Shown here: positions 1 to 64,000 of the stretch, piece by piece | Position numbering within the stretch: position 1 is the stretch's first letter | How the letters are laid out: each line of letters begins with the position of its first letter | Sequence record: PQ351811 | DNA: 64,000 nt | DNA from: Shigella phage SSG23 | Strand: one strand, 5' to 3' | Position numbers and translations under genes: made by a program | Notes under the pieces: generated by a model | The model's database searches: none | Told to the model about the DNA's origin: nothing | The model's input: the letters and a program-made list of their open reading frames with translations, nothing else

Positions 1-336
1 ATTTGCGCGTTTGGTTTTTGCAGCACGACGGGCAATTTGACGGCGTTTAGCTTTGCTTAGGCCAGTAGTCATGTAAGCATTACGCTCACGGGTTTTGCGA
101 TCTTTCTTACGTGCAACTTCCCCGCGTGCGTTTACATGTTTAACCATTGCTTCGTTTACGGTGATTCCGTCGATAATAGACAACATTGCTACAGCCAATT
201 CTGGCTCATCTTCGGCGATACCTTCAACGATTTTCAATAGTTCTTCTGACTCAAACATAGCCAACATGTCCAATTTTTCCTGTGCTTCCGGCAGAAAAGT
301 TTCCAAGTCAGCTTTAGGAGTAAAATCTTTAATCAT
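1..336 (-). CDS. prohead core protein, gp68-like (partial; C-terminus beyond window start)
   Basis: Reverse-strand ORF starting at ATG (plus 334-336) with AGGAAG RBS; translation MIKDFTPKADLETFLPEAQEK..., basic C-terminal part; lies after gp67 in T4 order. Confidence 0.4.
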   Translation of the reverse strand, partial: MIKDFTPKADLETFLPEAQEKLDMLAMFESEELLKIVEGIAEDEPELAVAMLSIIDGITVNEAMVKHVNARGEVARKKDRKTRERNAYMTTGLSKAKRRQIARRAAKTKRAN

Positions 337-348
337 GTTGGCTTCCTA

Positions 349-579
349 TTATTCGTCGTCTTCTTTGTCTTTTTTATCGTCTTTGCGATCTTCGTCTTCG
401 TCTTCATCGTCCTCATCATCGCGGTCTTTTTCTTCTTCACCTTCGATCATGACACTGGATGCGATTTCGACACGCTGGGATTCGATGATCTGGGCTTTTT
501 TAGCCTCCATGATCTTATCAAATTCTTTTTCGATCAGCGTTAGATCGCGAGTTTTAATTGCTTCGATAAATTGTTTCAT
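349..579 (-). CDS. prohead core protein gp67-like (acidic tail)
   Basis: 76 aa ORF directly downstream of portal gene; highly acidic C-terminus (DDEDDEDEDEDRKDDKKDKEDDE); T4 synteny 20-67-68. Confidence 0.5.
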   Translation of the reverse strand: MKQFIEAIKTRDLTLIEKEFDKIMEAKKAQIIESQRVEIASSVMIEGEEEKDRDDEDDEDEDEDRKDDKKDKEDDE

Positions 580-2145
580 TTAAAAATCCTCTATTTCATC
601 GGGAGTTTGTTTAAAGCGCGGATCGTTCGCTTCTTCTTCGATCTGTTTCTTCTCGGTGTCCATCTGGTCATCGGTATATTTCAGAATGTCACGCATCACT
701 GTCTGATTGGAGAAATACTTACCAATGTAAGGGGCGATACGTTCGATTAGACCGATTCGACGTTCTAAAATTTCCGCGTCTTTAACTTCTGTATAATAAG
801 AGTCCCGATGGAAAACCACCTTGATATTATTTATTTCACGATCCCAATCGTCTTCCGTAATTACATTTTTAAGGATCAGATTATATTTAAGCGGATCGCG
901 CAATACTTCCGAAAACTGTGATTGCAGAGTTCTAATGAATTTCGAAAATTCCAACTCATCGCGAGTAATTTCTGAACCGTCACCACCAATAACCATATTA
1001 GCATCGGAGAGATTGCTACGTGACAATGGTACACGCAACGCTTCATACAATTTACGGTTAAAGTAGCGAATATCATCGATATCACTCATACCAGATGCAC
1101 CGGGTAAAGTAGTAACATCGGTGATTGCTTTACCATCTCGACGCTGTAACCAGTAGTCCTCTGTCATTGATAGGTTTGCTTGCTGGTTTTTAAGTTTACC
1201 AGTCGATGCATCATAAACAACGCGGTTTTTAAAAGACTGTGCCACTGAGTTCATGTGCTGTGCAGCCTTGCGGTTGTTCATGTTTCCGGTATCAATAAAG
1301 AACACTCGGCGTTCCGGTGCACGAGTGATACGATAAACGACCATTGCGTCTTCCAACAATTTAAGCTGGTTTGCTGGCTTAACAGCCCGATGCAAATAAC
1401 CAATGATATATTTATCATCGCAATCCATCAAGCCGCTGTGAGCGTATGTAATGGCACTACGCGGGATTTTAACGCGACTATTAGGAGAGAATACTTGACC
1501 ACCTGCGCAATAAGAGCTATTGCCTACAGTGTAAATGAAATATTCTTTCGTTGCTTTATAAATTTTACCTTCCGGTGTGTCTTCTGTAATGATCTCGCGA
1601 ACATATTCAAGATTTCGCGGATCAAGCTGGCGTAATTCTACGATACCATCTTTTGGATTTTTACCGATGATCTTATGGAAGAAAATACGCGAATCGACAT
1701 ACCAGCGACGGAACATATCCTGACCGCGCTTATCAAACTGGATAGTGTTTAAAAGATCTTTAAATTCTTCATGAATGCGCTCTTTTACAGATTCACTAAA
1801 GCCAGTCGCCTCAAGATTTAATGAAACAACGTCATGACCGTCCTCAAATACAATCGCATCGTTAACGATATTTTGTACAGCGTTTTCGACTTCATGGTTA
1901 TTCATCAAACCGCGATATGTGTTAACTAATTGCTTAGTTGTACTGATTTTCTGGTCGGTGCTGTAAAATTGCTGGGTAAGAGAGTTCCACGCGCTAGCAG
2001 GTGAATTATCGTTAATTTCTACTTCCGTAGCACCATCATTGTTTTTAGGTGCGGCGATAGACTCTGCTTTATCTTTAATTTGTTCTTCGTATTTGTCGTT
2101 GTCAAAATCAGCCCAACGCGCAAGCATTTTTAATCTACTAAACAT
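580..2145 (-). CDS. gp20: portal vertex protein gp20
   Basis: 521 aa (T4 gp20 is about 524 aa); position between tail tube gene and prohead core genes. Confidence 0.8.
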   Translation of the reverse strand: MFSRLKMLARWADFDNDKYEEQIKDKAESIAAPKNNDGATEVEINDNSPASAWNSLTQQFYSTDQKISTTKQLVNTYRGLMNNHEVENAVQNIVNDAIVFEDGHDVVSLNLEATGFSESVKERIHEEFKDLLNTIQFDKRGQDMFRRWYVDSRIFFHKIIGKNPKDGIVELRQLDPRNLEYVREIITEDTPEGKIYKATKEYFIYTVGNSSYCAGGQVFSPNSRVKIPRSAITYAHSGLMDCDDKYIIGYLHRAVKPANQLKLLEDAMVVYRITRAPERRVFFIDTGNMNNRKAAQHMNSVAQSFKNRVVYDASTGKLKNQQANLSMTEDYWLQRRDGKAITDVTTLPGASGMSDIDDIRYFNRKLYEALRVPLSRSNLSDANMVIGGDGSEITRDELEFSKFIRTLQSQFSEVLRDPLKYNLILKNVITEDDWDREINNIKVVFHRDSYYTEVKDAEILERRIGLIERIAPYIGKYFSNQTVMRDILKYTDDQMDTEKKQIEEEANDPRFKQTPDEIEDF

Positions 2146-2169
2146 TATTCACCTCGAATTGGGAGAAAT

Positions 2170-2190
2170 TAAGCGGGGAACTTCTCCCCG
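2170..2190 (-). terminator. GC-rich hairpin between gp19 and gp20 (attenuator-like)
   Basis: Inverted repeat GCGGGGA-N5-TCCCCGC in the 58 bp intergenic gap; weak U-tract on minus transcript. Confidence 0.3.
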
Positions 2191-2203
2191 CATGATAATA
2201 TAT

Positions 2204-2698
2204 TTATTCTACCCAATCGATAGCAAAAGTAACTTCAAACGTTTCAACTTCGTTGTTTTGTTCCCAATCGAGGGTTACTTCACCAACGTTGGTCGGGAAA
2301 ATACCGTACAATGTTTTTTCGCTAGTTGATTCTGTGTTACGATTAAGTTGACGAACAATAGCTTGTTTCTTATATTGTGCCGGAGTTGCGCCAGTGATCG
2401 CCGATCCAGTGCCATGCGTCTGATCGCTCCATGCAACGATAGCATCACGGATCTTGTGCGCGTCATCGTTGAATACAGTGATGGTCCAGTCGTCGTATAC
2501 ACGGTCGCCAGCGATGTTAATTTTACGGTTTTGATAACCTATAGCGATTTTTTCTACGGTTGCAGCCGGGACAGTTGCCGCTTTACACATCAGCTTAAAG
2601 TTTTGCCCCAGATACGGGATCTCAACTTCAAACAGGTTAGGACGAGCAAAATCGCCAGACTCGAAACCGCGTGTAATATCATTCAAATCGAGTGCCAT
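2204..2698 (-). CDS. gp19: tail tube protein gp19
   Basis: 164 aa (T4 gp19 163 aa); immediately downstream of tail sheath gene. Confidence 0.8.
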   Translation of the reverse strand: MALDLNDITRGFESGDFARPNLFEVEIPYLGQNFKLMCKAATVPAATVEKIAIGYQNRKINIAGDRVYDDWTITVFNDDAHKIRDAIVAWSDQTHGTGSAITGATPAQYKKQAIVRQLNRNTESTSEKTLYGIFPTNVGEVTLDWEQNNEVETFEVTFAIDWVE

Positions 2699-2717
2699 AA
2701 TTGATATTCCTTAATAG

Positions 2718-2738
2718 AGCGGGGATTTTCTCCCCGCT
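2718..2738 (-). terminator. GC-rich hairpin between gp18 and gp19 (attenuator-like)
   Basis: Inverted repeat AGCGGGGA-N5-TCCCCGCT, near-copy of the hairpin at 2170-2190. Confidence 0.3.
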
Positions 2739-2771
2739 TGATTTAACTTTTAATCTATGCTAATTTACTGA

Positions 2772-4766
2772 TTATGCCTGGTTAGCTGGACCGATAATTT
2801 CGTCAAAATCAGCACCAGTTGCAACAGCAGTGAAATTGAGCATGATATAGTTGATCGATTTTGCTGGTTTGATGAACATACTAGCAACAAATTCGTTACG
2901 ATCAATTACATCCGGCGTGTTGTTCGTGGTGTCGCATTGTACTCGGAAGTCATAAATGCCACCCAGAGAGCGAATCGTGCTGAGGTATTGCGAAACCTCC
3001 ATACGGAAGGAAGCGCGAGTAAAGTTATCGTTGTTTTCAAACAGTTTGTATTTGCTTGAATCGCCGATATTCTTTTTCAGCATATTAAACAGACGACGAA
3101 CGTTAATGCGGTCAAACGGGCTAGGAACAGTCGTAGCGGTTTTATCACCCATCAGGATAAACCCTTCACCGCCAGCACCGATTACCGGGTTAATTGCGGC
3201 TTGATACAGACGATCACGGTGCGCCTTGCGAGGCTCAATTGCCAGCTTAACCACGTTCATGATCTGACCACGGTTATAACCTGCCGGACTCATCCACGGC
3301 TGCGATACAGCATCAGTACGAGCACACAAACCAGCGATATCAGCAGCCAACGGAATCCAACGGTTTACATCGTTATATTTGTCATACTGATATTTGTAGT
3401 TACCATCAATAACCGCGTAAGTGGTATTAATGTTCATGTTGTTTTCATTATAGTTTCCTGAACCTTCGCGCCATGCAATCAGGTTATCAATTGCAGTAGT
3501 CACCGGAATATTAACAACAGTGCTACGCGGCGGAGAAACCATTACTAAGCAATCCTGACGCTCATCACCGATAGAAACAGCATGTTTCTGTACGGTAGAG
3601 AATGCATCACCTTCACCAGCACATGCACCAGCGATCAGAAGGTTTACGTGAATAGATTCACGTTCAGCAAACAGATCCCAGCCTTGCATCATCGCACTAA
3701 CAAACGGATCAGCACCAACACCAGCGGTTGCTTCGTTGGCAGAAACACCACCAGCAAGAGAAATAATGCCACTGAAACCATCTACCCAACCCTGAGCGGT
3801 TGCATAAATGTACTGGCTAGCACCACGAGCAAAGAAGTCGTCCATATAGATAGAATTGCCGTAGACGTCTTTATCTCCTTTCAGAGTAGACAGTACATAG
3901 GATTCTACCACAACACCATCGCGACGAACAATAAACGCATATTGATTATCATTCTGCGGCGCATATGGAATCAGGTTGCGTGCTGCGGTGCGCTCGCCAC
4001 CATAAGGATACATGGTCAGATCCGGTGCAGTATTCTTAAACGCACTACGTGCCAGAATTTCAACTTCCAGCGAGTTGCCAATCTCACCAGCATAGATCGC
4101 GCTTACAGCTGGCATATCATACTTCTTGAGTTTAGTCAAGAAAGTTTGATTCGTGATATTGGCGCGGGAAGTTTCCATGTCAGTTAACAGAAGACCGGAG
4201 TCGACCACAATTCCAGATACAGTGATCGATGCACCTGAGTTACCGCTATCAGAAATGATTTCTACAGTGTATCCTTCCAGTTTTGGATATGCCCCGATTG
4301 TTTTTGCGTGTGCAATCAGCTTACCAGTTGGAATAAAAATACCTTTGATCTTACCTTCCGACGAAATTTTTGTAACCTTTCCGCCAGTTTCAATTTCAGA
4401 ACTTTTGTATTTTACTTTAATTGTATCGCCAACCTTATAGTTTGAACCTTCGTTTGTGATTTCAAACTCGACGTTACCAGCTAGGGTAGTTGCGTTTTTT
4501 GCTTTTTCTTTATTCAGTACACGAACAACACGCAGGTCATTACCGTACTGGAGGAAGTTAGCCCCGCTCATGAAATAGTCTGCGGTGTTATTATCCGGCT
4601 GACCAAATTTATTAACTAATTCAACTTCATTAGTTACTTGAATAATCTGGAAAGCTGGACCCCATTGGAATTTACCTACCAGTGCCGCGCGACCAGTCGC
4701 AGATTGCACAATGGTAGTGGAGAGAGTAGTTTCTTTCGTTTCGAAACCCGGTGATAATAGAGTCAT
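2772..4766 (-). CDS. gp18: tail sheath protein gp18
   Basis: 664 aa (T4 gp18 659 aa); position between terminase and tail tube genes. Confidence 0.85.
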   Translation of the reverse strand: MTLLSPGFETKETTLSTTIVQSATGRAALVGKFQWGPAFQIIQVTNEVELVNKFGQPDNNTADYFMSGANFLQYGNDLRVVRVLNKEKAKNATTLAGNVEFEITNEGSNYKVGDTIKVKYKSSEIETGGKVTKISSEGKIKGIFIPTGKLIAHAKTIGAYPKLEGYTVEIISDSGNSGASITVSGIVVDSGLLLTDMETSRANITNQTFLTKLKKYDMPAVSAIYAGEIGNSLEVEILARSAFKNTAPDLTMYPYGGERTAARNLIPYAPQNDNQYAFIVRRDGVVVESYVLSTLKGDKDVYGNSIYMDDFFARGASQYIYATAQGWVDGFSGIISLAGGVSANEATAGVGADPFVSAMMQGWDLFAERESIHVNLLIAGACAGEGDAFSTVQKHAVSIGDERQDCLVMVSPPRSTVVNIPVTTAIDNLIAWREGSGNYNENNMNINTTYAVIDGNYKYQYDKYNDVNRWIPLAADIAGLCARTDAVSQPWMSPAGYNRGQIMNVVKLAIEPRKAHRDRLYQAAINPVIGAGGEGFILMGDKTATTVPSPFDRINVRRLFNMLKKNIGDSSKYKLFENNDNFTRASFRMEVSQYLSTIRSLGGIYDFRVQCDTTNNTPDVIDRNEFVASMFIKPAKSINYIMLNFTAVATGADFDEIIGPANQA

Positions 4767-4797
4767 TAGAATTTCCTCATCTTTTTATGCATTATCG

Positions 4798-7118
<2,321 letters not shown>

Positions 7119-7131
7119 GATAAATTACCTC

Positions 7132-7995
7132 TTAAAATTCTTTTACAATACGTGGACCCGGTGGAGTCGGTGCAACTGGTACAGGAATATCACTAGAATA
7201 TGATTCTTTGATTGTTCCGTCCCATTCTTCTTGCTCAACATCACGTTTAACGACCTCATGATCCACGGATTCAAAATTGCCACTAGGATTTAATTCACGA
7301 GAATTAGCATGAAAATCAAGATAAATCGTTCTAATTTCCCCCTTAACGTCGGTAGCTGGAGGATAGATAAACCCGATAAATTCAAACATAATGGTCCATT
7401 CAAGACGGCGACGAGAAAACTTATCTTCGCCTACCTGTTCATCTGGAGTAATAGAACTAATCGTGACCTGAATATCTCGATCAATCCATACATCATTACC
7501 GTGTAGTTCTTTAATCTTACAGTTAAAATGAGGCTGGAAGTAAGGAAGAATCTGCTCAATTATCTGAAACATATCATCCTCGTTACGCGTATAAATCCCC
7601 AACTCGAAAGTAAACTTATATGGTACAGGATTATATTGTGTTACGCTCCTGATTCCATCAGCCGTATATTTTGGTGCTGTCTTATTTGCGATATTGGTTT
7701 TAAAGTTCTGGGCGTATGTCATATCAATCAAAGAAAGACACATGCGCGGTAAAATAGTTTCTACCTTTGCTACGTCTTCCTCACTTGAGATATTGTTATA
7801 TTTGTCCAGACTCATCATGAATTTTTCTTTCTTTGCGTAGGTGATAGGAACTTTAATAAAACGCTCACCGTCACTACGCACCCTTTTAATTTGTACGCCG
7901 GAGAATAAATTACCCAGCAATACAATATACCGTCTAATTGACGAATTATAGTGCCAACCGAACATTTGACCCCCTTGTTTATGAGTATTTATCAA
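7132..7995 (-). CDS. gp15: tail sheath stabilizer / tail completion protein gp15
   Basis: 287 aa at gp15 position in T4 order 13-14-15-16. Confidence 0.65.
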
Positions 7996-8732
7996 AAATC
8001 GGCGAAAGGTGAACCCTTGCCATTAATAGGATCAAATGGGTCAATAAAATCTTGTCCTTCGCTTCTGAATTGCTTATCTTCTTTGTACTGATCTAAGTTG
8101 ATATCTGTTAACCCGTCCAGATTAGTGATCGGTGCAAGATCCAGATCCGCGAACTCATCAACATTAATTCCCTCATTGCGTTGTAATTCTGGTCGCAATT
8201 CCTCACCGCTATACACGAATTTCTCTGCAATAATTTTACGCATGGCATTTTTTCCAGCCTGAAAAAACGGCTGATATGGCTCGACGTAATTTATTTCAAA
8301 GAGATCATTACTCATTGGAATATAAATCAAGTCACCTGATTTTGGCTCTTGATCATCTACTTGATGCTTGAATAGGTTGGGGTTAACCGTAAAAGTTAGT
8401 TCATCATTGGCTTGATAACCGAAACTAGAGAAGAAATTACCCGCTCCTTCATACCCATCAAATGAGTTAATATAAGCCGCAAATTTCCATGCTTTAGTAA
8501 ATTTGCTTTGAACATCCTCGCCAAAGATCATGTCTGGTTTGACAAATTCACGAGGGATGTAATATAATTCTACACCTCGCATCTGAATAGCTTCGGCGAC
8601 CATAACGTCGGCTAACGTCTGAGTATTTGTATATTTGTGAAAGTTCACATAAGGATTAAGAATCTCTGTTTGTCGTGTATTCTCATAATCCTTTTGCGAT
8701 TCAAGTCGAGCAAAAAGAGTGTTGTTAAACAT
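7992..8732 (-). CDS. gp14: neck protein gp14
   Basis: 246 aa at gp14 position. Confidence 0.65.
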
Positions 8733-8768
8733 ATGTTACTCCAAATGGGGGAATACTCCCCCAATAAA

Positions 8769-9701
8769 TCAAATCATGAGGATGCCGAACGGAGGATCTA
8801 ATAATTCTAGTTCTTGTCGCAATTTCTCAATATCGGCGCGTGCTTCTTCAATGATTCGGATACCATCCACGGTAACACCGCCGGGCAATTGCAGACCTTG
8901 ATGTTTAGCCATGATGGACCCCCACACTTCCTTAGTGAAAGCGGTTGCCATGTCTTTAACCCAGCGGTTATTATATGCGCCCTGCCTGTTCTCGCTGATC
9001 GGTCCCATGCCAGCAACAATCCCGCTTAAACCAGCAGTAGGATTATCATAAACGGCGCTAATCCCGCCAGCGGTAGAACACCCTCCTGCATGAGCATAAC
9101 CAGCAACCGCCCCCATCATGTCCGGTACATCAACATAACTTTTAACATACAATTCAACAACAATGAGATCTCCTTCTCGGAAGTTTCCTGTGATCTTAAG
9201 TTGTCCATTTGCGCTATTATACCAATAATCTGGCAGCGGATTGAGCATATTTTGCATAGTGGCTCGATAGCTCATAAGCTGTTCGAAATATCCCAGATCA
9301 CCGCCCATTGCATTTGGACCATAAAATTTACTACAGCCAGATCCTAAACCGCCATTTACACCCGCTAAACCCAACAGAAAGTCGGTAAACCACGGATAAA
9401 CGGCAGTACCATCCATCGTAGCCGCGCTACCTACGTTTGTTCGAATTATTTTAGTTACTGCGAATACTCCAGAATCGCTTAAATCAAATACCCCGTGTTG
9501 TGCTTGCTCTGCACTAACACGAAATACTTTATATCCTTTATTCACACCATCGAAATGATATTCCCCATAGAGTTCTAGTGCTCTCTGAATACAATCGTAA
9601 ATCTGGTCTTCTGTGACTTCGACGTTAATCACTGGTGCGCCTAAACGACGCAGAATAGCGTCTTTTAATTCTCTTGGGTTATTGGTTACATATCCTGACA
9701 T
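8769..9701 (-). CDS. gp13: neck protein gp13
   Basis: 310 aa (T4 gp13 309 aa) at gp13 position. Confidence 0.7.
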
Positions 9702-9710
9702 AATATCACC

Positions 9711-9745
9711 TATAAACGAAAAAGGGGCTTAACGCCCCTTTAATT
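9711..9745 (-). terminator. rho-independent terminator after fibritin gene
   Basis: Minus-strand RNA hairpin AAAGGGGCGTTAAGCCCCTTT followed by TTTCGTTTAT. Confidence 0.6.
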
Positions 9746-9747
9746 TC

Positions 9748-11517
9748 TTATACCGGAGAAATCCCAAAGAGGAACTCTTTAATTTGTACTGGCTGTGCTA
9801 CTGCTTCGGCAGATACACCCTTAATACGGATGTTAATCTGATCGCCCTTTTCAATATTTAGGAAAGCACTGGTAGAATAGCTGATCAATTCGTCTGTGCC
9901 GTAATGACCATTTTTCGCTTCATATACCATCTGTCCATTTTTGAAAATCGCAACAATGAATGTTGCATTATGTTGAGCGTGTACAGCGCAACGGAATACA
10001 CAACGGAATAAACCCTTGTCCTGAACGGTAACAACAGATTCACTTTTCACCATTTGACGCACATTAACTTCCGACGCCATGTCGTTAAGCGGAATCGGTT
10101 TATAAACATCCTGTTCGTTAAGTTCAACCGTAATGTCTGCGGTATTTTTAAATGCTCCAGCAGCATATGCAACTTGCACCCATTCGCCGTGCTTACGCAG
10201 ATAATGAAAACCGTCATCAGGAACATCATCTACTTTGTTTTCGTTAGATGTTTGTAACTCTTTGACGATTTTAATCACGCCTTTCTGAGTAAATGGATCA
10301 TCTGAACCATCATCACCATAGATATCACTTGACAGTTTAATAACGCCAGCGGTCAAACCTGATTCGCGATCACCTACAAGCTGTTCCATGTCCTGTACGC
10401 TTGCTTCTAACCGACCCTGAGTGTTTTCTACAACTTTAAGACGTCCGGCTAGAGTATGTCGATCTCTGTCAGTACCAATCTCATTGGAAAGTCGAGCAAC
10501 TTCACCGCGCAAACCGTCAGCACCGCTTACGCCAACAACCTGTTTAAGATCTAAAAATTCTCGCTCTGTGTTGGTTAATCGATAATCAAGGCTTCCCGCC
10601 GATTGAGGCGTTCCGATCTTGTTTTCAACTGCCAGAAGACGAGGACGAATACCAGAATCTACACCATTAACATCATCGTTTAGACGTTCATAATTAGTGC
10701 CTAGCGTAGTGACTTTAGTCCCGATATCAGGGATTGAATCAAACAAAATTGCTTTCTTGACTTCTAGAACTTCATTTGATAAGTTAGCAATGTTTCTTGC
10801 GTTGGTGCGGAGACGAACATACACATTTTCTTGTGTTGCAAGAGATGTGTCGCCGATCTCGCTGCGCATTTTGTTAACTTGTTTTGTTAACTCGCCTACG
10901 TCAGAATCTTGCCAGTCGTTTTCTAGCTGAACGATTCGGCGACCGTGGTCATTTAATGCTGCGGTATTCTGGATAACTCGGTATTTGATGCCGGAACCGG
11001 AATTACCCGCATCAGGAGAACCATTAATATTGAAGTTAGGATAAGAACCCATTTCTTGTTTGATGAAAGAAATATCATCATAGATTGTTCTTGTGCTCGG
11101 ATCGGCAGCGGGGCGATCACCAATCTTGATGTTAAGTTCTGATACAGCGTCTACCGTTGTTTGCAGCGTTTTTGCTGTTTCTCCTAAGTTCTCTTCGACG
11201 GATTCAACTTTTGCGACAGTCTGGTTAACCACATCAATGATACTTCCGTCAGAAATTGCCCCTAAAGTTGTTTTAATATCGTTAACCGCCGTTACAACTT
11301 CGTTAACTTTAGCGACGGTTGATTTTGCGTTTTCGTTTACGCGTGCAACGTTTTCTTGAATTGCAACCGGGGCGCGGTTAAGCGTCCCGTCATTGCCAGT
11401 CTGTGTCGTTGCTGCGCTTAAACATTCGCCATTCTTGATCCAATTAATCCGGTGCTGTCCTTCGCCTGGTACACCGTCAACATTTGGGATCTCGTGGATG
11501 TTTAATTGTTCAATCAT
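9748..11517 (-). CDS. wac: fibritin (wac) with extra C-terminal domain after a foldon-like motif
   Basis: 589 aa between gp13 and gp12; coiled-coil-like body; internal DGFHYLRKHGEWVQV resembles T4 foldon; about 130 further residues follow. Confidence 0.65.
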   Translation of the reverse strand: MIEQLNIHEIPNVDGVPGEGQHRINWIKNGECLSAATTQTGNDGTLNRAPVAIQENVARVNENAKSTVAKVNEVVTAVNDIKTTLGAISDGSIIDVVNQTVAKVESVEENLGETAKTLQTTVDAVSELNIKIGDRPAADPSTRTIYDDISFIKQEMGSYPNFNINGSPDAGNSGSGIKYRVIQNTAALNDHGRRIVQLENDWQDSDVGELTKQVNKMRSEIGDTSLATQENVYVRLRTNARNIANLSNEVLEVKKAILFDSIPDIGTKVTTLGTNYERLNDDVNGVDSGIRPRLLAVENKIGTPQSAGSLDYRLTNTEREFLDLKQVVGVSGADGLRGEVARLSNEIGTDRDRHTLAGRLKVVENTQGRLEASVQDMEQLVGDRESGLTAGVIKLSSDIYGDDGSDDPFTQKGVIKIVKELQTSNENKVDDVPDDGFHYLRKHGEWVQVAYAAGAFKNTADITVELNEQDVYKPIPLNDMASEVNVRQMVKSESVVTVQDKGLFRCVFRCAVHAQHNATFIVAIFKNGQMVYEAKNGHYGTDELISYSTSAFLNIEKGDQINIRIKGVSAEAVAQPVQIKEFLFGISPV

Positions 11518-12917
11518 TAGCGCACCCTTATGATATAGTTTAATGCCAGACTCTTGACGCGAGTCTCGTTAGCCGTTCTTACGGATCTTCCTGAGTCAAA
11601 GTTAACAGTAGAACCCCAATCATCCCCCTTACCGTTTTTATAGTTCGTGCTCCATTGACCGCGCTGTGCAGTAAATGCGCCACCATACCAACCGCGCCAG
11701 CGGTCAGCTACAGGGAATTTACCAGTAATTCTCTGCATTGCGTCTTCTTGATAAGAACCAAATCGACGGCCTGGATCAAAGTTTCGTCCATGATCGCAAC
11801 CACGAGCAACTAAACCGCGCATATCAGGAAGGTTAAAATTGTTACCTGACCCACCAAAGGTATAACCAATCGCAGAAAATAATTGCGGATATTGATTTTT
11901 ATTCAGTGAACGACCATTACAGATCAGAAAGTCGCCTCGATCAGCATTGAATCCAGAAAGGATAATACCACCAATTGGCATTGCGTGACTCGCTAATTCA
12001 TTTTTAGTAACAAACTGGTTGCCGTCTGAGTTAGAACCTTTATAGACGTTTCCGCTTACCGTACCGCCAGTGCTAGGAAGAACCTTAGCATTTGCTGATA
12101 GTGCAGCGTTAGCCTCACTTCCTACGGTGTCTCGTAGTTTAACAATACCGTATTGAGACGTTGTTGCCTTAGTGCTTGCAAACTTCTTAGCAGAAACAAC
12201 TACAGTATCATCAGAACCAGCATTCATCTGTGACTGGTTGGCGATCTTAACAGTACCCGCCTGATTCTCATTGGCGCGAGCATTTGCAAATGCATAAGGG
12301 CTAATTGCAAAACCTTCTCGAATCTGGCCTTGTAAAACTTGCGCATTGGTTGCTAACTGAACTAAACCTTGTGCGCTTTCGGTTGCTGTGTTTTGCTCTG
12401 GAATTAATCCCGGTACAATCTGTGCAATGGCAGTGTGCATCTTTTTCGGTGTTACTGCCATTGTGTCATCACTGCCAATCTTTGCTGCCTCAAGAGAACA
12501 TATCTTAATAGTCCCCTGAACGCTCTCTGACGCCTTTTTAGTGGTGAAGTAATGGTTTAGTGTGTCTGGACCGATTGCCATGTTCTCGTTGCTCTCTTGC
12601 AGCGATTCTTCCATCGTGGCAAATCGGGTGATGCCCTTTACTTCTTTTGTAGCATCTGGGCGTGACATTTTAACAGCCAGTGTTTTTGGAGTCACGATCT
12701 TATTATCTACAGTACCGTCGTTTACTTCTTCCTGAGTTGCGATTGCAGCGATCCCGGCTGTATCTTCCGTAGCGTCCGGTAATCCATTTACAGCAAAGCC
12801 GTTAATAGCGGCTAAAGCCGCTTGTACGTTGGTAATGCTTTGAGGCCAATCATTTACAGGGTTAAACTTGACGTATTGAGCATCGTCTTTTACGTGGTTA
12901 ATAGTATTGTTTGCCAT
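11517..12917 (-). CDS. gp12: short tail fiber protein gp12
   Basis: 466 aa; C-terminal tail-collar-like motif YPQLFSAIGYTFGGSGNNFNLPDMRGLVARG; position between gp11 and wac. Confidence 0.75.
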   Translation of the reverse strand: MANNTINHVKDDAQYVKFNPVNDWPQSITNVQAALAAINGFAVNGLPDATEDTAGIAAIATQEEVNDGTVDNKIVTPKTLAVKMSRPDATKEVKGITRFATMEESLQESNENMAIGPDTLNHYFTTKKASESVQGTIKICSLEAAKIGSDDTMAVTPKKMHTAIAQIVPGLIPEQNTATESAQGLVQLATNAQVLQGQIREGFAISPYAFANARANENQAGTVKIANQSQMNAGSDDTVVVSAKKFASTKATTSQYGIVKLRDTVGSEANAALSANAKVLPSTGGTVSGNVYKGSNSDGNQFVTKNELASHAMPIGGIILSGFNADRGDFLICNGRSLNKNQYPQLFSAIGYTFGGSGNNFNLPDMRGLVARGCDHGRNFDPGRRFGSYQEDAMQRITGKFPVADRWRGWYGGAFTAQRGQWSTNYKNGKGDDWGSTVNFDSGRSVRTANETRVKSLALNYIIRVR

Positions 12918-12928
12918 TATACATCACC

Positions 12929-13573
12929 TTATGCAATACGTTTGAAATAATATAGGGTAGTTCCAAATTTCTCTTCTGTACCCATTCGAGACCATGAACC
13001 ATAACCAACACGGGCAGGGGAATCAACATTTCCTGTGACTGTAATTCCGTACTTGTTGATATCGGTTGGTGGATGTTCAAGAGAATCGATATAATGAATT
13101 TCTAATTGGTCGTTGCTACTTCCTTTTCTTTTTACTTCCTTGAACATAATGTTTTTATTCATTAGTTCGGTAAATTTTTCCGTTACTTTCTCACATAGAG
13201 AAACGCCGGAAGACCCAACATCAACAATAAATGGATAACCCAAAACATCAATTAATACTTTCTTTGCTTCTGGGTTATGTTGACTATTAACACTTCCTGC
13301 AAATGTTAATGTTTCAATTTGCCCTGCCGATTGTGGTGCAGTTGAATTTGTTGTTACTAAAACGTCACCAATTCGGATCATTGACAATGAATAAAGGTCA
13401 TCAATTGCCGATTGAACGTTGTTTACATAGGAACCTTTTCTTGATTGATCGACATTAACGCCACCAATAGGACGAGAACCACCGATAACAGGATCTTTCG
13501 ATCCTGGATCGTATGAAATAAACGCCGCATCGCTGGAAAATACACTAGCTTTTGAACGTGTTTTCGAAATCAT
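12929..13573 (-). CDS. gp11: baseplate wedge protein gp11
   Basis: 214 aa (T4 gp11 219 aa) at gp11 position. Confidence 0.65.
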   Translation of the reverse strand: MISKTRSKASVFSSDAAFISYDPGSKDPVIGGSRPIGGVNVDQSRKGSYVNNVQSAIDDLYSLSMIRIGDVLVTTNSTAPQSAGQIETLTFAGSVNSQHNPEAKKVLIDVLGYPFIVDVGSSGVSLCEKVTEKFTELMNKNIMFKEVKRKGSSNDQLEIHYIDSLEHPPTDINKYGITVTGNVDSPARVGYGSWSRMGTEEKFGTTLYYFKRIA

Positions 13574-13574
13574 A

Positions 13575-15377
13575 TTAACCTACCCTTAGCCAACGATAGA
13601 CAGTTCTGTATGGAGGAAGAATACCCATCATTGATGGGTCAGTATTTCCCTGATTAACTTTTACGGTATCCTCGCGGTATTTGGTAAATGCTGGACCTAC
13701 TGCATCAGGGTCTACCTGACAACCGCCGATAATAATATTTCCGTTATCGTCTTTTACAAGAACTCGATCGTTGCTCTGTAATTCAGGAATCATATTTTTC
13801 TTGATCTGATATGCAACATCACCACCATTACCACCTGCGGTGTGTGTAGGTTGACCATGTGTATCGAGATCGTTGTTGTTTATTGCGAAGTTTTGATCGC
13901 TTGCATCGGATGACCAACCAGCCAGAAATTCACCTTCCGCATACCGTACCCATGTACCAAATCCCATATAGGTCGCTGGGTTGGCTGGGTTATGCGCATT
14001 TTCATAAATTGTACCTACAGGATGGAAAATGTCGAATATGGAATAGATATCCATCACACGACCTGTATAATCCTCCATTGGACGTTTAGTCGCTTGGCTT
14101 GGATTCAGGAAATCGGTATATTCAATTCGATTTGTCAGAGTAACTTCATCTTCGTTATTGAGATAAATTTTATCTGCTTTCTCTTTAATACCGCCTACAC
14201 CGTCCCATTCCATTAATGTTCCGATATCATTATTAAACCAGCGAATTGTGATAGTGTCTCGGTTATCCAGTGCTTTAGATAATTTAATACCAGTCACTAC
14301 ACTGTTTTCGTCAAACATTAATGAATAATCTTCGCCAGATTCCACCCATTGACCGCCAGCAAGCGCACAAGTTTCTTCTGTTTCGCCATCAGCACCCTCA
14401 CACACAAAAGAAGGTAAATCCGCGTCACCAGCTTTAATCATTTGCGTGCCGTTGATCAGCAATTCAAATGAATTTGGATTAATAAGATCTCGCTTACTTA
14501 CTCCCAATTCAGAATTGGTAAATTCTTTCTTATTCGCAAGTTCCCCAACCCAAACTTCACCGGGGATAGATTCCAAAGTGGTCATTCCGGTTTCATAAAC
14601 TCGGATTGTGTGGGTAATATAACTTGACCGGAAGGATGCGATCCCGTCCATATAAGTGATGATTTGAATGGTATCACCTGCCGAGCAAGGGAAGCGTAAT
14701 TTAATGCTTTTACCGTCCAGTGGGACAATATCACCGTTTTCACCGATAGAACCGTAGTTAGAATCATCGGTCAGATCCTTACCATAATAAAGCAAGTTAC
14801 CGCGATAATATACTTCAACATTTCGAATATTGTAAGTATTGGAACCAAACACATTGGGGAAGTCTGTTTGTCCTTCGGTTGCGATATAAACTTCTTTGGC
14901 GACGGTGCTTAAATCGGAAGTTGTTATAGTGTCAACTCGTTTATTTTCGACATATTCCCACCGACCGGGTGCACAATAAACCAATTCAACATCCATGAAA
15001 TCTTTATATAATTCACGGTTGATTGGCGACCCTTTAATGGTATCACCTTGTGCTGGCTTCAATGTTACGTTATGTGCAGCCCATGAGCGCCAAACATCAC
15101 GAAGTTTAATTGTTTTATTATAATCACTCGCGCTTCCTTTAGGCAATTCAACAGAAACAGCGTTGTTCGTTGTATTAATCGCCCATGCATCACCAAAATT
15201 TGGTTTTAATACTGGTTGTGTGTGAGTTTTCCACGCGCCGGATGCATGAGGGATATCACCATCCCCCAGCTTAGTATAAAGTTCAGAAAAGTTGTCATTA
15301 ATCTTTTGACCACCTTTTCTTAGATAATCACCTGTACCGTCATCAACAACGTTACCGATATTAATTAATTGTTTCAT
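13575..15377 (-). CDS. gp10: baseplate wedge protein gp10
   Basis: 600 aa (T4 gp10 602 aa) at gp10 position. Confidence 0.7.
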   Translation of the reverse strand: MKQLINIGNVVDDGTGDYLRKGGQKINDNFSELYTKLGDGDIPHASGAWKTHTQPVLKPNFGDAWAINTTNNAVSVELPKGSASDYNKTIKLRDVWRSWAAHNVTLKPAQGDTIKGSPINRELYKDFMDVELVYCAPGRWEYVENKRVDTITTSDLSTVAKEVYIATEGQTDFPNVFGSNTYNIRNVEVYYRGNLLYYGKDLTDDSNYGSIGENGDIVPLDGKSIKLRFPCSAGDTIQIITYMDGIASFRSSYITHTIRVYETGMTTLESIPGEVWVGELANKKEFTNSELGVSKRDLINPNSFELLINGTQMIKAGDADLPSFVCEGADGETEETCALAGGQWVESGEDYSLMFDENSVVTGIKLSKALDNRDTITIRWFNNDIGTLMEWDGVGGIKEKADKIYLNNEDEVTLTNRIEYTDFLNPSQATKRPMEDYTGRVMDIYSIFDIFHPVGTIYENAHNPANPATYMGFGTWVRYAEGEFLAGWSSDASDQNFAINNNDLDTHGQPTHTAGGNGGDVAYQIKKNMIPELQSNDRVLVKDDNGNIIIGGCQVDPDAVGPAFTKYREDTVKVNQGNTDPSMMGILPPYRTVYRWLRVG

Positions 15378-16228
15378 GTAGCAACCCCGATTTTAATAGT
15401 GTCTACGGCTTTAACTGCTAAACGAATATTTTCGCCAGTAGCCTTATACTCTGCATATACTTTATCGCCGGAACCGATGAAATAACGAACCGTGTATAGT
15501 TCATCTTCTGTCTTCTGCAAAACTGTATATTCCGTCGCATAAACTTTTCCGGCTTTAGAATCAATCATCAGTAGCGTTTCACTTGAACGCATTTTTGAAC
15601 CGGATATATTGCTAGCGGTAGTTAATAATTTGATGGAAACATATTCTGTTTTTGCGGCAATAGCAACGTTTGTTGCTACTCCAGTTACGTTAACTGTTTT
15701 ATCTAATGGCGTTGTTGTATCGGTAAACATACTTTCGATACCCAATCGCCATGTTACGCGACTACCTTCAACGGCAGTACACCAAACGGTGACTTTTGAA
15801 AATGGTTGTGTTATTGTAGCATCACCGGAATACCCGCTAATAGAATCACCTGCTTGAGTTCGAATATTGAGCGGTGTCGTCGTTGAAAGGCTACCGTTAC
15901 TATTTATGAATACAACACCCTCACCAACCTTTGCTTTAGGGAGGATAGCAATAAGTGCGCCTTGAGTTGTATCGATATCGTGTAGACTCCCAATCTCAAC
16001 AGCGGAACCAGCGTAGCTTTGGCGTGGATGCTTCTGATAGTATCCGGTTGCATGAATAACCATTCTTCCTACACCGTGGTCTACGTCTTTAAACCGTTGA
16101 TCAGCAAATGCGTCATATATTGAATCAAAGTTATCGTTAATTTTATTACCGCCATCATATAAGATATCGCCAGTCGATGGATTGCCGACCGTACCTGTGT
16201 CTATTCTTTTCTTTGGAACTTGTGCCAT
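15374..16228 (-). CDS. gp9: baseplate wedge protein gp9
   Basis: 284 aa (T4 gp9 288 aa) at gp9 position. Confidence 0.65.
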   Translation of the reverse strand: MAQVPKKRIDTGTVGNPSTGDILYDGGNKINDNFDSIYDAFADQRFKDVDHGVGRMVIHATGYYQKHPRQSYAGSAVEIGSLHDIDTTQGALIAILPKAKVGEGVVFINSNGSLSTTTPLNIRTQAGDSISGYSGDATITQPFSKVTVWCTAVEGSRVTWRLGIESMFTDTTTPLDKTVNVTGVATNVAIAAKTEYVSIKLLTTASNISGSKMRSSETLLMIDSKAGKVYATEYTVLQKTEDELYTVRYFIGSGDKVYAEYKATGENIRLAVKAVDTIKIGVAT

Positions 16229-16255
16229 TGTTTAATTCCTCATGTTATGATGTAT

Positions 16256-16263
16256 TATTTATA
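16256..16263 (-). promoter_or_regulatory. T4-type late promoter core TATAAATA upstream of gp9
   Basis: Plus TATTTATA = minus TATAAATA about 28 nt upstream of gp9 ATG, just downstream of the cassette terminator. Confidence 0.5.
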
Positions 16264-16271
16264 AAATACAT

Positions 16272-16300
16272 ACAAAAAAGCCGCCCACAAGGACGGCTTA
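16272..16300 (-). terminator. rho-independent terminator after methyltransferase-like gene
   Basis: Minus RNA hairpin GCCGTCC-TTGT-GGGCGGC followed by TTTTTTGT. Confidence 0.65.
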
Positions 16301-16303
16301 TAA

Positions 16304-17143
16304 TTAAATGTCAAACAAGTCTGAGAGCGTCCCAGACGCTGTTTCTTGTTCTGGTAAGGTAATCTCCTTACTTTCTTCTATTTGTTCGTTAGGACGCGAT
16401 TTAGGCGCTTCTACGGCTTCTTTCTCGTAATACCTAACCTCAACCACTTCTGTTAAAACGTTGGTACTGTGCCATTCATCGCGATAGATTGATGTATCGA
16501 TCCCACATCCGGCATAAGTCACCAAACCAGTTTGTTTGCTCCATTTTAGATATTTATTAGACTTCATTGTTCCGTCATAATAAGGTCTACCGGAATAAGC
16601 AAAACCAGCAGAACCAGCAGGAACAATAAAGTAACCAACATCAGCAAACTTCTGGCCTAATGTCATAACCTTAAATTCAAACTCACCGCCAGTATATTCA
16701 AATACATCCTTTGTGTCGGTTGTATTGATTTTCCCGAAAGGTGGATTGCTAATTACAACATCAAATTTTTCGTTTGATTCAAATTCGAATACATCGCTGG
16801 TGATCCATTCTGCTTCCGGTAATAGTCGTTTACCGATCCGCGCAAATTCTGGATTGAGTTCGACGCATACGATCTTTTCTGGCTTACAACGATGCAACAT
16901 ACAGAAAGATAAACGACCGATCCCAGCACACAAATCTAATACTTTTCCGGTGCAGTGTGCGTCAATGGTAAAATCCCATGCAAGACCCTCTGGAGTAAAG
17001 AATGCACCGGAACCACCTAGACCATCTCCATGATAGTTATTATAGCAAAACTCCTTTTCTTCATATGTCAATGGGCGATCTGAATTGATTAGCTCCATTG
17101 CCCGATCGTGTAATTTTTGTTCTTGTTTGGAAAGTCGTGCCAT
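16304..17143 (-). CDS. gamma-class N6-adenine amino-methyltransferase-like protein (SAM-dependent)
   Basis: 279 aa; FFTPEGL (motif X-like), VLDLCAGIGRL (motif I), VISNPPFG (motif IV, NPPF); inserted between gp9 and gp8. Confidence 0.6.
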   Translation of the reverse strand: MARLSKQEQKLHDRAMELINSDRPLTYEEKEFCYNNYHGDGLGGSGAFFTPEGLAWDFTIDAHCTGKVLDLCAGIGRLSFCMLHRCKPEKIVCVELNPEFARIGKRLLPEAEWITSDVFEFESNEKFDVVISNPPFGKINTTDTKDVFEYTGGEFEFKVMTLGQKFADVGYFIVPAGSAGFAYSGRPYYDGTMKSNKYLKWSKQTGLVTYAGCGIDTSIYRDEWHSTNVLTEVVEVRYYEKEAVEAPKSRPNEQIEESKEITLPEQETASGTLSDLFDI

Positions 17144-17472
17144 TATTTAACCTTTGCTGTTACGGTAACGCTATGCCCCAAATAAACATGAGACATAAAG
17201 AACACAAAGTTTTTAAATTGCGGATTCTTTCGAATAAACCGTTTCAATTTTCGAATACAAGTAATGCTATGGTCATAATTAGAGTAATTAAATTTGATAC
17301 CCTGTTCCATCATCACATTAACTTCATCTTGAGAATGCCACTTCTTATCATGGTCACAAAACCAATAGTTATCATGCCATTTTTCTTGAAGATGCAAGCC
17401 CCAAAACACTTTATACATTGGATGTTTTGGTTTACCCATTGTGTAATGCAGTTTAATATTTACGCGTGCCAT
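17143..17472 (-). CDS. hypothetical protein (His/Trp/Tyr-rich), cassette gene 2
   Basis: 109 aa ORF, start overlaps stop of upstream ORF and stop overlaps methyltransferase start (translationally coupled). Confidence 0.5.
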   Translation of the reverse strand: MARVNIKLHYTMGKPKHPMYKVFWGLHLQEKWHDNYWFCDHDKKWHSQDEVNVMMEQGIKFNYSNYDHSITCIRKLKRFIRKNPQFKNFVFFMSHVYLGHSVTVTAKVK

Positions 17473-17717
17473 TTTCTATCACTCCACATACCGAAAGTTG
17501 GATTATACACAAAATGTATAGCTTCATCAATAGTCTTGAATCGTTTAGTTACGTTAGCGCAATTGATACCCTCCCATAGTTCATCGGTGTAATCGGCTAG
17601 TGATGAATGAGTATGATCGATGAGTTCCCCGATCTTCTCACCGTTCGCGATCACCTCCCAACCGCAAGGGGATACCTGAATTGCTTCACAATTATCTGTA
17701 AATTTACGACGTGCCAT
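17460..17717 (-). CDS. hypothetical protein, cassette gene 1
   Basis: 85 aa ORF with GGAGG RBS, first gene after the minus-strand early-type promoter. Confidence 0.5.
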   Translation of the reverse strand: MARRKFTDNCEAIQVSPCGWEVIANGEKIGELIDHTHSSLADYTDELWEGINCANVTKRFKTIDEAIHFVYNPTFGMWSDRKWHA

Positions 17718-17746
17718 AATTTATCCTCCGTTGTTTATATGTGTGT

Positions 17747-17774
17747 ATTATACCTTACCAAATAAGATTGTCAA
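17747..17774 (-). promoter_or_regulatory. sigma70-type early promoter on minus strand driving the 3-gene cassette
   Basis: Minus strand GGGTGTTGACA, 16 bp spacer, TATAAT, then ACACACAT leader and GGAGG; same architecture as plus-strand early cassettes. Confidence 0.6.
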
Positions 17775-17786
17775 CACCCAAAATAG

Positions 17787-17816
17787 AAAAAGCCAACTCT
17801 CTCGAATTGGCTTTTA
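17787..17816 (-). terminator. rho-independent terminator after gp8
   Basis: Minus RNA hairpin AAGCCAATTCGAGAGAGTTGGCTT followed by TTTTCTATTTT. Confidence 0.65.
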
Positions 17817-17827
17817 AAATCATACAC

Positions 17828-18823
17828 TTAGAACTCAAACAACACAGAAACAAGCTCTGTTTGATCTAATGACCGAACGATAGGTTGTCGGTTTTCCATG
17901 TAGATCATTTCTCCTGAGTGTGGCTCTAAATCCTGTGGTTGATATTTGTCTTTAATCGCTTTAACGTCTGGGTCGCTAGGACGTGCTTTCTTCTCTAATG
18001 GATTAAGGATAATACTTAACTGACGGAAGCCAGTATTACCCACTAACGCTGACGTTGGGAATTGTGCGGAATCCATATAAGCCTGAAAACGCAAAGTTAC
18101 TACTTTCAGCCGATAAAGCAGATTATAGTCATTATACCAGGTGATCACATTGTCATAGCCCCAACGCGCCGGATCTTGTCGCAGTTCATCAGGGAACGGC
18201 ACAACAATATGCTCGTTGGTGCAACGGTTGATCGCCGCATCAGGCGGAATTGTGTACAAATATTCCCAACGATATCCGTCACCCATATCAATAGAATCGC
18301 CTTTCCCTACTGGTGGCGCGATTGATTCATGCGTAGGGGTCCATTTTCCACCCAATTTCAAACACTCTACTTTAGCGTCAATGCTTGAAATAGAACAATA
18401 ACCGCGATCAGGAACATCTGTCACTCGATACACCATCCAACCACTACCAACATCTGTACGGTTATATGGTGCAGAGTTTACGACAACAATGTCATTGATA
18501 AAGAACGTGCGCGGGTTATCCTGTCCGGTATCACCCCAATCTTTACGGGGGATAACCGCATCAAGAAGTGATTTGTTAATCTTAACCGCCCCCATCATAT
18601 GGGTCCACATATCAACAACGCCAGCCGTTGAATCGGTCGGATAAGGTGGGGCAAAGCCCACCTCTTTTTCGTTTTCTGACCACGGCTCCGAACGTCCAAA
18701 CGTTCCATAAATTGTAATTTGATTTGCCCCATCGCCTACAGAATTATAGAAATTCAGAAGTTTTTCTGTTCTGAATTTACTAGTAATGATTGAGCGATAG
18801 ATCACACTATTTTCATTAGCCAT
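17828..18823 (-). CDS. gp8: baseplate wedge protein gp8
   Basis: 331 aa (T4 gp8 334 aa) at gp8 position. Confidence 0.7.
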   Translation of the reverse strand: MANENSVIYRSIITSKFRTEKLLNFYNSVGDGANQITIYGTFGRSEPWSENEKEVGFAPPYPTDSTAGVVDMWTHMMGAVKINKSLLDAVIPRKDWGDTGQDNPRTFFINDIVVVNSAPYNRTDVGSGWMVYRVTDVPDRGYCSISSIDAKVECLKLGGKWTPTHESIAPPVGKGDSIDMGDGYRWEYLYTIPPDAAINRCTNEHIVVPFPDELRQDPARWGYDNVITWYNDYNLLYRLKVVTLRFQAYMDSAQFPTSALVGNTGFRQLSIILNPLEKKARPSDPDVKAIKDKYQPQDLEPHSGEMIYMENRQPIVRSLDQTELVSVLFEF

Positions 18824-21800
18824 TAATTTTCCTCTGTGTCGGATTCTTCGGATCGCGTGGATTCCCTATATTATCCTTCAACCGTTTGTCTACAAGTTCA
18901 CGGAACATAGAGAATGTTACCGCCGACTGGTCAAACAGTGGACTCATTGCAAATCTTCGTTCGCTTGCTTTAAGTCCGTGGAACAATTCGCTGTTCTCCT
19001 GATCATATTCAGGAGGAACCGGAAATTCATCACCAATTAAAGGTGAAGTCAAATATAATGCTTTTCCGGTAAGCGGGTCTTTCTTAATGTTTCCGTCAAC
19101 GTCAAGGTCTGCCACCCGATCAGGATACACGCTAGGCAATCCGCTGTCAAACTTATAGTTTTTCAGAGATTGAATTATAGTCTCGGTGTGCTTCATGCTT
19201 AACCCGCTGTTAATGAACATCGTAAGCAGGGTAACACCGATAAACCCAAAGCCGACAGGATGAACGAATCGCATTACATCATTTGCATAGCGCGAAACTG
19301 GCAATGCACTTTTAATCTTCATGGTGTATTGACTTCGTGAGCGGTTGATATAGTCGATTGAACTACTTAACAACTCTTTACCACGTACACCAACAAGGAT
19401 CATCCCCTCAAACGCTGTTTTCTCTGATTTGATCAATTGACCTTCTTCGAACCGCCCGATCAGGTTATGAATGGTTACTCGCCAGCGTAGGCGACCACCT
19501 TCATATTCCCTTTCAAGATACGTCACGTTAGCCCGTCCGGTTGGAGTATAGATCGTGCGACCTACGATATCCTCGTCAATGTTCGTTGAACTAACAACAA
19601 TATCATACTCTAGTCCGGCTTGTGATTCAACCTCAATTTCCACATCTTCATTATAAAGTAACTTAAACAAGAACTTATAAGAAGCCTCCACGCCCTTAGT
19701 GGAATAAAAATCCGATTTGCGGGATTCAAAGAATCTTACTACCGCATCTCGCTTGTTTTTATCTGCATAGATGTTTCGTTTGTTCATCTCTGACCAAAGA
19801 TACTCATATGCATCTTGCTCGCGTGGGTATTTGTTTTTAATCAGATTTTTTAGTTTATTATAATATGTTCCTGAACCATCACTTAAGAATTGCAGATAAT
19901 ATTCAGAGAATTTTCTGAAATTTTCGTTCTCAAGCAAAAAGCTATCCGGCGTCATCTTATTCAGTAAAGGCCGCAAATCTGGGTCTTGCTCTCTGTCATA
20001 ATGAACAGGAACCCAGGGAACCTCTCGGACCTGATTTTGCAGTTCAGCAACAAATGCAACATTTGTAGGCTTCCAATATACACCAACCTGATCACGAACA
20101 CGATAATTAAATTGATAAAATCCTATGATCTCCCCTGTGTTTTTATGGAACATTACACCGGATGCATATTGTTTGAATCCTTCAAATTTAACATTGTTCA
20201 GATAACAGGTCACTGTCCCCTTATCATAAACCTCTCGGTTAACCCTGTTTTGGTCAAGAATGCCGGAAGTATCAACTTCCTGAGTATAGATAACCTCTGG
20301 ATAAACAACCAACGGGCGATTATCATTTGTGATCCATACACGAACACCGTTTCGACGCATCCATGTATAATCAGCCTCATTATAATATGCTTGTGGTCCT
20401 AACTCCCAGATACGCAAATCATCATAACTTGCTCTGAAAGTCGTTTGATGTATTTTCTTATCAGTTAGATAAGTTGGCTCCTGAGAATATTTTACAGCTT
20501 CGCTTAATTCATATTTCGCGGCTGTTTCTGGATCTGGTAAAATGCTTTCGAAATGATGATTATAATGGCTTATGAACACCTCATCACCGTTTGTTGACAT
20601 ATTACTAAATCCGTGCTGAATATATTCTCTTTCTTGCGGAGTATTACCAAATACACGCTGAAAAGACAGACCATCACTCCCGATTAAGTATACACCCGCA
20701 TCATCTGACGGAACAACGTTTTCTGGTTTGGTCGGATCTTGATAACGCTGTTTAACTTCACCCGTAACAAATACCAGTAATTTTCCGTCAACAACATCCA
20801 TTTTCTGAATAACAGCTTTGTCATTTCCTGTTACTCGGATAATATCAGGGTCAAATATCTTTTCCCCAAATGTAGGCGAACCCTGAACGGTATCAACTGG
20901 AGTATTCTTAAGGCGAATCCGGCGAATAACATCCTTAGCACCAACCCACAAATAGTCATCACTGCACGCCATAGCTTCGGCGTATTTTGTGGTATCACCT
21001 GTTAATCTGGAAAATACACCAAAGACCTCAACATCAAACCCTAAGTCGTTTTCGTCACCAACCTTTGCAAAAGTGATCGTATCATCACTAAATCGAACAT
21101 CGTCCGCGCTCCATCGAGTATCGCTCGCTTGTCGTCCGTAAAAGATTCGGTCATATCCTAAAACGTAAGTAGTGGTTTTAGACTGATAAACGCATGTACG
21201 GGAAACCGGATTGCCTACACGGTCATTAAAAGCCTTGTATGCTTTCCATGATTGACCTTTATCATTTGACACTTTCACGATCGGCTGGAACCGTTCGAAA
21301 AGGTACAAAACACCGTTCATTTCCGCTAACATCGTGCGGTTTATATCAGTACAAACTTTTTCTATGTGGTCCTGTATTTCATGAAAGTTCTCATCAACTA
21401 CAATGTAGTTTGAGATATTTGTCATGTTTGCATATTCAGGGCTAAAGACAAAATCTTCCTTCATCAATGACGCTTGAATCAGGTCAGTATTAAACTTGAC
21501 ATACTCTCTGTTATCGTATGTAAATTTTTCCTTTATAAACTCGTTTGCAAGGTTGAACTCGCGCATCATAGAAAAATTATATGCGTTTGTTTTAAATGTC
21601 TGAAACTCTTCTGTCTCGACCCATTTACTTTGTTCAAATCCTTCTGCGGCTACTGCTACACGAAACTTGTAATAATATTCTGGAAAAAGGTTTTTATCCT
21701 CAAACCAGTTTTGATCGGCAGTATATCCCAGGTTTACCCAGCTTAACTCATCGACGGGGATGATCTCCCCGTCTCGCGTTCTGGTTTCGGCTAACTCCAC

Positions 21801-21902
21801 AAAATAAAAGAAGTTTTCGCCTACGTCATCCCATGTGATATACGCCTGATTAGCAGACAATTTTTCTATTGTCAAGCTAGTTACACTAGGCGCTTTAATC
21901 AT
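18816..21902 (-). CDS. gp7: baseplate wedge protein gp7
   Basis: 1028 aa (T4 gp7 1032 aa) between gp6 and gp8. Confidence 0.8.
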   Translation of the reverse strand: MIKAPSVTSLTIEKLSANQAYITWDDVGENFFYFVELAETRTRDGEIIPVDELSWVNLGYTADQNWFEDKNLFPEYYYKFRVAVAAEGFEQSKWVETEEFQTFKTNAYNFSMMREFNLANEFIKEKFTYDNREYVKFNTDLIQASLMKEDFVFSPEYANMTNISNYIVVDENFHEIQDHIEKVCTDINRTMLAEMNGVLYLFERFQPIVKVSNDKGQSWKAYKAFNDRVGNPVSRTCVYQSKTTTYVLGYDRIFYGRQASDTRWSADDVRFSDDTITFAKVGDENDLGFDVEVFGVFSRLTGDTTKYAEAMACSDDYLWVGAKDVIRRIRLKNTPVDTVQGSPTFGEKIFDPDIIRVTGNDKAVIQKMDVVDGKLLVFVTGEVKQRYQDPTKPENVVPSDDAGVYLIGSDGLSFQRVFGNTPQEREYIQHGFSNMSTNGDEVFISHYNHHFESILPDPETAAKYELSEAVKYSQEPTYLTDKKIHQTTFRASYDDLRIWELGPQAYYNEADYTWMRRNGVRVWITNDNRPLVVYPEVIYTQEVDTSGILDQNRVNREVYDKGTVTCYLNNVKFEGFKQYASGVMFHKNTGEIIGFYQFNYRVRDQVGVYWKPTNVAFVAELQNQVREVPWVPVHYDREQDPDLRPLLNKMTPDSFLLENENFRKFSEYYLQFLSDGSGTYYNKLKNLIKNKYPREQDAYEYLWSEMNKRNIYADKNKRDAVVRFFESRKSDFYSTKGVEASYKFLFKLLYNEDVEIEVESQAGLEYDIVVSSTNIDEDIVGRTIYTPTGRANVTYLEREYEGGRLRWRVTIHNLIGRFEEGQLIKSEKTAFEGMILVGVRGKELLSSSIDYINRSRSQYTMKIKSALPVSRYANDVMRFVHPVGFGFIGVTLLTMFINSGLSMKHTETIIQSLKNYKFDSGLPSVYPDRVADLDVDGNIKKDPLTGKALYLTSPLIGDEFPVPPEYDQENSELFHGLKASERRFAMSPLFDQSAVTFSMFRELVDKRLKDNIGNPRDPKNPTQRKING

Positions 21903-23803
21903 TGAGCAATTGCCTCCAGACTAATAGTTGTGTACTGAGGACGGAGATCGTTTTCAAACACGATCAACGAACCGTCTTTAGTAAAAATGTTATCAGCAAT
22001 CGGTTTAGCTGTCAACTCAATATATGAACCAGTAAAGCGATCGCTATTGATATTCAGTTTACCCAGATCCCATGAAATAAGGTCTTCATAATGCTTAACT
22101 TCTCCAACCTCAAAGTATAGGTCCGCACCGTCGATAATCTCTTTATCAAAATCAGTGCCGGAATAGTGCGGTAAAGCGATTGTAGAACCAACAGGGAAAG
22201 GTCCAACCAGCAATTTAGCTAAACCTGATTCTTTGTTCATCTCTGTACTTACATAATGGATCGGGTATTGTTTACCGTCCTTTTCGAAGTTGAACGAACT
22301 AGACTTGATTCCGCTCTTATACTGGTTTAAAAACTTGATTCCAGCCATAGGTGCTTTATAGAAGTTGTCGATCTCTCGCACCATCTCGATTTCTGCACTA
22401 GAACCTATCACAGATACATCAGCTTTGTCAATACGCGCAAGCATTTTAGACTTACTAAAGGTCTGGTTAAAAATTTCCACTTCATCGGTATAATATGCAT
22501 CAATCTGATCAATAACAGCACCGCGCAACCACTGCTCTGATTCTGATAAGTCATTGATTGAATAGGAAACTTTAATATTCTGTTTAATATACAGATAGCT
22601 AGGGTCAATGATGCTCGGTGTGATGGGGGCAAGATTATATTTTGCCAGATAATCACGCATATCTTCTTTTTGAACAGTTGTCAAGCGCAAGCCCGATTTA
22701 GGCTTAACAGCAACAAAAGCATAACCTGGTTTCTCTCGGTCGGTGAAACATTGTACCGCCTGAACAATACTACCAAAACGGCTAGAAACAAAAGCCTCGT
22801 AGTCGGAAGCAGTTACACAACGACGCTGAGATTCACGCATTACCGGAGCAAGTTCACGGATACGTTCGATTGATTCAGGATCACCACCACCATCTGCACC
22901 GACATAATCACGATCATTTGTCGGATTCTCAATAATTTTAACAATAGAGATAGATGCAAGGGTATCCGCATATGTAAAATTAACTGAACCGTTTGCTTCC
23001 GCGCCCTTAGTGCTGATATATTCGATAACAATATTAGCACCAGTTGACGGCTTAAGGCCACCAATATAATTTGCTTCCAGTGCCCCGCCAGCCGCAGATA
23101 AGGTTGATTCACCTTCACCAAAGAAAATTTCTGTATGTCCGTCTACGGTTTCACGCATATAGAAAATATTGCTTGCGCCAGTTGCATTAACAATACTTTC
23201 TCGTGTCCAGTCTTTCCATTCAGCACCGTCCACCCACAATTTAACCTGAGAGCGGTCAATATCAGGGTCACGGATCAGAATTTGTTTCTTCGGATCAAAT
23301 AACATTTCTGTACGAACAATACGACCTTGTGCGACTTTAAGCATAGGTGTATATAAACCATTTGAACCTAAAACGCTCACAACGTCTTCTGTAGTAACAA
23401 ATGGGTAAGAAGTCTGGCGATCCACACTTGCAATAAATTTAGTTCCTCGTGGGATTCGAATACTTGCCGGATTTCGTGGATGGGAAACATGCAACATAAT
23501 TGTAGTTGATGCACTAGTTTTACTCGCTGGCAAATATCCTAAATCTTGCGCAGCTTGAACAACTGAACTACGCTTAATTGCCGTTCTGATAAAAGATTCA
23601 TATAGCGCGGCGTTGGCGAATTGCTGAATATACAGAGTGTTATATGCGAGCAAGTCCATCAATACGTTAATGCCAGCACCATTAAAATCAAAATCTTTAA
23701 ATTCTTCCTGGTTTCTCATCCAGTCGGTTAATGCGCTTTTAATTTCATCGAATGTAGCAGCATTAAAAATATCAGGAATTTGTGTAATCTTTTGCTTTGT
23801 CAT
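21899..23803 (-). CDS. gp6: baseplate wedge protein gp6
   Basis: 634 aa (T4 gp6 660 aa) at gp6 position. Confidence 0.75.
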
Positions 23804-24093
23804 TTTATGAATACCTTCGGTGATGCCATAGCGACGGTATCGCCACAGCTAATACGATCTGCCATTTGAATTGCTTTCTTTCCGGTAACAAATACTTTCG
23901 GGGTACTGGCGACCGTAGTTCCCCCGTGTGTATCATAAGGTTTTGTTGTTTTTGTATGTGGTGTAATTGGGTCTCCTTCGACTAATACAGGGATACCCTC
24001 AACAAATACCTTAGATTGAGTTGCATTAATTACCGTAGGTGGGTAGTTTCCGTGCCCTGTAGTTTTAGCTTTATCGTAGGATAATCCAGCCAT
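23800..24093 (-). CDS. gp5.4: PAAR-repeat baseplate spike tip protein gp5.4
   Basis: 97 aa, same length as T4 gp5.4; small beta-rich protein between gp5 region and gp6. Confidence 0.65.
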
Positions 24094-24662
24094 TAAACAC
24101 CCCTATGTACATAATCTCTTAGTTGCTGCGCCCACACATCCCAATTTCCAAAAACAGTTTGGGTATACACTTTTTCTATCGTGTGTTCGGTTACTACTGG
24201 AGGCGGATTAGTTTCACCAGCACCCTCTCGACTGTTAGAACCACCACTATTTCCTTCACCGGAACCACCAGAAGACTCTGAAACAGATTGGATATAGGTT
24301 AGGGTTACTTTATAAGTATAAACCTCCTGTAGACGTGTAGGAGCGTTAAAATAATATAGATCTGCTGTAGTTGGATCTGGTAAATCATCAAAACTTCCGG
24401 CAGATTTTTTAATTCGATCTTTCGTTATATATTTAAGAGAATCCGCGCCAAGCGAAAAACTATCCCGATACTCACCAGATATTTTAGTTTCTTCAACGGT
24501 AACGCCCTTATTGGGGCGATACTCGCTGATCTTAAACTCTTTAATCGTGTATGTGGTATTTGCATCAGGTGGCGTTGCTTTATAAGAGAACACCACCTCA
24601 AAGATTTCTCGCTCGCTGATATCCTCCAATTTTGAACTCATAGGAAGAATTTCAACCATCAA
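24093..24662 (-). CDS. hypothetical baseplate-region protein (position of T4 5.1)
   Basis: 189 aa ORF between gp5 and gp5.4; Gly/Ser-rich segment [17 protein letters not shown]. Confidence 0.4.
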
Positions 24663-24667
24663 TTACC

Positions 24668-26467
24668 TCACCCAAGATCAATACGGCTACCATCAATTTT
24701 AACTGTACCCGATGCAATATCTTTAACGCTTGCACCACAATTACGGGACCAGTCACCATTAACCTGATCTGATTTAGTACCATTGACGGTCATGTTAAAA
24801 TTACCCTCAACGGTTAAATCATAGTTACCTTTAATTGTCTCGGTAGTATTACCCTCGATCATTAATTCAGCATTGCCCTTGACGTTAGCCGTCAAATTAG
24901 CGTCAAGTTGTGCGGTAACATCACCGACAACATGCATATTAGCTGTACCTTCAACTGTCTGATTAACATTGCCACGAATAAATTCAGTGACGTTACCATC
25001 AACGGTTTGCATCACATTACCCATATAATAAACTTGCGCGTCACCTTCAACAACAACTTGCAGATTGCCTTTAACGTTGACTTTGCGGCCTTGCTTAACG
25101 ATCAAATAATCATCACCTTCAATCTTTTCTACCCTCGTTCCGTCCGGTCTGGTTTCTTCAAATGTACCAGAAGGATGTTTGCGATGATAACGCTCGTGAG
25201 AAGGAGTATCATCAATCTCGATAATATGACCGCTCTCTGATTCGTATACGTGGTTATATGGATACCTTGCAGAATACGAACTCTTAGGCTCTTTAAACAT
25301 GATTCGTGTGTCTTGTGGGGTAAACGGTGCTTCTGGGTCTTCTTCTGCTCTCTGCGTCTTATAGGCAGCAATACGGGCGTTTCTCAAACGTGCTCGCGGA
25401 TCATCAGAAACAGATTCCTCTTTCTTAGGAGCAATTACGCCATATGATTCTAAGTTACCAGTTAAAATAATTTTAGATACACGGCTTGAACGTCCTGGAG
25501 TTTGATTAGCCCATACTGATTGACGTAATCCATCATAGGCTTGTTTCCATTCTTCCGCCAGCATTGCAGCAAGACTATTCTTAAATTTACCCAATCCGCC
25601 AACACCCATTTGAAACGCCATATTTTCTAATGCCATACGACGCGAGGCATTACATTTATTATAGACAGGTGCAATTCGTGGATGTTTGCGCATATCACGA
25701 CGAGTCTTTTCTATATCGTCAGCAAATACTTTACTAACTTCTTCGGCGGTAAGTCTTCCGTTTGTAACTTCACGCCCTACCAGCTTAGAAAGTTCATTAT
25801 TGATAATACCCAGATCACTGGTTTTCTTATAAATGATCAAATGCCCGATGCCTATTGTCGGATATCCTTCTGAATCAAGATACCATTTCTCGCGATATCC
25901 CTCATCGCCCCGCAGCATTTTTTCTATTGTGTATTCTGGGTTATCGTCAACCGGAATTTGATCTAATGGCTCGTCGTCTGGATTTACGGCAACTCCAGTG
26001 TTTTCATCTCGAATATAGACACTATCAGGTTTTGTTGTTTGTCCGGTTTCTGGGTTAATACCGCCACGGGCAAGAATATTAACATCATTACCAATATAGC
26101 GCGGGTATGCACCAGAAGGGTCGCAAAAACCTTCTGTAGTGAGTGGTTTCTCTGTATATTGTCCGGCAATAGTACCCAGAATAACGCAGTTTAAATAACG
26201 TTCATCTAAGGCCAAACCAAATACCATTGAACCTTCAACAATACCAGTAGGGCTTTGACCTATACCGGAGATCGCCGCGCTTGTAATATCTTGTACTGGC
26301 GTAATCCATAATAGATCTTCGGTTGGAAGACCTTGAATGTCACCGTGTGCGGATAGCGAAGGATGTATACCATGAATCCTAACCTGAACTCGGCCTAACA
26401 TTAATGGGTCTTCCCTGTTTTCTACAATTCCGGTAAACCATTTAACGGAGTTATTAAACATTAGCAT
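24668..26467 (-). CDS. gp5: baseplate hub + tail lysozyme gp5
   Basis: 599 aa; lysozyme motif GYPTIGIGHLI (cf. T4 lysozyme YYTIGIGHLL); C-terminal VxGNxxxx beta-helix repeats. Confidence 0.85.
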   Translation of the reverse strand: MLMFNNSVKWFTGIVENREDPLMLGRVQVRIHGIHPSLSAHGDIQGLPTEDLLWITPVQDITSAAISGIGQSPTGIVEGSMVFGLALDERYLNCVILGTIAGQYTEKPLTTEGFCDPSGAYPRYIGNDVNILARGGINPETGQTTKPDSVYIRDENTGVAVNPDDEPLDQIPVDDNPEYTIEKMLRGDEGYREKWYLDSEGYPTIGIGHLIIYKKTSDLGIINNELSKLVGREVTNGRLTAEEVSKVFADDIEKTRRDMRKHPRIAPVYNKCNASRRMALENMAFQMGVGGLGKFKNSLAAMLAEEWKQAYDGLRQSVWANQTPGRSSRVSKIILTGNLESYGVIAPKKEESVSDDPRARLRNARIAAYKTQRAEEDPEAPFTPQDTRIMFKEPKSSYSARYPYNHVYESESGHIIEIDDTPSHERYHRKHPSGTFEETRPDGTRVEKIEGDDYLIVKQGRKVNVKGNLQVVVEGDAQVYYMGNVMQTVDGNVTEFIRGNVNQTVEGTANMHVVGDVTAQLDANLTANVKGNAELMIEGNTTETIKGNYDLTVEGNFNMTVNGTKSDQVNGDWSRNCGASVKDIASGTVKIDGSRIDLG

Positions 26468-26478
26468 AATTAATCACC

Positions 26479-27033
26479 TTACACATCAGCCTTTTCCATT
26501 TCTCGAATGAATGCGTTAATAAATTGTTTAATTTGTGTAGGATCTATGATCTTGATCTTGCGTCGTTCCTCGTTGCGGAGGATCGCATCTTCCAGTGTGT
26601 CTACCGCCGACAGTGCACCATGAAACTGCAAATGACGGTGATGAATATCCCCTTTGTCATACCAATTGCTTGAGCCTTTCGGATACTCGGTAAGATTCCA
26701 ATACTTGTTTCCGTCAATATCAACGTGGTATAATACTTGATTTCCTCCTACATTTGCATATCGTTGTTCGGCTGATTCATATGCTGTCTCTTGATCGGTG
26801 ATCCAGTCATGAAACGGATCGTATACGTCATTAAGCATCAGCAAGATCCAATAAAGTTGCTGGTTTCCGTATACTTCATATGCAACTTGTTCCGGTCGTG
26901 GACTACCTTGAATGTAATATGTTTGTATGTTATAATCAGAAATTATTGCGTTGAAATATGCGCGGTAATTGCGCACAATGTCAGTAATCATCTTGCCGTT
27001 GTATTCTATGGCAGGGAAGAAAGAAAAGAGCAT
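26479..27033 (-). CDS. gp53: baseplate wedge protein gp53
   Basis: 184 aa (T4 gp53 196 aa) immediately upstream of gp5. Confidence 0.6.
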   Translation of the reverse strand: MLFSFFPAIEYNGKMITDIVRNYRAYFNAIISDYNIQTYYIQGSPRPEQVAYEVYGNQQLYWILLMLNDVYDPFHDWITDQETAYESAEQRYANVGGNQVLYHVDIDGNKYWNLTEYPKGSSNWYDKGDIHHRHLQFHGALSAVDTLEDAILRNEERRKIKIIDPTQIKQFINAFIREMEKADV

Positions 27034-27065
27034 TTTAGCACCCTCAATTGATAAATAGTATTATG

Positions 27066-27073
27066 TATTTATA
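27066..27073 (-). promoter_or_regulatory. T4-type late promoter core TATAAATA upstream of gp53
   Basis: Plus TATTTATA = minus TATAAATA about 33 nt upstream of gp53 ATG, inside an 8-bp inverted repeat AGCACCCT...AGGGTGCT. Confidence 0.5.
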
Positions 27074-27088
27074 ATAAAGGGTGCTAAA

Positions 27089-27562
27089 ATGGGAGGATCT
27101 AACACTTATAAGGGCAAGTATGTTCCTGAGAATAAGGAAAAGTATAAAGGGGATATACGGAAAATCACATACCGTTCAAGTTGGGAAAGATGGATCATGC
27201 AGTGGCTAGACCGCAATCCTAGAGTTGCGAAATGGGGATCTGAGACCGTAGTAATTCCTTATGAGTCATCAACAGACGGAAAAAGACACAGATACTTTAT
27301 GGATTTTTACGTTAAGTTTGATGATGGCAAGGAGCATTTATGGGAAGTTAAACCAGCTAAAGAGACAAGGCCACCGGAAAAGCCAAAAAGAATGACCGCG
27401 AAGACAAAGCAACGGTATATGCATGAAGTATGGACGTACACAAAAAATACCGAAAAATGGTTAGCTGCCGTGAAATTATGCCAAAAGCATAACATGGAGT
27501 TTAAGATCATAACCGAACATGCATTAAAGAAAGTATTTGGCTTTAAAGGGCTTAACAAATAG
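27089..27562 (+). CDS. gp4: head completion protein gp4
   Basis: 157 aa (T4 gp4 150 aa); adjacent to gp2 as in T4. Confidence 0.65.
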   Translation: MGGSNTYKGKYVPENKEKYKGDIRKITYRSSWERWIMQWLDRNPRVAKWGSETVVIPYESSTDGKRHRYFMDFYVKFDDGKEHLWEVKPAKETRPPEKPKRMTAKTKQRYMHEVWTYTKNTEKWLAAVKLCQKHNMEFKIITEHALKKVFGFKGLNK

Positions 27563-27573
27563 AGGATAATATT

Positions 27574-28395
27574 ATGAGCGTATTTGAAATAATCACAGAA
27601 GACGAAAAGCCGTCTCCCCAAAAACGAAAGTCTAAACAGTGGGTCGAATTGGGTGTAGAATTTGCAAAAGCAAAAGCCAAAGGCATGACAGCTAAAGCAT
27701 TTGCAGATTCTAAGGGAATAGCCTATGCGACTTTCACTAAAAGTATGTCTCGTTATGCCAGCGAAATTAAAACAGCAATAGAAGTTGAAAAACTAAAAGG
27801 GAAAGGTGCAAAGGGTCTCAATAAGCAGCAACGCGCAATGATGATGATTAATGATTTTCGTGCGTCTATGCGTGCTGTATCAAAGAGTCGTCCTAAAGAA
27901 AAATCACAGGAATGGTTTACTAAAACAATAAAAGCGGGAATAAAGGGACACCAGATTGTAAAACCGCAAGTAGGGCGAATCTATACTTTTATGTATGATG
28001 CGAAGTATAAAGACACTTTGCCATATTGGGATGTTTTCCCGCTGATCATTTGTCTGGGTGATTCTAAGACAAAGGCGGGTAATACTGTAATGTTGGGTCT
28101 TAACTTACACTATGTAACGCCTAAAGCCCGTCAGCAGTTTCTGGAAGCACTTTTAAAGCAATATGCATCTACTCCTACCTTGAGCAATAAAACACGCTTG
28201 AAGATTAAATGGAGCGATGTAAAAGGTATGCGTGGTAGTGATCACATGATCAAAGCATACTTACCGGGACACATTAAAACAAAACTTGTGGAGATTAGCC
28301 CGAAAGACTGGAGCAATATTATCTATATGCCAACATATCAGTTTATGTCAAAAGGCAAGAAATACGACGCAAGGAAAGTTTGGAAGGATGCATAA
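27574..28395 (+). CDS. gp2: DNA end protector protein gp2
   Basis: 273 aa (T4 gp2 274 aa), basic protein, position next to gp4. Confidence 0.7.
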   Translation: MSVFEIITEDEKPSPQKRKSKQWVELGVEFAKAKAKGMTAKAFADSKGIAYATFTKSMSRYASEIKTAIEVEKLKGKGAKGLNKQQRAMMMINDFRASMRAVSKSRPKEKSQEWFTKTIKAGIKGHQIVKPQVGRIYTFMYDAKYKDTLPYWDVFPLIICLGDSKTKAGNTVMLGLNLHYVTPKARQQFLEALLKQYASTPTLSNKTRLKIKWSDVKGMRGSDHMIKAYLPGHIKTKLVEISPKDWSNIIYMPTYQFMSKGKKYDARKVWKDA

Positions 28396-28399
28396 GATT

Positions 28400-28427
28400 A
28401 AGCCCGTCGTTGACGGGCTTTTTTATT
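28400..28427 (+). terminator. rho-independent terminator after gp2
   Basis: Hairpin AAGCCCGTCGTTGACGGGCTT followed by TTTTTATTAT. Confidence 0.7.
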
Positions 28428-28680
28428 ATAGATCGATAGCATGAGCATAACCATGTAAGAAGTCTTTTAATTCTTCCTTATTGGTAACACGCTGTAAAAT
28501 CTCTAATGCCTTGTCGCGATCACGTAATGCACCTGAAAGGGATTTTATTTGATCATCCCTTTCTGCAATCTGCTTAAGCAGATCTGTATTGCATTTAGAC
28601 AAATAGAGAACTTCACCCCGCAATGTTGCTAATTCGTTATCCAAACGATCATAGAGTTTTAACAAAATGTCTTCTGTCAT
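28426..28680 (-). CDS. hypothetical coiled-coil protein
   Basis: 84 aa minus-strand ORF between gp2 and gp3; helical heptad-like sequence. Confidence 0.45.
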   Translation of the reverse strand: MTEDILLKLYDRLDNELATLRGEVLYLSKCNTDLLKQIAERDDQIKSLSGALRDRDKALEILQRVTNKEELKDFLHGYAHAIDL

Positions 28681-28869
28681 AAGAAGTCCTCGTATAGTAC
28701 CCGTTTTATTTATTACTGTATAAAAATATAGTTATTGGTTAAAACATAACCAAAACGAAGAAAGATCTTTAGAATAATAAAAATTTGTTTCGGTTAAAAA
28801 GTAGTCAGTGCCTCCGGCACGTCGCAAAGCGACAATTGTTAATAAATATTTTCATTTGAGGAATCGAAA

Positions 28870-29460
28870 ATGTCCAATCTCTTTAATTATGCTAACCCTA
28901 GCAACTGGCAGATTGCCATTCCAGATGGTCAACTAACAAAAGGCTTTACTTTAAATGCTCAAGGTGTTACACTTCCGGCTATAACCATTCCACCGACTAA
29001 ACAAGTTGCTGGTCAATATGGTTTGGCGGTCGCTGATTATCCTTCCAGTCATGTAGAGTTTGACCCGTTGGTAGTCCGGTTTATTGTCGATGAGCATTTG
29101 GAAAGCTATCTAAATCTTTACACATGGATGCTTTCTATAGTAGACTACAATAACGGTAACTCCACCGCGTGGAAGGATTCAATGCCGGAAGCCGTTCAAG
29201 TTCACATGATGGACAATGAACGCCGTAACATTGTATGCACCTTTAACTTTTATGGTTGTTGGTGTTCACAATTGGGGGAACTTGAGTTAACATACACCGA
29301 TGATATGCATGAATCTCTGGTGTGTACTGCAATTCTTCCATTTAAAACAATGAGCATTGAACGTGATGGTCAACTGATCGTTCCTCGCCCAGCAATTCAG
29401 GCGGCGGATCGTCAGCGAGTGGAAGGAATTAAAGCTATGCACCCTGCTTTTAGAAAGTAA
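28870..29460 (+). CDS. gp3: tail tube terminator / tail completion protein gp3-like
   Basis: 196 aa (T4 gp3 176 aa) between gp2 and gp1 as in T4 order 1-3-2-4. Confidence 0.55.
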   Translation: MSNLFNYANPSNWQIAIPDGQLTKGFTLNAQGVTLPAITIPPTKQVAGQYGLAVADYPSSHVEFDPLVVRFIVDEHLESYLNLYTWMLSIVDYNNGNSTAWKDSMPEAVQVHMMDNERRNIVCTFNFYGCWCSQLGELELTYTDDMHESLVCTAILPFKTMSIERDGQLIVPRPAIQAADRQRVEGIKAMHPAFRK

Positions 29461-29475
29461 CAAGAGGCTTATATT

Positions 29476-30132
29476 ATGAAATTGATTGCACTTTGTGGTA
29501 AAAAACGCGTAGGAAAAGACACTGCCGCGTTAATCATTGATGGACACAGTTATCAACTGGCAGCACCGATCAAAGAAATCTTATGCGAATGTCAACCAGA
29601 CTTAGGTCTGACTTATCTTGACTTTGACGGGTTGGGGCGTGACAGAGAAGCCGATCTAGGTATTGATACCTACACCGCGCACAAGTGGTTTATTCAGTGT
29701 CTTCTTATGCTAGATTCGAAGTATGGCGGTAGCTCTTTTACTTGTGATCGTCTGGCTGAGATTTACAAGGTCGTTAATGAGATCGGAGAAAAACATAATA
29801 ACGTCTGGTCTATTCGTCTCATGTTAACCACTCTCGGTACTGACATAATGGTTAACTTGATTAATCCGCTTTATTGGTGTAATCTCTTCGTGAATGAGTT
29901 TATGAAGCGCAAAAATGAAGAAGGGTATTTTGTAGTAGTTGATGTGCGTCAGCCTATTGAAATTGCTCTCATGCGTACTATGGGTGCTAAGGTGTTGCAT
30001 ATTCAGCGTGATACTGGTATTGTATCGACTCACTCCACCGAAAAAGGAATTTTGCCTATTGACGGTGAAACCATTATCATAAATAATGGTACATTAGAAG
30101 AATTTGAAAGCGCGATTCTCGCGAACCTTTAA
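29476..30132 (+). CDS. gp1: deoxynucleoside monophosphate kinase gp1
   Basis: 218 aa; N-terminus MKLIALCGKKRVGKDT matches T4 gp1 MKLIFLSGVKRSGKDT (P-loop). Confidence 0.85.
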   Translation: MKLIALCGKKRVGKDTAALIIDGHSYQLAAPIKEILCECQPDLGLTYLDFDGLGRDREADLGIDTYTAHKWFIQCLLMLDSKYGGSSFTCDRLAEIYKVVNEIGEKHNNVWSIRLMLTTLGTDIMVNLINPLYWCNLFVNEFMKRKNEEGYFVVVDVRQPIEIALMRTMGAKVLHIQRDTGIVSTHSTEKGILPIDGETIIINNGTLEEFESAILANL

Positions 30133-30164
30133 TAAAAAGTTATCAACAAGTAGGAGATGTGAAT

Positions 30165-30425
30165 ATGTCCAATCAGCATGAACAAATGATTAATGTCCTG
30201 AAAGTACGTCTGTTTGACACTCAAGAAAAAGCCGCATTCTTAGAAGGCCAACTGAAAGATCGTGAGCGTGTCTTGATGGAACTGGTACGCATTCTGGGTA
30301 TTCAGCCAGACGAAAACGGCACTGTTTCCCTTGATGCTATTGTCGAAGAAGTAAAAGCACTTCTCCCTAAAGACGAAGCAGCGGAAGACGATAAAGAGGA
30401 AGTAGAACTGATCACGGAGGCTTGA
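30165..30425 (+). CDS. 57A: tail fiber assembly chaperone gp57A-like
   Basis: 86 aa coiled-coil acidic protein directly after gp1 (T4 57A is 79 aa); ATG start chosen after TAGGAG RBS. Confidence 0.5.
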   Translation: MSNQHEQMINVLKVRLFDTQEKAAFLEGQLKDRERVLMELVRILGIQPDENGTVSLDAIVEEVKALLPKDEAAEDDKEEVELITEA

Positions 30426-30427
30426 TT

Positions 30428-30892
30428 ATGACCCCGTTTCGAGAATCCGTTAAAGGTACATATGCGGCGGTTAAATTCACTGAGGATACACTAGACCGCA
30501 TTGAAAAATTGCAGGAGTTCTACAATCTGCCTAATGCCGTTCCTCGTGATAAACTTCATAGTACGATCTTATATTCTCGTGTTTATGTTCCGTTTATCCC
30601 AGAAGATGGTGAAAAGTTTTTAGGCTCTCTATGCCATCTGAAAGTGTTTGAAACTCAATCCGGTACTAATGCACTTGTGCTGGCATTTGAAAGCGACTAC
30701 ATGCAATTCAGACACGATATCGGCACTGCTTTAGGTGCGACGTGGGATTATCCTGAATATGTACCGCATATCACGCTTTCTTATGATGTTGGTGCGCGTA
30801 AATTTGGCACTGACCTAGAGTTCGATTTAGAGATTGTCCGATCTCATGAATATGTCGAAGATCTAGACCTGGAGTGGACGACCAAACTGTAA
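30428..30892 (+). CDS. acb1: 2H phosphoesterase, 57B/Acb1-like (anti-CBASS cyclic-nucleotide phosphodiesterase)
   Basis: 154 aa; two H-x-T/S-x motifs (HSTIL, HITLS) typical of 2H/LigT fold; same position as T4 57B. Confidence 0.6.
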   Translation: MTPFRESVKGTYAAVKFTEDTLDRIEKLQEFYNLPNAVPRDKLHSTILYSRVYVPFIPEDGEKFLGSLCHLKVFETQSGTNALVLAFESDYMQFRHDIGTALGATWDYPEYVPHITLSYDVGARKFGTDLEFDLEIVRSHEYVEDLDLEWTTKL

Positions 30893-30899
30893 TTCTATA

Positions 30900-30930
30900 C
30901 CCCGAAATTTTTTCGGGGTTTTTTGTTTTT
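30900..30930 (+). terminator. rho-independent terminator
   Basis: Hairpin CCCCGAAATTTTTTCGGGG followed by TTTTTTGTTTTT. Confidence 0.75.
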
Positions 30931-30935
30931 ATGTG

Positions 30936-30964
30936 TTGACAACCATAAACGACTATAGCATAAT
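30936..30964 (+). promoter_or_regulatory. early promoter cassette P1 (TTGACA-N17-CATAAT + conserved leader)
   Basis: GTGTTGACA...TATAGCATAAT, then CACATCGAAACGAAACAC and AGGAGAATCAAAAAAATG. Confidence 0.65.
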
Positions 30965-31004
30965 GCACACATCGAAACGAAACACACTTAGGAGAATCAA
31001 AAAA

Positions 31005-31382
31005 ATGATGATGATGTTTAAAGATAAATTCGAATGTCACTATACCCGTAACTTTGACTTAGTATCCCGCTACTACATTCATAAAGAAACTGGCACGCAA
31101 GTAGTTCTTGAATCTCACAGCGAAGTCGGATTCGATTCAACGAAAGTAGCAATTAGTGCTCGCTTCTGGGATAACGGAAAATTTGCTTATATTGCCTGGA
31201 ACGACGACGAAAATGTAATTACAGTAGCTTTCGGTGATGACTACTACACTAAAAAGACTTTTGATAGCAAGCCATCAAATGAATACCTGAAAGCGTATGT
31301 TCAGCACATGTTCCAACGTGTTCTGACCGGAATGGAAATCAATGTCATGAAAGACATTGTAGACGAAGTAAAATATTCTTAA
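31005..31382 (+). CDS. hypothetical protein
   Basis: ORF-track ORF 30933-31382 trimmed to first ATG after the RBS of the promoter leader. Confidence 0.55.
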   Translation: MMMMFKDKFECHYTRNFDLVSRYYIHKETGTQVVLESHSEVGFDSTKVAISARFWDNGKFAYIAWNDDENVITVAFGDDYYTKKTFDSKPSNEYLKAYVQHMFQRVLTGMEINVMKDIVDEVKYS

Positions 31383-31388
31383 AAACAG

Positions 31389-31417
31389 TTGACAACATGA
31401 AACGGGGGTAGTAAGAT
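31389..31417 (+). promoter_or_regulatory. early promoter cassette P2 with palindromic spacer
   Basis: TTGACA, 17 bp spacer, TAAGAT; inverted repeat GGGGGTA/TACCCCC spans the -10. Confidence 0.6.
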
Positions 31418-31448
31418 ACCCCCACAAACAAACGAAAGGAGAATCAAA

Positions 31449-31607
31449 ATGAAATTTATCGGTAAAACTTTTATGTTCGTAGCTGGTACTCTGTTTACTG
31501 CAACTCTGATAGCTGGTGGGTTGGATATCTTTACTGCCTTTGAAACTTTCGGGTATACTGTAGCGTCGGGTGCTCTCTTCGGATTAGGTTTAGCGATTAG
31601 CAAATAA
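31449..31607 (+). CDS. small hydrophobic membrane protein (52 aa)
   Basis: Short ORF (below ORF-track cutoff) after GGAGAATCAAAATG; MKFIGKTFMFVAGTLFTATLIAGG... Confidence 0.45.
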   Translation: MKFIGKTFMFVAGTLFTATLIAGGLDIFTAFETFGYTVASGALFGLGLAISK

Positions 31608-31616
31608 GGTGATAAT

Positions 31617-31811
31617 ATGGAATTGGATATGGTTAACGCAAAATTTATGGGTAAAGATAAGAAAGGTACAACATTTGTTATTAACAAAACATTGCTTCGC
31701 TCTGACCTTAAGTGGGTAACACAACAATTTGCGGAAGTCAATGAGGCTGTAGTGACCTGCTTTGTCGGTGATAAGAAAGTTTTTGAAATTGACCGTCGTG
31801 GGGGTGTCTAA
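31617..31811 (+). CDS. hypothetical protein
   Basis: 64 aa ORF with RBS, tightly packed. Confidence 0.45.
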   Translation: MELDMVNAKFMGKDKKGTTFVINKTLLRSDLKWVTQQFAEVNEAVVTCFVGDKKVFEIDRRGGV

Positions 31812-32008
31812 TGATCACTAAACTGTTTAGCAATACTTTGTTTCTGATTGCATTTGTTTTCTTTCTGTGTCTGATCATCGGTGTGATTGCAGTCGGTAGT
31901 TATTCCGGTATTACACTAGATGATTTTTGTACATTGGTTTTCTTCTCAAGTGTTCCTACACTCCTGATCGCTGTATGTGGTGCTTTTAGATGGATCTGTG
32001 ATCTATGA
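31811..32008 (+). CDS. small membrane protein
   Basis: 65 aa, two hydrophobic segments; start overlaps previous stop. Confidence 0.5.
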   Translation: MITKLFSNTLFLIAFVFFLCLIIGVIAVGSYSGITLDDFCTLVFFSSVPTLLIAVCGAFRWICDL

Positions 32009-32111
32009 CTGAACAGGAACGAATGATGTTGATAGGTGGACCGGAGTTCACTAAATTTGATGCAATTCTTATTGCGTTGGGGTTTCTTATGATCTGTTGT
32101 ATGGTGGCGCT

Positions 32112-32333
32112 ATGAGTAGCATAAAATATTTTGCTTTCTTGTGTTTTATGATGTTCTTTACATTCTTAGCATGTGTATTCTTTACATGGCTTGCTCATGT
32201 TGATAATGCAACCGGACCGTTTTACTTCTTTTGTGTGCTGTCGGTGTTGACTGGTGCTCTTGTTACGTGGATGATTCGAGATTGTTACGGAATGTATAAG
32301 TTTGAAAAGACTCGACCGAAATGGGGCAAATGA
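32112..32333 (+). CDS. small membrane protein
   Basis: ORF 32097-32333 trimmed to ATG after GGTGG; hydrophobic. Confidence 0.45.
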   Translation: MSSIKYFAFLCFMMFFTFLACVFFTWLAHVDNATGPFYFFCVLSVLTGALVTWMIRDCYGMYKFEKTRPKWGK

Positions 32334-32515
32334 TGAAACTATTTGCGTGGCTAATTATTTTAAATGTAATTATTAAGACTGTTCTCGCTGGTTTACTGAT
32401 GATACATAGCACGGAACCAGAAGAAGCATTAACGTATTGTGTTGCTTATGTGTTGGGATTCTTGCTTACTGCGTGGATGTGTGATGAATATCGAAGAATT
32501 GAGGTAAAACCATGA
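32330..32515 (+). CDS. small membrane protein
   Basis: ORF 32321-32515 trimmed; hydrophobic; overlaps neighbours by 4 nt. Confidence 0.45.
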   Translation: MMKLFAWLIILNVIIKTVLAGLLMIHSTEPEEALTYCVAYVLGFLLTAWMCDEYRRIEVKP

Positions 32516-32730
32516 AGATGACTTTTTATATCTTAGCAAGTATCATGCTTGTGATCTCTTCTGCACTATTTGCATTTCTTACCGTTTGGGGGATCTGCAC
32601 TGATGCGAAGCCGTGGGATATCGTAGAAAACACTGTTATGTTTATTATCAGTCTCATGTGTCTGTTTGATGCATTTAACTCTATCAAAGAAGAAGATCAA
32701 AAACGTCGCGAAAGAAAGCTATATAAATAA
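32512..32730 (+). CDS. small membrane protein
   Basis: 72 aa, two hydrophobic helices, charged C-terminus. Confidence 0.5.
   Translation: MKMTFYILASIMLVISSALFAFLTVWGICTDAKPWDIVENTVMFIISLMCLFDAFNSIKEEDQKRRERKLYK
32722..32729 (+). promoter_or_regulatory. candidate late promoter core TATAAATA (plus strand)
   Basis: Exact TATAAATA at end of preceding ORF, upstream of ORF-free structured region; could be chance in AT-rich DNA. Confidence 0.3.
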
Positions 32731-32735
32731 TAGTG

Positions 32736-32907
32736 AACTAAAACAGCGCGGTTAGAATGATTTGGACGTCACCTAGCCGCATTTATTGCAGCGTATGGGG
32801 TTAATCCGGTACGCTAAAGCATTCACTTGCTAGGCCGCTAGCAGGTTGGAGACAAGGAAGATTCGCTACCTTCCCTATAAGCCACTCTTCGGAGTGGCTT
32901 TTTTATT
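32736..32907 (+). ncRNA. candidate structured non-coding RNA / long 3'-UTR
   Basis: About 170 nt with no plausible ORF; several local hairpins (GCGTA/TACGC, TGCTAG/CTAGCA, GGAAG/CTTCC) ending in the terminator. Confidence 0.25.
32879..32907 (+). terminator. rho-independent terminator
   Basis: Hairpin AAGCCACTCTTCGGAGTGGCTT followed by TTTTTATT. Confidence 0.75.
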
Positions 32908-32932
32908 GCCTAAAATTTTTTAAAAAAAGTTG

Positions 32933-32961
32933 TTGACACCAAATCGTGCCTATAGCATAAT
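32933..32961 (+). promoter_or_regulatory. early promoter cassette P3
   Basis: GTTGTTGACA, 17 bp spacer, CATAAT, then CACCCATCGAAACGAAACAC leader and GGAGAATCAAATTATG. Confidence 0.65.
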
Positions 32962-33007
32962 ACACCCATCGAAACGAAACACACTTTCTTAAACGGAGAA
33001 TCAAATT

Positions 33008-33193
33008 ATGGCACGTCGCATCACTAAAGCACTGAAAGCAGTAAGCAAAGAAAACGTAGTAGCTATTCTGGTAATCTGGGGTTATAACGAAGAATCCGCT
33101 AAACAGAAAGTTGAAGCGGGGTTTGAACTGGCAGTAAAAGCAATGCCGAATGATGACTCTGTAGGGCTGGCAAATTATATCGCATATTTCTGA
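33008..33193 (+). CDS. hypothetical protein
   Basis: 61 aa ORF immediately after promoter-leader cassette. Confidence 0.55.
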   Translation: MARRITKALKAVSKENVVAILVIWGYNEESAKQKVEAGFELAVKAMPNDDSVGLANYIAYF

Positions 33194-33201
33194 TAAAAGT
33201 G

Positions 33202-33231
33202 TTGACAGGGGGAGGATAACTCCCCTACAAT
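33202..33231 (+). promoter_or_regulatory. early promoter cassette P4 with palindromic spacer
   Basis: TTGACA, GGGGGAGGATAACTCCCC palindrome, TACAAT, then CATCAACGAAACGGGAGAATCAAAATG. Confidence 0.6.
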
Positions 33232-33260
33232 ACAACCATCAACGAAACGGGAGAATCAAA

Positions 33261-33482
33261 ATGATCAACTTTAAAGAAGCAGCGAAAGAAATTATCGACT
33301 TTGAGCGCGAATTGTTTGAAATGGAACCAAATATGAGCAAACTGGAACTGGCTAACCAGATCTGGTACTCTAAAATGAATCCATCTGATCGCCTAGAAGT
33401 TATGAACATTGTAGGCGAAGTGAAAGGTAGTGCACTAATGAAACTCCGCGCTTGCCACGCTTACATCGCTGATCAACTGTAA
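33261..33482 (+). CDS. hypothetical protein
   Basis: 73 aa ORF after promoter cassette. Confidence 0.55.
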   Translation: MINFKEAAKEIIDFERELFEMEPNMSKLELANQIWYSKMNPSDRLEVMNIVGEVKGSALMKLRACHAYIADQL

Positions 33483-33493
33483 GAGGGTATATT

Positions 33494-33682
33494 ATGGGGG
33501 AGAAACCATTAGTACAACTAAGAGTACGCTATAACCAGATTTTAGCATTACTTAAGGCTGAGGGTGTAGATCCATCGGACCGCGAGGCTGTAAAAGCGTG
33601 TCTATCTGATACGGTACAACCAAAACAAAACTATGCTTGTTATATGTACTTTCAAAATCGATTGAATAACGTTAAGTGTTGA
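33494..33682 (+). CDS. hypothetical protein
   Basis: 62 aa ORF with RBS. Confidence 0.5.
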   Translation: MGEKPLVQLRVRYNQILALLKAEGVDPSDREAVKACLSDTVQPKQNYACYMYFQNRLNNVKC

Positions 33683-33691
33683 GGTGATACT

Positions 33692-33880
33692 ATGGAAGAC
33701 AAAATTGAACAATTACGCGAATCCGCTAAAGAGCATGGTATGAGCGAAGAGTTTGTAGAATGGTTTATTTCTAAAAAGGCTGATTCCTGCGGGTGCTTTA
33801 ACTTCATTACTATGTCCATTATGTGGGAAGGTTGGAAAGGTGCAGTAGAAACTGCTCTAGAAATTATGAAAAAAGACTAA
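33692..33880 (+). CDS. hypothetical protein
   Basis: 62 aa ORF with RBS. Confidence 0.5.
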   Translation: MEDKIEQLRESAKEHGMSEEFVEWFISKKADSCGCFNFITMSIMWEGWKGAVETALEIMKKD

Positions 33881-33888
33881 AAAAGTTG

Positions 33889-33917
33889 TTGACAATGGGT
33901 CGGGTGTATAGCATAAT
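33889..33917 (+). promoter_or_regulatory. early promoter cassette P5
   Basis: GTTGTTGACA, 17 bp spacer, CATAAT inside GGGTGTAT/ATACACCC inverted repeat, then CATCGAAACGAAACAC leader. Confidence 0.65.
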
Positions 33918-33959
33918 ACACCCATCGAAACGAAACACGAACTACTAAGGAGTATCAAA

Positions 33960-34286
33960 ATGAAACCAGTATCTGTTAAAGTTATCTTCTCTGAATCTTC
34001 TGTATTCGCTAACGCAAACGAAGTATTCCACTTCGAAGACTTCGAGCGTAAAGCACTGGACGCGGCAGCAAAAGCCTATGAAAGCGAATATGACAAAACT
34101 CAAATCGAGGTTACATTCGAAGACGGCACTACTTACGCTTGCCGCCTTGACCTGGGTGATCGTCTGTCTGGCTTCCGTCACCATGTAGAGAAGACAATCG
34201 CTTTCTCTAAAACCGAAAAAGGAAAACACTACTTTTCTGTATTCGGTACTGAAAATCTGGATTTCTTGAAAACGGTTTCTTTCTAA
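33960..34286 (+). CDS. hypothetical protein
   Basis: 108 aa ORF after promoter cassette. Confidence 0.55.
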   Translation: MKPVSVKVIFSESSVFANANEVFHFEDFERKALDAAAKAYESEYDKTQIEVTFEDGTTYACRLDLGDRLSGFRHHVEKTIAFSKTEKGKHYFSVFGTENLDFLKTVSF

Positions 34287-34294
34287 GGTATATT

Positions 34295-34477
34295 ATGAAA
34301 AAGATTAATTGGTTAGCGAACATAGGCGCGGTATGCGCCTTTAACATCCTCGGATGGATAATGTTACATTTTGATGATCGCGTTTCAAAATGTGAAGGTG
34401 GATTGATTCTAGGATCTGCTAGTGTTTTCATTATGCTGTATGCAATTATAGTTGACTTAAACCGCGAGGATTGTTAA
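34295..34477 (+). CDS. small membrane protein
   Basis: 60 aa, hydrophobic. Confidence 0.5.
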   Translation: MKKINWLANIGAVCAFNILGWIMLHFDDRVSKCEGGLILGSASVFIMLYAIIVDLNREDC

Positions 34478-34478
34478 T

Positions 34479-34679
34479 ATGAAAATTAATAATAGTGCCA
34501 TCAGATTTTCGAGCGTATATGCTAGTTTCATTGCGCTGGTCTGTATGTTTGTTTTTATTCCTGTTGTACTTCTTGGATATTGTGATATTGAAGTAGCATT
34601 GATTGCTGGGATCTATATGTGGGTTGCGGTCTTTGTTCTTTCAATTGTAATGTGCAAGATTATTGACTATACTGATTAA
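34479..34679 (+). CDS. small membrane protein
   Basis: 66 aa, two hydrophobic helices. Confidence 0.5.
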   Translation: MKINNSAIRFSSVYASFIALVCMFVFIPVVLLGYCDIEVALIAGIYMWVAVFVLSIVMCKIIDYTD

Positions 34680-34697
34680 CTGTGTGAGGATTATATT

Positions 34698-35018
34698 ATG
34701 AGCAAACTGTTTGAAACTCCGCGCGAAATTCTGATTGATAAACTGAAAGAGCGTGGTTTTAAGATCAAAGATGCAACCAAATACAGCAGAATTGATGAAA
34801 TTAAGTTGCATTCTCTTGATGAACTGGTAGAATATGTTGCGGCAGTGGCTGATCCGCAGTTTGATGTTATTGTAGGTGACGTTGAATATCTCGATAATGT
34901 ATATTCATTCTTCACTTATGGTAAAATTGTGTCTGTGAAAATTTCATTCTGTGAAAATGTGGAGGTACTTGCTAGTGAACCAGAAGAACCAACTAACAAC
35001 GGTCCTACGGCAGCGTAA
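34698..35018 (+). CDS. hypothetical protein
   Basis: 106 aa, after TGTGAGGATTATATTATG translation-initiation motif. Confidence 0.5.
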   Translation: MSKLFETPREILIDKLKERGFKIKDATKYSRIDEIKLHSLDELVEYVAAVADPQFDVIVGDVEYLDNVYSFFTYGKIVSVKISFCENVEVLASEPEEPTNNGPTAA

Positions 35019-35289
35019 CAAGGAAGACCGCCTGATTTATGCGCTGGCTGTTATCCTAGAAAAAGAATTACCGGATCTTGAGGTAGTCTTTACTGACAGA
35101 CCAGTAGGCCAACGTTACGGCGGATATGATAGCCTAGTTTATCCTTCATATAGCCTTGAAATGTGGGTAGAAGATTTTAAAAACCTGGCTGATACATCTA
35201 AACCGCTTTATCTATGGGATGTTGAGTATAATTGCGATCCTAACTGGCCTGGTATTAATGTTTATGCGTCTATGACTTTGAAGGTGTGA
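34951..35289 (+). CDS. hypothetical protein (start uncertain; may begin at GTG near 34975)
   Basis: 112 aa ORF overlapping previous gene; GGAGG RBS upstream of an in-frame GTG. Confidence 0.4.
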   Translation: MKMWRYLLVNQKNQLTTVLRQRNKEDRLIYALAVILEKELPDLEVVFTDRPVGQRYGGYDSLVYPSYSLEMWVEDFKNLADTSKPLYLWDVEYNCDPNWPGINVYASMTLKV

Positions 35290-35291
35290 TA

Positions 35292-35450
35292 ATGATTGAA
35301 CAAATGTTAACTGCAACGGTAATGGCTTTCTGTATGGTTGTTGTTATGATTGCAATGATCCCTAAAGAGAGAATGAGTCTTCTTGTCGCTGTCTGTGTGG
35401 GTGTTGTTTGCGGATGGTTTGGAATCGCTTTAGAACAAGCTCTGCGTTGA
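35292..35450 (+). CDS. small membrane protein (52 aa)
   Basis: Short hydrophobic ORF below track cutoff, starts 2 nt after previous stop. Confidence 0.4.
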   Translation: MIEQMLTATVMAFCMVVVMIAMIPKERMSLLVAVCVGVVCGWFGIALEQALR

Positions 35451-35511
35451 TTAACAAAGCGGGTAGGGGAATGTACTACCCGCACTAAATTAGCTAACTG
35501 GAGGGCTTTCT

Positions 35512-35700
35512 ATGGCGTTTTATCTATGGTTGATTATAGTATGCTTTGTGCTGGGGTTGTGCTTCTATACTGGCGTATTCTGTTTGATTGGCTGGATAAA
35601 CGGAGGATTCTCTAGTATCATTTTGCTTGCCGGATCAATCGCCTCGTTTCTGTTGATATGGCTTTTTTCTTATTTGTTTGGTGAATGGGATTTATTATGA
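35512..35700 (+). CDS. small membrane protein
   Basis: 62 aa, two TM-like helices. Confidence 0.5.
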   Translation: MAFYLWLIIVCFVLGLCFYTGVFCLIGWINGGFSSIILLAGSIASFLLIWLFSYLFGEWDLL

Positions 35701-35876
35701 ACAAATATATGTTTTGGGCGATCCTTGCCTATGTTGTGATTGCGGTAGTCTGGGGACTCTGTGTTATTGTCGCTTCCCTGATCTGGTGGGAATCACTTGG
35801 CGTGGGTTGCTTGATTAGTGGTGCATCCTCTCTTATTATGGGTGTGATTGTTGGGTTTCTTGTGTCGGGGGATTGA
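35685..35876 (+). CDS. small membrane protein
   Basis: 63 aa, hydrophobic, overlapping neighbours. Confidence 0.5.
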   Translation: MGFIMNKYMFWAILAYVVIAVVWGLCVIVASLIWWESLGVGCLISGASSLIMGVIVGFLVSGD

Positions 35877-36094
35877 CAATGGTTTTCTTCGGTCTTATTA
35901 TAATGGTGCTTAATGTCATTTGTGGCGTTGCTATGTTAGCTATGGCCTTTACTGTTCCTATGTCTGTTGATAGCGCCGCATCCGTAGGCGTGTTGGGAAT
36001 TGTAAACCTGTTTACCGCCCTAGCATGTTGGATCACCGGACGAGATGAGGTAATGTATTACTTTTATAAACGTAAACAGAGAAAAGGAAAATAA
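35873..36094 (+). CDS. small membrane protein
   Basis: 73 aa, hydrophobic, basic C-terminus. Confidence 0.5.
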   Translation: MTMVFFGLIIMVLNVICGVAMLAMAFTVPMSVDSAASVGVLGIVNLFTALACWITGRDEVMYYFYKRKQRKGK

Positions 36095-36095
36095 T

Positions 36096-36287
36096 ATGAG
36101 ATTTGCATTTGGTTTTACCGTGATGTTGATTATTGCTCTGAGTATGTGTACCGGAATGCTTGTATTTGGTCTTGCAAACGGATTTAGCATTTATAATGAT
36201 CCGTGGGTTGATTGGGGGATGGTTGCTGTTAATGCGATCCTGATTGGTGCTAATACAAGAACTCTATGCAGGATCACAGGAATCTAA
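36096..36287 (+). CDS. small membrane protein (holin candidate by position)
   Basis: 63 aa hydrophobic protein directly upstream of the endolysin gene. Confidence 0.4.
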   Translation: MRFAFGFTVMLIIALSMCTGMLVFGLANGFSIYNDPWVDWGMVAVNAILIGANTRTLCRITGI

Positions 36288-36315
36288 ATATTATCACTCA
36301 CAAAGGGGGTGAATA

Positions 36316-36705
36316 ATGTTTAAATTATCTAAAAGAAGCAAAGATCGGCTTGTTGGCGTACATCCAGACCTGGTAAAAGTCGTTCATCGTGCATTAGAAC
36401 TGACTCCGGTCGATTTTGGTATTACGGAAGGTGTGCGTAGTCTAGAAACGCAAAAGAAATATGTTGCGGAAGGTAAATCTAAGACTATGAAATCTCGTCA
36501 TCTTCACGGTTTCGCGGTTGACGTTGTAGCGTATCCTAAAGATAAGGATACATGGAACATGAAATATTACCGCATGATCGCTGATGCATTTAAACAAGCT
36601 GGTCGAGAATTGGGTGTTCCTGTTGAATGGGGTGGAGATTGGACCAGTTTCAAAGATGGTCCTCATCTACAATTGCCACACAGCAAATACCCAGATCCAA
36701 AATAA
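36316..36705 (+). CDS. endolysin, peptidase M15 (L-alanyl-D-glutamate peptidase / VanY-like)
   Basis: 129 aa; SRHLHGFAVDV and DGPHLQL motifs typical of zinc D,D/L,D-peptidase M15 fold; no signal peptide. Confidence 0.75.
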   Translation: MFKLSKRSKDRLVGVHPDLVKVVHRALELTPVDFGITEGVRSLETQKKYVAEGKSKTMKSRHLHGFAVDVVAYPKDKDTWNMKYYRMIADAFKQAGRELGVPVEWGGDWTSFKDGPHLQLPHSKYPDPK

Positions 36706-36767
36706 AATATTAACCATCAACGGGGAGACAATCTAAGGATCTCTCCCCGTTCACTGGAGACTTTACC

Positions 36768-37253
36768 ATGAATATTGATGTAAAATTAGAAAGTAAAGAT
36801 TTGATTTATGCTGCGTGTGTATCTGCCGTAAATGGCATCATAGAACGCCGTAAGCGACGCAATTTTGCTGATGACCTAGATTCCATAGTCTCAATCAATT
36901 TAGGCCGTCAGACAGGGCATACAGACGCTACAATCAAGTTATATGACCATTATACGCGAAAAGGCTATAGTGTCTTTATCGTTTCAACGACGCGGGAACA
37001 TGCCAAAACGATCCGAGATCGCGGTCGCGGTGAAAATGTCAACATTTCAAATGTAGATTGCACGTCGATCCGAACTTTCCTGAATCCGATCACTTGGCGA
37101 GGTCGTAGTCTTGACAAAACAATTTTTATCCTAGATACTACCATGCGCGGATTTACTGACAGCGTATTGCAGTTTTTAGAGTTAAATCGACTTAGTGTTG
37201 GGATGGGTAATGTAGAAGACCAACCTATTTTCATTGGCTTAGGTATCAACTAA
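36768..37253 (+). CDS. hypothetical protein
   Basis: 161 aa ORF with GGAG RBS. Confidence 0.5.
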   Translation: MNIDVKLESKDLIYAACVSAVNGIIERRKRRNFADDLDSIVSINLGRQTGHTDATIKLYDHYTRKGYSVFIVSTTREHAKTIRDRGRGENVNISNVDCTSIRTFLNPITWRGRSLDKTIFILDTTMRGFTDSVLQFLELNRLSVGMGNVEDQPIFIGLGIN

Positions 37254-37378
37254 TGAAAAATAAAGATAGCGTAGCTCGTCGATTCCGTGCTACAATCAAT
37301 AAGAATCGTAAAGTCCAACCTGATAAACTCTATGGGGTTTTGGTTGGAAAAGTTAATGACGAACGTCCTGATCTATAA
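37253..37378 (+). CDS. possible small basic protein (41 aa)
   Basis: Short ORF in the gap before GrcA, start overlapping previous stop (TAATG); unsupported otherwise. Confidence 0.25.
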   Translation: MKNKDSVARRFRATINKNRKVQPDKLYGVLVGKVNDERPDL

Positions 37379-37390
37379 AAGAGGTGAATT

Positions 37391-37807
37391 ATGGAATTTA
37401 AAGCAATTCAAATCATGAAAGGTGAGCATAAAGGTACTATTATTGGTGGACACTTCGCGCCTATGATTCTGGTATCCGAACCGAAAGCACTGATCGGCGC
37501 TAAAGTAATTGTTAGTAAAACTTTCGCAGAAGACCATGTGATCACCGCAGAAGACGTCGATTCGCTGGAACTGCACACAACTAGCTTCCGTCCTGTTGTT
37601 GTAGATAATGGTGCTCCGGTTGTCGAAGGTGGTCAACACCTAAATGTTAACGTATTGTTACGAGAAATGTTGCTGGACGCGGTTGAACATCCTGAGAAGT
37701 ACCCGCAGCTTACAATTCGCGTTTCTGGTTACGCAGTGCGCTTCAATAGTCTGACTCCAGACCAGCAGCGTGACGTGATCGCGCGTACCTTTACCGAATC
37801 TCTCTAA
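37391..37807 (+). CDS. grcA: autonomous glycyl radical cofactor GrcA (YfiD-like)
   Basis: 138 aa; C-terminal [12 protein letters not shown]...[35 protein letters not shown], glycyl-radical motif RVSGY; as I recall it, near-identical to E. coli GrcA. Confidence 0.9.
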
Positions 37808-37817
37808 TTTTTCATCA

Positions 37818-37849
37818 AGCCAATCCGAAAAGGGTTGGCTTTTTCTTTA
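37818..37849 (+). terminator. rho-independent terminator
   Basis: Hairpin AAGCCAATCCGAAAAGGGTTGGCTT followed by TTTTCTTTAT. Confidence 0.75.
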
Positions 37850-37893
37850 TAGTGTGATACGATGCAATCTCTTAATCAACTGAGGGTTTAATT

Positions 37894-38592
37894 ATGCATA
37901 CAATGGTTAAAATGGTCTTTGGATCTCACTTATACGGCCTTGATACTGAAAATTCCGATAAAGATTATCGTGGTATCTTTGTTCCAACTGCGAAAGAAAT
38001 TATCTTAGGATCGATGAAAGAACACTATGACCAAAGCACTAGCGGTCAAGGTATCAAGAACACCAAAGACGATATTGATGTTAATATGTTCAGTCTAAAA
38101 AGGTTTATCAACCTGGCATGTAAAGGTGATATTGGCGCTATTGACATTGTGCACGCGCCTAGTAACATGTTGATTGAATCCTCCAGAGAATGGGAATACA
38201 TCCGAACACATCGCGATAAATTCTATCATGTTGGTATGTGGGGTTGTTCTGGCTATCTCAAAAAGCAGGTAGCCAAATCTGAAAAGTATTTCAGTAACTG
38301 GAAAGATCTTTCTCATGCTCTGCGTGTTGGTTATCAGCTACTTGAAATCTATCAGACAGGTGATCTACAATTCCCACTCGCTCGACGTTCTTCTATTTTA
38401 GCGTGTAAGTTAGGAGAAAGAACCTTTGATAATGTGCGGGAAGAATTGAAAGATCTCTACGAACGTGTTAAACTCGCGCGTGAAGAGGCAAAGAAAAACG
38501 GGATGCCAGAAGAACCAGATGTTGACTTTTGGAAAGATTTATTAGAATATATTCATCTGACCGTTGTTCTTGAACACTATACCCGTGGTTAG
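37894..38592 (+). CDS. pol-beta superfamily nucleotidyltransferase-like protein
   Basis: 232 aa; N-terminal GSHLYGLDTENSDKD fits the GS-x(9-13)-D-x-D nucleotidyltransferase signature. Confidence 0.55.
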   Translation: MHTMVKMVFGSHLYGLDTENSDKDYRGIFVPTAKEIILGSMKEHYDQSTSGQGIKNTKDDIDVNMFSLKRFINLACKGDIGAIDIVHAPSNMLIESSREWEYIRTHRDKFYHVGMWGCSGYLKKQVAKSEKYFSNWKDLSHALRVGYQLLEIYQTGDLQFPLARRSSILACKLGERTFDNVREELKDLYERVKLAREEAKKNGMPEEPDVDFWKDLLEYIHLTVVLEHYTRG

Positions 38593-38613
38593 TTAATATA
38601 GGAGATTAATAAA

Positions 38614-38808
38614 ATGCAAGTTTATACCAATAGCAATAAAGGACAAGATATTACGCCCGGAAAGATGTATGATTTTACCCCGGCACGAGACGACGAAAAT
38701 CCACCGACAATCGGTTACATCAAAGATGATATAGGTTATCGTATTACGATACTTCTTGATGGTGGATGTTCTCATCTTCGCGGTGATAAATGGGAGTTAG
38801 TACCATGA
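38614..38808 (+). CDS. hypothetical protein, YGYIKDD paralog 1
   Basis: 64 aa; shares TPxKxYxFTP...GYIKDD...CSHL motif with next two ORFs. Confidence 0.5.
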   Translation: MQVYTNSNKGQDITPGKMYDFTPARDDENPPTIGYIKDDIGYRITILLDGGCSHLRGDKWELVP

Positions 38809-39050
38809 TGTATGTTATGACACCTTATAGTAGTAGATCTTACATCACCCCAAATAAACTGTATAAGTTTACGCCAGATGAAAGAATGTCTACCTACGGT
38901 TACATCAAAGATGATAAAGGATACGAACTTTTTATTTCTCTGAAAAGTTGTGCATACCTTGATGACCGTCCGTGGACACTGATCGAAAAACCAAAACAAC
39001 CTGAGAATAAAGGTCTTTGGAATGTGCTAAAAAAATTCTTGAAAAAGTAG
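38805..39050 (+). CDS. hypothetical protein, YGYIKDD paralog 2
   Basis: ORF 38790-39050 trimmed to ATG overlapping previous stop (ATGA). Confidence 0.5.
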   Translation: MMYVMTPYSSRSYITPNKLYKFTPDERMSTYGYIKDDKGYELFISLKSCAYLDDRPWTLIEKPKQPENKGLWNVLKKFLKK

Positions 39051-39079
39051 TTGACAGCATGAAACGGGGGTAGTAATAT
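39051..39079 (+). promoter_or_regulatory. early promoter cassette P6 with palindromic spacer
   Basis: TTGACA, spacer with GGGGGTA/TACCCCC palindrome, TAATAT, then CATCGAAACAACAACGGAGTATTAAAATG. Confidence 0.6.
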
Positions 39080-39110
39080 ACCCCCATCGAAACAACAACG
39101 GAGTATTAAA

Positions 39111-39449
39111 ATGAGTGTTAAAGAAGTGTTTGTTTATACCGACTATGACGGGTGCGCCTATATCACCGCCGGAAAACTTTACCGATGTGAAATTATTCAT
39201 GGTACATTAGGTCGAATTATGTGCGATCCGGTTACAAAATTGTGGAAAAGCAATCCTAGTGAGCGAGAAACTCTTATTAACCTAGATCCAGACGGTTGTT
39301 CACATTTGGACTATAGAAAATGGCATATCGTGACACATGATGCTTATGGTATTCATCTTGCTACTAAAGAATTAACTATAGAGAAATTCAAGTTTAAAGA
39401 AATCCCGTTTGTATACTGGCTTCGCAATTTGTTCAAGAAAGGAGAATAA
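39111..39449 (+). CDS. hypothetical protein, YGYIKDD paralog 3
   Basis: 112 aa; AGKLYRCE...DPDGCSHLDYRKWHIV resembles the preceding two ORFs. Confidence 0.5.
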   Translation: MSVKEVFVYTDYDGCAYITAGKLYRCEIIHGTLGRIMCDPVTKLWKSNPSERETLINLDPDGCSHLDYRKWHIVTHDAYGIHLATKELTIEKFKFKEIPFVYWLRNLFKKGE

Positions 39450-39450
39450 A

Positions 39451-39873
39451 ATGGAAACAATTAATGTACATGTTCGTCGTAGCAAGCTGCGTCGATTCTT
39501 CGAAACTGAAATGCGCAAAACTAATGCACAGATCAAAGAAAAGTGCTTGAATGATGGTTACGGTGAGTATATTTTCATTCGCTTTAGTCCGCATATGATC
39601 GACCGTCTAACCGATCGTCATATCGATGAACATAAGACAATGGAACTATTCAATAAGGTAGAAACTCGTTTACCTGAGATCTTCAAGTTCTTGAAAATGG
39701 AAGACCGACCTAACCGACTAGAAATCACTGACGGTAACATGTGGATCGGGATGACAGTAGATCTAATCGAAGACGGTAAACCGTATTACGGGCTATGCTG
39801 CCGAATGATTATAGAGAATCCAAAGCGACTGGCGGGTAAAATGTCGGCGGTTGTTTTGAAAGTGGACCAATAA
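39451..39873 (+). CDS. hypothetical protein
   Basis: ORF 39409-39873 trimmed to ATG after AAGGAGAATAAA RBS. Confidence 0.5.
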   Translation: METINVHVRRSKLRRFFETEMRKTNAQIKEKCLNDGYGEYIFIRFSPHMIDRLTDRHIDEHKTMELFNKVETRLPEIFKFLKMEDRPNRLEITDGNMWIGMTVDLIEDGKPYYGLCCRMIIENPKRLAGKMSAVVLKVDQ

Positions 39874-39895
39874 TGGAAATTGGTTAAATTAATGC

Positions 39896-39923
39896 TTGAC
39901 TTTCTGGTGATAGGGCTATATTA
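39896..39923 (+). promoter_or_regulatory. possible promoter (TGCTTGACT ... TATATT)
   Basis: TTGACT with a 15-16 bp spacer to TATATT upstream of the secreted SLT-like gene; spacing suboptimal. Confidence 0.35.
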
Positions 39924-39958
39924 TGGAATCAGAAAGTTAAGCCAAACAGGAGAAATTG

Positions 39959-40549
39959 ATGTTAAAAGTTCTAAAAGCGATAGTATTGAGTCTGTCACTA
40001 GCCGTTGGTGCTACACACGCATCGACTAGCGCACCGATCAAAAAAGCGCCGATAGACAACTTTACAGCACACCAACTAGATAATTTACATTTCGCCTATC
40101 AATACGGTGAGCAATTCGAGAAAAGCGGTAAGTTGAAAAATGACCATCCGAATATTCGCTATAACGGAAAGGGTTTAGGTCACATCCTGGCGGGTATCGC
40201 ATGGCAAGAATCAAGCGCGGGTGCAAACTTAGCACCAAAGAAAAATCATCATGCTTATGGATTATTTCAAAATTACCTTAAAACGGTGAAAGCGAAAAAT
40301 GCAAAGCGCGGTGTTAAAATGAGTGATCGCCAGACTATCAACTTTATCATGAATCGCGAGGTTTCTGCATTCTACGCGATGGATGAGTTAGCATACTGGC
40401 TGGATGTTCGAAACGGTAATATTCGACTCGCGCTAGCTTCTTACAATGCAGGATGGAACTATAAAGCCGGGTTAGGTTATGCTGATGACGTACTAAAAAA
40501 GGCTAACCATCTAAAGAGTAAAGGCATTCTTAAAACTAAACGCTATTGA
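39959..40549 (+). CDS. secreted lytic transglycosylase-like protein (SLT domain)
   Basis: N-terminal signal peptide (LSLAVGATHA); AWQESS...GLFQ resembles the SLT catalytic ES...GLMQ motif. Confidence 0.55.
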   Translation: MLKVLKAIVLSLSLAVGATHASTSAPIKKAPIDNFTAHQLDNLHFAYQYGEQFEKSGKLKNDHPNIRYNGKGLGHILAGIAWQESSAGANLAPKKNHHAYGLFQNYLKTVKAKNAKRGVKMSDRQTINFIMNREVSAFYAMDELAYWLDVRNGNIRLALASYNAGWNYKAGLGYADDVLKKANHLKSKGILKTKRY

Positions 40550-40556
40550 GGAATCT

Positions 40557-40916
40557 ATGAAAAAGTTGACAGTAATTGCTATGATTGCTATGATGCTCTC
40601 GGCTGGTGCGCTTGCTAGTAATGAGCGCCCTTATCCAAAGTTCGAATACAAAGGGTTTGAGATCAACAAAAAGATCATTAAAACCTTCTGTGATAATGAT
40701 AACATGTGTAGCGATTTTATCGCACTTGAACTTGACGAAGCGTACAAACAAGGTCGAGACGAAAAACGAAAAAATCGAGCGTGGGATCTAAGTATTGCCA
40801 GCTTTGCTAAAACAAAACGTAACTTGTGTGATACTGCCCCGGATAAGCAATTGTGTTTTGCATATCGTGACACACTGTTAAGCCGTTTTATGGCTGGGTT
40901 GTCTTCCCGTGACTAA
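40557..40916 (+). CDS. secreted hypothetical protein
   Basis: 119 aa with N-terminal signal peptide (MKKLTVIAMIAMMLSAGALA), Cys-containing. Confidence 0.5.
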   Translation: MKKLTVIAMIAMMLSAGALASNERPYPKFEYKGFEINKKIIKTFCDNDNMCSDFIALELDEAYKQGRDEKRKNRAWDLSIASFAKTKRNLCDTAPDKQLCFAYRDTLLSRFMAGLSSRD

Positions 40917-40931
40917 TTAGAGGTTTATATT

Positions 40932-41387
40932 ATGATTATTGATACTGTAAAGGGCGATCTCATCGCCCTGTTTAAACAAGGAAACGGTCATTTAATTCAT
41001 GGTTGTAATTGTTTTCATACTATGGGCGCTGGTATTGCTGCGGATATCGCAAAAGAGTTCCCGCAAGCGTTAGAGATTGACAAGCAAACTTCTCGCGGTA
41101 AGGTAGAAAAGCTGGGTGGGTTTAGTGTCTGGACGCATCAAGTTAATGGTTATAACTGGTGTGGGGTGAATCTCTATACCCAATTCCGACCGGGTCCAAA
41201 TGCTGAATATAGTGCTATCCTGAAAGGATTTGAGTCTCTCAATGATGTTTTTGAAGGTGCTATACAGCCTTTCTATATTCCTAAAATCGGTTGCGGTATC
41301 GGTGGCCTTGAGTGGGAATGCGTAGAAGAAATCATTAATATTGCTACTCCAGATATCAATATTGTGGTGGTTGAATATGGCAAATAA
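40932..41387 (+). CDS. macro domain protein (ADP-ribose binding/processing)
   Basis: 151 aa; HGCNCFHTMGAGIA and KIGCGIGGL glycine-rich motifs characteristic of macro domains. Confidence 0.65.
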   Translation: MIIDTVKGDLIALFKQGNGHLIHGCNCFHTMGAGIAADIAKEFPQALEIDKQTSRGKVEKLGGFSVWTHQVNGYNWCGVNLYTQFRPGPNAEYSAILKGFESLNDVFEGAIQPFYIPKIGCGIGGLEWECVEEIINIATPDINIVVVEYGK

Positions 41388-41571
41388 AAATGATCTATAT
41401 TCCGGCGATTGGGTTAAACGTCAGACTGTAGAAAACGTAACTTGTTTTCGTTGTTTCACTGAATACAATATAAAAACCGCTCCTGTTAGTGTTCCAAAGA
41501 CAGACGGGTATTATATTAAAGAACCGCATTGCCCTAAATGTAAATGTCGATTATATTGGAGTCATCTATGA
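41377..41571 (+). CDS. small zinc-ribbon protein
   Basis: ORF trimmed to ATG; CFRCF...CPKCKC (two CxxC pairs). Confidence 0.45.
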   Translation: MANKNDLYSGDWVKRQTVENVTCFRCFTEYNIKTAPVSVPKTDGYYIKEPHCPKCKCRLYWSHL

Positions 41572-41786
41572 AGAAGCCTAATACCGCTCACATGAAGGAA
41601 AACTGCCGATGTGGTAGATGTGGTTGGCCTATTATCTTCACTTGCTGTAACGACGATATGCAGCGTTTACCGTGGGGAATGTGGGATTGGTGGATGTATT
41701 GCAGCAATAAAGGATGTATTCACCATGAAGGCGAAGGAGTGTTTCAAGAAACGCCTGATTGGGTGGAGGTGATAGAAAATGCTTGA
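41568..41786 (+). CDS. small Cys-rich (zinc-binding) protein
   Basis: ORF trimmed to ATG after GGAG; CRCGRCGW...CCNDD...CSNKGC. Confidence 0.45.
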   Translation: MKKPNTAHMKENCRCGRCGWPIIFTCCNDDMQRLPWGMWDWWMYCSNKGCIHHEGEGVFQETPDWVEVIENA

Positions 41787-42072
41787 GACTATCATTAACC
41801 TTGTTATGTGGACTTTTAATTTCGTTATTGTTATTATTGCGGGTATTGAGATCGTCAAGCAATATCTGTTACAATCCAGAAATAAACATGTTGTAATTGA
41901 TATGGATTCTCAAGGAAATAAGCTGATCCTGCTAGAAGACGGTCGGGAATATTGGGTAGGTTATCCAAAGACACTACGCGGATTTATCTTTGCTATGGGT
42001 GTTTGCTTCTTTTTCCTTTGTATCTGGGTTTATGTTGGTTTAGGTCTTGCTGGATTTTTGGAGATTAATTAA
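41779..42072 (+). CDS. small membrane protein
   Basis: 97 aa, two hydrophobic helices. Confidence 0.45.
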   Translation: MLETIINLVMWTFNFVIVIIAGIEIVKQYLLQSRNKHVVIDMDSQGNKLILLEDGREYWVGYPKTLRGFIFAMGVCFFFLCIWVYVGLGLAGFLEIN

Positions 42073-42668
42073 TGGCTCAACTATATTTCTACTATGCATC
42101 TATGAACGCTGGCAAATCAACTTCCCTGCTACAAAGTGCTTATAACTATACCGAACGTGATATGCGAGTATTAATTCTTAAACCAGCGATTGATAATCGT
42201 GATTCAGATAGTGAAGTTGTTTCCCGAATTGGTCTAAGTGCTCCAGCGATCACCTTCACTAAATCGGATGATCTTTTCGATTTGGTTTATCGTGAATCAC
42301 TGGGTAAGCGTAGACCAGATCGCTGGCGTCCTGATGCTGTATTTGTAGATGAAGCCCAATTTATGACTAAAGAACATGTTTTAGGCTTATGTGCACTGGT
42401 TGATGATGCCAATATCCCTGTTTTGTGCTATGGCCTTCGCACTGACTTTAAAGGCAATCTATTTGAGGGATCTGCGGCATTAATGGCATTGGCTGATAAA
42501 CTGGTTGAAATGAAGGGTATTTGTCATTGCGGTAAGAAAGCAACTATGGTCCTTCGCGTAGATAAAGATGGTAATGTTATTCGCGATGGTGCTCAAATAG
42601 AAGTTGGTGCAGAGGATAAATATGTTTCTGTGTGCCGTAAACATTTTATTGACGGAACTACCAACTAA
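42072..42668 (+). CDS. tk: thymidine kinase
   Basis: 198 aa; MAQLYFYYASMNAGKSTSLLQSAYNY... matches the bacterial/T4 thymidine kinase N-terminus and P-loop; C-terminal CHCGKKA zinc motif. Confidence 0.9.
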   Translation: MAQLYFYYASMNAGKSTSLLQSAYNYTERDMRVLILKPAIDNRDSDSEVVSRIGLSAPAITFTKSDDLFDLVYRESLGKRRPDRWRPDAVFVDEAQFMTKEHVLGLCALVDDANIPVLCYGLRTDFKGNLFEGSAALMALADKLVEMKGICHCGKKATMVLRVDKDGNVIRDGAQIEVGAEDKYVSVCRKHFIDGTTN

Positions 42669-42736
42669 GAGTTAATCATAAATAAAGCCCCAGATTATAA
42701 ATATAACTGAATATTTTCAATCTGGGGGAATGACTT

Positions 42737-43039
42737 ATGTCATTTATTCGTAAAACTCTAACAGCGGCAATATGCTTGACTGCGGTCGGAAGTGTCAGTG
42801 CTGATCAATATGATCCAACTGGTGACTTTACTGATTATTTCGACGGTGCAATGATAGTATATGTAAACAAAATATCTCCTTCCATTGAAACCAGCCAGAA
42901 ATTTCATGCCCATATTATGAAGATGTATGCTCGTAGTAAATGTATGGATTCTAAGCAGTGTTTTATTATGGGGGAATATGCCGCAAAACAATTTGTTATG
43001 TTGTATAATGTGGAGAATCGAGAACATGAAATTCAGTGA
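42737..43039 (+). CDS. secreted hypothetical protein
   Basis: 100 aa, N-terminal signal peptide (LTAAICLTAVGSVSA), two Cys. Confidence 0.5.
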   Translation: MSFIRKTLTAAICLTAVGSVSADQYDPTGDFTDYFDGAMIVYVNKISPSIETSQKFHAHIMKMYARSKCMDSKQCFIMGEYAAKQFVMLYNVENREHEIQ

Positions 43040-43424
43040 TTTTCGAAAGACGTCCGAAGAGGGGAAAGCTAATAAAGTTGACCGCTTTATCGGTGAATGT
43101 CTGATGAGTGTTACTTATATGCATTCTGCGCATTTTGGGGTGACTGGTCCAGGATCTTATGCAAAACATAAGGCTCTAGAAGAGTTCTATCTTGAAATGC
43201 AAGAATTGGTTGATAATTTCACTGAAACCAATATTGGGATCACTGGTCGTTATCAACCAACGTTGGTCGTCCGCAAGGAGATTAGCGAAATTGCCTATTT
43301 GCAAGAGTTAACGCAAATGGCTAGTGAGATTTATAATGATGTTGATAGCTCGTTACAGAGCGTTTTAGATGATATCAAAGTTCTATGCTTTAAAACAATT
43401 TATAAACTCACTCGACTGGCTTAA
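43026..43424 (+). CDS. Dps/ferritin-like protein
   Basis: ORF trimmed to ATG after GGAG; HSAHFGVTGPGSYAKHKALEEFY...ELVDNFTE resembles the Dps ferroxidase-site pattern. Confidence 0.45.
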   Translation: MKFSDFRKTSEEGKANKVDRFIGECLMSVTYMHSAHFGVTGPGSYAKHKALEEFYLEMQELVDNFTETNIGITGRYQPTLVVRKEISEIAYLQELTQMASEIYNDVDSSLQSVLDDIKVLCFKTIYKLTRLA

Positions 43425-43445
43425 TGTCAGTCACAAGGGGGATAC

Positions 43446-45593
43446 ATGCCAGCAGAAATTAAAAACACTACAATTAACTCTCAAATTTGGCTTCCTCATA
43501 CTTTTGAATGTTCGATTGTTGCCGAGTCGGATGACCCGGAGAAAAGACGAAAAGGATATTTATGGAAAAAGAACGATAAGTTGATCACAATGACCGATGG
43601 TCCGTCTTTTCCGCTAAAGTCTGTTAAAGAGGAAGATAAAACAGGTTGGTCTGTTAATGTTCGTGGTTTTGCTCAAGATGATGAAAATCTTTCTGGCGAA
43701 TCCGTAGATATCGGTACGGAAAACTTCACCTTTGAACTTTTTGATAATCCATATGTGGAACATGTATACCCGCCTACGTCTTTTAATATTGGTGATGAAA
43801 TCAAGGCAAAGATTGTTTTTCGTAGTCATATCCAGCCTAATATTTCGGTTGACCTTTATTATAATGATGGTTTGGTTGATTCCGTTGACGGTGATCTGGG
43901 GTTAGACCATCGTGAATTTAAAATTGCAAAATTCGCGTGGCCTGAATTTTCCGGTACATATAAAATGGAATTGAGTGATGAACATGGTGAGGTTAAGTTT
44001 GTATATCCTTTCTATGCAAATATCACTGAAAATAAGGAAGTATTCAACGTACAAAAATATGCACCTGCCTATTTTACAGTAGAGGATGATGCACCGAATC
44101 AGGCGGAATATACTATTGTCCGATATCGACTAGAGCGCAATGATGGTAGTTTGGTTTATGAGTCTAAAGATAAGACTCTATACGTGACTAAACACGCTCA
44201 ACCGTCCGATGCTGGGGTTTATATTGCTTTTGTTCGTGCATATAAGGTTGTTAATGGACCTGGTGCTGGGACCGAATATGTGGATGGTGAAAAACATCGA
44301 TTCACAGTTAACGTAAAAGAAAACGAATTTTTTAGCCGTGATTTTAGTGCTATTGATTTTCGTTATCCTTCTGGGTCTACTGTAAACCTTGATATGCCAG
44401 TGATGCAAGCCGATAGCTCATGGAATCGTCATTATGGTATGCTTACTAACAACGTTTACTTTACGTGGATGCTTGGCGGTAAGAAACTACAAAGTAAAAA
44501 ATATGGTGATGAAGGATATGACCGAATCACATTATCTGGATTGCAATATGATAACAGCGTTGCGCTTCAATTGTTGGTTGCTCCTGCCAATCCAGCGGGT
44601 GAACAGGTGATTCCTAACGGTCGCCCATTATTTTATGATCGTCGTATGCTTGAGATTTATGATAAAGAGTATGATTATCGTAATATTGAAGTGGGTGAAC
44701 CGATTGTTCTCAAGATCGTAGATCCTGAACCGCCAGCTAGTGATGATCCTGAACAAACGCGAACTTTGGTTATCACCAAAAACGACGTTAAAGTAACGGA
44801 ACTTCCACTAGGTACTAAGGAATATAAGATCACCGACTCTGCGGACCGAGACCATAACGGCATCTGGGCGCATGAATATCGTGATAGTCCGAGTAAAGAT
44901 CCATTTAGTGCACATACTGATTTTGATATTGCTGGTCGTTCGACCTATCATGTTGAAGTAGTGCCGAATATGGAGTTTGACGGTCCTCATCCTGTGCAGG
45001 TGACGGAGGGTGATACCCTGACGCTAGAAGCAACCATGCTAAAACCGCCAGCCTCATATGTTCCGACTTATGAGTTTAGTAAAAACGGTGTTAAAATGGA
45101 AATGGAAGACCCAAGAAGTCCGATTTACCGTAAAGCAAACGTTACGCTAGAGGATGCTGGTGTTTATCGATTTGTTGCATTTGCTGATAAAAACAGCAAC
45201 GATGAACTAGATCCTGGCGAGATTGTCGGGTATACAAAATATGTTCAGGTTGTAGTTAATAAACGTCCTGTGCGACCGGATGAACCTAGACCGGAAGTTA
45301 AAATTGTTACTATGTTTAACGAGTTTAGCAAAGGTCGATTTAGTCCGTGTCCGTATTGGGTAATTGATGAGCTTGTCGAATTGATGGAAGACCCGCATGG
45401 CTGGATGGATAAACTTGAAGATTCTGTCTACTATGACTGGCAAATCACTATCTTTAATGAGTTCCTAAAAGGCAAGGATTTGTATCTTCAAGATTCGTGT
45501 AATGGTTACTGGGCGATTGTCCGCCAGAAGGATATGTCTATTGAAACTGGCTATGGTCGATTCAAACACTACTATACAAATGGACGTGAATAA
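43446..45593 (+). CDS. large acidic protein with Ig-like repeat signatures
   Basis: 715 aa; repeated D-x-G-x-Y beta-sandwich-like motifs (PSDAGVYIAFVRAY, LEDAGVYRFVAFAD). Confidence 0.55.
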   Translation: MPAEIKNTTINSQIWLPHTFECSIVAESDDPEKRRKGYLWKKNDKLITMTDGPSFPLKSVKEEDKTGWSVNVRGFAQDDENLSGESVDIGTENFTFELFDNPYVEHVYPPTSFNIGDEIKAKIVFRSHIQPNISVDLYYNDGLVDSVDGDLGLDHREFKIAKFAWPEFSGTYKMELSDEHGEVKFVYPFYANITENKEVFNVQKYAPAYFTVEDDAPNQAEYTIVRYRLERNDGSLVYESKDKTLYVTKHAQPSDAGVYIAFVRAYKVVNGPGAGTEYVDGEKHRFTVNVKENEFFSRDFSAIDFRYPSGSTVNLDMPVMQADSSWNRHYGMLTNNVYFTWMLGGKKLQSKKYGDEGYDRITLSGLQYDNSVALQLLVAPANPAGEQVIPNGRPLFYDRRMLEIYDKEYDYRNIEVGEPIVLKIVDPEPPASDDPEQTRTLVITKNDVKVTELPLGTKEYKITDSADRDHNGIWAHEYRDSPSKDPFSAHTDFDIAGRSTYHVEVVPNMEFDGPHPVQVTEGDTLTLEATMLKPPASYVPTYEFSKNGVKMEMEDPRSPIYRKANVTLEDAGVYRFVAFADKNSNDELDPGEIVGYTKYVQVVVNKRPVRPDEPRPEVKIVTMFNEFSKGRFSPCPYWVIDELVELMEDPHGWMDKLEDSVYYDWQITIFNEFLKGKDLYLQDSCNGYWAIVRQKDMSIETGYGRFKHYYTNGRE

Positions 45594-45602
45594 AACATAA
45601 TC

Positions 45603-45636
45603 AAAAGCCATCCGAAAGGGTGGCTTTTTCGTTTTT
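45603..45636 (+). terminator. rho-independent terminator
   Basis: Hairpin AAGCCATCCGAAAGGGTGGCTT followed by TTTTCGTTTTT. Confidence 0.75.
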
Positions 45637-45641
45637 AGGTG

Positions 45642-45670
45642 TTGACAACCGGATCGTGGTATAGCATAAT
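45642..45670 (+). promoter_or_regulatory. early promoter cassette P7
   Basis: GGTGTTGACA, 17 bp spacer, CATAAT, then CACACATCGACAACAAAAGGAGAACCAAAATG. Confidence 0.65.
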
Positions 45671-45700
45671 GCACACATCGACAACAAAAGGAGAACCAAA

Positions 45701-45910
45701 ATGATTAATCCCGTAGCCGCAGCACTTGCTTCCGAAGAAACTTTGAAGTATATGGTAGAACACGCAGCAAAGAAGGGAGAAATTGTTACTGCCGATGAGA
45801 TCGTAGAAACCATGCTTCGCGATCCGAAGGGTAACACAGCAAAGTTTTTCGGTGATCATCTTAAGCTGGCTTACAAAACAATTATGGAGACCGTAAAGAA
45901 TGCAAAATGA
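45701..45910 (+). CDS. hypothetical protein
   Basis: 69 aa ORF after promoter cassette. Confidence 0.5.
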   Translation: MINPVAAALASEETLKYMVEHAAKKGEIVTADEIVETMLRDPKGNTAKFFGDHLKLAYKTIMETVKNAK

Positions 45911-46238
45911 TGTAATTGAAGTTATTATGAATCAATATCAAAACCGGATTAAATCGGGGCGAATCACCGAAGAAAAGGCGAAACGGATCATCGAAAGATA
46001 CGCCGAAGCAACTAAAGGCGCGCCATCAGCTAACAGAATCATGATTCTTAAATGTCTGGTGCTTTCTGGTGACGATATGCCTATTCATGCAAAGAGTGCA
46101 ACCGATTTTCATAAGACCTATCGCCAGTGTGATGTAATTTTTACTTCTGGCTTAGGTAGTTATGACTCTATTATGTGGAATTTAATGCACCTTGATCCGA
46201 TTATCTGGGATGTACTTTCAGAGGAGGGCTACAATTGA
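45900..46238 (+). CDS. hypothetical protein
   Basis: 112 aa ORF, overlapping neighbours. Confidence 0.5.
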   Translation: MQNDVIEVIMNQYQNRIKSGRITEEKAKRIIERYAEATKGAPSANRIMILKCLVLSGDDMPIHAKSATDFHKTYRQCDVIFTSGLGSYDSIMWNLMHLDPIIWDVLSEEGYN

Positions 46239-46585
46239 ACATTGATATTCAGCGATTAATTGATCATCTTCATGCGGGAATACCTTATCATGGCGACGTT
46301 ACCCGCGATATTCTTGATGTTCTGGGATATACCCAGCAAGTGATCAACGAAAAGCAAGCATTAGAATCACGGATCGACGAGGCAATAGGAAACATTGCAA
46401 CCGAAGATGAATTAGATAATCACTTTGGACCTGTTCTCGATGCTCTTATGGCTGCGCGTGATACTAAGCTGAAACAAGATAAACAAGAATTTATCCTTGA
46501 TGGTTTAGCTCGTTATCACAATGCAATTGATATTATGAATAACCAGCATGATTATGCTATTAGTGTTTTGAGGGGTATGGCATGA
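46235..46585 (+). CDS. hypothetical protein
   Basis: 116 aa ORF, overlapping neighbours by 4 nt. Confidence 0.5.
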   Translation: MNIDIQRLIDHLHAGIPYHGDVTRDILDVLGYTQQVINEKQALESRIDEAIGNIATEDELDNHFGPVLDALMAARDTKLKQDKQEFILDGLARYHNAIDIMNNQHDYAISVLRGMA

Positions 46586-46866
46586 AAGACACAAACGAAT
46601 TTAACGGCATTCAGGTAAGCCCGAATTTTATTGTTCCGTCACTGGTGACTAAGCTGAATGGTCATATGGTCGCTTTGTCTTCCACACCGCCAGAATCAGG
46701 AAAGTTTATTACTATCGTAGTTTATGCAGGGCAAATTTTCTCTCATGATTGCTGCATGAAAAATGGTGAACTGATGGTTGCAAATTATGACTACGGCGAC
46801 CTTGATTGGGAAGTTTTAGGTCTGGCTAAAGGTGCTGAAATTCTGGGCTATCTTCGATTAGTTTAA
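46582..46866 (+). CDS. hypothetical protein
   Basis: 94 aa ORF. Confidence 0.5.
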   Translation: MKDTNEFNGIQVSPNFIVPSLVTKLNGHMVALSSTPPESGKFITIVVYAGQIFSHDCCMKNGELMVANYDYGDLDWEVLGLAKGAEILGYLRLV

Positions 46867-46884
46867 AAATTTTCTTAGAAAGTG

Positions 46885-46913
46885 TTGACAGCGATCCGGT
46901 GTTATTGCATAAT
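46885..46913 (+). promoter_or_regulatory. early promoter cassette P8
   Basis: AGTGTTGACA, 17 bp spacer, CATAAT, then CACCCATCGAAACGAGATACAC and GGAGAATCAAAAATG. Confidence 0.65.
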
Positions 46914-46954
46914 ACACCCATCGAAACGAGATACACTTTCTAGGAGAATCAAAA

Positions 46955-47176
46955 ATGGCAACTGTTAAAATTATCAAATCTTCCGCTGGCTTCGGTTTCA
47001 TGCGTGGTGCTAAGTACCCGATGATTATTGAAAACGTTGCCATCGAAGATGGTATGGCTAAAGTGACCAGCCGTCAATTGTTCGAAGCTGGTGTTAAAAC
47101 TGCTGAATCATGGGCGCTTCGCTATCCTAACAAAACATGGTCTTTCTTCCTGAATGGTGAAGCTGAGATCATCTAA
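46955..47176 (+). CDS. hypothetical protein
   Basis: 73 aa ORF after promoter cassette, upstream of gp38-like gene. Confidence 0.5.
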   Translation: MATVKIIKSSAGFGFMRGAKYPMIIENVAIEDGMAKVTSRQLFEAGVKTAESWALRYPNKTWSFFLNGEAEII

Positions 47177-47230
47177 GTAATATTATCAATCAATGCCCCT
47201 TAATTGGGGCTTTTCTTGTGAGGAAACTTT

Positions 47231-48010
47231 ATGGCAATTAAAGCAGGTTGGGTCGGATCATCGGCTGTGTCCGAGACTGGTCAACGGTGGATGAGCGCCG
47301 CAATGCAAGCTGTACGCTTAGGCCGTCCGGCGTATATGTCAGCGATGGTCGGACGCTCTAAAGAGATTCATTATAGCATTGGCGCTAGTAACTCTTACAA
47401 TAAAGACACTCTTATTAACTGGATGAAAGCACAAGGATCTACTCCGGTAGTAATTACTATCACAGGTAATATTGTTTCCCAATCTACTGGCGTTCCTTGT
47501 CTTGATTTCCCTAGCTCACTAACAAATGAATATGTAACACTCATTATTAACTCTGGTGTTCATGTCTGGGGGCGTGGTGGTAATGGTGGCAATAACTCCG
47601 CTGGTGGTGCTGGTGGTAATGCAATTAACAACGGTATAGGCACACGCTTGCGCATCACAAATAACGGCGCTATTTGCGGTGGCGGTGGCGGCGGTGGCGG
47701 CGGGTATTATTCTCCTTTTTCACAAATGAAATTGACTTTTGGTGGAGGGGGCGGTCGTCCATTTGGTGCTGCTGGTGGGTCTGCTAATATGGAACAGGGT
47801 GCTACTGCTGGTACTATTTCCGCGCCAGGTAAAGGGTCTGTCAACGGTGTATATAATGGCGGTAACGGTGGTGATGCTGGTGGTGCTGGTGGTAAATGTA
47901 ATATCCGTGGACAGGGGTCGGAATATAATGGCGGAGCGGCTGGTAAGGCTGTTACTGGCAATGCCCCTCGCTGGGATAAAGTAGGCACGATCTACGGTGC
48001 TCGTGTGTAA
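47231..48010 (+). CDS. gp38-like glycine-rich receptor-binding adhesin
   Basis: 259 aa; N-terminus GWVGSSAVSETGQRWMS and runs GGGGGGGGGYY, FGGGGGRPFG, GGNGGDAGGAGG resemble T2/T6/S16-type gp38 glycine-rich motifs. Confidence 0.55.
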   Translation: MAIKAGWVGSSAVSETGQRWMSAAMQAVRLGRPAYMSAMVGRSKEIHYSIGASNSYNKDTLINWMKAQGSTPVVITITGNIVSQSTGVPCLDFPSSLTNEYVTLIINSGVHVWGRGGNGGNNSAGGAGGNAINNGIGTRLRITNNGAICGGGGGGGGGYYSPFSQMKLTFGGGGGRPFGAAGGSANMEQGATAGTISAPGKGSVNGVYNGGNGGDAGGAGGKCNIRGQGSEYNGGAAGKAVTGNAPRWDKVGTIYGARV

Positions 48011-48016
48011 TTTTAT

Positions 48017-48048
48017 GGGCTATCCTTCGGGGTAGCCTTTTTTGTTTT
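48017..48048 (+). terminator. rho-independent terminator
   Basis: Hairpin GGGCTATCCTTCGGGGTAGCC followed by TTTTTTGTTTT. Confidence 0.75.
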
Positions 48049-48053
48049 GGGTG

Positions 48054-48081
48054 TTGACAAAGATAATCACAATGCTATAAT
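48054..48081 (+). promoter_or_regulatory. early promoter cassette P9 (extended -10)
   Basis: GTGTTGACA, 16 bp spacer, TGCTATAAT, then AAGGAGAATCAAAGATG. Confidence 0.65.
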
Positions 48082-48110
48082 GCACGCATACCAACTAAGG
48101 AGAATCAAAG

Positions 48111-48401
48111 ATGACCACTGAACAATTAATCAAACATATCCGCAACATTATTTGGGATCTGTCTGGTGATAAAGAGGAACAAGCTGAACGCATTTTAGCT
48201 AAACTCTATAAGCGCCGTGACCGTGGAGTATCAGCAAAGAAAGTGGAAACTTTCAAAGAGTTATCTTTCATCGAAGCTAAAAGGGATGGATTGATTTATC
48301 AGTTGACAGATGGTTACTGGTGCTATGATAATACTCGTTATGACACAGCAACTGATGCATTAAAAGCATGTAATGACCATCTTCGCAAAACTACCATTTG
48401 A
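48111..48401 (+). CDS. hypothetical protein
   Basis: 96 aa ORF after promoter cassette. Confidence 0.5.
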   Translation: MTTEQLIKHIRNIIWDLSGDKEEQAERILAKLYKRRDRGVSAKKVETFKELSFIEAKRDGLIYQLTDGYWCYDNTRYDTATDALKACNDHLRKTTI

Positions 48402-48411
48402 GGATTATATT

Positions 48412-48609
48412 ATGAAGGTTAAAACATTGGCTGATATGGATGAGATCGAGACTCAAGTACACGCGGCGTTAGTCGGTTATGAGTTCGGTCGATTCCTTAA
48501 TAAGTTCCATGATTATAAATGTTTAAATTGTGGTGCTCATAACGCAATTGGTGCTTGCTGTATTAATCCTGTTATAGTACCATATAAAAGAAATGAAACA
48601 GAAGAGTGA
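48412..48609 (+). CDS. small zinc-ribbon-like protein
   Basis: ORF trimmed to ATG after GAGGATTATATTATG motif; CLNCGAHNAIGACC. Confidence 0.45.
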   Translation: MKVKTLADMDEIETQVHAALVGYEFGRFLNKFHDYKCLNCGAHNAIGACCINPVIVPYKRNETEE

Positions 48610-48619
48610 GGAATATAGA

Positions 48620-49054
48620 ATGAAAAAGTTGATGGCGACCTTTCATGATATGCGAGATCTACCAGGTTTAGAACATGTCGATTTTCCTGTTACTATGGAA
48701 GTGTCGGAATATGACGGTTATCATGATATTCTGTTTATTAAAAACACTGAGTTTATCCGCTTATGCGCTAAACCTGCTGTGCTATACCCAGAAGGAAACC
48801 GGACAGCGGTCAGAAAAACAAATTCTGTTAAATTAGCATTTAGTTCAGATGTTGACTTGGAACCAGCTTTCGGATATACTCCGGTCGAGATCACAAAATC
48901 GAATACTTCATTCGTGAAAGTTGGAGAGAAAACGCATATTTCAACTATGCAAGACGGTACACAATACCTATGGTCCGATTTCTGCCAGCGTTATGAGCGT
49001 TTATCATGGGCTACCCGCTTATGGCGTGTTGAGTATAAGGAGATCACAAAATGA
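48620..49054 (+). CDS. hypothetical protein
   Basis: ORF trimmed to ATG after GAGGAATATAGA RBS. Confidence 0.5.
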   Translation: MKKLMATFHDMRDLPGLEHVDFPVTMEVSEYDGYHDILFIKNTEFIRLCAKPAVLYPEGNRTAVRKTNSVKLAFSSDVDLEPAFGYTPVEITKSNTSFVKVGEKTHISTMQDGTQYLWSDFCQRYERLSWATRLWRVEYKEITK

Positions 49055-49305
49055 TCACCGGATATATTCCATATTCAACGACAAAACACATTGTCGGTTT
49101 TGAAAACATAGAAAAGTCTTGCTTTCCTCTCAAGGTTGAAGTAGACTTTATTACAGCGAACGGATGGGCTTACGTTACCGTGGAAGAGATGAAACGCTTA
49201 GGGTGGGAAAATTGCATACACCTACCGCATCTTATCCTAGATGTTCGCGCTGGTGAGATTGATATTGATGGAAAGATCTATGGAGACAATGTAAATGAAA
49301 ATTGA
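49051..49305 (+). CDS. hypothetical protein
   Basis: 84 aa ORF, translationally coupled. Confidence 0.45.
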   Translation: MITGYIPYSTTKHIVGFENIEKSCFPLKVEVDFITANGWAYVTVEEMKRLGWENCIHLPHLILDVRAGEIDIDGKIYGDNVNEN

Positions 49306-49555
49306 AATTATTGACCGTGCTGGGTATACTTTCATGGAAAAAGTTAAACTTCCTATCATTGTTGAAGGTCGCCCCTACTATCAAGGATTCTTTATAACGA
49401 CCAGAGAACTACGAAAGGCTGGTGTTCCTGTTGAATCCTGTTTCTGTGATGATTATGAATGGTGTTTCAGTGGCTTACGTGCGTGCAAAGCCAAAGAAGA
49501 AGCACGAAAAACATCATGGTTTACTCGCTTTAATAACTGGTTGAGGAAGCTGTGA
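49295..49555 (+). CDS. hypothetical protein
   Basis: 86 aa ORF; GYTF motif shared with next ORF. Confidence 0.45.
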   Translation: MKIEIIDRAGYTFMEKVKLPIIVEGRPYYQGFFITTRELRKAGVPVESCFCDDYEWCFSGLRACKAKEEARKTSWFTRFNNWLRKL

Positions 49556-49893
49556 TGAACGAACCGAAAATGTATTTGTTGCTGAATGATTCAGGATATA
49601 CCTTTCTACAAGGTGTCGAGCGTGATTCCCGTCCGATTGTATATGGCAAGGAACATCCGACCATTCCTGGGGTCATTCTTGTTACGACAACATCACTGCG
49701 TCGAGTGTCGGAAAGTCCATACCTACAAAACGTAAAGCAAGACCGAGAATGGGCTTTCGAGTTAGGTAAAGATCTTGTTGAGTGGGTAAACTGTGAAGAC
49801 AAGAACCAACGAAATCATGAAAAGAAGATTGCACGACTTGAACATAGAAGAAAACTTGATGAAATCAAAAACAGGATTCTACAATCAATGTAA
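49552..49893 (+). CDS. hypothetical protein
   Basis: 113 aa ORF; GYTFLQGVERDSRPIV resembles the previous ORF. Confidence 0.45.
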   Translation: MMNEPKMYLLLNDSGYTFLQGVERDSRPIVYGKEHPTIPGVILVTTTSLRRVSESPYLQNVKQDREWAFELGKDLVEWVNCEDKNQRNHEKKIARLEHRRKLDEIKNRILQSM

Positions 49894-50113
49894 CAGGGTA
49901 TTCATTGTCCTTCTGGATTCAGAAAACTATCCAGAACTCTCTAAAACGCGTTTTCCGTGCGTTGTTGAAGCACACAAGGCATATGCACCAGATAAACAGT
50001 TTATCGTGATGGCGAGCGAAATAGAGCGGTTAGGGGCGATTCCTAAACATGATGAATATGTGTTTCGTAAGGCGTTCTCTGTGCCTCATTTTGGTGTAGA
50101 GTTAATTCACTAA
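49859..50113 (+). CDS. hypothetical protein (start uncertain)
   Basis: ORF 49793-50113 trimmed to an internal ATG to limit overlap with the previous gene. Confidence 0.4.
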   Translation: MKSKTGFYNQCNRVFIVLLDSENYPELSKTRFPCVVEAHKAYAPDKQFIVMASEIERLGAIPKHDEYVFRKAFSVPHFGVELIH

Positions 50114-50129
50114 AATCATAAAAAAGTTG

Positions 50130-50158
50130 TTGACAGGGGATCGCCGATCCCCTATACT
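50130..50158 (+). promoter_or_regulatory. early promoter cassette P10 with palindromic spacer
   Basis: TTGACA, spacer GGGGATCGCCGATCCCC (perfect palindrome), TATACT, then CACATCAAAACGAAACAC leader. Confidence 0.65.
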
Positions 50159-50199
50159 ACACACATCAAAACGAAACACACTTTTTAAGGAGAATCAAA

Positions 50200-50478
50200 A
50201 TGAGCAACCTGTCTTTCGCTAAAGTAGAAATTTCTAAAACTCGCGGTGGCATCAAAATCAAAACTTCCAATATCACTTCCTGCCGTGGTTGCGACCAGTT
50301 TGCGCGTGACCTTGCTGTGAAGCTGGGTATGAAAACCTTTACGGTGGAGAGCGGATCTAACTGGACCACTCTGATTGTTACTGCCGCTTGGATCAATGGC
50401 GAGTATGTAGAAAAAGCATACTTTGACATTTTCTATGACTATGAAGAAAAATGCTTTTACGCACTGCAAGACATGTAA
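50200..50478 (+). CDS. hypothetical protein
   Basis: 92 aa ORF after promoter cassette. Confidence 0.5.
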   Translation: MSNLSFAKVEISKTRGGIKIKTSNITSCRGCDQFARDLAVKLGMKTFTVESGSNWTTLIVTAAWINGEYVEKAYFDIFYDYEEKCFYALQDM

Positions 50479-50488
50479 GGAGGATAAT

Positions 50489-50797
50489 GTGACAACACAA
50501 GATATTGTTAATGTGCTTTATATTTGGCCTACTGGTGCAATGATCTCGTATCTTATATTCTGCTTGTATGCCAGATTCGACAAGAACACGAAAGAGATCG
50601 ATACAGGAGCATTTTGTATTGCTGCAATCATCTGGCCTATAACGTGGACCGTAGTTTATGTTGTTATGTGTTATAAAGGGCTGAAATGTTTTGGTTTGAT
50701 GATCGCGGGTAAACCGGAAGCGAAGCCGCGCAAGCATACCGGATTTACCCCAAAACAAGAAGACGACGGTCGATATAAACCGGAAGAAGATTTTTAA
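50489..50797 (+). CDS. membrane protein (GTG start)
   Basis: ORF 50423-50797 trimmed to GTG after AAGGAGG RBS; hydrophobic helices. Confidence 0.45.
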   Translation: MTTQDIVNVLYIWPTGAMISYLIFCLYARFDKNTKEIDTGAFCIAAIIWPITWTVVYVVMCYKGLKCFGLMIAGKPEAKPRKHTGFTPKQEDDGRYKPEEDF

Positions 50798-50805
50798 AAA
50801 AACAG

Positions 50806-50834
50806 TTGACATGAAAATGCGGTTATCCTATAAT
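50806..50834 (+). promoter_or_regulatory. early promoter cassette P11 (consensus TTGACA-N17-TATAAT)
   Basis: CAGTTGACA, 17 bp spacer, TATAAT, then GAGGATTATATTATG. Confidence 0.7.
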
Positions 50835-50868
50835 AGCCGCATCAAATGAACGATGTGAGGATTATATT

Positions 50869-51177
50869 ATGTTTATCTCTTCTGCTACTCCAGTTAAAGT
50901 TTATGGCGAAACTGTGTATCTTCCGGCTGGCTATCGCTATGTTATTGTTGACCGTTACGGTGTAGTATATGCTTTTAAAGGCCGTCCGGTTGAGATTGAT
51001 GCTGAATATTGTACATGGGGATATAAAGCCGCATACATGGATATTCCTGATCTTGGAGTGCGCTTAGGAAGATTTGATAATGATGTTAAACCATGCTTGA
51101 TTAAGTATGCATCCTATGGTAAAACTGTTAAACCAAATAGCGTCGGCTGGATTGATGACGGCGTTAACGTGAAATAA
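50869..51177 (+). CDS. hypothetical protein
   Basis: 102 aa ORF after promoter. Confidence 0.5.
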   Translation: MFISSATPVKVYGETVYLPAGYRYVIVDRYGVVYAFKGRPVEIDAEYCTWGYKAAYMDIPDLGVRLGRFDNDVKPCLIKYASYGKTVKPNSVGWIDDGVNVK

Positions 51178-51191
51178 TGTGAGGTGAATTT

Positions 51192-51485
51192 ATGTTGTCT
51201 ACTCGTAAAATGGTTGTTGGTGTCGCTGAAAATGCTTTAGAAATCGCTGATGAGGCTTTGACCGTCGCTTATGTTCGACGTGAAGAACTGCTACTGAAAC
51301 ACGCGGACCTGTTGGCTGAAATGAAAGAGACTGCGAAAGCTGGTAAAAGCACGCTCGCGATCGCCATTAAACTTGCTGGTAGTGAAGATGAGATCGTGGA
51401 TATCCACACTAAGATCAAGGAAGTGGAAAAACACTATGAAATGCTGCGACACAATCTTGATGAACTTGGGGTAAATCATGGCTAA
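51192..51485 (+). CDS. hypothetical protein
   Basis: 97 aa helical ORF. Confidence 0.5.
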   Translation: MLSTRKMVVGVAENALEIADEALTVAYVRREELLLKHADLLAEMKETAKAGKSTLAIAIKLAGSEDEIVDIHTKIKEVEKHYEMLRHNLDELGVNHG

Positions 51486-51699
51486 GTTACGATCTGGACG
51501 AGTTTTAACTCTGGTTGAATTGAGAGAAAAGGGATTAGACCCCGATTCTGTCGGTATTAGACCTATTAATTACATTCTGTTTCTAGAGGGTAAACTCTTT
51601 ACTAATGCTCATTCAGCATTAAATGCACCACATTTTTATAAGTGCAATGACTTTAACGGCTATATCGTTCCAGAATATTTCTTAGAATTTGATGATTAG
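51478..51699 (+). CDS. hypothetical protein
   Basis: 73 aa ORF. Confidence 0.45.
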   Translation: MAKLRSGRVLTLVELREKGLDPDSVGIRPINYILFLEGKLFTNAHSALNAPHFYKCNDFNGYIVPEYFLEFDD

Positions 51700-51985
51700 T
51701 ATAAAACACTCACCGACCGGAAAGGGGTCGGTGATCTTTAATGACGATAAGCCGTTAATCTTAATTCGAAATGGTGACTGGACATTACATGATACCCGTG
51801 TTACTATCCATTCACCGCCTAAAGAGATTCAACGGGAATTGGTTAGGATTGCCCTAACCGACAAGCATAAAGATGCGGTAGGTTATTCTCTTCTGAAATT
51901 GGGTGTTGACTTTCCTTTCGAGTATACGCTAACATTCAGAGAGCAGTCAGTGAAGCTAACAGAGATTCTATTCTCTGAGATATGA
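51692..51985 (+). CDS. hypothetical protein
   Basis: ORF 51689-51985 trimmed to ATG. Confidence 0.45.
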   Translation: MISIKHSPTGKGSVIFNDDKPLILIRNGDWTLHDTRVTIHSPPKEIQRELVRIALTDKHKDAVGYSLLKLGVDFPFEYTLTFREQSVKLTEILFSEI

Positions 51986-51995
51986 GGATTATATA

Positions 51996-52424
51996 ATGGT
52001 TTATCCAACTCCTAGTAAGATTTACATTGATGATACCCATTTTATGGTTGATATGATGGGTATAAAGTTTAGTGGTAATGTTAAAATTGTAGAGTGGGAA
52101 TTGCACGGTCAACCTGTCATCGATTATGACCATTACATTCCTTTTTTGGGTGATGACAATTTTGTCTCGTTTGACCATGAAGGTTACATGATCTTTGAAC
52201 AGTCTGACGTACCTTTGTATCTGGCAATGATGCAAATTCCTACGAAGGTTTCTGTTGTTGAGGGTGATTGCGATTGCTGCGGTTGGTATACTGTAACAGA
52301 TATTAAGTTGCCATCCGGTAAAGAACTCTACAACGAAGACCATTTTGGAAACTGTAACTTTCCGTGTGATTGGGATGAATTTTTCGAACTGGTAGAAACT
52401 GAAAGAACTTATTTAAGGAAGTGA
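51996..52424 (+). CDS. hypothetical protein
   Basis: 142 aa ORF after ATGAGGATTATATAATG motif. Confidence 0.5.
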   Translation: MVYPTPSKIYIDDTHFMVDMMGIKFSGNVKIVEWELHGQPVIDYDHYIPFLGDDNFVSFDHEGYMIFEQSDVPLYLAMMQIPTKVSVVEGDCDCCGWYTVTDIKLPSGKELYNEDHFGNCNFPCDWDEFFELVETERTYLRK

Positions 52425-52426
52425 TA

Positions 52427-53239
52427 ATGAAGAAAGTATTAGGTTTAATTCCCTATACTGGCAATAAAGAAAAGTTATTACCGACAATTAGTAAGTATTT
52501 CCCTAAGCACTACAAACGCTTTGTTGATGCCTTTTGTGGTGGCTTGAGCGTGTCTCTGTACGTCGAAGGTGATGTGCTGGCTAATGACTATGATCACCAA
52601 TTAATTGACGCTTACAAGGCCATTGACGAGTGTCCTGATCCGGTTTCTACGATCAAGCGGATTATTGCCGAAAATGGTTTGTCTCGCGAAGATAAAGACG
52701 CTTACATGACATTCCGTAAGAAGTATAACGAGAATCCAGATCCGCTATCGCTGTTTGTGTTGATTCAGCATAGTTTTAGCAACATTAACCGCCATAACCG
52801 GAAGGGCGAATTTAATGCTAATTTTGGTCGCCGGACTTTTAACGAAAACGCGGTAGAGCGTGTCCTGAATTTTAAGGAAGAAAACAAAGACGGTCGAATC
52901 ATTTTTACTTCTGGACGATATGACGAGATCGAGATCTTGCCAGGTGATTTCGTTTATTTGGACCCGCCGTATCTTATCACTTCTGCGGAATATAATAAGT
53001 TCTGGAGTGACGAGGAAGAGATTAAATTCTATCAGTGGGTAGAATCTATTATGGCGCGTGGTTTTCAGTTTGGTATCAGTAATGTCACGCATCATAAGGG
53101 AAAGGTAAATGATCATCTTCTTGACTTTATCAAGCGGAATGATCTAAACTGCGTCCTGTTGAATAAGACCTATTGCCTAGATCGTTCAGGTGGCAAGTCT
53201 TCTGATACGCAAGAAGTTTATGTAACTAACGTAGATTGA
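52427..53239 (+). CDS. dam: DNA adenine methyltransferase (Dam-like, alpha class)
   Basis: N-terminus KKVLGLIPYTGNKEKLLP, FVDAFCGGLSVSL (motif I) and YLDPPY (motif IV), closely resembling T4 Dam. Confidence 0.85.
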   Translation: MKKVLGLIPYTGNKEKLLPTISKYFPKHYKRFVDAFCGGLSVSLYVEGDVLANDYDHQLIDAYKAIDECPDPVSTIKRIIAENGLSREDKDAYMTFRKKYNENPDPLSLFVLIQHSFSNINRHNRKGEFNANFGRRTFNENAVERVLNFKEENKDGRIIFTSGRYDEIEILPGDFVYLDPPYLITSAEYNKFWSDEEEIKFYQWVESIMARGFQFGISNVTHHKGKVNDHLLDFIKRNDLNCVLLNKTYCLDRSGGKSSDTQEVYVTNVD

Positions 53240-53247
53240 GGTATAAT

Positions 53248-53529
53248 ATGGTAGAAATTTTTGGTTTTGAAGGTTACAACTGTAAGTATTGCCAGAATGC
53301 AAAGCGCCTTTGTGAATCGCGTAAGATCCCTTACATCTACATTCCGGTTAATGATGGTGTAGACGAAAACGGTCGTCCGGTAAAGATTGATTCTATCATT
53401 GCCGACATTCAGGATCGCGCAGGGGTAGAAGTTATTGCCACCATGCCGCAGATTTTCTATAATGGTGATTATATAGGTGGTTTTGATGAGTTCAGATCCT
53501 TTGTAGTCAAAAACAAGATTAATGGTTAA
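53248..53529 (+). CDS. nrdC: glutaredoxin/thioredoxin NrdC-like
   Basis: CKYC active site and MPQIFYNGDYIGGFDEF as in T4 NrdC. Confidence 0.75.
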   Translation: MVEIFGFEGYNCKYCQNAKRLCESRKIPYIYIPVNDGVDENGRPVKIDSIIADIQDRAGVEVIATMPQIFYNGDYIGGFDEFRSFVVKNKING

Positions 53530-53553
53530 ATACCTTCTTTGGAGGGTGAATTT

Positions 53554-54027
53554 ATGTTACTGACTGCTAAGAGTGCTAAAGAGTACAAACAAGAACTATT
53601 CGAAAAACAAGGGGGCATTTGCCCCCTTTGTCAATTACCACTTTTTGAGGATATGAGCAAAAACCATCTTGACCATGATCATGATCTAGATGGGAAAGGG
53701 CAAGGCCGCGTAAGGGGATTGCTTCATTCGTGTTGCAACCGCCTAGAAGGATCGTTGACCGGAGACTTTAAACGGTTTGGTGTTGGTGCTTTAGGTGCTG
53801 ATTTCGTTGTTTGGGCTACAAACTATGTTAATTACATCAAAGGAGACTACACCAACAATCATTTACATCCTCAATATGCTGTTGATAAAGTAAAACGATT
53901 TTCACGCTTGACACGCGCGGAGATGGTTGCTATTATGGACGCAGAAGGTTTCGATTACTGCGACGCTGATACACGAGAAGAAATCACGAAGAAGTATAAG
54001 AAACAATTCATACAAAGATTAAGATAG
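53554..54027 (+). CDS. gp49: recombination endonuclease VII (gp49)
   Basis: MLLTAK..., GGICPLCQLPL, NHLDHDHDLDGKGQGRVRGLLHSCCN match T4 endo VII zinc and H-N-H-like motifs. Confidence 0.85.
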   Translation: MLLTAKSAKEYKQELFEKQGGICPLCQLPLFEDMSKNHLDHDHDLDGKGQGRVRGLLHSCCNRLEGSLTGDFKRFGVGALGADFVVWATNYVNYIKGDYTNNHLHPQYAVDKVKRFSRLTRAEMVAIMDAEGFDYCDADTREEITKKYKKQFIQRLR

Positions 54028-54030
54028 TAG

Positions 54031-54059
54031 TTGACAATAAGAAATGGGAGTAGTAAAAT
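54031..54059 (+). promoter_or_regulatory. early promoter cassette P12 with palindromic spacer
   Basis: TTGACA, spacer with GGGAGTA/TACTCCC inverted repeat, TAAAAT, then GGAGAATCAACAATG. Confidence 0.6.
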
Positions 54060-54090
54060 ACTCCCATCTAATCAAGAAGGAGAATCAACA

Positions 54091-54351
54091 ATGCGTAAGA
54101 TGTTTAAAGCTGGTGTGGCCTATGTTTTTAAATCTGAGCAAGCACATAAAGACTTCTTAGATGATGAATACGAAGGGGTGAAAGATACCTACGAAGTCAT
54201 CAAGAATGGGTTTACTGTTCTTAAAGTGTCACCTGTTGGTTATGTAAGTGAAATAGCGGTTGATGGGAAAACATACACCGCTAAAGACTTTGACCCGCGT
54301 TGGGAATTTATGCTGCTTCCGTGTGAGCGCATTCTGTTCCGTGCTGTTTAA
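54091..54351 (+). CDS. hypothetical protein, paralog family A member 1
   Basis: ORF trimmed to ATG after leader; FKAGVAYVFKSEQ...GFTVLKV...DGKTYTAKDF. Confidence 0.5.
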   Translation: MRKMFKAGVAYVFKSEQAHKDFLDDEYEGVKDTYEVIKNGFTVLKVSPVGYVSEIAVDGKTYTAKDFDPRWEFMLLPCERILFRAV

Positions 54352-54377
54352 TTAGTGAAATGATAGAGGATTATATT

Positions 54378-54938
54378 ATGGTACAGAAAACGTATAAATT
54401 GTATCCGGCTAAGTCTTCAAATGATGCTGTTTTTGAACGAGGTCGTTATTACACTTTCCGTAGTGCAGAAACAGCCGCAGAATTTATCAAACGATGTCCG
54501 CAACATAATAAGTTCTTGTATGACGTGCTTTGTAACGGCTTTAAAGTTCTCACTGTTGATGCGATGGGGCGTGTGTATCTGGTAGAAACTCATGGGTATG
54601 AAGGTGCATCTGTTCTGATTGCTGCAAACGAGCGCAAATACTTTAAACGCATCACTAAAAAGCAGTTTGAAGAAATGAAACCAGTTAAGAAAGAAGAATC
54701 TCTGGAAGATCTGATTAACTTGTTTGGTAAAGTTCGCTCTATCTCCTTTGCGATTGAAGATGACATTACCGACAATAAAATCTTTGTCAAGAACGCGGAA
54801 GACCTGAAAGAGTTCCTTATTGAAAATAGATCTCGACTGGAAACCTTTCTTGAAAGTGAAATTATTCGACATGATACCTACGCTAAATTCAGCGCCGAGA
54901 AAGTGGAAGAACTGAAAGAGATTAAAAAGTCACTTTAA
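54378..54938 (+). CDS. hypothetical protein, paralog family A member 2
   Basis: FERGRYYTFRSAE...GFKVLTVD...NERKYFKRITK; charged C-terminal helix. Confidence 0.5.
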   Translation: MVQKTYKLYPAKSSNDAVFERGRYYTFRSAETAAEFIKRCPQHNKFLYDVLCNGFKVLTVDAMGRVYLVETHGYEGASVLIAANERKYFKRITKKQFEEMKPVKKEESLEDLINLFGKVRSISFAIEDDITDNKIFVKNAEDLKEFLIENRSRLETFLESEIIRHDTYAKFSAEKVEELKEIKKSL

Positions 54939-54941
54939 CGC

Positions 54942-54970
54942 TTGACATGATGAAACGGGAGTAGTAAGAT
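54942..54970 (+). promoter_or_regulatory. early promoter cassette P13 with palindromic spacer
   Basis: GCTTGACA, spacer with GGGAGTA/TACTCCC, TAAGAT, then GAGAGGATTATATTATG. Confidence 0.6.
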
Positions 54971-55001
54971 ACTCCCATCTAAACAACGAGAGGATTATAT
55001 T

Positions 55002-56180
55002 ATGGCTAAATTCTTTGAAGGTCATTACTATGCATTCCGTGAAGGCGGTAAAGATGAGTTTCTAGACTTTTCTCGCTATTCAATTATTCTGACCGATGCT
55101 TCGCGCCGTGGTCATATTCGAGTTGCTGAAATCGTAGAAAAGGGCTTTAAAGTATTAGAAAAAGATGACCACGGTCATGTTATTACTATTGAAGCTGGAG
55201 ATGTAGTTTATTCCGCTGAGGATATCGTTTATTATTGGTCTACTATGATTATGCACAATGAGCGCAAATACTTTAAACGTATCTCAAAAGAGGCATACGA
55301 AGCGATGAACAAGAAAGAGGATGCAATGCCGACTTACTTTGAAAAAGGTAAATGTTATTCGTTTACCCCAGAAGGTTTGCAAGAATTTAAGCGATTCTGG
55401 GGAGAGCATGACCCAGAACACAAAGAAGCCATGAAACTTGCTGATTTTGTCGAATATGGCTTTTTGGTTGAAGAAGAATTGCACGGATCAGCTACCATGA
55501 TCACCGCGAAAGGTGAAACCGTTAAGGCAGATCGTTTTTGTGATCAATGGGCTTGTGTGTTTGACGGTGGCGAATTTGAATACTTCGCGGAAATCACCAA
55601 CCATCAATTTCATTCTATGCAAGCGGAAGGTCAGCGATTTAAAGTAGGCGAACGCTACAAGCCAAATCAGCATAATTTGCCTCATTGGTTTAACACTGAA
55701 ACCGTATCCAGCCATGTTATTGAAATTGTTCAAAAGCTGGAACATGGATTTAAGGTAACTAAAGTAGATCCTTTCGGAAGTGTTGACGCGGTTGAAGTTG
55801 ATGGTGTAGAATATACTCCCAAATCTTTCGGGCTTTGCTGGTATCATCTGATCAGCAATGATGAACGTTATAACTTTGTTGAACTGCCATCTGAACCGGA
55901 AGAAGCACTAGAGGATCATGATCATCTATCTGAACTGGTTAAGCTGTTTGGTGATCTGCCGGATGGTGTAGGGGTGGCGGTAATGGGTGAAGGTGCGGTT
56001 ATCCGAAACCTGAAAGACTTTAAAAAGTTCTTGATTGACATGCTGCCTAAACTTGATGATAATCTCGATACAGATATTCAGAATCGCAAAGAAATTGTTA
56101 AAGAGACTGAAAAAGAGATCGAAGCGATTCGAGCAATTCGCCAGAAGGTGAAAGCAGTAAAGAAAAAAGTTCGTGCTTGA
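55002..56180 (+). CDS. hypothetical protein, paralog family A member 3 (internally repeated)
   Basis: 392 aa; repeats of the family A domain (FEGHYYAFREG...GFKVLEKD..., NERKYFKRISK, ...GFKVTKVD...); C-terminal coiled coil. Confidence 0.55.
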   Translation: MAKFFEGHYYAFREGGKDEFLDFSRYSIILTDASRRGHIRVAEIVEKGFKVLEKDDHGHVITIEAGDVVYSAEDIVYYWSTMIMHNERKYFKRISKEAYEAMNKKEDAMPTYFEKGKCYSFTPEGLQEFKRFWGEHDPEHKEAMKLADFVEYGFLVEEELHGSATMITAKGETVKADRFCDQWACVFDGGEFEYFAEITNHQFHSMQAEGQRFKVGERYKPNQHNLPHWFNTETVSSHVIEIVQKLEHGFKVTKVDPFGSVDAVEVDGVEYTPKSFGLCWYHLISNDERYNFVELPSEPEEALEDHDHLSELVKLFGDLPDGVGVAVMGEGAVIRNLKDFKKFLIDMLPKLDDNLDTDIQNRKEIVKETEKEIEAIRAIRQKVKAVKKKVRA

Positions 56181-56204
56181 CATGCGAAGGGAGTATGCTA
56201 TAAT
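56177..56204 (+). promoter_or_regulatory. early promoter cassette P14 (extended -10, palindromic)
   Basis: GCTTGACA, 16 bp spacer, TGCTATAAT flanked by GGGAGTAT/ATACTCCC. Confidence 0.65.
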
Positions 56205-56234
56205 ACTCCCACTTAACAACGAGAGGATTATATT

Positions 56235-56729
56235 ATGTGGGTACAAGATGTTTGGTATACTGTAACTAAAGAAAACCTTGACGCATTCAGCGACCAATCT
56301 TGCGCTAATAGTTCAATTGCTGGTATCCTTACTGATGTGTTTGGTGGTGTTGATAAAATTCGTTTTAAAGTTGTTGTTGGTTCGATGGGGGGTGTAAAAG
56401 ACCTATACACCGAAGATAAAGACCTTGATCTTGAACTTCGTCTTCGTATTGATAATGCAAGTCTAGGTTATTGGTTTGAAGATAACGAATATGAATACTT
56501 CACCCCAGCAATTAAAGTTTTTGCGACTAAACTGGAAGCTGTACTAAATATCCGACCAATTAATGTTGACGGTTATATTATCAAAAATATTCAGGATTGG
56601 GAGTTGTATCTAGATCAGATTATCCGAAATAGTAAGCAGGAAGCCGCTAATAAGAAGCGACAAGAGATTAAACAGCTTAAGGCTGAACTGGAAGCTAAAG
56701 AAAAAGAATTAGCAGAACTGGTAAAATAA
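56235..56729 (+). CDS. hypothetical protein
   Basis: 164 aa with C-terminal coiled coil (KQLKAELEAKEKELAEL). Confidence 0.5.
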   Translation: MWVQDVWYTVTKENLDAFSDQSCANSSIAGILTDVFGGVDKIRFKVVVGSMGGVKDLYTEDKDLDLELRLRIDNASLGYWFEDNEYEYFTPAIKVFATKLEAVLNIRPINVDGYIIKNIQDWELYLDQIIRNSKQEAANKKRQEIKQLKAELEAKEKELAELVK

Positions 56730-56738
56730 CTATCAACG

Positions 56739-56762
56739 AGCGGGAGAAATCCCGCTTTTTCA
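56739..56762 (+). terminator. rho-independent terminator
   Basis: Hairpin GCGGGAGAAATCCCGC followed by TTTTTC. Confidence 0.6.
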
Positions 56763-56773
56763 TAGGTGATACA

Positions 56774-58636
56774 ATGGAAAAACTAATCAAAGACATTACA
56801 GAGATCGCAACGGGTAAAGAAAACGAAGTAAGCAAAGAGAACGCGAACAAAGACGCGCGAACATTCCCGACACGTCGAGATCTGATTGCTGGTGCTGTGT
56901 CTAAACAGATTGCTAAAACCGTGTTACCTGAGCACATCTATAAAGCGCATGTAGACGGTGATATTCATTATCATGATATGGATTATGCACCCGCTATGCC
57001 GTTTACTAACTGCTGTCTTGTTAATCTCAAAGACATGTTAGAGAATGGTTTTAAATTGGGTAGCGCACAAATCGAAAGTCCTAAATCGATCGGCGTTGCT
57101 TGTGCTGTAACCGCTCAAATTATCGCACAGGTGGCAAGTCATCAATATGGCGGGACCACAATTGCAAACATCGATCAGGTTTTAGCGCCATACGTTGAGA
57201 AAACATATCATAAACACCTTGCTGATGCAGAAACCTACGGAATCAAAGCTGATACTCTCTATGCACAAGAGAAGACAGAAAAAGAAACGCTAGACGGATA
57301 TCAGGCGTTGGAATATGAGATCAACACTTTGTTCTCTACCAACGGTCAAACACCTTTTGTGACTTTAACCTTTGGTATGGGTACTAGCTGGGAAGAAAAA
57401 CTGATTCAGAAAGCGATCCTGAAAGTTCGAACTAAAGGTTTAGGTAAAGATGGTATAACTCCGGTGTTTCCTAAGCTGGTGATGTTCTTAGAAGAAGGAT
57501 TAAACCTTAAACCGGAAGATCCGAACTACGACATTAAGCAACTTGCATTGGAATGTTCTAGTAAGCGTCTTTACCCTGATTATATCTCTGCGAAGAATAA
57601 CCGTAGTATCACTGGATCTAGTGTTCCGGTTAGCCCGATGGGTTGTCGTAGCTTCCTGGGTGTGTGGCATAATGAGAAAGGCGAAGAAGTATTAGATGGA
57701 CGTAATAACTTAGGTGTTGTGACTCTGAATCTTCCGCGTATTGCACTTATTGCCGCGCGTCGTGCTGGTAAAGCGTCTGTAATGCGCAGAATTGAGCTAT
57801 TCGAACAAGAGCTAGCTAATCGTCTGCCTATTTGCTTTGATGCGCTCATGAGTCGCGTAGACGCTTTAAAAGGGGCTAAAGCCAATGTTGCTCCTGTACT
57901 GTATACCGAAGGTGCATTTTTCCGTATTCATCAAAACGATGAAATTTTGGAAGTGCTGAAAGATGGTCGCGCTAGTATCTCTCTTGGGTATATTGGTTTA
58001 CATGAAGTGTTGAGCGTCCTGTTTGGTGTTCATCCGTTTGATTCGGAAGATGCGCAGCGATACGGTAAACATATTCTTAAAATCCTGCGTCATTATACTG
58101 AAAAATGGAAGGACGAAACCGGACTTGGGTTTAGTCTTTACGGCACGCCAGCCGAGAGCCTTTGTTATCGATTTAATCGACTGGACCGAGAGCAATTTGG
58201 TATTGTTAAGGGTGCTACCGATAAAGACTGGTACACCAACTCATTCCACCTTGACGTAGACCGGAAAGTTACACCGTTTGAGAAAATCGACTTTGAGAAA
58301 GACTATCACTGGCTGGCGTCTGGTGGTATGATCTCTTATGTTGAGTTCCCGGACATGAAAAACAACATTAAAGGGCTTGAAACTGTAGTAGACTATGCAA
58401 TGGATAAATTGCACTACTTCGGTGTTAATACTCCTTCTGATGTATGTCATGTATGCGGATCTACTAAGGAAATGAGAGCGACCGAGTCTGGTTTTGTTTG
58501 CCCTGATTGCGGCAATGACAATCTGGAAAAGATGAATGTTATCCGTCGCGTTAGTGGATATCTTGGATCTGTTGACCTGCGTCCATTCAACCACGGGAAA
58601 CACTCCGAGATGGTAAACCGCGTTAAACACATGTAA
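56774..58636 (+). CDS. nrdD: anaerobic ribonucleoside-triphosphate reductase NrdD
   Basis: 620 aa; C-terminal zinc ribbon CHVCGS...CPDCGNDN and glycyl-radical motif RRVSGYLGS. Confidence 0.9.
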   Translation: MEKLIKDITEIATGKENEVSKENANKDARTFPTRRDLIAGAVSKQIAKTVLPEHIYKAHVDGDIHYHDMDYAPAMPFTNCCLVNLKDMLENGFKLGSAQIESPKSIGVACAVTAQIIAQVASHQYGGTTIANIDQVLAPYVEKTYHKHLADAETYGIKADTLYAQEKTEKETLDGYQALEYEINTLFSTNGQTPFVTLTFGMGTSWEEKLIQKAILKVRTKGLGKDGITPVFPKLVMFLEEGLNLKPEDPNYDIKQLALECSSKRLYPDYISAKNNRSITGSSVPVSPMGCRSFLGVWHNEKGEEVLDGRNNLGVVTLNLPRIALIAARRAGKASVMRRIELFEQELANRLPICFDALMSRVDALKGAKANVAPVLYTEGAFFRIHQNDEILEVLKDGRASISLGYIGLHEVLSVLFGVHPFDSEDAQRYGKHILKILRHYTEKWKDETGLGFSLYGTPAESLCYRFNRLDREQFGIVKGATDKDWYTNSFHLDVDRKVTPFEKIDFEKDYHWLASGGMISYVEFPDMKNNIKGLETVVDYAMDKLHYFGVNTPSDVCHVCGSTKEMRATESGFVCPDCGNDNLEKMNVIRRVSGYLGSVDLRPFNHGKHSEMVNRVKHM

Positions 58637-58640
58637 ATTT

Positions 58641-58673
58641 CAGCCGATCCGAAAGGGTCGGCTTTTTCGTTTT
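58641..58673 (+). terminator. rho-independent terminator
   Basis: Hairpin CAGCCGATCCGAAAGGGTCGGCTT followed by TTTTCGTTTT. Confidence 0.75.
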
Positions 58674-58679
58674 GGGGTG

Positions 58680-58707
58680 TTGACAACATGATTAGATAAT
58701 GTATAAT
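58680..58707 (+). promoter_or_regulatory. early promoter cassette P15
   Basis: GGGGTGTTGACA, 16 bp spacer, TATAAT, then CTCACATCGAAAACAACGAGAGGACAACATG. Confidence 0.65.
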
Positions 58708-58736
58708 GCTCACATCGAAAACAACGAGAGGACAAC

Positions 58737-59276
58737 ATGATGATGTTTTGTGTACTGAGCAAAGAAGTTAAACTTCGTAAACTGGAAATTGGCGATGGTG
58801 TTGTTGTTAAAATGCACGCTAGCACATTGACTAGTTTTAATTTAAAGGAAAGTTTTTTTATTAGAGGAACGGTGGTTAATATCTGCTGGAGTAAAGGCGA
58901 AGGAATCCGTAGCTTTTGCGTAATTGACGATGATAATAACCTGTATGTGATTCGCTATCATAATAATTCTATATTGGTCTATACCGACAATTCACGAGAA
59001 TTGTATACTCTTGAATTTGTTAAGCGTACTGATTGCGATCGATTTGTTCGTGCTTATGAAGAAGATGGCTGTTTTGCGACTGAAACAGAAACACATGAAT
59101 ATGTTCCTATGGAAGTAGGAGCCGAAATTAAACACAAGATCACGGATCGTATTTTTAAGGTTGTGGCGGTTGCTCATACTCAATTTGTAGCGCAAGCGCC
59201 GGATGAAGAATTTATTATCTACAATATTGGTAATGCAAGTTCTCACTTTCATAATGTACAATATCGCGATCTTTGA
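58737..59276 (+). CDS. hypothetical protein
   Basis: 179 aa ORF after promoter cassette. Confidence 0.5.
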   Translation: MMMFCVLSKEVKLRKLEIGDGVVVKMHASTLTSFNLKESFFIRGTVVNICWSKGEGIRSFCVIDDDNNLYVIRYHNNSILVYTDNSRELYTLEFVKRTDCDRFVRAYEEDGCFATETETHEYVPMEVGAEIKHKITDRIFKVVAVAHTQFVAQAPDEEFIIYNIGNASSHFHNVQYRDL

Positions 59277-59287
59277 AATAATGTGAG

Positions 59288-59839
59288 GTGACTATGAAAT
59301 CATTAAACCGTAAACGTAAAGCACAACGACACATGGAACACGCAAAATCAATTAATGTTGATATGACATTAGAACATATTGATGATGATTCATGTTATGA
59401 TGATGAACCAACAAATAAGATCCCTGTATGGATGGTTACGGTAAGAATTGACAATAAACAGATCGAAGAGACACACGATGCTTTAGCCTTGTTTCACGAA
59501 TGGCATCCGGTTAATATCGGGTGGGAGGAAAACAAAGCAAAAGGTCAATACTTCCTCACCTGTTCGTGTGGTGTAGCCGGATGCGCTGGGTATTGGGAAC
59601 CTGTTGTGATTCGGGTTAAAAAGGATACTGTACAATGGTCTGTGCGTAAAGAGCAGGGATACAGCAAAGGTGTGATCGGTACTGGCGAGAATGTGATTTA
59701 TCTTAAACGTAAAGATTACGAAGAGTGCCGGAAGTTTATTTTGAATATGCTGCGTTCTTATCCAGATGACAATTTCATGTTTGCCGGAGAGTACCTACCA
59801 GGCCGCCTGTGGTTGAAATCTCTCGAAAAATTTAAATAA
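59288..59839 (+). CDS. hypothetical protein
   Basis: 183 aa ORF with GAGGTGA RBS. Confidence 0.5.
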   Translation: MTMKSLNRKRKAQRHMEHAKSINVDMTLEHIDDDSCYDDEPTNKIPVWMVTVRIDNKQIEETHDALALFHEWHPVNIGWEENKAKGQYFLTCSCGVAGCAGYWEPVVIRVKKDTVQWSVRKEQGYSKGVIGTGENVIYLKRKDYEECRKFILNMLRSYPDDNFMFAGEYLPGRLWLKSLEKFK

Positions 59840-59843
59840 ATGC

Positions 59844-59872
59844 TTGACGGGGATCGCGAGATCCCCTATACT
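59844..59872 (+). promoter_or_regulatory. early promoter cassette P16 with palindromic spacer
   Basis: GCTTGACG, spacer GGGGATCGCGAGATCCCC, TATACT, then CACACATCAAGACGAGATAC and GGAGAATCAAATATG. Confidence 0.6.
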
Positions 59873-59914
59873 ACACACATCAAGACGAGATACAACTTTA
59901 CAGGAGAATCAAAT

Positions 59915-60067
59915 ATGTGGACTTTACTGATTTGGGAAACTGAAAACGCACAAGTAGAAATCCGTGAATACGAATACCTAAGCCCAGCTTATCTATTGGC
60001 ATCTCGCGGCGGTTACTATAAAGCGCAGATTGTAAACGAGTTCGGGGTAATTGAATATGAGTTCTGA
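59915..60067 (+). CDS. small hypothetical protein (50 aa)
   Basis: ORF 59840-60067 trimmed to ATG after promoter leader. Confidence 0.4.
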   Translation: MWTLLIWETENAQVEIREYEYLSPAYLLASRGGYYKAQIVNEFGVIEYEF

Positions 60068-60560
60068 TACATACGGCAAACTACGCTATGCCGATATTAA
60101 AGATTGTGATATGGTTAATGGTGAGGGAGTGAGAGTCTCCCTTTACGTTACCGGATGTTCACACGCATGTGATGGTTGCTTTAATTCCAGTATACTCAAT
60201 CCTAAGAACGGGGAACCATTCACCGATGATACAATGGGATTGATTCTGGATCTGCTTAGACCTGATTTTATTCAGGGGCTAACATTCTTAGGTGGAGATC
60301 CACTGTATAAACGCAATTTAAAGGGTGTACAGCGGATCATCGATGAAGTAAAATCATGGATGCCAAATAAAGATATTTGGCTATGGTCCGGTTATACCCT
60401 TGACCAATTGAATGATGAGCAAAGAAAAATTGTAGAATCGGTTGACATGTTCATCGATGGGCGTTATATTAAAGATATGCCAACGAAGAAGCCGTGGCGG
60501 GGGTCTGACAATCAAGTACAATACAAGATTGTTAATAGTATTCCCGTGAAAATTATTTGA
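60057..60560 (+). CDS. nrdG: anaerobic ribonucleotide reductase activating protein NrdG (radical SAM)
   Basis: DCDMVNGEGVRVSLYVTGCSHACDGCFN: CxxxCxxC radical-SAM cluster motif. Confidence 0.85.
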   Translation: MSSDTYGKLRYADIKDCDMVNGEGVRVSLYVTGCSHACDGCFNSSILNPKNGEPFTDDTMGLILDLLRPDFIQGLTFLGGDPLYKRNLKGVQRIIDEVKSWMPNKDIWLWSGYTLDQLNDEQRKIVESVDMFIDGRYIKDMPTKKPWRGSDNQVQYKIVNSIPVKII

Positions 60561-60570
60561 GGTGATTATT

Positions 60571-61098
60571 ATGGAATGGGAAGTTGGTAAAACTTACAAG
60601 ATTGAATGCGAAGCGTCGAAAGCCGAACTGACTAAATTTTCGTCGTCTATTAACAGATGTATTGTTGACTTGTTGGCTGGTCGCCCGTTTAGGGTAGAAG
60701 ACCTTGACGATGATGGTGATGTTAGAGAAATTACTATTATTGGTAGTAATTTCGACTCTATGACGTTAAAAGAATCCCCTATTGGTTGTTCTGGTGTGTG
60801 GTTTTGGTCGGGTGAGCGTCGTTTCTTTACCGAAGTTACTATTGAACCTAAGATTCCAGAATCGGAAGAAAAAGAAGAAGACCTAACTTTAGAACGTCTG
60901 GGTCTGCTTATGGAAGCCTACGACATTCAGTTGATCGATAAGACAGGATTGCACAATAGCATTGCTAAAATCACTACCCTAGAAGGTATTAAGAGCGTAC
61001 TGGATGGTATGCCTAGCCGGATCGGTGCTATCCGCGAATACAAGCAAACGCGCGACCGTATGATCCAATTAGAATCACGTATCAAAAATGAGAGATGA
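60571..61098 (+). CDS. hypothetical protein, paralog family B member 1
   Basis: Starts MEWEVGKTYKIE...; shares W-E-x-G-K-T-Y and RPF motifs with the next three ORFs. Confidence 0.5.
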   Translation: MEWEVGKTYKIECEASKAELTKFSSSINRCIVDLLAGRPFRVEDLDDDGDVREITIIGSNFDSMTLKESPIGCSGVWFWSGERRFFTEVTIEPKIPESEEKEEDLTLERLGLLMEAYDIQLIDKTGLHNSIAKITTLEGIKSVLDGMPSRIGAIREYKQTRDRMIQLESRIKNER

Positions 61099-61102
61099 TA
61101 AT

Positions 61103-61588
61103 ATGAAATGGGAAGAAGGTAAGACCTATAAGTTGGGTGGAGAATACGAAAAGAGTATTTTGCGTGATTGTTGGCGTTACGAACGAAGACCTAATATTGA
61201 TGGTATGTTTACATATCTCGATAAACCATTTATTGTTGCTACGGTAGACCGTTGGGGTAATGTACGTTCAATCTATAATCACGAAGGGGATTATATTAGT
61301 TCTATCGATGTTGGTGATAATATATGGTTTTCCGATGGCGACCGAGCGTGCTTCAAAGAAGTTTTATTGCCTGGTCATGAGCATGATCTAATTGATCTTC
61401 TCAAATTGGCGATGGATAATTATAAAATTCGCTTTGAATGCAAATCACATGCGGCTATCGGTGCTAATGCATTGCGTCATATCTCCAGTTTTGAAGAGTT
61501 GAAAGATTTTCTTGACAAAATGCCGGAAAGAGTGCAAGCTATACAGGAAGCAGAGAAAGCATTAAACGAACTTGATAAAATCGGTTAA
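61103..61588 (+). CDS. hypothetical protein, paralog family B member 2
   Basis: Starts MKWEEGKTYKLGG... Confidence 0.5.
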   Translation: MKWEEGKTYKLGGEYEKSILRDCWRYERRPNIDGMFTYLDKPFIVATVDRWGNVRSIYNHEGDYISSIDVGDNIWFSDGDRACFKEVLLPGHEHDLIDLLKLAMDNYKIRFECKSHAAIGANALRHISSFEELKDFLDKMPERVQAIQEAEKALNELDKIG

Positions 61589-61600
61589 GGGGAATATATT

Positions 61601-62425
61601 ATGAAATGGGAAATTGGTAAAACTTACACTTGGAAAGATGAAAAAGCTAAAACTGAGTTTATTACTAACGGTGAAGGTGTTCTTTCTCCACTTAACAGCG
61701 ATATTAGTGCAGCTATTGGTGACAAGCCATTTACCATCATCGAGATCGAGGGTAATGGTTGGATTGATGTAATAGAACTCGATGGGGTTGAGCATACGGC
61801 GAAAACTGCTACAGGAAAAGACATTTGGACTGCAACATATTTCTTTAGTCCATTCGATAGAAAATTCTTTCGTGAAGTTGAAGAAGTTCCCCAGAAATGG
61901 GAGGTTGGTAAAACTTATACTTGGAAAGATGCGAATGCTATGACCGACTTCTGTCATTATGCTGAAAACGTATCTAATCTTAATTATGTTATTGCACGAG
62001 CAATAAATTATAGACCTTTTACTGTTAAAAATGTTCGTCCATGTGGGCAAATTGATGTAATTGAAATTGATGGTAAAGACCATACTCTAATGAGTGCAAC
62101 CGAAGATAGCGACCATAAAGGAACTAGCTGGTTTATTGATTCTGATAGAAAATTCTTTCAAGAAGTAGAAGAATTGGAAGTTATAACCACTGATTCTAAG
62201 ATCGTTGGGCAATTGAAGCGTCTGTTTAGTAGTCGTTATGGCCTAACAATGGTTAAATTTGGCGAAGCAAATGAAGGTAAAACCTTTGAACGTTTCGATG
62301 ATTTCATCACAGCACTTGACAAGATGGACGAAATCATGCAAGATCGACAGAAGATTAAAGACCTTCAAGAAGACATTAACCGTCGTGAAGTTGAATTTTT
62401 GATTGGTAAAGAGCGAGGATGGTAA
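61601..62425 (+). CDS. hypothetical protein, paralog family B member 3 (two tandem domains)
   Basis: Two copies of the domain: MKWEIGKTYTWKD...FFREVEE and KWEVGKTYTWKD...FFQEVEE. Confidence 0.55.
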   Translation: MKWEIGKTYTWKDEKAKTEFITNGEGVLSPLNSDISAAIGDKPFTIIEIEGNGWIDVIELDGVEHTAKTATGKDIWTATYFFSPFDRKFFREVEEVPQKWEVGKTYTWKDANAMTDFCHYAENVSNLNYVIARAINYRPFTVKNVRPCGQIDVIEIDGKDHTLMSATEDSDHKGTSWFIDSDRKFFQEVEELEVITTDSKIVGQLKRLFSSRYGLTMVKFGEANEGKTFERFDDFITALDKMDEIMQDRQKIKDLQEDINRREVEFLIGKERGW

Positions 62426-62426
62426 T

Positions 62427-62909
62427 ATGTTTGTTGCTGGCGTGACCTATCAGTGGAAAGATAAGAAAACGAGAGAAGATTTTGCAAACTTTAGCGTTGC
62501 AAATGATGCAATAGCAGAGTTTATCGGCGACCGTCCATTTAAAGTTATTGCATTTGATCACCATGCATCGGATGTGGATTATGTTTCTGTGATTGAAATT
62601 GATGGCAAGGTGTACACCTGCTGCAATGTTGATGATGTACGGGAATACGCGCACAACTGGTTTTTGCAATCAGAAGAACGTCATTTTAAAGTGGTATCGG
62701 CAGAACTGACCACTGATGCAATGTTGGAACAATTTTTTAACAACTACGAAGTTTCTGTACGTCGATATGGTGAAGAGGAAGTATTTAAAATTGATGACTA
62801 TAATCAGTTTAAACGAGTATTCGCCACTAAGATCCAACGTGATATTGAACGCGAGAAGCGCATCAAGGAACTGGAAGAAGAACTGGAAAGATTAAAGGCT
62901 GAGAAATGA
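62427..62909 (+). CDS. hypothetical protein, paralog family B member 4
   Basis: MFVAGVTYQWKDKKTREDF...GDRPFKVIAF...VIEIDGKVYT; C-terminal coiled coil. Confidence 0.5.
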   Translation: MFVAGVTYQWKDKKTREDFANFSVANDAIAEFIGDRPFKVIAFDHHASDVDYVSVIEIDGKVYTCCNVDDVREYAHNWFLQSEERHFKVVSAELTTDAMLEQFFNNYEVSVRRYGEEEVFKIDDYNQFKRVFATKIQRDIEREKRIKELEEELERLKAEK

Positions 62910-63175
62910 TCGAGATATACGGCATACCGAAAGAGGCTTATCATTGTTATGGTTGTATTGGTGCAATGAAGCTACTGGATGATCTGGGTATTCCGTATAC
63001 ACTTAAACCAGTATTCAAGCAGGTCGGGGTTGACATTATTCCCGACCGTGATATGATTGAAGAACTGGCGGGGAGGCTGAACTCAAAGAGCCTCCGGTTT
63101 GTATACCCCCAGATATTCATTGACAACGAGCACATTGGAGGCTATAAAGAACTGAGGGCGATTTATGATTATTGA
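62906..63175 (+). CDS. glutaredoxin-like protein (NrdH-like)
   Basis: 89 aa; CYGC redox motif and YPQIFIDNEHIGGYKEL. Confidence 0.6.
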   Translation: MIEIYGIPKEAYHCYGCIGAMKLLDDLGIPYTLKPVFKQVGVDIIPDRDMIEELAGRLNSKSLRFVYPQIFIDNEHIGGYKELRAIYDY

Positions 63176-63323
63176 GAATTTAGTTTCGGTGTTCATTATT
63201 GCTTTATTTGCTATAATGGCTTTACCGTTGAATAAGTGTAAACACTGTAACGGAACAGGATTGCGTGGTGATGGGTGTTGCGCTCATTGTCATGGATCTG
63301 GTAAAGTAAGTATCATTAAGTAA
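63165..63323 (+). CDS. small membrane-anchored zinc-finger protein (52 aa)
   Basis: Short ORF below track cutoff; N-terminal hydrophobic helix, CKHCNGTG and CAHCHGSG; coordinates by eye. Confidence 0.3.
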   Translation: MIIENLVSVFIIALFAIMALPLNKCKHCNGTGLRGDGCCAHCHGSGKVSIIK

Positions 63324-63344
63324 TTCTTGAGCGAGGAATATATT

Positions 63345-63632
63345 ATGTTAGTACACAATGCAATCGCACACATGGTTTACTCTCGATTTGGACGCATGGA
63401 AGAAATCAGTATTACCGATGCAGATTTAGATCTGATGCAAGTAGAAGGTCAGACATATCTGAAAAATAACGGCGTGAATATCGGTAAAGCGCGTGTGCGT
63501 GAATTGTTGGTTGAATATATTCTCTCTGAATTTGGCATTAGTGCTTTCGGTGTGAAAGAGATTGCACCAAAGCGAGAAATCTCTGATAAGATGATCAAGA
63601 AATGCCAGAAAGCACGACGTAAGGGTTTCTAA
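63345..63632 (+). CDS. hypothetical protein
   Basis: ORF 63327-63632 trimmed to ATG after GAGGAATATATT RBS. Confidence 0.45.
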   Translation: MLVHNAIAHMVYSRFGRMEEISITDADLDLMQVEGQTYLKNNGVNIGKARVRELLVEYILSEFGISAFGVKEIAPKREISDKMIKKCQKARRKGF

Positions 63633-64000
63633 TGAAGATTGAAACATTAATCGCATTGCCAGCGGCGGGGAAAACTGATGCTATACTTTCCCACGTCCTA
63701 GAGACAAAAGAAAAAGCGGTTATTGCTTCGCCATCTCGTGTTTTAAGTGAACAATCTTACAATAAGTTTAAAAGAATGGGCGGTCGTGCTGTCTTGATTG
63801 ATAGCACAAGACTAAGAAGCCTTAAGACAGTGCAAGCGTCGATAATGCAATCAGTTAAAGACGGCGCTGATGTGATATTCATTACACACACCGCGTTATC
63901 TAATATGGAACGTTCAAAAATGTTTGGTGAATATGCTCTTTACATTGATGAAGTTCCTCAACTGGTCGAATTTAATGAATATCCGTTTAAGTCTAATCTT
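63632..64000 (+). CDS. P-loop NTPase (partial; continues beyond window end)
   Basis: MKIETLIALPAAGKTDAIL (Walker A) and ALYIDEVP (Walker B-like); start overlaps previous stop. Confidence 0.45.
   Translation, partial: MKIETLIALPAAGKTDAILSHVLETKEKAVIASPSRVLSEQSYNKFKRMGGRAVLIDSTRLRSLKTVQASIMQSVKDGADVIFITHTALSNMERSKMFGEYALYIDEVPQLVEFNEYPFKSNL

Follow-up and report, generated by a model that had tools for sequence, protein, structure and literature searches.

The DNA of Shigella phage SSG23 (sequence record PQ351811; the window analyzed here is a 64,000-nt stretch of it) encodes a cytoplasmic-type M15 peptidase and, downstream, an exported SLT-like protein, raising the question of whether the two constitute lysis machinery of a non-T4 kind or serve separate ends. 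The window is a Krischvirus genome (an RB49-like T4-type phage). Positions 36000–41500 are 100% identical in DNA to Shigella phage SFHK24, whose record coordinates minus 3341 give window coordinates, and other Krischvirus genomes are 95–97% identical to the window. All open reading frames described in the original prediction are present, and their order and names are common to the window, the RB49 RefSeq record, and T4. Its gene content identifies the region as an RB49-like version of the conserved e–vs–regB–vs.1–vs–tk–rI block, in which the order regB–vs.1–vs–tk.4–tk–rI is the same as in T4. As a whole, it is best explained, with a probability of about 0.8, as an EndoRB49-type true endolysin plus exported Vs.1 and Vs proteins in this conserved block. 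The stretch is essentially ordinary and already annotated: its endolysin has been characterized before, and Vs.1 and Vs also occur in T4.

The M15 protein (129 aa; 36316–36705, + strand) matches Pfam PF13539 (Peptidase_M15_4; E 4.4e-12) with 46.8 bits, where the curated cut-off is 25, and phrog_465 'endolysin' with an E-value of 1e-68. The Zn-binding triad and the catalytic Asp are present as H62-x6-D69 and D114-x2-H117 (D-x-x-H), and these positions are identical in PDB entries 23ri_A and 8q2g_A. 23ri is a solved structure with the EndoRB49 sequence, and the window protein is identical to 23ri_A at 128/129 residues; 8q2g_A, an L-alanyl-D-glutamate endopeptidase, is near-identical along the entire protein (E 1.5e-82). 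K6Q is the sole difference from EndoRB49 of RB49 (NP_891673.1), with which the protein shares genus, genomic slot, and Zn-ligand/catalytic residues, including the studied W109. The window endolysin is an allele of EndoRB49, with nothing of substance different. EndoRB49 is a biochemically characterized L-alanoyl-D-glutamate peptidase with published activity and W109 mutants; it cleaves the L-Ala–D-Glu bond, and on its own it is able to lyse cells and to break down peptidoglycan substrates in vitro (PMC8140593, PMC10487532). The M15C fold and active-site motifs recur in EndoT5 of phage T5 (PDB 2mxz; sequence match E 1.3e-21) and Serratia ChiX (PDB 5opz; E 9.4e-37). EndoT5 is activated by Ca2+ via a mobile loop, whereas EndoRB49 shows no ion regulation (PMC10487532); ChiX is bacterial and serves chitinase secretion rather than phage lysis.

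As originally predicted, the M15 protein carries no signal peptide: a search for a hydrophobic N-terminal segment found none (maximum 10-residue Kyte-Doolittle mean 0.8). With neither a signal peptide nor a SAR domain discernible, and with the holin gene t annotated in RB49, the protein has the makeup of a canonical holin-dependent endolysin. It is best read as the true endolysin of the phage, an L-alanoyl-D-glutamate peptidase that is soluble, cytoplasmic, and Zn-dependent, cuts peptidoglycan peptide stems, and gains access to the wall only after the inner membrane has been opened by the T-type holin. The window also contains the antiholin (lysis-inhibition) gene rI (42737–43039, + strand; phrog_1246 'lysis inhibition', E 2.7e-25), which is annotated in RB49, W115, and GEC-3S; the late-promoter motif upstream of it, TATAAATA at 42696–42703, is exact.

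In T4, the map position of this endolysin, upstream of vs.8–vs.6–regB–vs.1–vs–tk–rI, is held by the e lysozyme (GH24). The two proteins have the same holin-dependent cytoplasmic endolysin role but unrelated folds and different activities, T4 e being a muramidase and the M15 protein an L-Ala-D-Glu peptidase. A tblastn search with T4 lysozyme found one place in the SFHK24 genome, versus two in T4-type genomes. This place is the lysozyme domain of the gp5 baseplate hub (25442–25927, − strand; 28783–29268 in the SFHK24 record, annotated as 'baseplate hub subunit and tail lysozyme'), and no free-standing T4 e-type (GH24) homolog was found in SFHK24 by this search. The view that the peptidase stands in for a T4 e-type lysozyme was thus correct, and the M15 endolysin is a non-orthologous replacement of T4 e.

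The start of the endolysin gene lies in a predicted RNA hairpin (36281–36326, + strand; −13.3 kcal/mol), the upstream arm of which pairs with part of the Shine-Dalgarno sequence and the AUG. None of 200 shuffles was as stable (z −3.8), a statistic that depends on the slice, as a slightly different 69-nt slice yields z −2.0. The region is invariant in W115 and GEC-3S, and because it is invariant among Krischvirus genomes, covariation lends the hairpin no support. Analogous structures that occlude the start precede the genes for M15 endolysins in IME-CF2, Miro, and phiP4-3, and also T4 e, where a comparable hairpin covers the Shine-Dalgarno sequence and AUG and has a late-promoter motif toward its 5′ side. 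In the window, the upstream arm contains TCTAAATA (36283–36290), which departs from TATAAATA at one position and, with this mismatch, is only a candidate late motif compared with that of T4 e. T4 e RNA is made early and its protein late. With the start site buried in a hairpin whose 5′ arm bears a late-promoter-like motif, translation of the window endolysin is probably limited to late transcripts, like that of T4 e.

Directly downstream of the endolysin gene lies a vs.8-like ORF (36768–37253, + strand; phrog_1488, E 8e-39), which is only weakly similar to T4 Vs.8 (26% identity, pairwise E 2e-6) and whose counterpart in the RB49 RefSeq record is named vs.8. It is followed by a gene for an autonomous glycyl-radical cofactor (GrcA, a homolog of T4 vs.6; 37391–37807, + strand; Pfam Gly_radical, 61.2 bits; vs.6 in RB49). 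An intrinsic-terminator-like hairpin (37817–37841, + strand; a 10-bp stem, then a T-run) closes this endolysin–vs.8–GrcA unit, and a terminator is annotated at the equivalent place in GEC-3S. Farther on, the annotated regB endoribonuclease gene (39451–39873, + strand; Pfam REGB_T4, 162.9 bits) is followed by a sigma-70-type, early-type promoter-like site (39896–39924, + strand; TTGACT-17-TATTAT, 10/12 matches) directly upstream of vs.1; GEC-3S has a promoter annotated at the equivalent place. The assignment of the locus to the early region is borne out in so far as the early-gene strand carries these genes and this site precedes the SLT-like gene, the site being a consensus match only. We considered and set aside a pairing of the M15 and SLT-like genes for lysis: they are 3.2 kb apart, with the strong terminator-like hairpin and promoter-like sites between them.

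The SLT-like gene (39959–40549, + strand; 196 aa from ATG; phrog_600, E 6e-60) encodes the window's ortholog of T4 Vs.1, with a predicted signal peptide (residues ~1–21) and a divergent SLT/goose-lysozyme-fold domain. The protein matches Pfam SLT (PF01464) over residues 77–168 (26.2 bits, E 6.1e-6; cut-off 21.3), and PF01464 is precomputed for 9/23 of the Vs.1 homologs listed. The Pfam matches of these two proteins, M15_4 and SLT, exceed their curated cut-offs, and the SLT sequence signal is modest. A goose-lysozyme-like helical fold was recovered, with Foldseek E-values of only about 1e-2, and a search with the Vs.1 family profile matched no PDB sequence. The motifs E84-S85, G101-L-F-Q104, and S161-Y-N-A-G165 correspond to the Glu-Ser, GLMQ-like, and AYNxG-like motifs, and E84, S86, Y100, G101, F103, Q104, S161, Y162, A164, and G165 are invariant in 22 Vs.1 homologs, the pattern expected of a maintained active site.

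Signal peptides were called by an n/h/c-region heuristic (positive n-region, 10–15-residue h-region, small residues at −3/−1, no lipobox Cys) and by conservation of this pattern across homologs. The N-terminus of Vs.1, MLKVLKAIVLSLSLAVGATHA followed by STS, is signal-peptide-like, with K3 and K6, the hydrophobic segment AIVLSLSLAVGA, a THA/S junction, and no lipobox Cys; 21/22 homologs have such an N-terminus, though the segment is unconserved in sequence. The SLT likeness and signal peptide claimed for this protein are therefore both recovered, as predictions. Vs.1 is predicted to be exported by Sec, cleaved after THA21, and freed as a soluble 19.7-kDa periplasmic enzyme whose active site (Glu84-Ser85, GLFQ, SYNAG) resembles that of family 1 lytic transglycosylases.

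T4 Vs.1 (NP_049725.1) is 52% identical to the window protein over the catalytic domain (E 1e-55); both have a predicted signal peptide and lie between regB upstream and vs downstream. The window protein has a spacer between signal peptide and domain that is ~14 residues longer, and vs.1 and vs are separated by a 7-nt gap in the window, whereas they overlap by 8 nt in T4. The vs.1–vs adjacency is shared by T4, RB49, CGG4-1, and ZZ1; the first three also have regB upstream, in place of which ZZ1 has a homing endonuclease. For T4 Vs.1, Nolan et al. (2006, PMC1524935) noted a marginal similarity to SLT in what is otherwise a conserved hypothetical protein, and the SLT-domain idea goes back to 2003–2006 (PMC1524935). 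Against the family 1 lytic transglycosylases E. coli Slt70 (1qsa), MltE (4hjy), and MltC (4c5f) and P. aeruginosa Slt, MltF, and MltD, Vs.1 shows 15–20% structural identity and no sequence-level match to a solved structure. Unlike these enzymes, it is a phage-encoded single domain of ~175 residues, without lipobox, superhelical U/L domains, or LysM. The heading 'non-T4-type lysis enzymes' given to the region by the original prediction fits the M15 endolysin that replaces T4 e but not the SLT-like protein and its neighbor, whose T4 orthologs, Vs.1 and Vs, are encoded in the same gene order and coexist there with the e lysozyme.

Could a secreted transglycosylase nonetheless add the glycan cleavage that a peptidase-only endolysin lacks, so that the M15 and SLT-like proteins form a two-enzyme, non-T4 system for end-point lysis? 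Both proteins, Vs.1 by prediction, act on peptidoglycan, and their genes lie within ~4 kb on the same strand; in Felixounavirus EC6, the vs.1 homolog sits between rIIB and a spanin-containing stretch. However, T4 already has a glycosidase endolysin and also has Vs.1, and vs.1-like sequences are found in 2067 phage records; therefore, Vs.1 does not track endolysin type. The terminator-like hairpin and promoter-like sites between the genes, the middle-phase rather than late appearance of the T4 Vs.1 protein, the dispensability of its gene, and the ability of EndoRB49 alone to lyse cells and degrade peptidoglycan in vitro also argue against such a system, which we regard as highly improbable; nothing in our analysis ties Vs.1 to lysis. 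It is also very unlikely that Vs.1 is catalytically inert, or a purely peptidoglycan-binding or regulatory SLT-fold protein such as a decoy or inhibitor of host lytic transglycosylases. The remoteness of the family from solved lytic transglycosylases and the dispensability of vs.1 would fit an inert protein, as would the record of its activity, which has never been reported: we found no biochemical data on any Vs.1 protein, including 1,6-anhydroMurNAc products, in the searchable literature. Yet the Glu-Ser pair, GLxQ, and (A/S)YNxG are all present, and E84 and most motif residues remain invariant in the 22 homologs down to 40% identity.

We therefore favor an exported, active Vs.1, with both export and lytic-transglycosylase activity standing as predictions. 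T4 vs.1 and vs yield RNA early and protein in the middle phase, and both are non-essential in LB; because of this timing and dispensability in rich medium, a pre-lysis activity is plausible. Made before the late phase and dispensable in the laboratory, Vs.1 would most likely trim or open peptidoglycan locally during infection rather than act in end-point lysis. The proposal of cell-wall remodeling separate from end-point lysis is, on these analogies, a reasonable one.

The Vs ortholog ('valyl-tRNA synthetase modifier'; 40557–40916, + strand; 119 aa) comprises a predicted signal peptide (residues ~1–20) and a small four-helix domain; it matches phrog_1256 (E 3.9e-33), and every homolog has a precomputed PF26829 match. 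Next in the conserved block comes tk.4, for a macro-domain protein (40932–41387, + strand; Pfam Macro, 29.5 bits; phrog_335; tk.4 in RB49). Secretion had been proposed for Vs as well, and its N-terminus, MKKLTVIAMIAMMLSAGALA followed by SNE, is indeed signal-peptide-like by the heuristic, with K2, K3, LTVIAMIAMML, and an ALA/S junction. T4 Vs (NP_049724.1; phrog_1256, PF26829) is only 26% identical but has the same position after vs.1, the same predicted signal peptide, and the same four cysteines; C45, C51, C91, and C100 are invariant across 50 homologs. The AF2 model is helical (pLDDT 76). Vs would thus be a small exported helical protein whose four cysteines probably form two periplasmic disulfides. 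We found no experimental localization data for Vs.1 or Vs.

Vs is labeled as a cytoplasmic 'valyl-tRNA synthetase modifier', yet its export signal is conserved and its four cysteines are invariant, features that point to the periplasm rather than to binding of a cytoplasmic enzyme. The classical description, in which Vs binds the cytoplasmic valyl-tRNA synthetase, clashes with a periplasmic location. If the N-terminal hydrophobic segments were not cleaved Sec signals, at least in Vs, the protein could stay, or also act, in the cytoplasm, where as the classical tau factor it would bind and stabilize the host valyl-tRNA synthetase. The modifier label is attached to phrog_1256 and used in the annotations of RB49 and T4, and the purified T4 factor, described as a peptide of ~10 kDa, has a size that might suit this role. 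The calculated mass of mature T4 Vs after cleavage, 11.0 kDa, equals the reported size, however, so the size argument does not favor an uncleaved form. A translation-related role would also fit the growth defect of the T4 vs deletion, which is specific to minimal medium (preprint 10.1101/2025.11.20.689424). Against it, the n-region, the hydrophobic h-region, and a small −3/−1 site are kept in 49/50 Vs homologs, though the segment is not conserved in sequence, and the four invariant cysteines fit periplasmic disulfides. We consider a cytoplasmic Vs unlikely.

With Vs taken as exported, one may tentatively ask, as a possibility we hold to be doubtful, whether the products of vs.1 and vs make up a two-protein periplasmic module conserved in T4-type phages, in which tightly coupled genes would specify an early- or middle-expressed lytic transglycosylase and a small disulfide-bonded partner or regulator. 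If so, the 'valyl-tRNA synthetase modifier' label, which vs has borne for decades, would be a mis-assignment or would denote a second, non-periplasmic activity, and the minimal-medium phenotype of T4 Δvs would reflect an envelope rather than a translational function.

Over 36000-41500, the window matches Shigella phage SFHK24 (PQ351812.1; subtracting 3341 from an SFHK24 coordinate gives the window coordinate) at 100% identity and 57 further genomes at 95-97%; all of these, SFHK24 included, belong to the genus Krischvirus (Straboviridae) of RB49-like T4-type phages. The GC skew switches sign at ~26 kb of the window, and all ORFs treated here lie on the + strand. The M15 peptidase gene (36316-36705) is followed by a vs.8-like ORF (36768-37253), a 41-aa ORF (37253-37378), the gene for a glycyl-radical cofactor (vs.6/GrcA; 37391-37807) with a strong terminator-like hairpin 3' of it (37817-37841), an NrdC.11-like nucleotidyltransferase gene (37894-38592), three small paralogous ORFs (38614-39449) and regB (39451-39873). 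A sigma-70-type promoter-like site (TTGACT-17-TATTAT, 39896-39924), the equivalent of which is an annotated promoter in phage GEC-3S, separates regB from vs.1, encoding the SLT-like protein (39959-40549). Beyond it lie vs, for a small, predicted exported protein (40557-40916), the tk.4 macro-domain gene (40932-41387), three small ORFs (41378-42072), tk (42072-42668), rI (42737-43039) and rI.-1 (42927-43424). The T4 annotation gives the order e–ipIII–ipII–denV–vs.8–vs.7–vs.6–vs.5–vs.4–vs.3–regB–vs.1–vs, continued by tk.4–tk.3–tk.2–tk.1–tk–rI.1–rI–rI.-1, and the equivalent genes of the RB49 RefSeq entry carry T4's names, with RB49p102 as 'putative endolysin'. The T4-like order and these names argue that the block is an ordinary, previously annotated piece of a T4-type genome; the RB49 reference genome already annotates every feature singled out by the original prediction, and it names the putative endolysin, vs.1 and vs.

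Several other genes of the block have features of their own. Immediately 5' of the endolysin gene, ~8 back-to-back ORFs of 54-73 aa (34295-36287), each hydrophobic over nearly its whole length, are predicted to encode small membrane proteins and are labelled 'putative membrane protein' in W115. The GrcA-like protein, homologous to T4 vs.6, keeps the RVSGYAV motif at its C-terminus and has a ~75-residue N-terminal region outside the Pfam Gly_radical match (residues 78-119). Three consecutive small ORFs (38614-38808, 38790-39050 and 39111-39449), tandem paralogs between the NrdC.11-like gene and regB, each match phrog_6261 and share the pattern '...YxFTP...GYIKDDxGY...'. The rI ORF matches phrog_1246 (E 2.7e-25), is labelled rI in RB49, W115 and GEC-3S, and has an exact TATAAATA late-promoter motif upstream (42696-42703); the SFHK24 record leaves it without annotation and calls a minus-strand hypothetical ORF in its place. 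The macro-domain gene is orthologous to T4 tk.4, which probably encodes AdfM; if so, the block beside vs.1 and vs contains a counter-defence gene. According to a 2025 preprint, AdfM is a macrodomain protein of T4 that serves as an antidote against the DNA ADP-ribosylating toxin DarT2 (10.1101/2025.11.20.689424).

The endolysin is of the EndoRB49 type, already experimentally characterised and with structures solved. The 129-aa protein matches Pfam Peptidase_M15_4 (46.8 bits, cut-off 25) and phrog_465 'endolysin' (E 1e-68), carries the Zn-ligand/catalytic motifs H62-x6-D69 and D114-x2-H117, and has no hydrophobic segment at its N-terminus. It is identical to the RB49 endolysin at 128/129 positions, the sole change being K6Q, and likewise 128/129 identical to PDB chain 23ri_A; 8q2g_A ('peptidoglycan L-alanyl-D-glutamate endopeptidase') matches over the full length (E 1.5e-82), whereas Serratia ChiX (E 9e-37) and the T5 endolysin 2mxz (E 1e-21) are more distant. 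Similarity of the RB49 ORF to D-Ala-D-Ala carboxypeptidases was tabulated in 2006 (PMC1524935). EndoRB49 has been purified, assayed and mutated at W109 by the Mikoulinskaia group; it is a Zn-dependent L-alanoyl-D-glutamate peptidase that Ca does not regulate (PMC10487532; PMC8140593). By tblastn (E ≤ 1e-10), the family occurs in 1258 phage records, including T5-like phages and the T4-type genera Pseudotevenvirus, Slopekvirus and Bragavirus.

In tblastn with T4 lysozyme, T4-type genomes have two matching places; SFHK24 has one, annotated 'baseplate hub subunit and tail lysozyme' (gp5; window ~25442-25927, minus strand). The original prediction of an M15 zinc peptidase endolysin lacking a signal peptide, present in place of a T4 e-type lysozyme, is thus borne out in both parts. 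The M15 gene lies immediately 5' of the vs.8-like gene, which is the position of T4 e once the T4-specific ipIII, ipII and denV are subtracted. The M15 gene is a non-orthologous replacement of e in situ. A T-type holin is encoded by RB49 and the antiholin rI in the window, so that the endolysin would be expected, by analogy with established T4 lysis biology, to act canonically and in a holin-dependent manner.

The endolysin gene is located among rightward 'early-side' genes, and its start is enclosed in a hairpin (36281-36326; -13.3 kcal/mol, z -3.8, with 0/200 shuffles equally stable; z -2.0 when folded from a slightly different slice). The upstream arm pairs with the start codon AUG and with some of the Shine-Dalgarno (SD) sequence, and it contains TCTAAATA (36283-36290), a single mismatch away from the core of T4 late promoters, TATAAATA. 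A transcript beginning ~6 nt 3' of TCTAAATA would lack most of the 5' arm. Late transcripts are probably the main templates for translation of the endolysin, though the motif is imperfect. The exact core, present five times in the window, does not occur 5' of the endolysin gene, so the late-promoter part of this model stays conditional. T4 e likewise has a hairpin over its SD, together with two TATAAATA motifs (L003:8485-8560, minus strand), and is classed as early RNA, late protein (PMC9697503 supplement). M15 endolysin genes of three further T4-type genera (regions L010:1434-1515, L011:1434-1515 and L012:1440-1515) have differing but analogous structures (z -3.9 to -5.2) that contain an (A/G/C)ATAAATA-like motif: in Pseudotevenvirus IME-CF2 and Slopekvirus Miro an anti-SD CCUCUU pairs with the Shine-Dalgarno AGAGG, whereas in Bragavirus phiP4-3 the AUG is covered by a 14-bp stem. 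Among Krischvirus genomes the hairpin sequence does not vary, so covariation carries no information. The logic of translating only from late transcripts appears to have been kept despite the enzyme swap. In the whole window the heptamer CTAAATA occurs in 4 copies, one of them the site inside the endolysin hairpin, whereas dinucleotide-preserving shuffles predict 13.4 ± 3.3; selection against spurious sequences that resemble late promoters may explain this shortage.

We identify the SLT-like protein as Vs.1: it shares 52% identity with T4 Vs.1 (E 1e-55), its neighbours also match, and its profile hits are Pfam SLT (26.2 bits, cut-off 21.3) and phrog_600 (E 6e-60). Among 22 homologs of at least 40% identity, E84, S86, H97, Y100, G101, F103, Q104, N105, S161, Y162, A164 and G165 are invariant and span the Glu-Ser, GLxQ and (A/S)YNxG motifs of family 1 lytic transglycosylases. 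Every top Foldseek match is a lytic transglycosylase, with weak E-values, and sequence searches against PDB chains returned no match, which places the family on a divergent branch. In the searchable literature we found nothing on Vs.1 function beyond Nolan et al. 2006 (PMC1524935), who noted the SLT similarity, and two omics/essentiality data sets; new here are the fold-level confirmation, the invariant catalytic Glu and the predicted conserved export signal. NCBIfam searches with the endolysin, Vs.1, Vs and rI gave no matches.

The N-terminus of Vs.1 reads MLKVLKAIVLSLSLAVGATHA followed by STS and that of Vs MKKLTVIAMIAMMLSAGALA followed by SNE; both have a basic n-region, a hydrophobic core of 10-13 residues and small -3/-1 residues, and neither has a lipobox cysteine. 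Signal peptides were called by this n-/h-region and -3/-1 heuristic plus conservation in homologs. By the heuristic, 21/22 Vs.1 and 49/50 Vs homologs have the export pattern, including those of T4, and its sequence is not conserved. Both exceptions seem to be truncated at the N-terminus: the Vs.1 homolog P0008 starts ~19 alignment columns after the others, and the Vs homolog P0040 is a short annotated start in phage ZZ1 with an in-frame upstream extension that has a hydrophobic N-terminus. Predicted mature masses are 19.7 kDa (pI 9.9) for Vs.1 (residues 22-196) and 11.6 kDa for Vs. In the T4 proteins, cleavage is predicted to follow AHS18 in Vs.1 and ASA20 in Vs.

The third protein is Vs, matching phrog_1256 'valyl tRNA synthetase modifier' (E 3.9e-33) with 26% identity to T4 Vs (L003:2887-3234, minus strand; calculated mature mass 11.0 kDa). 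The vs.1 and vs genes adjoin or overlap each other in T4, RB49, Acinetobacter phage ZZ1 and Salmonella phage CGG4-1; in Klebsiella phage KPV15 a 121-aa hypothetical ORF lies immediately 5' of vs. An AF2 model of Vs shows a four-helix domain (pLDDT 76; residues 50-119 at 87-95), and C45, C51, C91 and C100 are invariant in 50 homologs, for all of which a Pfam scan gave only noise. An exhaustive profile search of 1.84 billion representatives found only 27 relatives, each of 77-134 aa, indicating a small family unconnected to any larger one. The export signal and the Cys quartet together predict a periplasmic, disulfide-bonded protein, which would be hard to square with a factor binding cytoplasmic valyl-tRNA synthetase; we found no discussion of the signal peptide or of this conflict in the searchable literature. 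The predicted signal peptide questions the textbook assignment; the assignment itself, or else where the protein is assumed to act, merits re-examination.

The original prediction of an SLT-like catalytic pattern, a signal peptide on that protein and export of the next one agrees with these data, the export calls being heuristic. Its view of the pair as 'non-T4-type' members of a lysis enzyme set is wrong: both are T4 Vs.1/Vs orthologs with the same neighbours. Nor is Vs.1 a speciality of RB49 that makes up for a peptidase endolysin: tblastn retrieves 2067 phage records with a vs.1-like sequence, T4 among them, across Straboviridae and in Felixounavirus and Ackermannviridae. T4-type phages carry it as a conserved accessory gene. 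In Escherichia phage EC6 (Felixounavirus) the homolog (L005:2501-3049) sits between rIIB and pnk, with an Rz-like spanin a few genes away; in Dickeya phage Ds5CZ (Ackermannviridae) it spans L006:2495-3109. The gene 3' of it is annotated other than vs in both, as polynucleotide kinase and as a hypothetical protein, respectively.

T4 vs.1 and vs fall into the 'early RNA, middle protein' class in time-resolved omics (PMC9697503 supplement) and are non-essential in rich medium by transposon mapping (preprint 10.1101/2025.11.20.689424 supplement); in minimal medium, vs is the most depleted gene (same preprint). By analogy, these T4 data support the original prediction's view of an exported enzyme that would act before, and apart from, end-point lysis. 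The main use of our analysis is to correct the picture of Vs.1, with little else altered; Vs.1 and Vs offer a cheap route to how T4-type phages may act on the cell wall before lysis.

Follow-up and report, generated by a model that had tools for sequence, protein, structure and literature searches.

The 232-amino-acid open reading frame (ORF) that follows a glycyl-radical gene in this stretch of Shigella phage SSG23 (record PQ351811) almost certainly encodes a compact nucleotidyltransferase (NTase) of the RlaP family (PF10127), the Krischvirus orthologue of T4 NrdC.11. The window, by which we mean the whole stretch of 64,000 nucleotides that was analysed (its coordinates are the record coordinates minus 3341), brings no new kind of system, and the gene itself is an already known and annotated member of a known family. 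The sole new point, in our opinion, is the compact architecture of the protein together with the apparently repeated loss of an insert that is typical of T4-type enzymes. With regard to function, we lean slightly towards a composite reading, that of an RlaP-family NTase which would add nucleotides to RNA 3' ends and would serve tRNA repair as a counter-defence. The features on which the argument draws are the following, all on the plus strand.

37391..37807 (+): GrcA-like gene of the T4 vs.6 family (Pfam Gly_radical, 61 bits; TIGR04365 GrcA, 135 bits, below the equivalog cut-off of 170 bits)
37817..37841 (+): terminator-like hairpin (10-bp stem, then a T-run) in the spacer that parts the vs.6 and NTase genes
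37882..37886 (+): Shine-Dalgarno sequence GAGGG, 7 nt 5' of the ATG of the NTase gene, read from the sequence
37894..38592 (+): RlaP-family nucleotidyltransferase gene, short-form orthologue of T4 nrdC.11, ATG start, 232 aa plus stop
37894..38184 (+): N-terminal Pol-beta NTase domain, residues ~1-97, with strands 2-9, 24-30, 44-48 and 62-67
37921..37965 (+): NTase signature G10-S11 ... D22-x-D24 (GSHLYGLDTENSDKD), residues 10-24, read from the sequence
38059..38079 (+): N56-T-K-D-D-I-D62 motif, which supplies the third catalytic carboxylate (D60 and/or D62); in the AF2 model strand 62-67 begins here
38239..38589 (+): C-terminal helical domain, with helices 116-131, 136-155, 165-172, 178-201 and 210-230
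38284..38301 (+): junction at residues ~131-136 (SEKYFS), the place of the T4-type module of ~100 aa, as located by alignment, Pfam coverage and the AF2 model of the long form P0017

Family membership, active site and predicted fold

The Pfam profile PF10127 matches residues 7-191 of the protein over profile positions 24-198 of 249 with 52.7 bits (E = 6e-14), which passes the curated gathering cut-off of 23 bits, and RlaP is the only Pfam family that is matched. [quoted passage not shown] PHROG 388 'nucleotidyltransferase' is matched at E = 3e-79; no NCBIfam model matches the protein, and neither it nor three of its neighbours has a match in PADLOC. The family is a large one: a HMMER search of 1.84 billion proteins returned 3544 cluster representatives at E <= 1e-3 (168 at E <= 1e-30), and by tblastn 1583 phage records have a homologue. 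Most of these are T4-like phages that infect enterobacteria, Aeromonas or Acinetobacter; Bacillus, Mycobacterium, Gordonia and Microbacterium phages are among the further carriers. The nearest relatives are the NrdC.11 proteins of T4-like phages.

The region 37300-39900 of the window is 100% identical to Shigella phage SFHK24 (PQ351812) and 93-96% identical to 57 other RB49/Phi1-like records of the genus Krischvirus (Straboviridae). In Krischvirus records, SFHK24 included, and in RefSeq as well, the ORF is labelled 'nucleotidyltransferase'; in Phi1 it bears the gene name nrdC.11, and the same name is found on family annotations in RB43 and JS98. As early as 2006, Nolan et al. (PMC1524935) had noted the match of nrdC.11 orthologues to the COG3541 nucleotidyltransferase and that of vs.6 to Gly_radical. 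Given these annotations in RefSeq, in Phi1 and in the literature, the identities of the NTase and of the GrcA-like protein both have to be regarded as pre-existing.

The initial annotation described an ORF of 232 residues that begins with a GS-x-DxD motif. The ORF and the motif are indeed there, but the motif starts at residue 10 and not at the start of the protein: G10-S11 is followed by ten residues and then by D22-K23-D24. In an alignment of 35 homologues, G10, S11, D22, D24, N56, D60 and D62 are invariant. When the alignment is extended to members with as little as 24% identity, including those of Bacillus phage Bcp1, mycobacteriophage Itos and Microbacterium phage A3Wally, the invariant positions are G10, S11, G15, S21, D22, D60, G78, R107, Y121, K137 and R144; in this set D24 is replaced by N in one distant sequence only and kept in the others, and the distant members (24-29% identity) have either D or E at position 62. 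Conserved residues are present in the C-terminal helical domain too, where they comprise Y121, K124, K137, H141 and R144. The GS / DxD / D-x-D active site is intact in the Krischvirus protein, and the gene is under strong purifying selection, with a dN/dS of 0.034 (21 synonymous versus 3 non-synonymous changes in comparison with Phi1 and GEC-3S).

An AF2 model of the protein, made from the alignment of 35 sequences, has a pLDDT of 91.9 and a pTM of 0.88. In it an alpha/beta NTase domain occupies the N-terminal part, and the C-terminal half is made up of helices only, with the terminal helix at 210-230, so that the protein is predicted to be a two-domain one, a Pol-beta NTase domain followed by a HEPN/KNTase-like helical domain. 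The assignment to the Pol-beta superfamily, which had been made from the signature and made dependent on the fold and on the acidic residues, is borne out on both counts: the model carries the NTase fold, and D22, D24, D60 and D62 are kept across homologues. Since the predicted fold is present and the acidic residues are conserved, the protein is probably an active NTase.

A short form of NrdC.11

The NrdC.11 proteins of T4 and T6 type are about 336 amino acids long (336 in T4), and their first ~130 and last ~100 residues have counterparts in the Krischvirus protein. Over both of these blocks it is 44% identical to the T6 and T4 proteins, and T4 NrdC.11 shares with it PHROG 388 and the same invariant residues. 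What is absent from the 232-aa protein is an alpha+beta module of ~100 aa that the T4-type proteins have of their own (T6 residues ~131-235). In P0017, a long form modelled with AF2 (pLDDT 87.6), this module consists of a helix, a beta-hairpin, a helix, three strands and a long helix. The long architecture is by far the usual one, as 259 of the 267 homologues fetched have 300-360 aa; the 232-aa form lacks this architecture of about 310-350 aa. The location of the gene differs as well, since in T6 it lies between genes of the mobD region and nrdC.10, whereas in Krischvirus it lies between vs.6 and regB.

The RlaP profile of Pfam runs through the short forms as one contiguous match, whereas in T6 it stops at the insertion point, at profile position 142. 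Because of this difference we regard the module as one that the T4 clade has inserted into the canonical RlaP plan. The Krischvirus protein is not the only short form: P0002 (57% identical), P0146, P0153 and P0232 are short too; their junctions differ, and traces of the flanking 'KYG.KGS' motif are left in them. A rough NJ tree nests the short forms among long forms at at least three places, and from this nesting we infer that a dispensable module was lost repeatedly within the clade, at at least three places. The junction in Krischvirus is the tightest one, and the shortening extends to the canonical '..RPEL..hGYDtK' segment in front of the D-x-K...H..R helix. Given that the module is missing and that a canonical segment is reduced, substrate recognition could differ from that of the T4-type enzymes.

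It may be argued that such a protein is a decaying remnant and that the enzyme was inactivated when the ~100 aa present in T4-type NrdC.11 were deleted. Of its close relatives 95% are, indeed, longer by ~100 aa, and the shortening of the canonical segment just mentioned would point in the same direction. However, a gene in decay would not be expected to have so low a dN/dS, the catalytic residues and the conserved basic residues are all kept, and the AF2 model is compact and confident. Moreover, the length is that of canonical RlaPs, to which the profile matches contiguously, and short forms persist at the separate places in the tree, one of them being only 57% identical to ours. We consider inactivation very unlikely.

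T4 nrdC.11 is dispensable in the laboratory (PMC9825161). The comparison of short and long forms could reveal what the T4-specific inserted module does, and a naturally minimal phage RlaP of 232 aa, in which all catalytic residues are kept, is possibly a handy construct for assays and crystallography.

Chemistry of RlaP enzymes and a possible role in tRNA repair

Two bacterial members of the family, PfRlaP of Pseudomonas fluorescens and PaRlaP of P. aeruginosa, both encoded between rtcB and rtcA, have recently been characterised (Carruthers, Fatma and Huang, bioRxiv, December 2025; PMC12776372). According to this work they accept any NTP and extend RNA at its 3'-OH by one or two NMP (or dNMP), can also use dATP, prefer Mn2+ or Co2+ as the metal, and are inactive on DNA and on protein, E. 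coli proteins being left unlabelled. Their favoured substrate is the 5' half of a tRNA mimic that has been cleaved in the anticodon loop, with the broken end preferred over the acceptor end; full-length tRNA and rRNA are labelled in vitro as well. With their help, a tRNA short of one nucleotide is better aminoacylated once it has been repaired. That such enzymes serve in repair is a proposal in bacteria too, and since the choice of nucleotide is unselective, most of the repaired products would be wrong (PMC12776372).

The crystal structure of PfRlaP is described as an NTase domain with three conserved Asp and a helical domain, the terminal helix of which packs back on the NTase domain (PMC12776372). 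By this published description, with which we compared our model, the Krischvirus protein is predicted to have an NTase domain, a helical domain and a terminal helix in the same order, and it shares with the Pseudomonas enzymes PF10127 and a similar length. It is a remote relative of them, however: in the family network T4 NrdC.11 belongs to cluster 5, where it bears the label 'unknown function', and the characterised cluster is a separate one, 1a (PMC12776372). Further, the Krischvirus gene is not located between rtcB and rtcA, and its presumed partner ligase would be the 5'-phosphate ligase Rnl1, as opposed to RtcB for the Pseudomonas RlaPs. On the analogy with these enzymes, the Krischvirus NTase probably adds nucleotides to RNA 3' ends, and we infer that it would favour broken tRNA-like substrates.

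For phage RlaPs it has been predicted that they restore the nucleotides removed by RloC-type nucleases before ligation takes place (Iyer et al. 2021, PMC7824862), and the same prediction is credited to Burroughs & Aravind 2016 where that paper is cited in PMC12776372 and PMC7824862. For a T4-like phage, a chemically coherent scheme with Pnkp, RlaP and Rnl1 can be drawn up. A host anticodon nuclease, for instance RloC, would cut a tRNA and excise a nucleotide; the phage Pnkp would heal the broken ends to a 3'-OH and a 5'-P; the RlaP enzyme, which needs a 3'-OH and leaves a 3'-OH, would re-add the nucleotide; and Rnl1 would join the 3'-OH to the 5'-P and so seal the break. The tRNA pool would be partly restored, and abortive infection would fail. 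The 3'-OH that RlaP leaves on its product would fit directly to a 5'-phosphate ligase such as Rnl1.

Both partners are encoded by these phages. Each of the 58 Krischvirus records with the NTase gene, SFHK24 and Phi1 among them, also has pseT (Pnkp) and rnlA (Rnl1). In SFHK24 these two genes lie at 129789-132651, approximately 88 kb from the NTase gene and beyond the window. The NTase gene of Krischvirus is thus not adjacent to an RNA ligase gene or a repair operon, and the gene neighbourhood by which the family is defined is not seen in this genome; as such adjacency is a feature of some family members only, this is compatible with membership. As a coarse indicator, the counts of phage records per host genus are nearly the same for the NTase and RnlA in T4-like groups; this co-distribution may simply mean that both genes are conserved in T4-like phages. 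Outside that group, the homologue of Microbacterium phage A3Wally adjoins a gene annotated 'RNA ligase' and metallophosphoesterases, and in Bacillus phage Bcp1 and in Itos no gene with an RNA ligase annotation is found within 4 kb on either side of the homologue. In Itos, a temperate mycobacteriophage, the RlaP homologue (L008 3968-4714) is situated in an integrase/repressor neighbourhood, beside an Lsr2-like gene. Such a location is typical of genes expressed from a prophage and suggests that the family may be put to another use in this phage.

In our judgement a counter-defence role in tRNA repair is quite possible for the Krischvirus NTase, although we would hesitate to call it probable. 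If it is true, T4-like phages carry a third component beside Pnkp and Rnl1, one that would defeat RloC-like anticodon nucleases, which remove a nucleotide specifically to make repair futile. The idea itself has been in the literature since 2016-2021, and the RlaP biochemistry of 2025 has made it testable. The initial annotation had considered nucleotidylation of tRNA during host takeover; this comes near to the likely chemistry, while the purpose we would predict is the repair of RNA as a counter-defence and not takeover.

Another conceivable use would be an offensive or regulatory tailing of RNA 3' ends, in which nucleotides added to the acceptor ends of host tRNAs would prevent aminoacylation in the manner of MenT-type toxins, or in which mRNA fragments, such as those made by RegB, would be steered in their decay. 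The chemistry of this explanation is identical to that of repair, and the labelling of full-length tRNA and rRNA with any NTP by the Pseudomonas enzymes (PMC12776372) would suit it. In Krischvirus, regB lies ~860 nt downstream of the NTase gene, and the order of M15 endolysin, vs.6 and RlaP genes is kept in a divergent metagenomic contig (L010), which ends before any position of regB. Against tailing stands the preference of RlaP for a broken anticodon-loop end over the acceptor end (PMC12776372). The T4 and T6 gene, moreover, is located in the nrdC region, far from regB, which makes the proximity a lineage-specific one. MenT belongs to a different NTase family from RlaP. We think that such tailing is unlikely, and that repair, with the reservations given above, is the better account of the same chemistry.

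Structural relatives and other possible products

Searches of the PDB by sequence, whether with the single protein or with the profile of 35 sequences, gave chance-level matches only. The top Foldseek matches in the PDB are all two-domain Pol-beta NTases: ANT(4')/KNTase at 3e-5, HalB at 6e-5, and further LinB, AAD(9), AadA and Tam41, with identities of 11-13% and TM values of 0.26-0.46. The PDB set used for both kinds of search does not include PfRlaP. Among the viral models of BFVD, the best matches are phage 'nucleotidyltransferases' with a TMq of 0.7-0.84. The C-terminal domain resembles HEPN domains in structure searches, including those of AMPylated HEPN toxins.

Three kinds of enzyme had been suggested for the ORF on the basis of its signature, and none of them holds. 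It is not a minimal NTase; the NTase domain is fused to a helical domain within the 232 residues. A cGAS/DncV-like enzyme is contradicted by the lack of a PADLOC match, by RlaP being the only Pfam match, and by the absence of any CD-NTase from the 50-60 best structural matches listed. An antitoxin of MNT type would not be expected to carry a fused helical domain; there is also no neighbouring HEPN gene, no conserved Rx4-6H motif, and the MNT-HEPN complexes are weak structural matches only, at rank 46 in Foldseek against the PDB. The remark that no HEPN partner is obvious nearby is correct, since there is none near the gene, but the idea that a HEPN partner is missing does not hold. We also considered whether the protein has a HEPN motif of its own: the sole R-x4-H in it, R107...H112, has a His that is not conserved.

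The structural matches do raise the possibility of a small-molecule or protein NTase of the KNTase, ANT, LinB or MNT type, which would adenylylate an antibiotic-like metabolite or AMPylate a HEPN-type toxin. ANT(4')/KNTase, LinB, AadA and AAD(9) share with the Krischvirus protein the two-domain plan of NTase and helical domain (Foldseek E of 3e-5 to 1e-3), and the likeness of the C-terminal domain to HEPN domains, AMPylated toxins among them, may be added in favour of this idea. However, the substrates of these enzymes are small molecules and their sequence families are others, and the resemblance is one of fold, at the low identities and TM values given above. The sequence family is RlaP, tested members of which left E. 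coli proteins unlabelled (PMC12776372), and there is neither a HEPN toxin gene nearby nor a conserved H112. We regard this possibility as extremely improbable.

HalB of the Hailong system (PDB 9dbh/9dbj), which makes oligo-dA as a defence signal (PMC13434031), suggests an enzyme of nucleotide signalling, that is, a CD-NTase-like cyclase or a HalB-like oligodeoxyadenylate synthase whose product would hold the Hailong HalA channel shut and so counter the defence. In size HalB (217 aa) is similar, and RlaP can use dATP (PMC12776372). The resemblance to HalB is, however, of the fold only: there is no sequence likeness to it or to any PDB chain, even with the profile of 35 sequences, and its score is roughly equalled by those of KNTase and other two-domain NTases. 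The tyrosine on which HalB primes has no conserved counterpart in the RlaP family. As a candidate for such a residue we looked at Y229 here and the YY of T4-type proteins, and in the tails of 151 homologues no Tyr near the C-terminus is positionally conserved. Likewise, no HalA partner was seen, PADLOC and CD-NTase families give no match, and the characterised RlaPs extend RNA, not DNA, and by 1-2 nt only (PMC12776372). A signalling enzyme of this kind therefore seems to us most implausible. It is hardly more credible that the compact enzyme, after shedding the T4-type module, has no part in repair and is a HalB-like or MenT-like NTase making untemplated (deoxy)nucleotide tails or oligomers, by which it would mimic or replenish an immune 'all-clear' signal (Hailong oligo-dA) or disable host tRNAs. 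Addition of nucleotides to RNA 3' ends, as in the Pseudomonas RlaPs, is the activity that we prefer.

Genomic neighbourhood

The gene order in Krischvirus is M15 endolysin, vs.8, a small ORF, vs.6, nrdC.11, three small paralogous ORFs, regB, vs.1 (SLT), vs, tk.4 (macro domain) and so on to tk. The NTase ORF does adjoin a GrcA-like gene, as the initial annotation had it, with the reservation that the TIGR04365 score lies below the equivalog cut-off. The spacer between vs.6 and the NTase gene has 86 nt and contains the terminator-like hairpin; in GEC-3S the same hairpin is found in the same place and is annotated as a terminator. A functional coupling of the NTase with GrcA/Vs.6 was considered and rejected, because a terminator separates the genes, a homing endonuclease gene of HNH type is inserted between them in a relative (L010), and they are unlinked in T6. 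The adjacency is therefore incidental and lineage-specific, and there is no sign of a functional meaning. Near the NTase gene no HEPN, effector or ligase genes are found. A promoter scan gave a count that is not above that of shuffled sequences, and it revealed no convincing promoter immediately 5' of the NTase gene.

Several observations on the surrounding genes may be of use to others. Vs.6 is a GrcA-like autonomous glycyl-radical module (a 'spare part') with an extra ~35 aa at the N-terminus, and beside it the Krischvirus phage encodes the anaerobic NrdD/NrdG too (seen in Phi1). The metagenomic Krischvirus-like contig L010 encodes a short form with 57% identity and keeps the Krischvirus gene order over the stretch that begins with the M15 endolysin, includes vs.6 and ends with the RlaP gene. 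Its HNH/NUMOD4 homing endonuclease gene (L010 3951-4547) occupies, between the GrcA-like and RlaP genes, the place where the window has the terminator spacer, and small ORFs follow the NTase gene there too. In the window, the three small ORFs between the NTase gene and regB are tandem paralogues of 64, 81-86 and 112 aa (38614-38808, 38790/38805-39050 and 39111-39449, all +); they belong to phrog_6261 and phrog_15978, match one another and have no Pfam match.

Two genes downstream of regB, the Tk.4 homologue (40932-41387, +) goes under the label 'phosphatase', but the domain that it carries is a macro domain (PF01661, 29.5 bits). Further on, after an rI.-1-like gene (DUF5856), there is an ORF of 715 aa (43446-45593, +) with a weak Ig-like match (Ig_3, 21.6 bits, below the cut-off); Phi1 has nothing comparable in the corresponding place, which suggests a strain-specific accessory gene. 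Finally, the ORF at 30428-30892 (+), labelled 'RNA ligase' in SFHK24, is a homologue of the anti-CBASS 2H-phosphodiesterase Acb1 (PF23474, E = 1.5e-51). Its match to the 2'-5' RNA ligase superfamily is sub-threshold only, so the label in the database is misleading, and the gene stands at the position of T4 57B, after dNMP kinase and 57A.

Follow-up and report, generated by a model that had tools for sequence, protein, structure and literature searches.

Analysis of the window (the whole stretch of 64,000 nucleotides of Shigella phage SSG23 DNA, sequence record PQ351811) showed that the 151-aa protein encoded at 40932-41387 is a macrodomain that stands alone and belongs to the ALC1/TARG1/DarG class. 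Judged from its sequence and gene order, the gene (macro) is the Krischvirus orthologue of T4 tk.4 (adfM, 'anti-DarT factor macrodomain'). By analogy with the T4 protein and with a studied bacterial enzyme, the product probably hydrolyses the ADP-ribose (ADPr) that DarT2 attaches to thymidines on phage single-stranded DNA, using a glutamine-type mechanism. The gene itself was already known, having carried the Tk.4 annotation since the RB49 genome, with a function published for the T4 orthologue. The residual novelty lies in the Gln-type classification and in the unexplained neighbourhoods of the small gene that follows macro, here called Zn1.

In a nucleotide comparison, the region 39900-42700 matched Shigella phage SFHK24 with 100% identity, and its identity to RB49 and to 56 further Krischvirus genomes was 96%. 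The gene order in the window was regB, vs.1, vs, macro, two small ORFs, a membrane ORF, tk, and rI, and the features from vs.1 to tk were as follows:

vs.1, 39959..40549, plus strand: homologue of an SLT-domain lytic transglycosylase (PF01464 SLT, E 6e-6; 52% identity to T4 Vs.1)
vs, 40557..40916, plus strand: homologue of the valyl-tRNA synthetase modifier (phrog_1256, E 4e-33; 26% identity to T4 Vs)
macro, 40932..41387, plus strand: ATG start, 151 aa, stand-alone macrodomain, by sequence the Krischvirus orthologue of T4 Tk.4/AdfM
Zn1, 41377..41571, plus strand: 64 aa, zinc-ribbon-like with a CxxC...CxxC pattern (PF23903, phrog_4864)
Zn2, 41568..41786, plus strand: 72 aa, Cys/His-rich (PF23895, phrog_2306)
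putative membrane ORF, 41779..42072, plus strand: 97 aa with hydrophobic N- and C-terminal segments (phrog_16027, E 3e-59)
tk, 42072..42668, plus strand: thymidine kinase (PF00265, E 1.8e-51; 54% identity to T4 Tk)

The macro gene is named tk.4 in RB49, and its syntenic anchors were vs.1 and vs upstream and tk downstream. The counterpart order in T4 is regB, vs.1, vs, tk.4, tk.3, tk.2, tk.1, tk, rI.1, rI; the order regB-vs.1-vs-tk.4...tk was identical in the window and in T4, and the macro slot between vs and tk was common to T4, T6, RB49 and the window. T4 belongs to a different genus, and its Tk.3, Tk.2, and Tk.1 are replaced in Krischvirus by Zn1, Zn2, and the membrane ORF. These three T4 proteins were rejected as counterparts of Zn1, Zn2, and the membrane ORF, with which they showed no similarity. 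Among the loci examined, the 97-aa membrane ORF was present in Krischvirus only (L001, L002, and L005), and it is labelled 'putative membrane protein' in the W115 annotation. Consecutive genes from macro to tk overlapped by 11 nt (macro/Zn1), 4 nt (Zn1/Zn2), 8 nt (Zn2/membrane ORF), and 1 nt (membrane ORF/tk), and with an overlap at every junction they therefore form a single tightly packed block on the same strand. A promoter and terminator scan gave counts no higher than the shuffled expectation, and therefore no transcription unit is claimed. A search for RNA elements in 38-44 kb produced zero Rfam matches at E<=0.1, and the repeats in the same interval were two short two-copy direct repeats only, one of which supports the start of Zn2.

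The two proteins that the preliminary description had called secreted and placed upstream of macro were identified as Vs.1, with its SLT domain, and Vs, both of which have signal-peptide-like starts by eye. A PF26829 match was obtained on a neighbour of identical size at the vs position in locus L015. The Sec-type signal-peptide-like start of Vs, as seen by eye, reads MKKLTVIAMIAMMLSAGALA followed by S in the window (40557-40916) and MTKILVLCIGLISFSASASA followed by D in T4 (L003, 4887-5234), an unexpected feature in a protein described as binding to a cytoplasmic enzyme.

Both glycine-rich loops that had been quoted for the 151-aa ORF at 40932-41387 were present exactly as given, with HGCNCFHTMGAGIA at residues 23-36 and KIGCGIGGL at residues 118-126, and they contain the ADPr-binding loops MGAGIA (31-36) and GCGIGG (120-125). 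The Pfam Macro profile (PF01661) matched the protein with 29.5 bits (cut-off 22; E 7.6e-7), from residue 22 to residue 135 and over the full profile (positions 1-118 of 118), and phrog_335, the T4 Tk.4 group, matched with an E of 2e-62. Both matches lie well beyond what chance would give. The DarG equivalog of NCBIfam (NF048014) reached 51 bits against a cut-off of 250, in the macro half only (model positions 2-139 of 338). A sequence search of the PDB gave the M. tuberculosis DarG macrodomain as the top match (7e-8), followed by BT1257, TARG1, SCO6735, and Poa1p. The AlphaFold2 model, built with 56 homologues as input, had a pLDDT of 96.1 and a pTM of 0.90 and showed the three-layer alpha/beta/alpha macro fold with two Gly-rich ADPr-binding loops. 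Foldseek matched the model to TARG1 (E 1.6e-10, TM 0.75-0.83), Poa1p, and DarG, yeast Poa1p (6LFQ) being among both the structural and the PDB sequence matches. The nearest neighbours in sequence and structure were TARG1, DarG, Poa1p, and SCO6735, and not MacroD, PARG, or viral X-domains. The macro-domain call was therefore upheld by sequence, profile, and fold, and the Pfam, phrog, NCBIfam, PDB, AlphaFold2, and Foldseek results together place the protein in the ALC1/TARG1 class.

Alignment of the macro protein with T4 Tk.4 showed 45% identity over 152 aa (E 2e-44), a value in line with the divergence of the syntenic neighbours (tk 54%, vs.1 52%, and regB 41%). The two proteins are of similar length (155 aa in T4 and 151 aa here), align end to end, occupy the same vs/tk slot, and have the motifs HGCNCFHTMG.G, NLYTQF, and P(K/R)IG.GIG in common. 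In earlier work, T4 without adfA and adfN stayed resistant to DarTG2, and an additional factor was predicted. A T4 transposon library grown on a DarTG2 host gave tk.4 as the sole significant hit, and a clean tk.4 knockout turned DarTG2-sensitive, upon which the gene was renamed adfM (bioRxiv 10.1101/2025.11.20.689424, November 2025). Hydrolysis by Tk.4 was only proposed in that preprint ('seems likely'), and Tk.4 was compared there with Mtb DarG. In the literature searched, the terms 'Tk.4' and 'macrodomain' occurred together only in this HIDEN-SEQ preprint (bioRxiv 10.1101/2025.11.20.689424). Reversal of DarT-type DNA ADP-ribosylation, one of three roles put forward from the sequence, thus matches the DarTG2 genetics of the T4 orthologue.

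Of 50,697 phage records, 2,732 contained relatives of macro, which corresponds to about 5% of the phage genomes sequenced, and many of these relatives carry the labels 'macro domain protein', 'Poa1p-like', or 'phosphatase'. The anti-DarTG2 macrodomain recently described in T4 is thus also present in RB49-type phages, with its predicted active site intact. For the prediction of host range in phage therapy, the gene can be annotated as a likely DarTG2 counter-defence gene rather than as a 'phosphatase'.

The active site was examined in an alignment of the macro protein with T4 Tk.4, FV3 gp191, PhiKZ gp104, a homologue from a Klebsiella phage, and the PDB fragments shown in the HMMER output. The catalytic Lys of TARG1 (K84), DarG (K80), and PhiKZ AdfM (K78) was replaced by Gln84 in the macro protein, and Gln was also present in T4 Tk.4. 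The Lys84/Asp125 dyad of human TARG1 (OARD1, 4J5R) had no counterpart, with Gln84 and Gly124 at the aligned sites. The equivalent of DarG N22 was retained as N26, and the adenine-contacting Asp (D9) and the ADPr-binding loops were intact. Q84, N26, and G24 were invariant among the 56 homologues (38-83% identity), and H23 was nearly invariant, being conserved in 90% or more of them. The top PDB matches of the family profile (E 1.6e-15 to 1.4e-14) were Streptomyces coelicolor SCO6735 (PDB 5E3B) and Bacteroides BT1257 (2FG1/2AFC), which are cellular proteins, whereas macro is a phage protein; like macro, both carry Gln for Lys together with an H-x-C-N motif. Macro Q84, N26, and H23 aligned with SCO6735 Q85, N27, and H24, and on these three residues the predicted active site is of the SCO6735 (Gln) type rather than of the DarG type.

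SCO6735 removes thymidine-linked ADPr from single-stranded DNA and rescues cells from DarT without the lysine, and the mechanism proposed for it is water-mediated and independent of lysine (PMC9411070). Its mutants Q85A, Q85E, and N27S lost the hydrolysis of ADP-ribosylated thymidine in DNA, while the catalytically dead Q85A still inhibited DarT in vitro, more than DarG K80A or TARG1 K84A did (PMC9411070). No activity of SCO6735 was seen on 5'-phosphate- and 2'-OH-linked nucleic-acid ADPr. As for the absence of catalytic residues, which the preliminary description had named as evidence against its proposal, the TARG1 dyad and the DarG lysine are indeed missing from the macro protein, but the Gln-type set (Gln84 and Asn26) is present; the absent Lys is not fatal to the proposal, because Gln and Asn are the residues that SCO6735 requires. 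Some features of SCO6735 are lacking in macro, namely Val25 (Gly24 in macro), the DNA-binding Lys34 (Ala33 in macro), and the longer Lys-rich mobile loop, which is 6-7 residues shorter in macro. Val25 of SCO6735 works through its backbone, and hence Gly24 may substitute for it.

Compared with the DarG macrodomains (M. tuberculosis 5M3I, T. aquaticus 5M31/5M3E, and NCBIfam NF048014), macro lacks the C-terminal DarT-binding domain of DarG, an adjacent darT, and the catalytic Lys80 (T. aquaticus numbering; Gln84 here). PhiKZ gp104, the chimallivirus AdfM, is likewise a stand-alone phage macrodomain that counters DarTG2 and has its name in common with T4 AdfM; it strips thymidine-linked ADPr from DNA in vitro and protects against DarTG2 (Cell Rep 2026, PMC13309987). 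It differs from the Gln-type macro in being of the Lys type (N23/K78, DarG-like), in having an insertion before the second loop, and in being imported into the phage nucleus. From the aligned residues, the phage proteins that share the name 'AdfM' fall into two catalytic subclasses, one Gln-type and the other Lys-type, a distinction that the literature searched does not appear to draw. The two proteins look like independent recruitments. T4-type AdfM would, on balance, use the Lys-independent mechanism of SCO6735, which would make it a recruitment independent of the Lys-type chimallivirus AdfM; this proposal is much likelier than that of a mobile cassette, taken up below. The Gln/Lys split matters for predicting which DarT variants are countered and for the design of inhibitors and mutants.

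During infection, the macro protein would bind the ADPr put by host DarT2 on thymidines of single-stranded DNA and would hydrolyse the ribose-thymine bond. Gln84, held by Asn26, would position the distal ribose while a water molecule performs the chemistry, and removal of the modification would unblock phage replication and packaging. Zn1, Zn2, and the small membrane ORF would be co-transcribed and translationally coupled accessory genes, dispensable for macro activity. The basis of this reading in the window is the fold, the class, the orthology, the synteny, and the active-site residues, and from these, together with the anti-DarTG2 phenotype published for T4, we infer the same phenotype of the Krischvirus copy and its action by hydrolysis. 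What speaks against it is that the phenotype comes from T4, whose protein is 45% identical, and not from the Krischvirus copy, and that macro lacks the SCO6735 features listed above. A non-hydrolytic contribution is possible as well, because SCO6735 retains its inhibition of DarT in vitro when catalytically dead.

The main substrate of macro could instead be another ADPr derivative than DarT-modified DNA, the candidates being ADP-ribose-1''-phosphate, O-acetyl-ADP-ribose (from sirtuins), ADP-ribosylated RNA or protein, and an ADPr-derived immune signal. This is unlikely; the case for it is drawn mostly from transferred names ('phosphatase / Poa1p-like') and from the wide distribution of the family. 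The names are transferred by homology, the sole experimental phenotype of an orthologue is DarTG2-specific, and SCO6735 is inactive on the nucleic-acid ADPr linkages given above. Furthermore, T4, though it bears tk.4, is sensitive to the mRNA ADP-ribosyltransferase (ART) CmdT (PMC11618068). Two further roles had been proposed in the preliminary description, and the degradation of ADPr-derived immune signals found no support in the analysis. The other, regulation of the phage's own ADP-ribosyltransferases, was also unsupported; the annotation of the window lists no ART gene, and the neighbours of macro are vs and Zn1. T4-type ARTs produce arginine-ADPr, a linkage that ALC1/TARG1-type macrodomains are not known to cleave. 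Control of phage ARTs by macro is therefore chemically unlikely, and the same chemistry counts against such products as the main substrate.

A second alternative is that macro neutralises DarT2 mainly non-catalytically, by binding the toxin and blocking it or by covering ADP-ribosylated DNA, akin to the C-terminal domain of DarG or to ICP1 AdfB. The missing canonical Lys would fit this, as would the inhibition of DarT in vitro that SCO6735 Q85A retains (PMC9411070) and the action of ICP1 AdfB through direct DarT binding. Yet the Gln and Asn required by SCO6735 are invariant across 56 diverse homologues, which points to selection on the active site. The Lys-type phage AdfM is moreover catalytic, and its Asn mutant is impaired (PMC13309987). 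An enzyme can also cope with DarT2 toxins that have diverged, while a binder is specific to its toxin. A mainly non-catalytic role is accordingly rated as quite improbable, and hydrolysis stays the preferred mode of action.

Results for the two small genes behind macro showed that the overlapping Cys-rich ORFs reported earlier are real (PF23903, E 1.1e-23, and PF23895, E 1.4e-33), with refined starts. The mechanical ORF list had placed them at 41341-41571 (TTG start) and 41544-41786. The start of Zn1 is most likely ATG 41377 (64 aa) rather than TTG 41341, because both RB49 and SFHK24 are annotated with it and because it gives an alignment with Vequintavirus FV3_189 over all 64 aa. Zn2 most likely starts at ATG 41568 (72 aa) rather than at 41544, because this ATG overlaps the stop of Zn1 in an ATGA, is preceded by GGAG at a distance of 7 nt, agrees with the RB49 and SFHK24 annotations, and lies within an 18-nt initiation-region repeat common to the vs start.

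Zn1 matched PF23903 (Phage_zn_bind_2) with 83.3 bits against a cut-off of 27 and phrog_4864 with an E of 8e-34, and its sequence contains the knuckles C23-x2-C26 and C52-x2-C55. It had 78% identity with FV3_189, located one gene downstream of macro in Vequintavirus. The Zn1 family was found in 233 phage records and, among 1.8 billion proteins, had 16 cluster representatives, of which 14 were small stand-alone proteins of 36-92 aa; the remaining two, long multi-stretch matches, were taken as spurious, and no informative Zn1 fusion was present among the 16. A homologous-protein search with Zn1 returned a single match, from a Krischvirus. Zn2 matched PF23895 (Phage_zn_bind) with 115.2 bits (cut-off 27) and phrog_2306 with an E of 5e-34, and its family was found in 787 phage records. 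C15, C18, C26, C27, C45, C50, and H53 of Zn2 were invariant in a 6-sequence alignment, and C15, C27, C45, and C50 were still invariant in a 9-sequence alignment. The AlphaFold2 model of Zn2 was mediocre (pLDDT 75) and produced no PDB fold match. On their profile matches, Zn1 and Zn2 are real conserved phage families with putative zinc binding.

The preliminary description had listed macro together with these two genes, and macro, Zn1, and Zn2, with or without the membrane ORF, could be read as one functional anti-ADP-ribosylation cassette in which the Zn proteins bind the toxin, target the macrodomain to DNA, or give it specificity. The four ORFs all overlap and appear to be translationally coupled, although tight overlap is the norm for T4-type early regions. 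Macro (66-70%) and Zn1 (78-83%) are common to the unrelated Krischvirus and Vequintavirus and lie <=450 bp apart in both, which indicates horizontal movement of both genes; in T6, Zn2 lies ~220 bp from tk.4; and in GAP32 and CBB, two Mimasvirus jumbo phages, Zn1 is flanked by an Acb1-like 2H phosphoesterase and Sir2, in an NAD/ADPr cluster. However, the tk.4-tk interval of T4 is without Zn1 and Zn2, and still tk.4 alone was the DarTG2 hit. Zn1 was without a macro gene within 4-10 kb in L008, GAP32, and CBB and lay 5 kb from macro in Klebsiella K54_rec1, and no macro accompanied Zn2 in Dickeya JA33 or in metagenomic contigs. The numbers of records differ widely (macro 2,732, Zn1 233, and Zn2 787), the Zn1 family is tiny and without informative fusions, the Zn2 model matches no PDB fold, and neither Zn protein resembles the small DarT-binding ICP1 AdfB. 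The ORFs around Zn1 in K54_rec1 and FV3 had no Pfam hits and thus gave no NAD-related neighbours beyond Mimasvirus, and the Zn1 context in L008 was unremarkable. A functional tie of macro to the two Zn proteins is therefore unsupported, because relatives of the latter exist without a macro gene, the joint movement of macro and Zn1 between Krischvirus and Vequintavirus being the exception; a tie to the two upstream signal-peptide-like proteins was equally unsupported. Zn1 and Zn2 would be accessory genes of a hyperplastic early region, a functional link between them and the macrodomain is unlikely, and the single functional cassette is very improbable.

A more specific proposal, likewise doubtful, is that macro, Zn1, and Zn2 form a mobile cassette in which Zn1, Zn2, or both would supply what the macrodomain lacks relative to DarG, namely toxin binding or DNA targeting. 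PF23903 would then be an unnoticed companion of phage NAD/ADP-ribose enzymes, namely macro in Krischvirus and Vequintavirus and 2H-phosphoesterase/Sir2/Nudix-cREC in Mimasvirus, and the whole of this proposal is held to be improbable. In GAP32 (Cronobacter phage, L009 5515-7909) and CBB (Pectobacterium phage, L010), a Nudix-cREC fusion followed Zn1/Sir2, and NAMPT and NMNAT/ADPR-pyrophosphatase genes were found near Zn1. Published accounts of the sirtuin neighbourhood of these two phages, under the terms searched, do not mention Zn1.

Other features of the window were also observed. A 142-aa Cys-rich ORF at 51996-52424 (plus strand), directly upstream of a DNA methyltransferase gene, was ~48% identical over 73 aa to FV3_192 (L004 3086-3511), which is directly upstream of the Vequintavirus macro; it is a third gene common to the unrelated Krischvirus and Vequintavirus. 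Downstream of tk, the rI antiholin gene at 42737-43039 (plus strand; PF24205, E 3e-23) had a signal-peptide-like start, and the GenBank record of SFHK24 calls a minus-strand ORF over it (42758-42913), which probably reflects a mistaken annotation. A 715-aa ORF at 43446-45593 (plus strand), situated between rI.-1 and the small genes that come next, had a weak Ig_3 match only; its site measured only ~330 bp in RB49 and in two metagenomic Krischvirus contigs, and it therefore looks like a strain-specific 2.1-kb insertion.

Upstream of the locus, three consecutive small ORFs on the plus strand (38614-38808, 38805-39050, and 39111-39449) were paralogue-like, belonged to no Pfam family, and had the pattern ...GKxY.F.P...GYIKDD.GY...C.HL..W in common, and an RlaP-type nucleotidyltransferase (NrdC.11) was located at 37894-38592. 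The window also contained an Acb1 anti-CBASS phosphodiesterase at 30428-30892 (plus strand; PF23474, E 1.5e-51), which is annotated as 'RNA ligase', and another counter-defence gene, Dmd, at 31617-31811 (plus strand; PF17587).

What the first reader, a model, noticed from the sequence alone, without database searches (positions are those of the whole stretch)
43026..43424. Short Dps/ferritin-like protein
The 132 aa ORF contains HSAHFGVTGPGSYAKHKALEEFY followed by ELVDNFTE, matching the spacing of the Dps inter-subunit ferroxidase residues (H, H, then D-x-x-x-E). It is shorter than cellular Dps, so it may be a truncated ferritin-fold protein. A phage Dps-like protein could protect DNA from oxidative damage or sequester iron.
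Basis: partly seen in the sequence, partly recalled or inferred. Interest (0 to 1): 0.4.

Follow-up and report, generated by a model that had tools for sequence, protein, structure and literature searches.

The report
Phage rI.-1: compact Dps-like protein

Summary
The ORF at 43026..43424 (+), 132 aa, is confirmed, with the motifs as quoted. The window is 100% identical to Shigella phage SFHK24 (Krischvirus, T4-like). The ORF is the ortholog of T4/Phi1 gene rI.-1. It lies downstream of tk and overlaps the end of the antiholin gene rI by 14 nt.

The four core Dps inter-subunit ferroxidase ligands (H36, H48, D63, E67) are four of only five invariant columns across 64 diverse family members. They are conserved in at least 170 of 173 sequences.

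The protein is not end-truncated. It is compact: no BC helix, a short helix C, and no Lys-rich DNA-binding tail.

The most likely function is a Dps-type metal (iron) oxidising and sequestering protein made in the infected cell. Oligomer state, metal binding and physiological role are untested. The database name "starvation-inducible transcriptional regulator" has no support.

This is a known gene family, and the mechanistic reading is plausible and directly testable. Interest is moderate to low.

The parts
43026..43424 (+). rI.-1 ortholog: 132-aa DUF5856 protein, a compact Dps-like four-helix bundle (predicted helices at residues 3-37, 44-73, 88-103 and 108-131).
43122..43226 (+). Codons for the Dps-type ferroxidase-centre residues: H33, H36 (end of helix A), H48, E52, D63 and E67 (helix B).
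   Evidence: Codons read directly. Mapping to Dps ligands. Conservation: H36 171/171, H48 170/171, D63 171/172, E67 172/172 of non-gap residues. These are four of the five invariant columns in A2.
42737..43039 (+). rI antiholin (lysis-inhibition regulator), 100 aa. Its last 14 nt overlap the start of rI.-1, so translational coupling is plausible.
   Evidence: ORF. Pfam PF24205 Antiholin E 3.1e-23. PHROG 1246 lysis inhibition. Phi1 annotation. Not annotated in GenBank PQ351812.
42696..42703 (+). T4-type late-promoter consensus TATAAATA in the tk-rI intergenic region, 34 nt upstream of the rI start codon.
   Evidence: 5 matches in the window, which is not more than chance overall, so only the position is meaningful. 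Golec et al. 2010 place a late promoter between tk and rI.1 in T4.
42072..42668 (+). tk thymidine kinase, the upstream neighbour that fixes the T4-type synteny tk - rI - rI.-1.
43446..45593 (+). 715-aa ORF with weak Ig-like / Hoc-like similarity, 21 nt downstream of rI.-1. It is absent from Phi1 and most relatives. Listed as context only; it is not shown to be functionally linked.
   Evidence: ORF. PHROG 1149 Hoc-like E 3e-9. Ig_3 below cut-off. Only 5 of 58 related phage records cover this stretch. Absent in Phi1.
45603..45628 (+). Strong intrinsic-terminator-like hairpin (11-bp stem followed by a T run) that would end the rI / rI.-1 / ORF715 transcription unit.

Best explanation
The ORF encodes the Krischvirus version of T4 RI.-1, a cytoplasmic, acidic (pI 5.4) 15-kDa protein of the phage family DUF5856. 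This family is a compact, divergent relative of bacterial Dps.

Shown here: it folds as a four-helix bundle. It carries, on the end of helix A and along one face of helix B, the residues that in Dps form the di-iron ferroxidase centre at the two-fold subunit interface: H36 and H48 (plus E52) from one chain, D63 and E67 from the partner chain.

Inferred mechanism: two chains pair as in Dps to complete two metal sites, possibly assembling further into a dodecameric shell. Fe2+ is bound and oxidised by H2O2 or O2, removing Fenton reactants. This would protect replicating and packaging phage DNA in a cell whose own oxidative-stress response (host Dps, catalase) can no longer be induced after T4-type host shut-off.

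The gene overlaps the antiholin gene rI and is probably co-transcribed with it. It would therefore be made in infections that can be prolonged for hours by lysis inhibition. That would fit the small LIN-prolonging effect of over-expressing T4 rI.-1.

Shown: homology, fold, ligand identity and conservation, operon position, and expression of the T4 ortholog. Inferred: dimer or dodecamer formation, iron as the metal, ferroxidase activity and the physiological role.
For: Sequence: the only PDB sequence hits are Dps proteins (Dlp-2 4.1e-5, B. brevis Dps 4.5e-5, and others). The diverse family profile still finds Dps (2d5k 5.9e-5, HP-NAP 6e-4). hhalign against HP-NAP gives E 3e-5.

Ligands: query H36/H48/E52/D63/E67 align with L. 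innocua H31/H43/D47/D58/E62 and E. coli H51/H63/D67/D78/E82.

Selection: in 64 sequences averaging 29% column identity, only five columns are invariant, and four of them are H36, H48, D63 and E67. The chance of that overlap is about 2e-6 by my hypergeometric estimate. In 173 sequences the four are conserved in at least 170. The H48-D63 and D63-E67 spacings are fixed at 15 and 4. T4 RI.-1 (30% identical) keeps all five.

A ferritin/bacterioferritin intrasubunit site is excluded. The protein has only three His and no ExxH motif (read from the sequence).

Expression: T4 rI.-1 RNA and protein were detected and classed 'middle' (PMC9697503, supplementary file 4).

Genetics: over-expressed T4 rI.-1 slightly prolongs LIN (PMC2962797).

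Homologues exist in phages without rI (Kuttervirus EP75; RaK2, PMC3622015). The core function is therefore not LIN-specific.
Against: No experiment on any DUF5856 member shows metal binding, ferroxidase activity or oligomer state. I found no paper noting the Dps relationship.

The similarity to Dps is confined to the end of helix A and helix B. Pfam Ferritin PF00210 is not hit, and the NCBIfam Dps equivalog scores 16 bits against a cut-off of 114.

The BC helix, which sits on the Dps two-fold interface, is absent, and helix C is short. Dps-like dimerisation and 12-mer assembly are therefore not guaranteed.

The Trp next to the first His in Dps is Phe here and Leu in most of the family. The fifth ligand position (E52) is variable. 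In most members the A-B loop is 3 residues shorter than in Dps.

Confidence: 0.55

Rival explanations
1. RI.-1 is primarily a lysis-inhibition accessory factor. It modulates RIII (and so the RI-T holin complex) by protein-protein contacts. The Dps-like bundle is only a scaffold, and the conserved His/Asp/Glu serve structure or partner binding rather than iron chemistry.
For: The gene overlaps rI and shares its operon in T4, Phi1 and this window. In T4, over-expressed rI.-1 slightly prolongs LIN, strengthens the effect of rIII and relieves RIII toxicity, and it has no effect in an rIII mutant (PMC2962797; reviewed in PMC6832632).
Against: The effects are small, come from plasmid over-expression only, and have no deletion phenotype. 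The reviewer calls the role 'as yet undefined'. Homologues occur in Ackermannviridae, away from any rI, and in RaK2, which lacks RI, RIII and T. The family has at least 1903 clusters at 50% identity, far beyond T-even phages. The invariant residues are exactly the Dps metal ligands, which a pure adaptor role does not explain.
Confidence: 0.15
2. It is a virion- or prohead-associated ferritin-like protein, analogous to ferritin-like cargo of encapsulins. It would be packaged or assembled with the head to protect packaged DNA, or to handle iron needed by structural proteins.
For: In the 39.5-kb podovirus ctEw122 the homologue lies between the portal gene and the prohead protease / major capsid genes. 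DUF5856 domains are embedded in 700- to 1900-aa low-complexity proteins with recurring short motifs that resemble virion-internal polyproteins. BFVD contains phage Dps-like domains annotated as fused to prohead proteases. A ferritin-like protein of phage G was detected in particles (PMC12484599). A late-promoter consensus lies upstream of rI.
Against: Nothing here places the T4 or Krischvirus protein in virions. In T4 its RNA and protein are 'middle' class rather than late. The gene sits among early/middle nucleotide-metabolism and lysis-timing genes, not in a head module. There is no conserved capsid-targeting or cleavage motif at the N-terminus (my inspection). PHROG scans of the neighbours of the giant fusion protein gave nothing. 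An iron supply for gp37-type fibres does not fit Ackermannviridae, which use tailspikes (my own knowledge).
Confidence: 0.1
3. It is a DNA-binding protein or transcriptional regulator, as the database name 'starvation-inducible transcriptional regulator' or 'DNA-binding ferritin-like protein' says.
For: PHROG 858 and several GenBank/RefSeq records carry that name. PHROG 3636 'DNA binding protein' is hit at E 2.3e-6. The first 20 residues of this protein are mildly basic (pI 9.5). Some Dps proteins bind DNA through N-terminal lysines (established knowledge).
Against: The name is inherited from old names for Dps and rests on no experiment. I found only two papers using the phrase and did not open them; by title and abstract neither is a study of this family. 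The protein is acidic overall (pI 5.37), as is the family (median 5.3). The T4 N-terminus is not basic (pI 5.9). There is no helix-turn-helix or other DNA-binding domain in Pfam. Many Dps proteins do not bind DNA at all (for example A. tumefaciens Dps, 1o9r, described as protecting DNA without binding it).
Confidence: 0.07
4. It is a generic helical-bundle protein with no metal site, and the resemblance to Dps is convergent or compositional.
For: The profile search also picks up designed helical bundles, syntaxin and coronavirus spike heptad repeats at similar E-values through the C-terminal helices. Foldseek E-values to the PDB are only about 1e-2.
Against: The Dps hits run through the ligand-bearing helices A and B, not the C-terminal helices. 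All 19 single-sequence PDB hits are Dps. The ligand columns are invariant while the rest of the protein drifts to 29% identity.
Confidence: 0.05

Closest known systems
Bacteriophage T4 RI.-1 (gene rI.-1, UniProt P13303; 'uncharacterized 14.6 kDa protein in mobD-rI intergenic region') and its Phi1 ortholog phi1p085
   Same: Same gene position (tk - [rI.1] - rI - rI.-1) with the start overlapping the rI stop. Similar length (132 aa against 128-132). Same N-terminus MKFSDF. 30% identity to T4 and about 92-98% to Krischvirus relatives. Same Pfam family. All five Dps-type ligand positions are retained.
   Different: This window has no rI.1 between tk and rI. The A-B loop carries a 3-residue insertion (GPG) that restores the Dps spacing of 12, where T4 has 9. 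A 715-aa ORF follows the gene here instead of the mobD.5 genes.
Pfam DUF5856 (PF19174) / PHROG 858
   Same: Full-length match well above the curated cut-off. Typical size: most members are 113-145 aa.
   Different: Nothing of substance; it is an ordinary member. The family has no published function or solved structure. The best PDB sequence hit of the family profile is a Dps at only E 5.9e-5.
Bacterial Dps mini-ferritins (e.g. Bacillus anthracis Dlp-2 1JIG, Listeria innocua Dps 1QGH, H. pylori NAP 1JI4, E. coli Dps 1DPS)
   Same: Four-helix bundle. Ferroxidase ligands at equivalent positions on helices A and B with identical spacing in this protein. A conserved aromatic residue (Y55) after the third ligand, as in the Dps 'EELY' segment. 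Acidic overall.
   Different: 10-35 residues shorter. No BC helix and a 16-residue helix C. Only about 14-21% identity. Trp next to the first ligand is replaced by Phe or Leu. No Lys-rich N-terminal tail. It fails the Pfam PF00210 and NCBIfam Dps thresholds. Dodecamer formation is unknown.
Ferritin / bacterioferritin / rubrerythrin-type di-iron carboxylate proteins
   Different: They bind two irons inside one bundle through paired ExxH motifs on helices B and D. This protein has no ExxH motif and only three His, all near the A-B junction.
Encapsulin ferritin-like cargo proteins, and phage Dps domains fused to prohead protease
   Same: Ferritin-superfamily domains associated with HK97-type shells. 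Some DUF5856 members sit in head modules or in giant putative internal proteins.
   Different: There is no evidence that the T4 or Krischvirus protein is packaged. It has a different genomic neighbourhood. Encapsulin Flp uses an intersubunit di-iron site built from a two-helix unit, not the Dps ligand set (my own knowledge).

Membership tests
Pfam DUF5856 (PF19174) | Score above the curated gathering threshold of the family HMM | tested here: met
   73.8 bits against a cut-off of 34.6, E 2.4e-20, profile positions 6-94 of 94. All 21 close homologues carry PF19174.
T4-type rI.-1 orthologous group | Sequence homology to T4 and Phi1 RI.-1 | tested here: met
   tblastn hits T4 at E 8e-11 and Krischvirus phages at 96-100% identity. 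30% identity to T4 RI.-1 in the A2 alignment. PHROG 858 matched full length.
T4-type rI.-1 orthologous group | Conserved position immediately downstream of, and overlapping, the antiholin gene rI, next to tk | tested here: met
   Window: tk 42072-42668, rI 42737-43039, ORF 43026-43424. Phi1 and T4 have the same order.
Dps (mini-ferritin) family | Four-helix-bundle ferritin-like fold | tested here: met
   [not shown]
Dps (mini-ferritin) family | Inter-subunit ferroxidase ligand set: His (helix A), His and Asp/Glu (helix B), then Asp-x3-Glu further along helix B | tested here: met
   H36, H48, E52, D63 and E67 align with Dps ligands. The four core ligands are invariant in the family. Whether they actually meet across a dimer interface was not testable.
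Dps (mini-ferritin) family | Short BC helix in the long B-C loop, lying on the two-fold axis | tested here: not met
   Residues 74-87 are predicted as loop with no helix, and helix C has only 16 residues.
Dps (mini-ferritin) family | Recognition by curated Dps/ferritin models (Pfam PF00210, NCBIfam Dps equivalog) | tested here: not met
   PF00210 is not reported even at E<=10. NF006975 Dps scores 16.1 bits against a cut-off of 114.
Dps (mini-ferritin) family | Assembly into a hollow 12-mer with 23 symmetry and iron-entry pores | not testable with these tools
   Only single-chain prediction was available. Conserved acidic residues at the start of helix D (D107, D115) are suggestive only.
Dps (mini-ferritin) family | Fe2+ oxidation by H2O2/O2 and iron mineralisation | not testable with these tools
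   This needs biochemistry. I found no published data for any DUF5856 protein.
Ferritin / bacterioferritin di-iron carboxylate proteins | Intrasubunit di-iron site built from two E...ExxH motifs | tested here: not met
   The protein has three His (33, 36, 48) and none is in an ExxH motif (sequence).
Transcriptional regulators (as named in PHROG 858 and RefSeq) | A recognisable DNA-binding domain or a basic DNA-binding surface | tested here: not met
   There is no Pfam DNA-binding domain. pI is 5.37 and the family median is 5.3.

The most novel reading that the evidence does not exclude
RI.-1-type proteins are a phage-specific class of compact Dps, with a ferroxidase site retained on a minimal bundle lacking the BC helix. 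Phages would deploy them as their own iron and peroxide buffer. In T-even-like phages the gene is wired to the lysis-timing operon, so that infected cells held for hours in lysis inhibition stay viable. In other phages the same domain is built into head-internal proteins, echoing ferritin-like cargo in encapsulins. If so, a 'function unknown' gene of T4 would gain a biochemical activity, and phage control of host iron and oxidative chemistry would be a widespread, unrecognised trait (at least 1903 sequence clusters).
Probability: 0.2. Interest if true: 0.6.

Novelty: new member of a known kind. Interest (0 to 1): 0.35.

Why it matters
rI.-1 is one of the many T4 genes still listed as hypothetical. 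Its only published study infers a vague accessory role in lysis inhibition. Public records name it, without evidence, a transcriptional regulator.

Recognising that its most conserved residues are the Dps ferroxidase ligands turns it into a protein with a concrete hypothesis that can be tested on the bench: oligomer state, iron binding, peroxide-dependent iron oxidation, and phenotypes under oxidative or iron stress or prolonged lysis inhibition.

The family is large (about 1900 clusters at 50% identity; 1422 phage genome records). Any activity found would therefore apply to many therapeutic and environmental phages.

The gain is incremental. The family and its ferritin-like flavour are already in Pfam, PHROGs and IMG.

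Tried and rejected
1. I rejected the longer 165-aa reading from ATG 42927 used in GenBank PQ351812. It overlaps rI, and no homologue carries that extension.

2. The family profile A1 against PDB sequences gave weaker Dps hits than the single sequence, plus spurious coiled-coil hits to coronavirus spike HR regions. The broader A2 profile restored Dps as top hit but also drew in designed bundles and syntaxin through the C-terminal helices. I treated these as compositional.

3. hhalign of A1 against E. coli Dps gave only 0.7% probability. A2 against HP-NAP gave 73% and against L. innocua Dps 8.5%.

4. The search for related loci with A2 failed because the alignment is too diverse. Scans of viral contigs with the fusion proteins P0142 and P0144 found nothing.

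5. Pfam scans of ten long DUF5856 fusion proteins showed no second domain. PHROG scans of genes flanking the 1934-aa fusion protein in L007 returned nothing. The 'head-internal cargo' idea could therefore not be tested further.

6. Literature searches for DUF5856, phage Dps-like proteins and the RefSeq product name found no biochemical work on the family. The older T4 papers Paddison 1998 and Miller 2003 are not held.

7. I considered an iron supply for His-coordinated iron in gp37 tail-fibre tips and set it aside. The family also occurs in tailspike phages (Ackermannviridae) and in a small podovirus.

8. The count of late-promoter consensus matches in the window is not above chance. Only its position upstream of rI carries weight.

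Full report
**1. Observation**

The frame is open from ATG 42927 to the stop codon at 43422-43424. The ATG at 43026 gives a 132-aa product, MKFSDFRKTSEEGKANKVDRFIGECLMSVTYMHSAHFGVTGPGSYAKHKALEEFYLEMQELVDNFTETNIGITGRYQPTLVVRKEISEIAYLQELTQMASEIYNDVDSSLQSVLDDIKVLCFKTIYKLTRLA. Both quoted motifs are present, at residues 33-55 and 60-67.

Phi1 annotates a 399-bp rI.-1 at the same place. T4 RI.-1 begins MKFSDF. Eighteen of the 20 homologues in A1 begin at or next to this position with no extension; the exceptions are P0001, which reads V there, and P0010, which has a 13-residue extension. The GenBank record of the identical phage instead calls a 165-aa product from ATG 42927. That start runs through the antiholin gene in another frame.

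**2. Where it is**

The region is 100% identical to Shigella phage SFHK24 (Krischvirus, Straboviridae) and 84-97% identical to other Krischvirus phages.

The gene order is as follows:
- tk at 42072-42668;
- a T4 late-promoter consensus TATAAATA at 42696-42703;
- rI antiholin at 42737-43039 (PF24205, E 3e-23);
- the ORF at 43026-43424, overlapping rI by 14 nt;
- a 715-aa Ig/Hoc-like ORF at 43446-45593;
- a strong terminator at 45603-45628.

Phi1 and T4 have tk-(rI.1)-rI-rI.-1 in the same arrangement. The ORF is therefore the ortholog of T4 gene rI.-1.

**3. What family**

The protein matches Pfam DUF5856 at 73.8 bits against a cut-off of 34.6. It matches PHROG 858 at E 3.5e-43. That PHROG is labelled 'starvation-inducible transcriptional regulator', a name derived from Dps.

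Public sources call members hypothetical, DUF5856 family protein, RI.-1, DNA-binding ferritin-like protein, or starvation-inducible transcriptional regulator.

tblastn finds the gene in 1422 phage records. The sampled hits include Straboviridae and Ackermannviridae phages of enterobacteria, and the organism counts also list Aeromonas phages.

An exhaustive profile search finds 1903 clusters (50% identity level) at E<=1e-3 and 279 at E<=1e-10. Most are 113-145 aa.

**4. Relation to Dps**

With the single sequence, all 19 PDB sequence hits at E<=10 are Dps-family proteins. The best are Dlp-2 at 4.1e-5, B. brevis Dps at 4.5e-5, 2d5k at 7e-5 and Dlp-1 at 8e-5. A profile of 64 diverse family members still puts a Dps first, at 5.9e-5. 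hhalign to HP-NAP gives E 3e-5.

AlphaFold2 with a 21-sequence alignment gives pLDDT 87.3 and pTM 0.81, with helices at 3-37, 44-73, 88-103 and 108-131.

**5. The metal site**

Alignments map H36, H48, E52, D63 and E67 onto L. innocua Dps H31, H43, D47, D58 and E62, and onto E. coli Dps H51, H63, D67, D78 and E82. The Dps residue numbers come from my knowledge of the Dps literature.

Across 173 sequences the conservation among non-gap residues is as follows:

| Residue | Conserved |
|---|---|
| H36 | 171/171 |
| H48 | 170/171 |
| D63 | 171/172 |
| E67 | 172/172 |
| E52 | variable (N/E/D/G/Q) |

In the 64-sequence alignment (mean column identity 29%) only five columns are invariant: H36, H48, D63, E67 and Y126. 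By a hypergeometric estimate, the chance that four of five invariant columns fall on five pre-specified positions out of 129 is about 2e-6.

The spacings H48-D63 (15), D63-E67 (4) and D115-Y126 (11) are fixed. H36-H48 is 9 in 161 of 173 members and 12, the Dps value, only in nine. These are the query's clade; the ctEw122 podovirus homologue, read separately, also has a spacing of 12.

T4 RI.-1 keeps H, H, D, D and E.

The protein has no ExxH motif, so a ferritin/bacterioferritin-type intrasubunit site is excluded.

**6. How it differs from Dps**

- There is no BC helix, and helix C is short.
- The Trp beside the first ligand is Phe here and Leu in most members.
- There is no Lys-rich tail. The pI is 5.37 and the family median is 5.3.
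- The curated Dps/ferritin models are not satisfied.

The protein is therefore compact rather than truncated. I treat DUF5856 as a Dps-like sister family rather than as Dps proper.

**7. Function**

No biochemical data exist. Golec et al. 2010 (PMC2962797) found that plasmid over-expression of T4 rI.-1 slightly prolongs lysis inhibition, enhances the effect of rIII and relieves RIII toxicity. They proposed modulation of RIII. Abedon's 2019 review calls the role undefined. Neither the sections of the Golec paper that I read nor the rI.-1 passages of the review mention Dps.

T4 rI.-1 RNA and protein are detected during infection and classed 'middle' (PMC9697503 supplement).

Homologues occur without rI in Kuttervirus EP75. 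They also occur in RaK2, which lacks RI, RIII and T (PMC3622015). The core activity therefore cannot be LIN-specific.

The best-supported mechanism is a Dps-type inter-subunit metal centre that oxidises and sequesters iron, protecting phage DNA metabolism after host shut-off. Linkage to rI suggests particular value during prolonged infections. Everything beyond fold and ligands is inference. My confidence is 0.55.

**8. Rivals**

The rivals are an RIII/LIN adaptor (0.15), a head-associated ferritin-like cargo (0.10), a DNA-binding regulator as named in the databases (0.07), and a non-metal bundle (0.05).

The cargo idea rests on four side observations:
- a podovirus homologue lying between the portal gene and the protease/capsid genes;
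- DUF5856 domains inside 700- to 1900-aa low-complexity proteins with recurring motifs;
- phage Dps domains annotated as fused to prohead proteases in BFVD;
- a ferritin-like protein found in phage G particles.

None of these bears directly on the T4-like gene.

**9. Verdict**

The gene and its family are already catalogued: T4 rI.-1, DUF5856 and PHROG 858, with an identical GenBank entry. I therefore rate it a new member of a known kind. The useful residue is a sharp, testable hypothesis for an old 'unknown' T4 gene, and a warning that the circulating product name is unfounded. Interest is 0.35.

Noticed in passing
window 42737-43039 (+) and 42927-43424 (+); L001 4259-4414 and 4428-4925: The GenBank record of the identical phage (PQ351812) does not annotate the rI antiholin gene. 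It annotates a 51-aa minus-strand ORF inside it. It also starts the rI.-1 CDS 99 nt too far upstream, giving 165 aa. rI is clearly present (PF24205, E 3e-23).
   Followed up: yes
window 43446-45593 (+), terminator 45603-45628: A 715-aa ORF sits 21 nt after rI.-1 and ends at a strong terminator. It is present in only 5 of 58 related phage records and absent from Phi1, ECD7 and T4. It has only weak Ig-like / Hoc-like similarity in residues 512-698, and the rest has no family match. It may be an accessory surface or decoration protein inserted into the rI operon.
   Followed up: partly
proteins P0072 (1934 aa, locus L007 8408-14212), P0144 (1439 aa), P0142, P0126, P0096, P0171: DUF5856 domains are embedded in very long, Q/G/A-rich proteins of uncultured phage-like contigs. 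These proteins carry recurring short motifs: 'ASWNFL' in P0144 and P0171, and '(K/R)xFS' in P0096, P0126 and P0142. They resemble cleavage or anchor sites of virion-internal polyproteins. No other Pfam or PHROG domain was found in them or in their neighbours.
   Followed up: partly
L005 3426-3848 and L011 (MW202640.1, podovirus ctEw122): A 140-aa homologue has the H, H, D, E ligands and the same 'GPGS' A-B loop as the query. It lies directly after the portal gene and upstream of the prohead protease and major capsid genes, inside the head-morphogenesis module.
   Followed up: partly
BFVD hits (A0A6J7WIS1, A0A6J7XDU5, A0A6J7WPK9; G3MA87, phage G gp346): Several uncultured-phage proteins annotated 'prohead protease' contain a Dps-like domain that matches the model. 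The ferritin-like gp346 of phage G also matches, and a 2025 paper reports it in virions. Ferritin-like domains associated with phage heads may be a wider phenomenon.
   Followed up: no
[not shown]
   Followed up: no
window 40932-41387 (+); cluster 1: The Tk.4 homologue is a Macro-domain protein (PF01661) that databases label 'phosphatase'. In the 90%-identity protein collection, the 151-aa Macro proteins and the 132-aa RI.-1 proteins are listed in one cluster. This looks like a clustering artefact.
   Followed up: no
window 41341-41571 (+) and 41544-41786 (+): Two small overlapping ORFs upstream of tk encode Cys-rich products with CxxC-type pairs (CFRCF...CPKCKC and CRCGRCGW...CC...C...C.HH). 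This suggests zinc-ribbon-like mini-proteins of unknown function.
   Followed up: no
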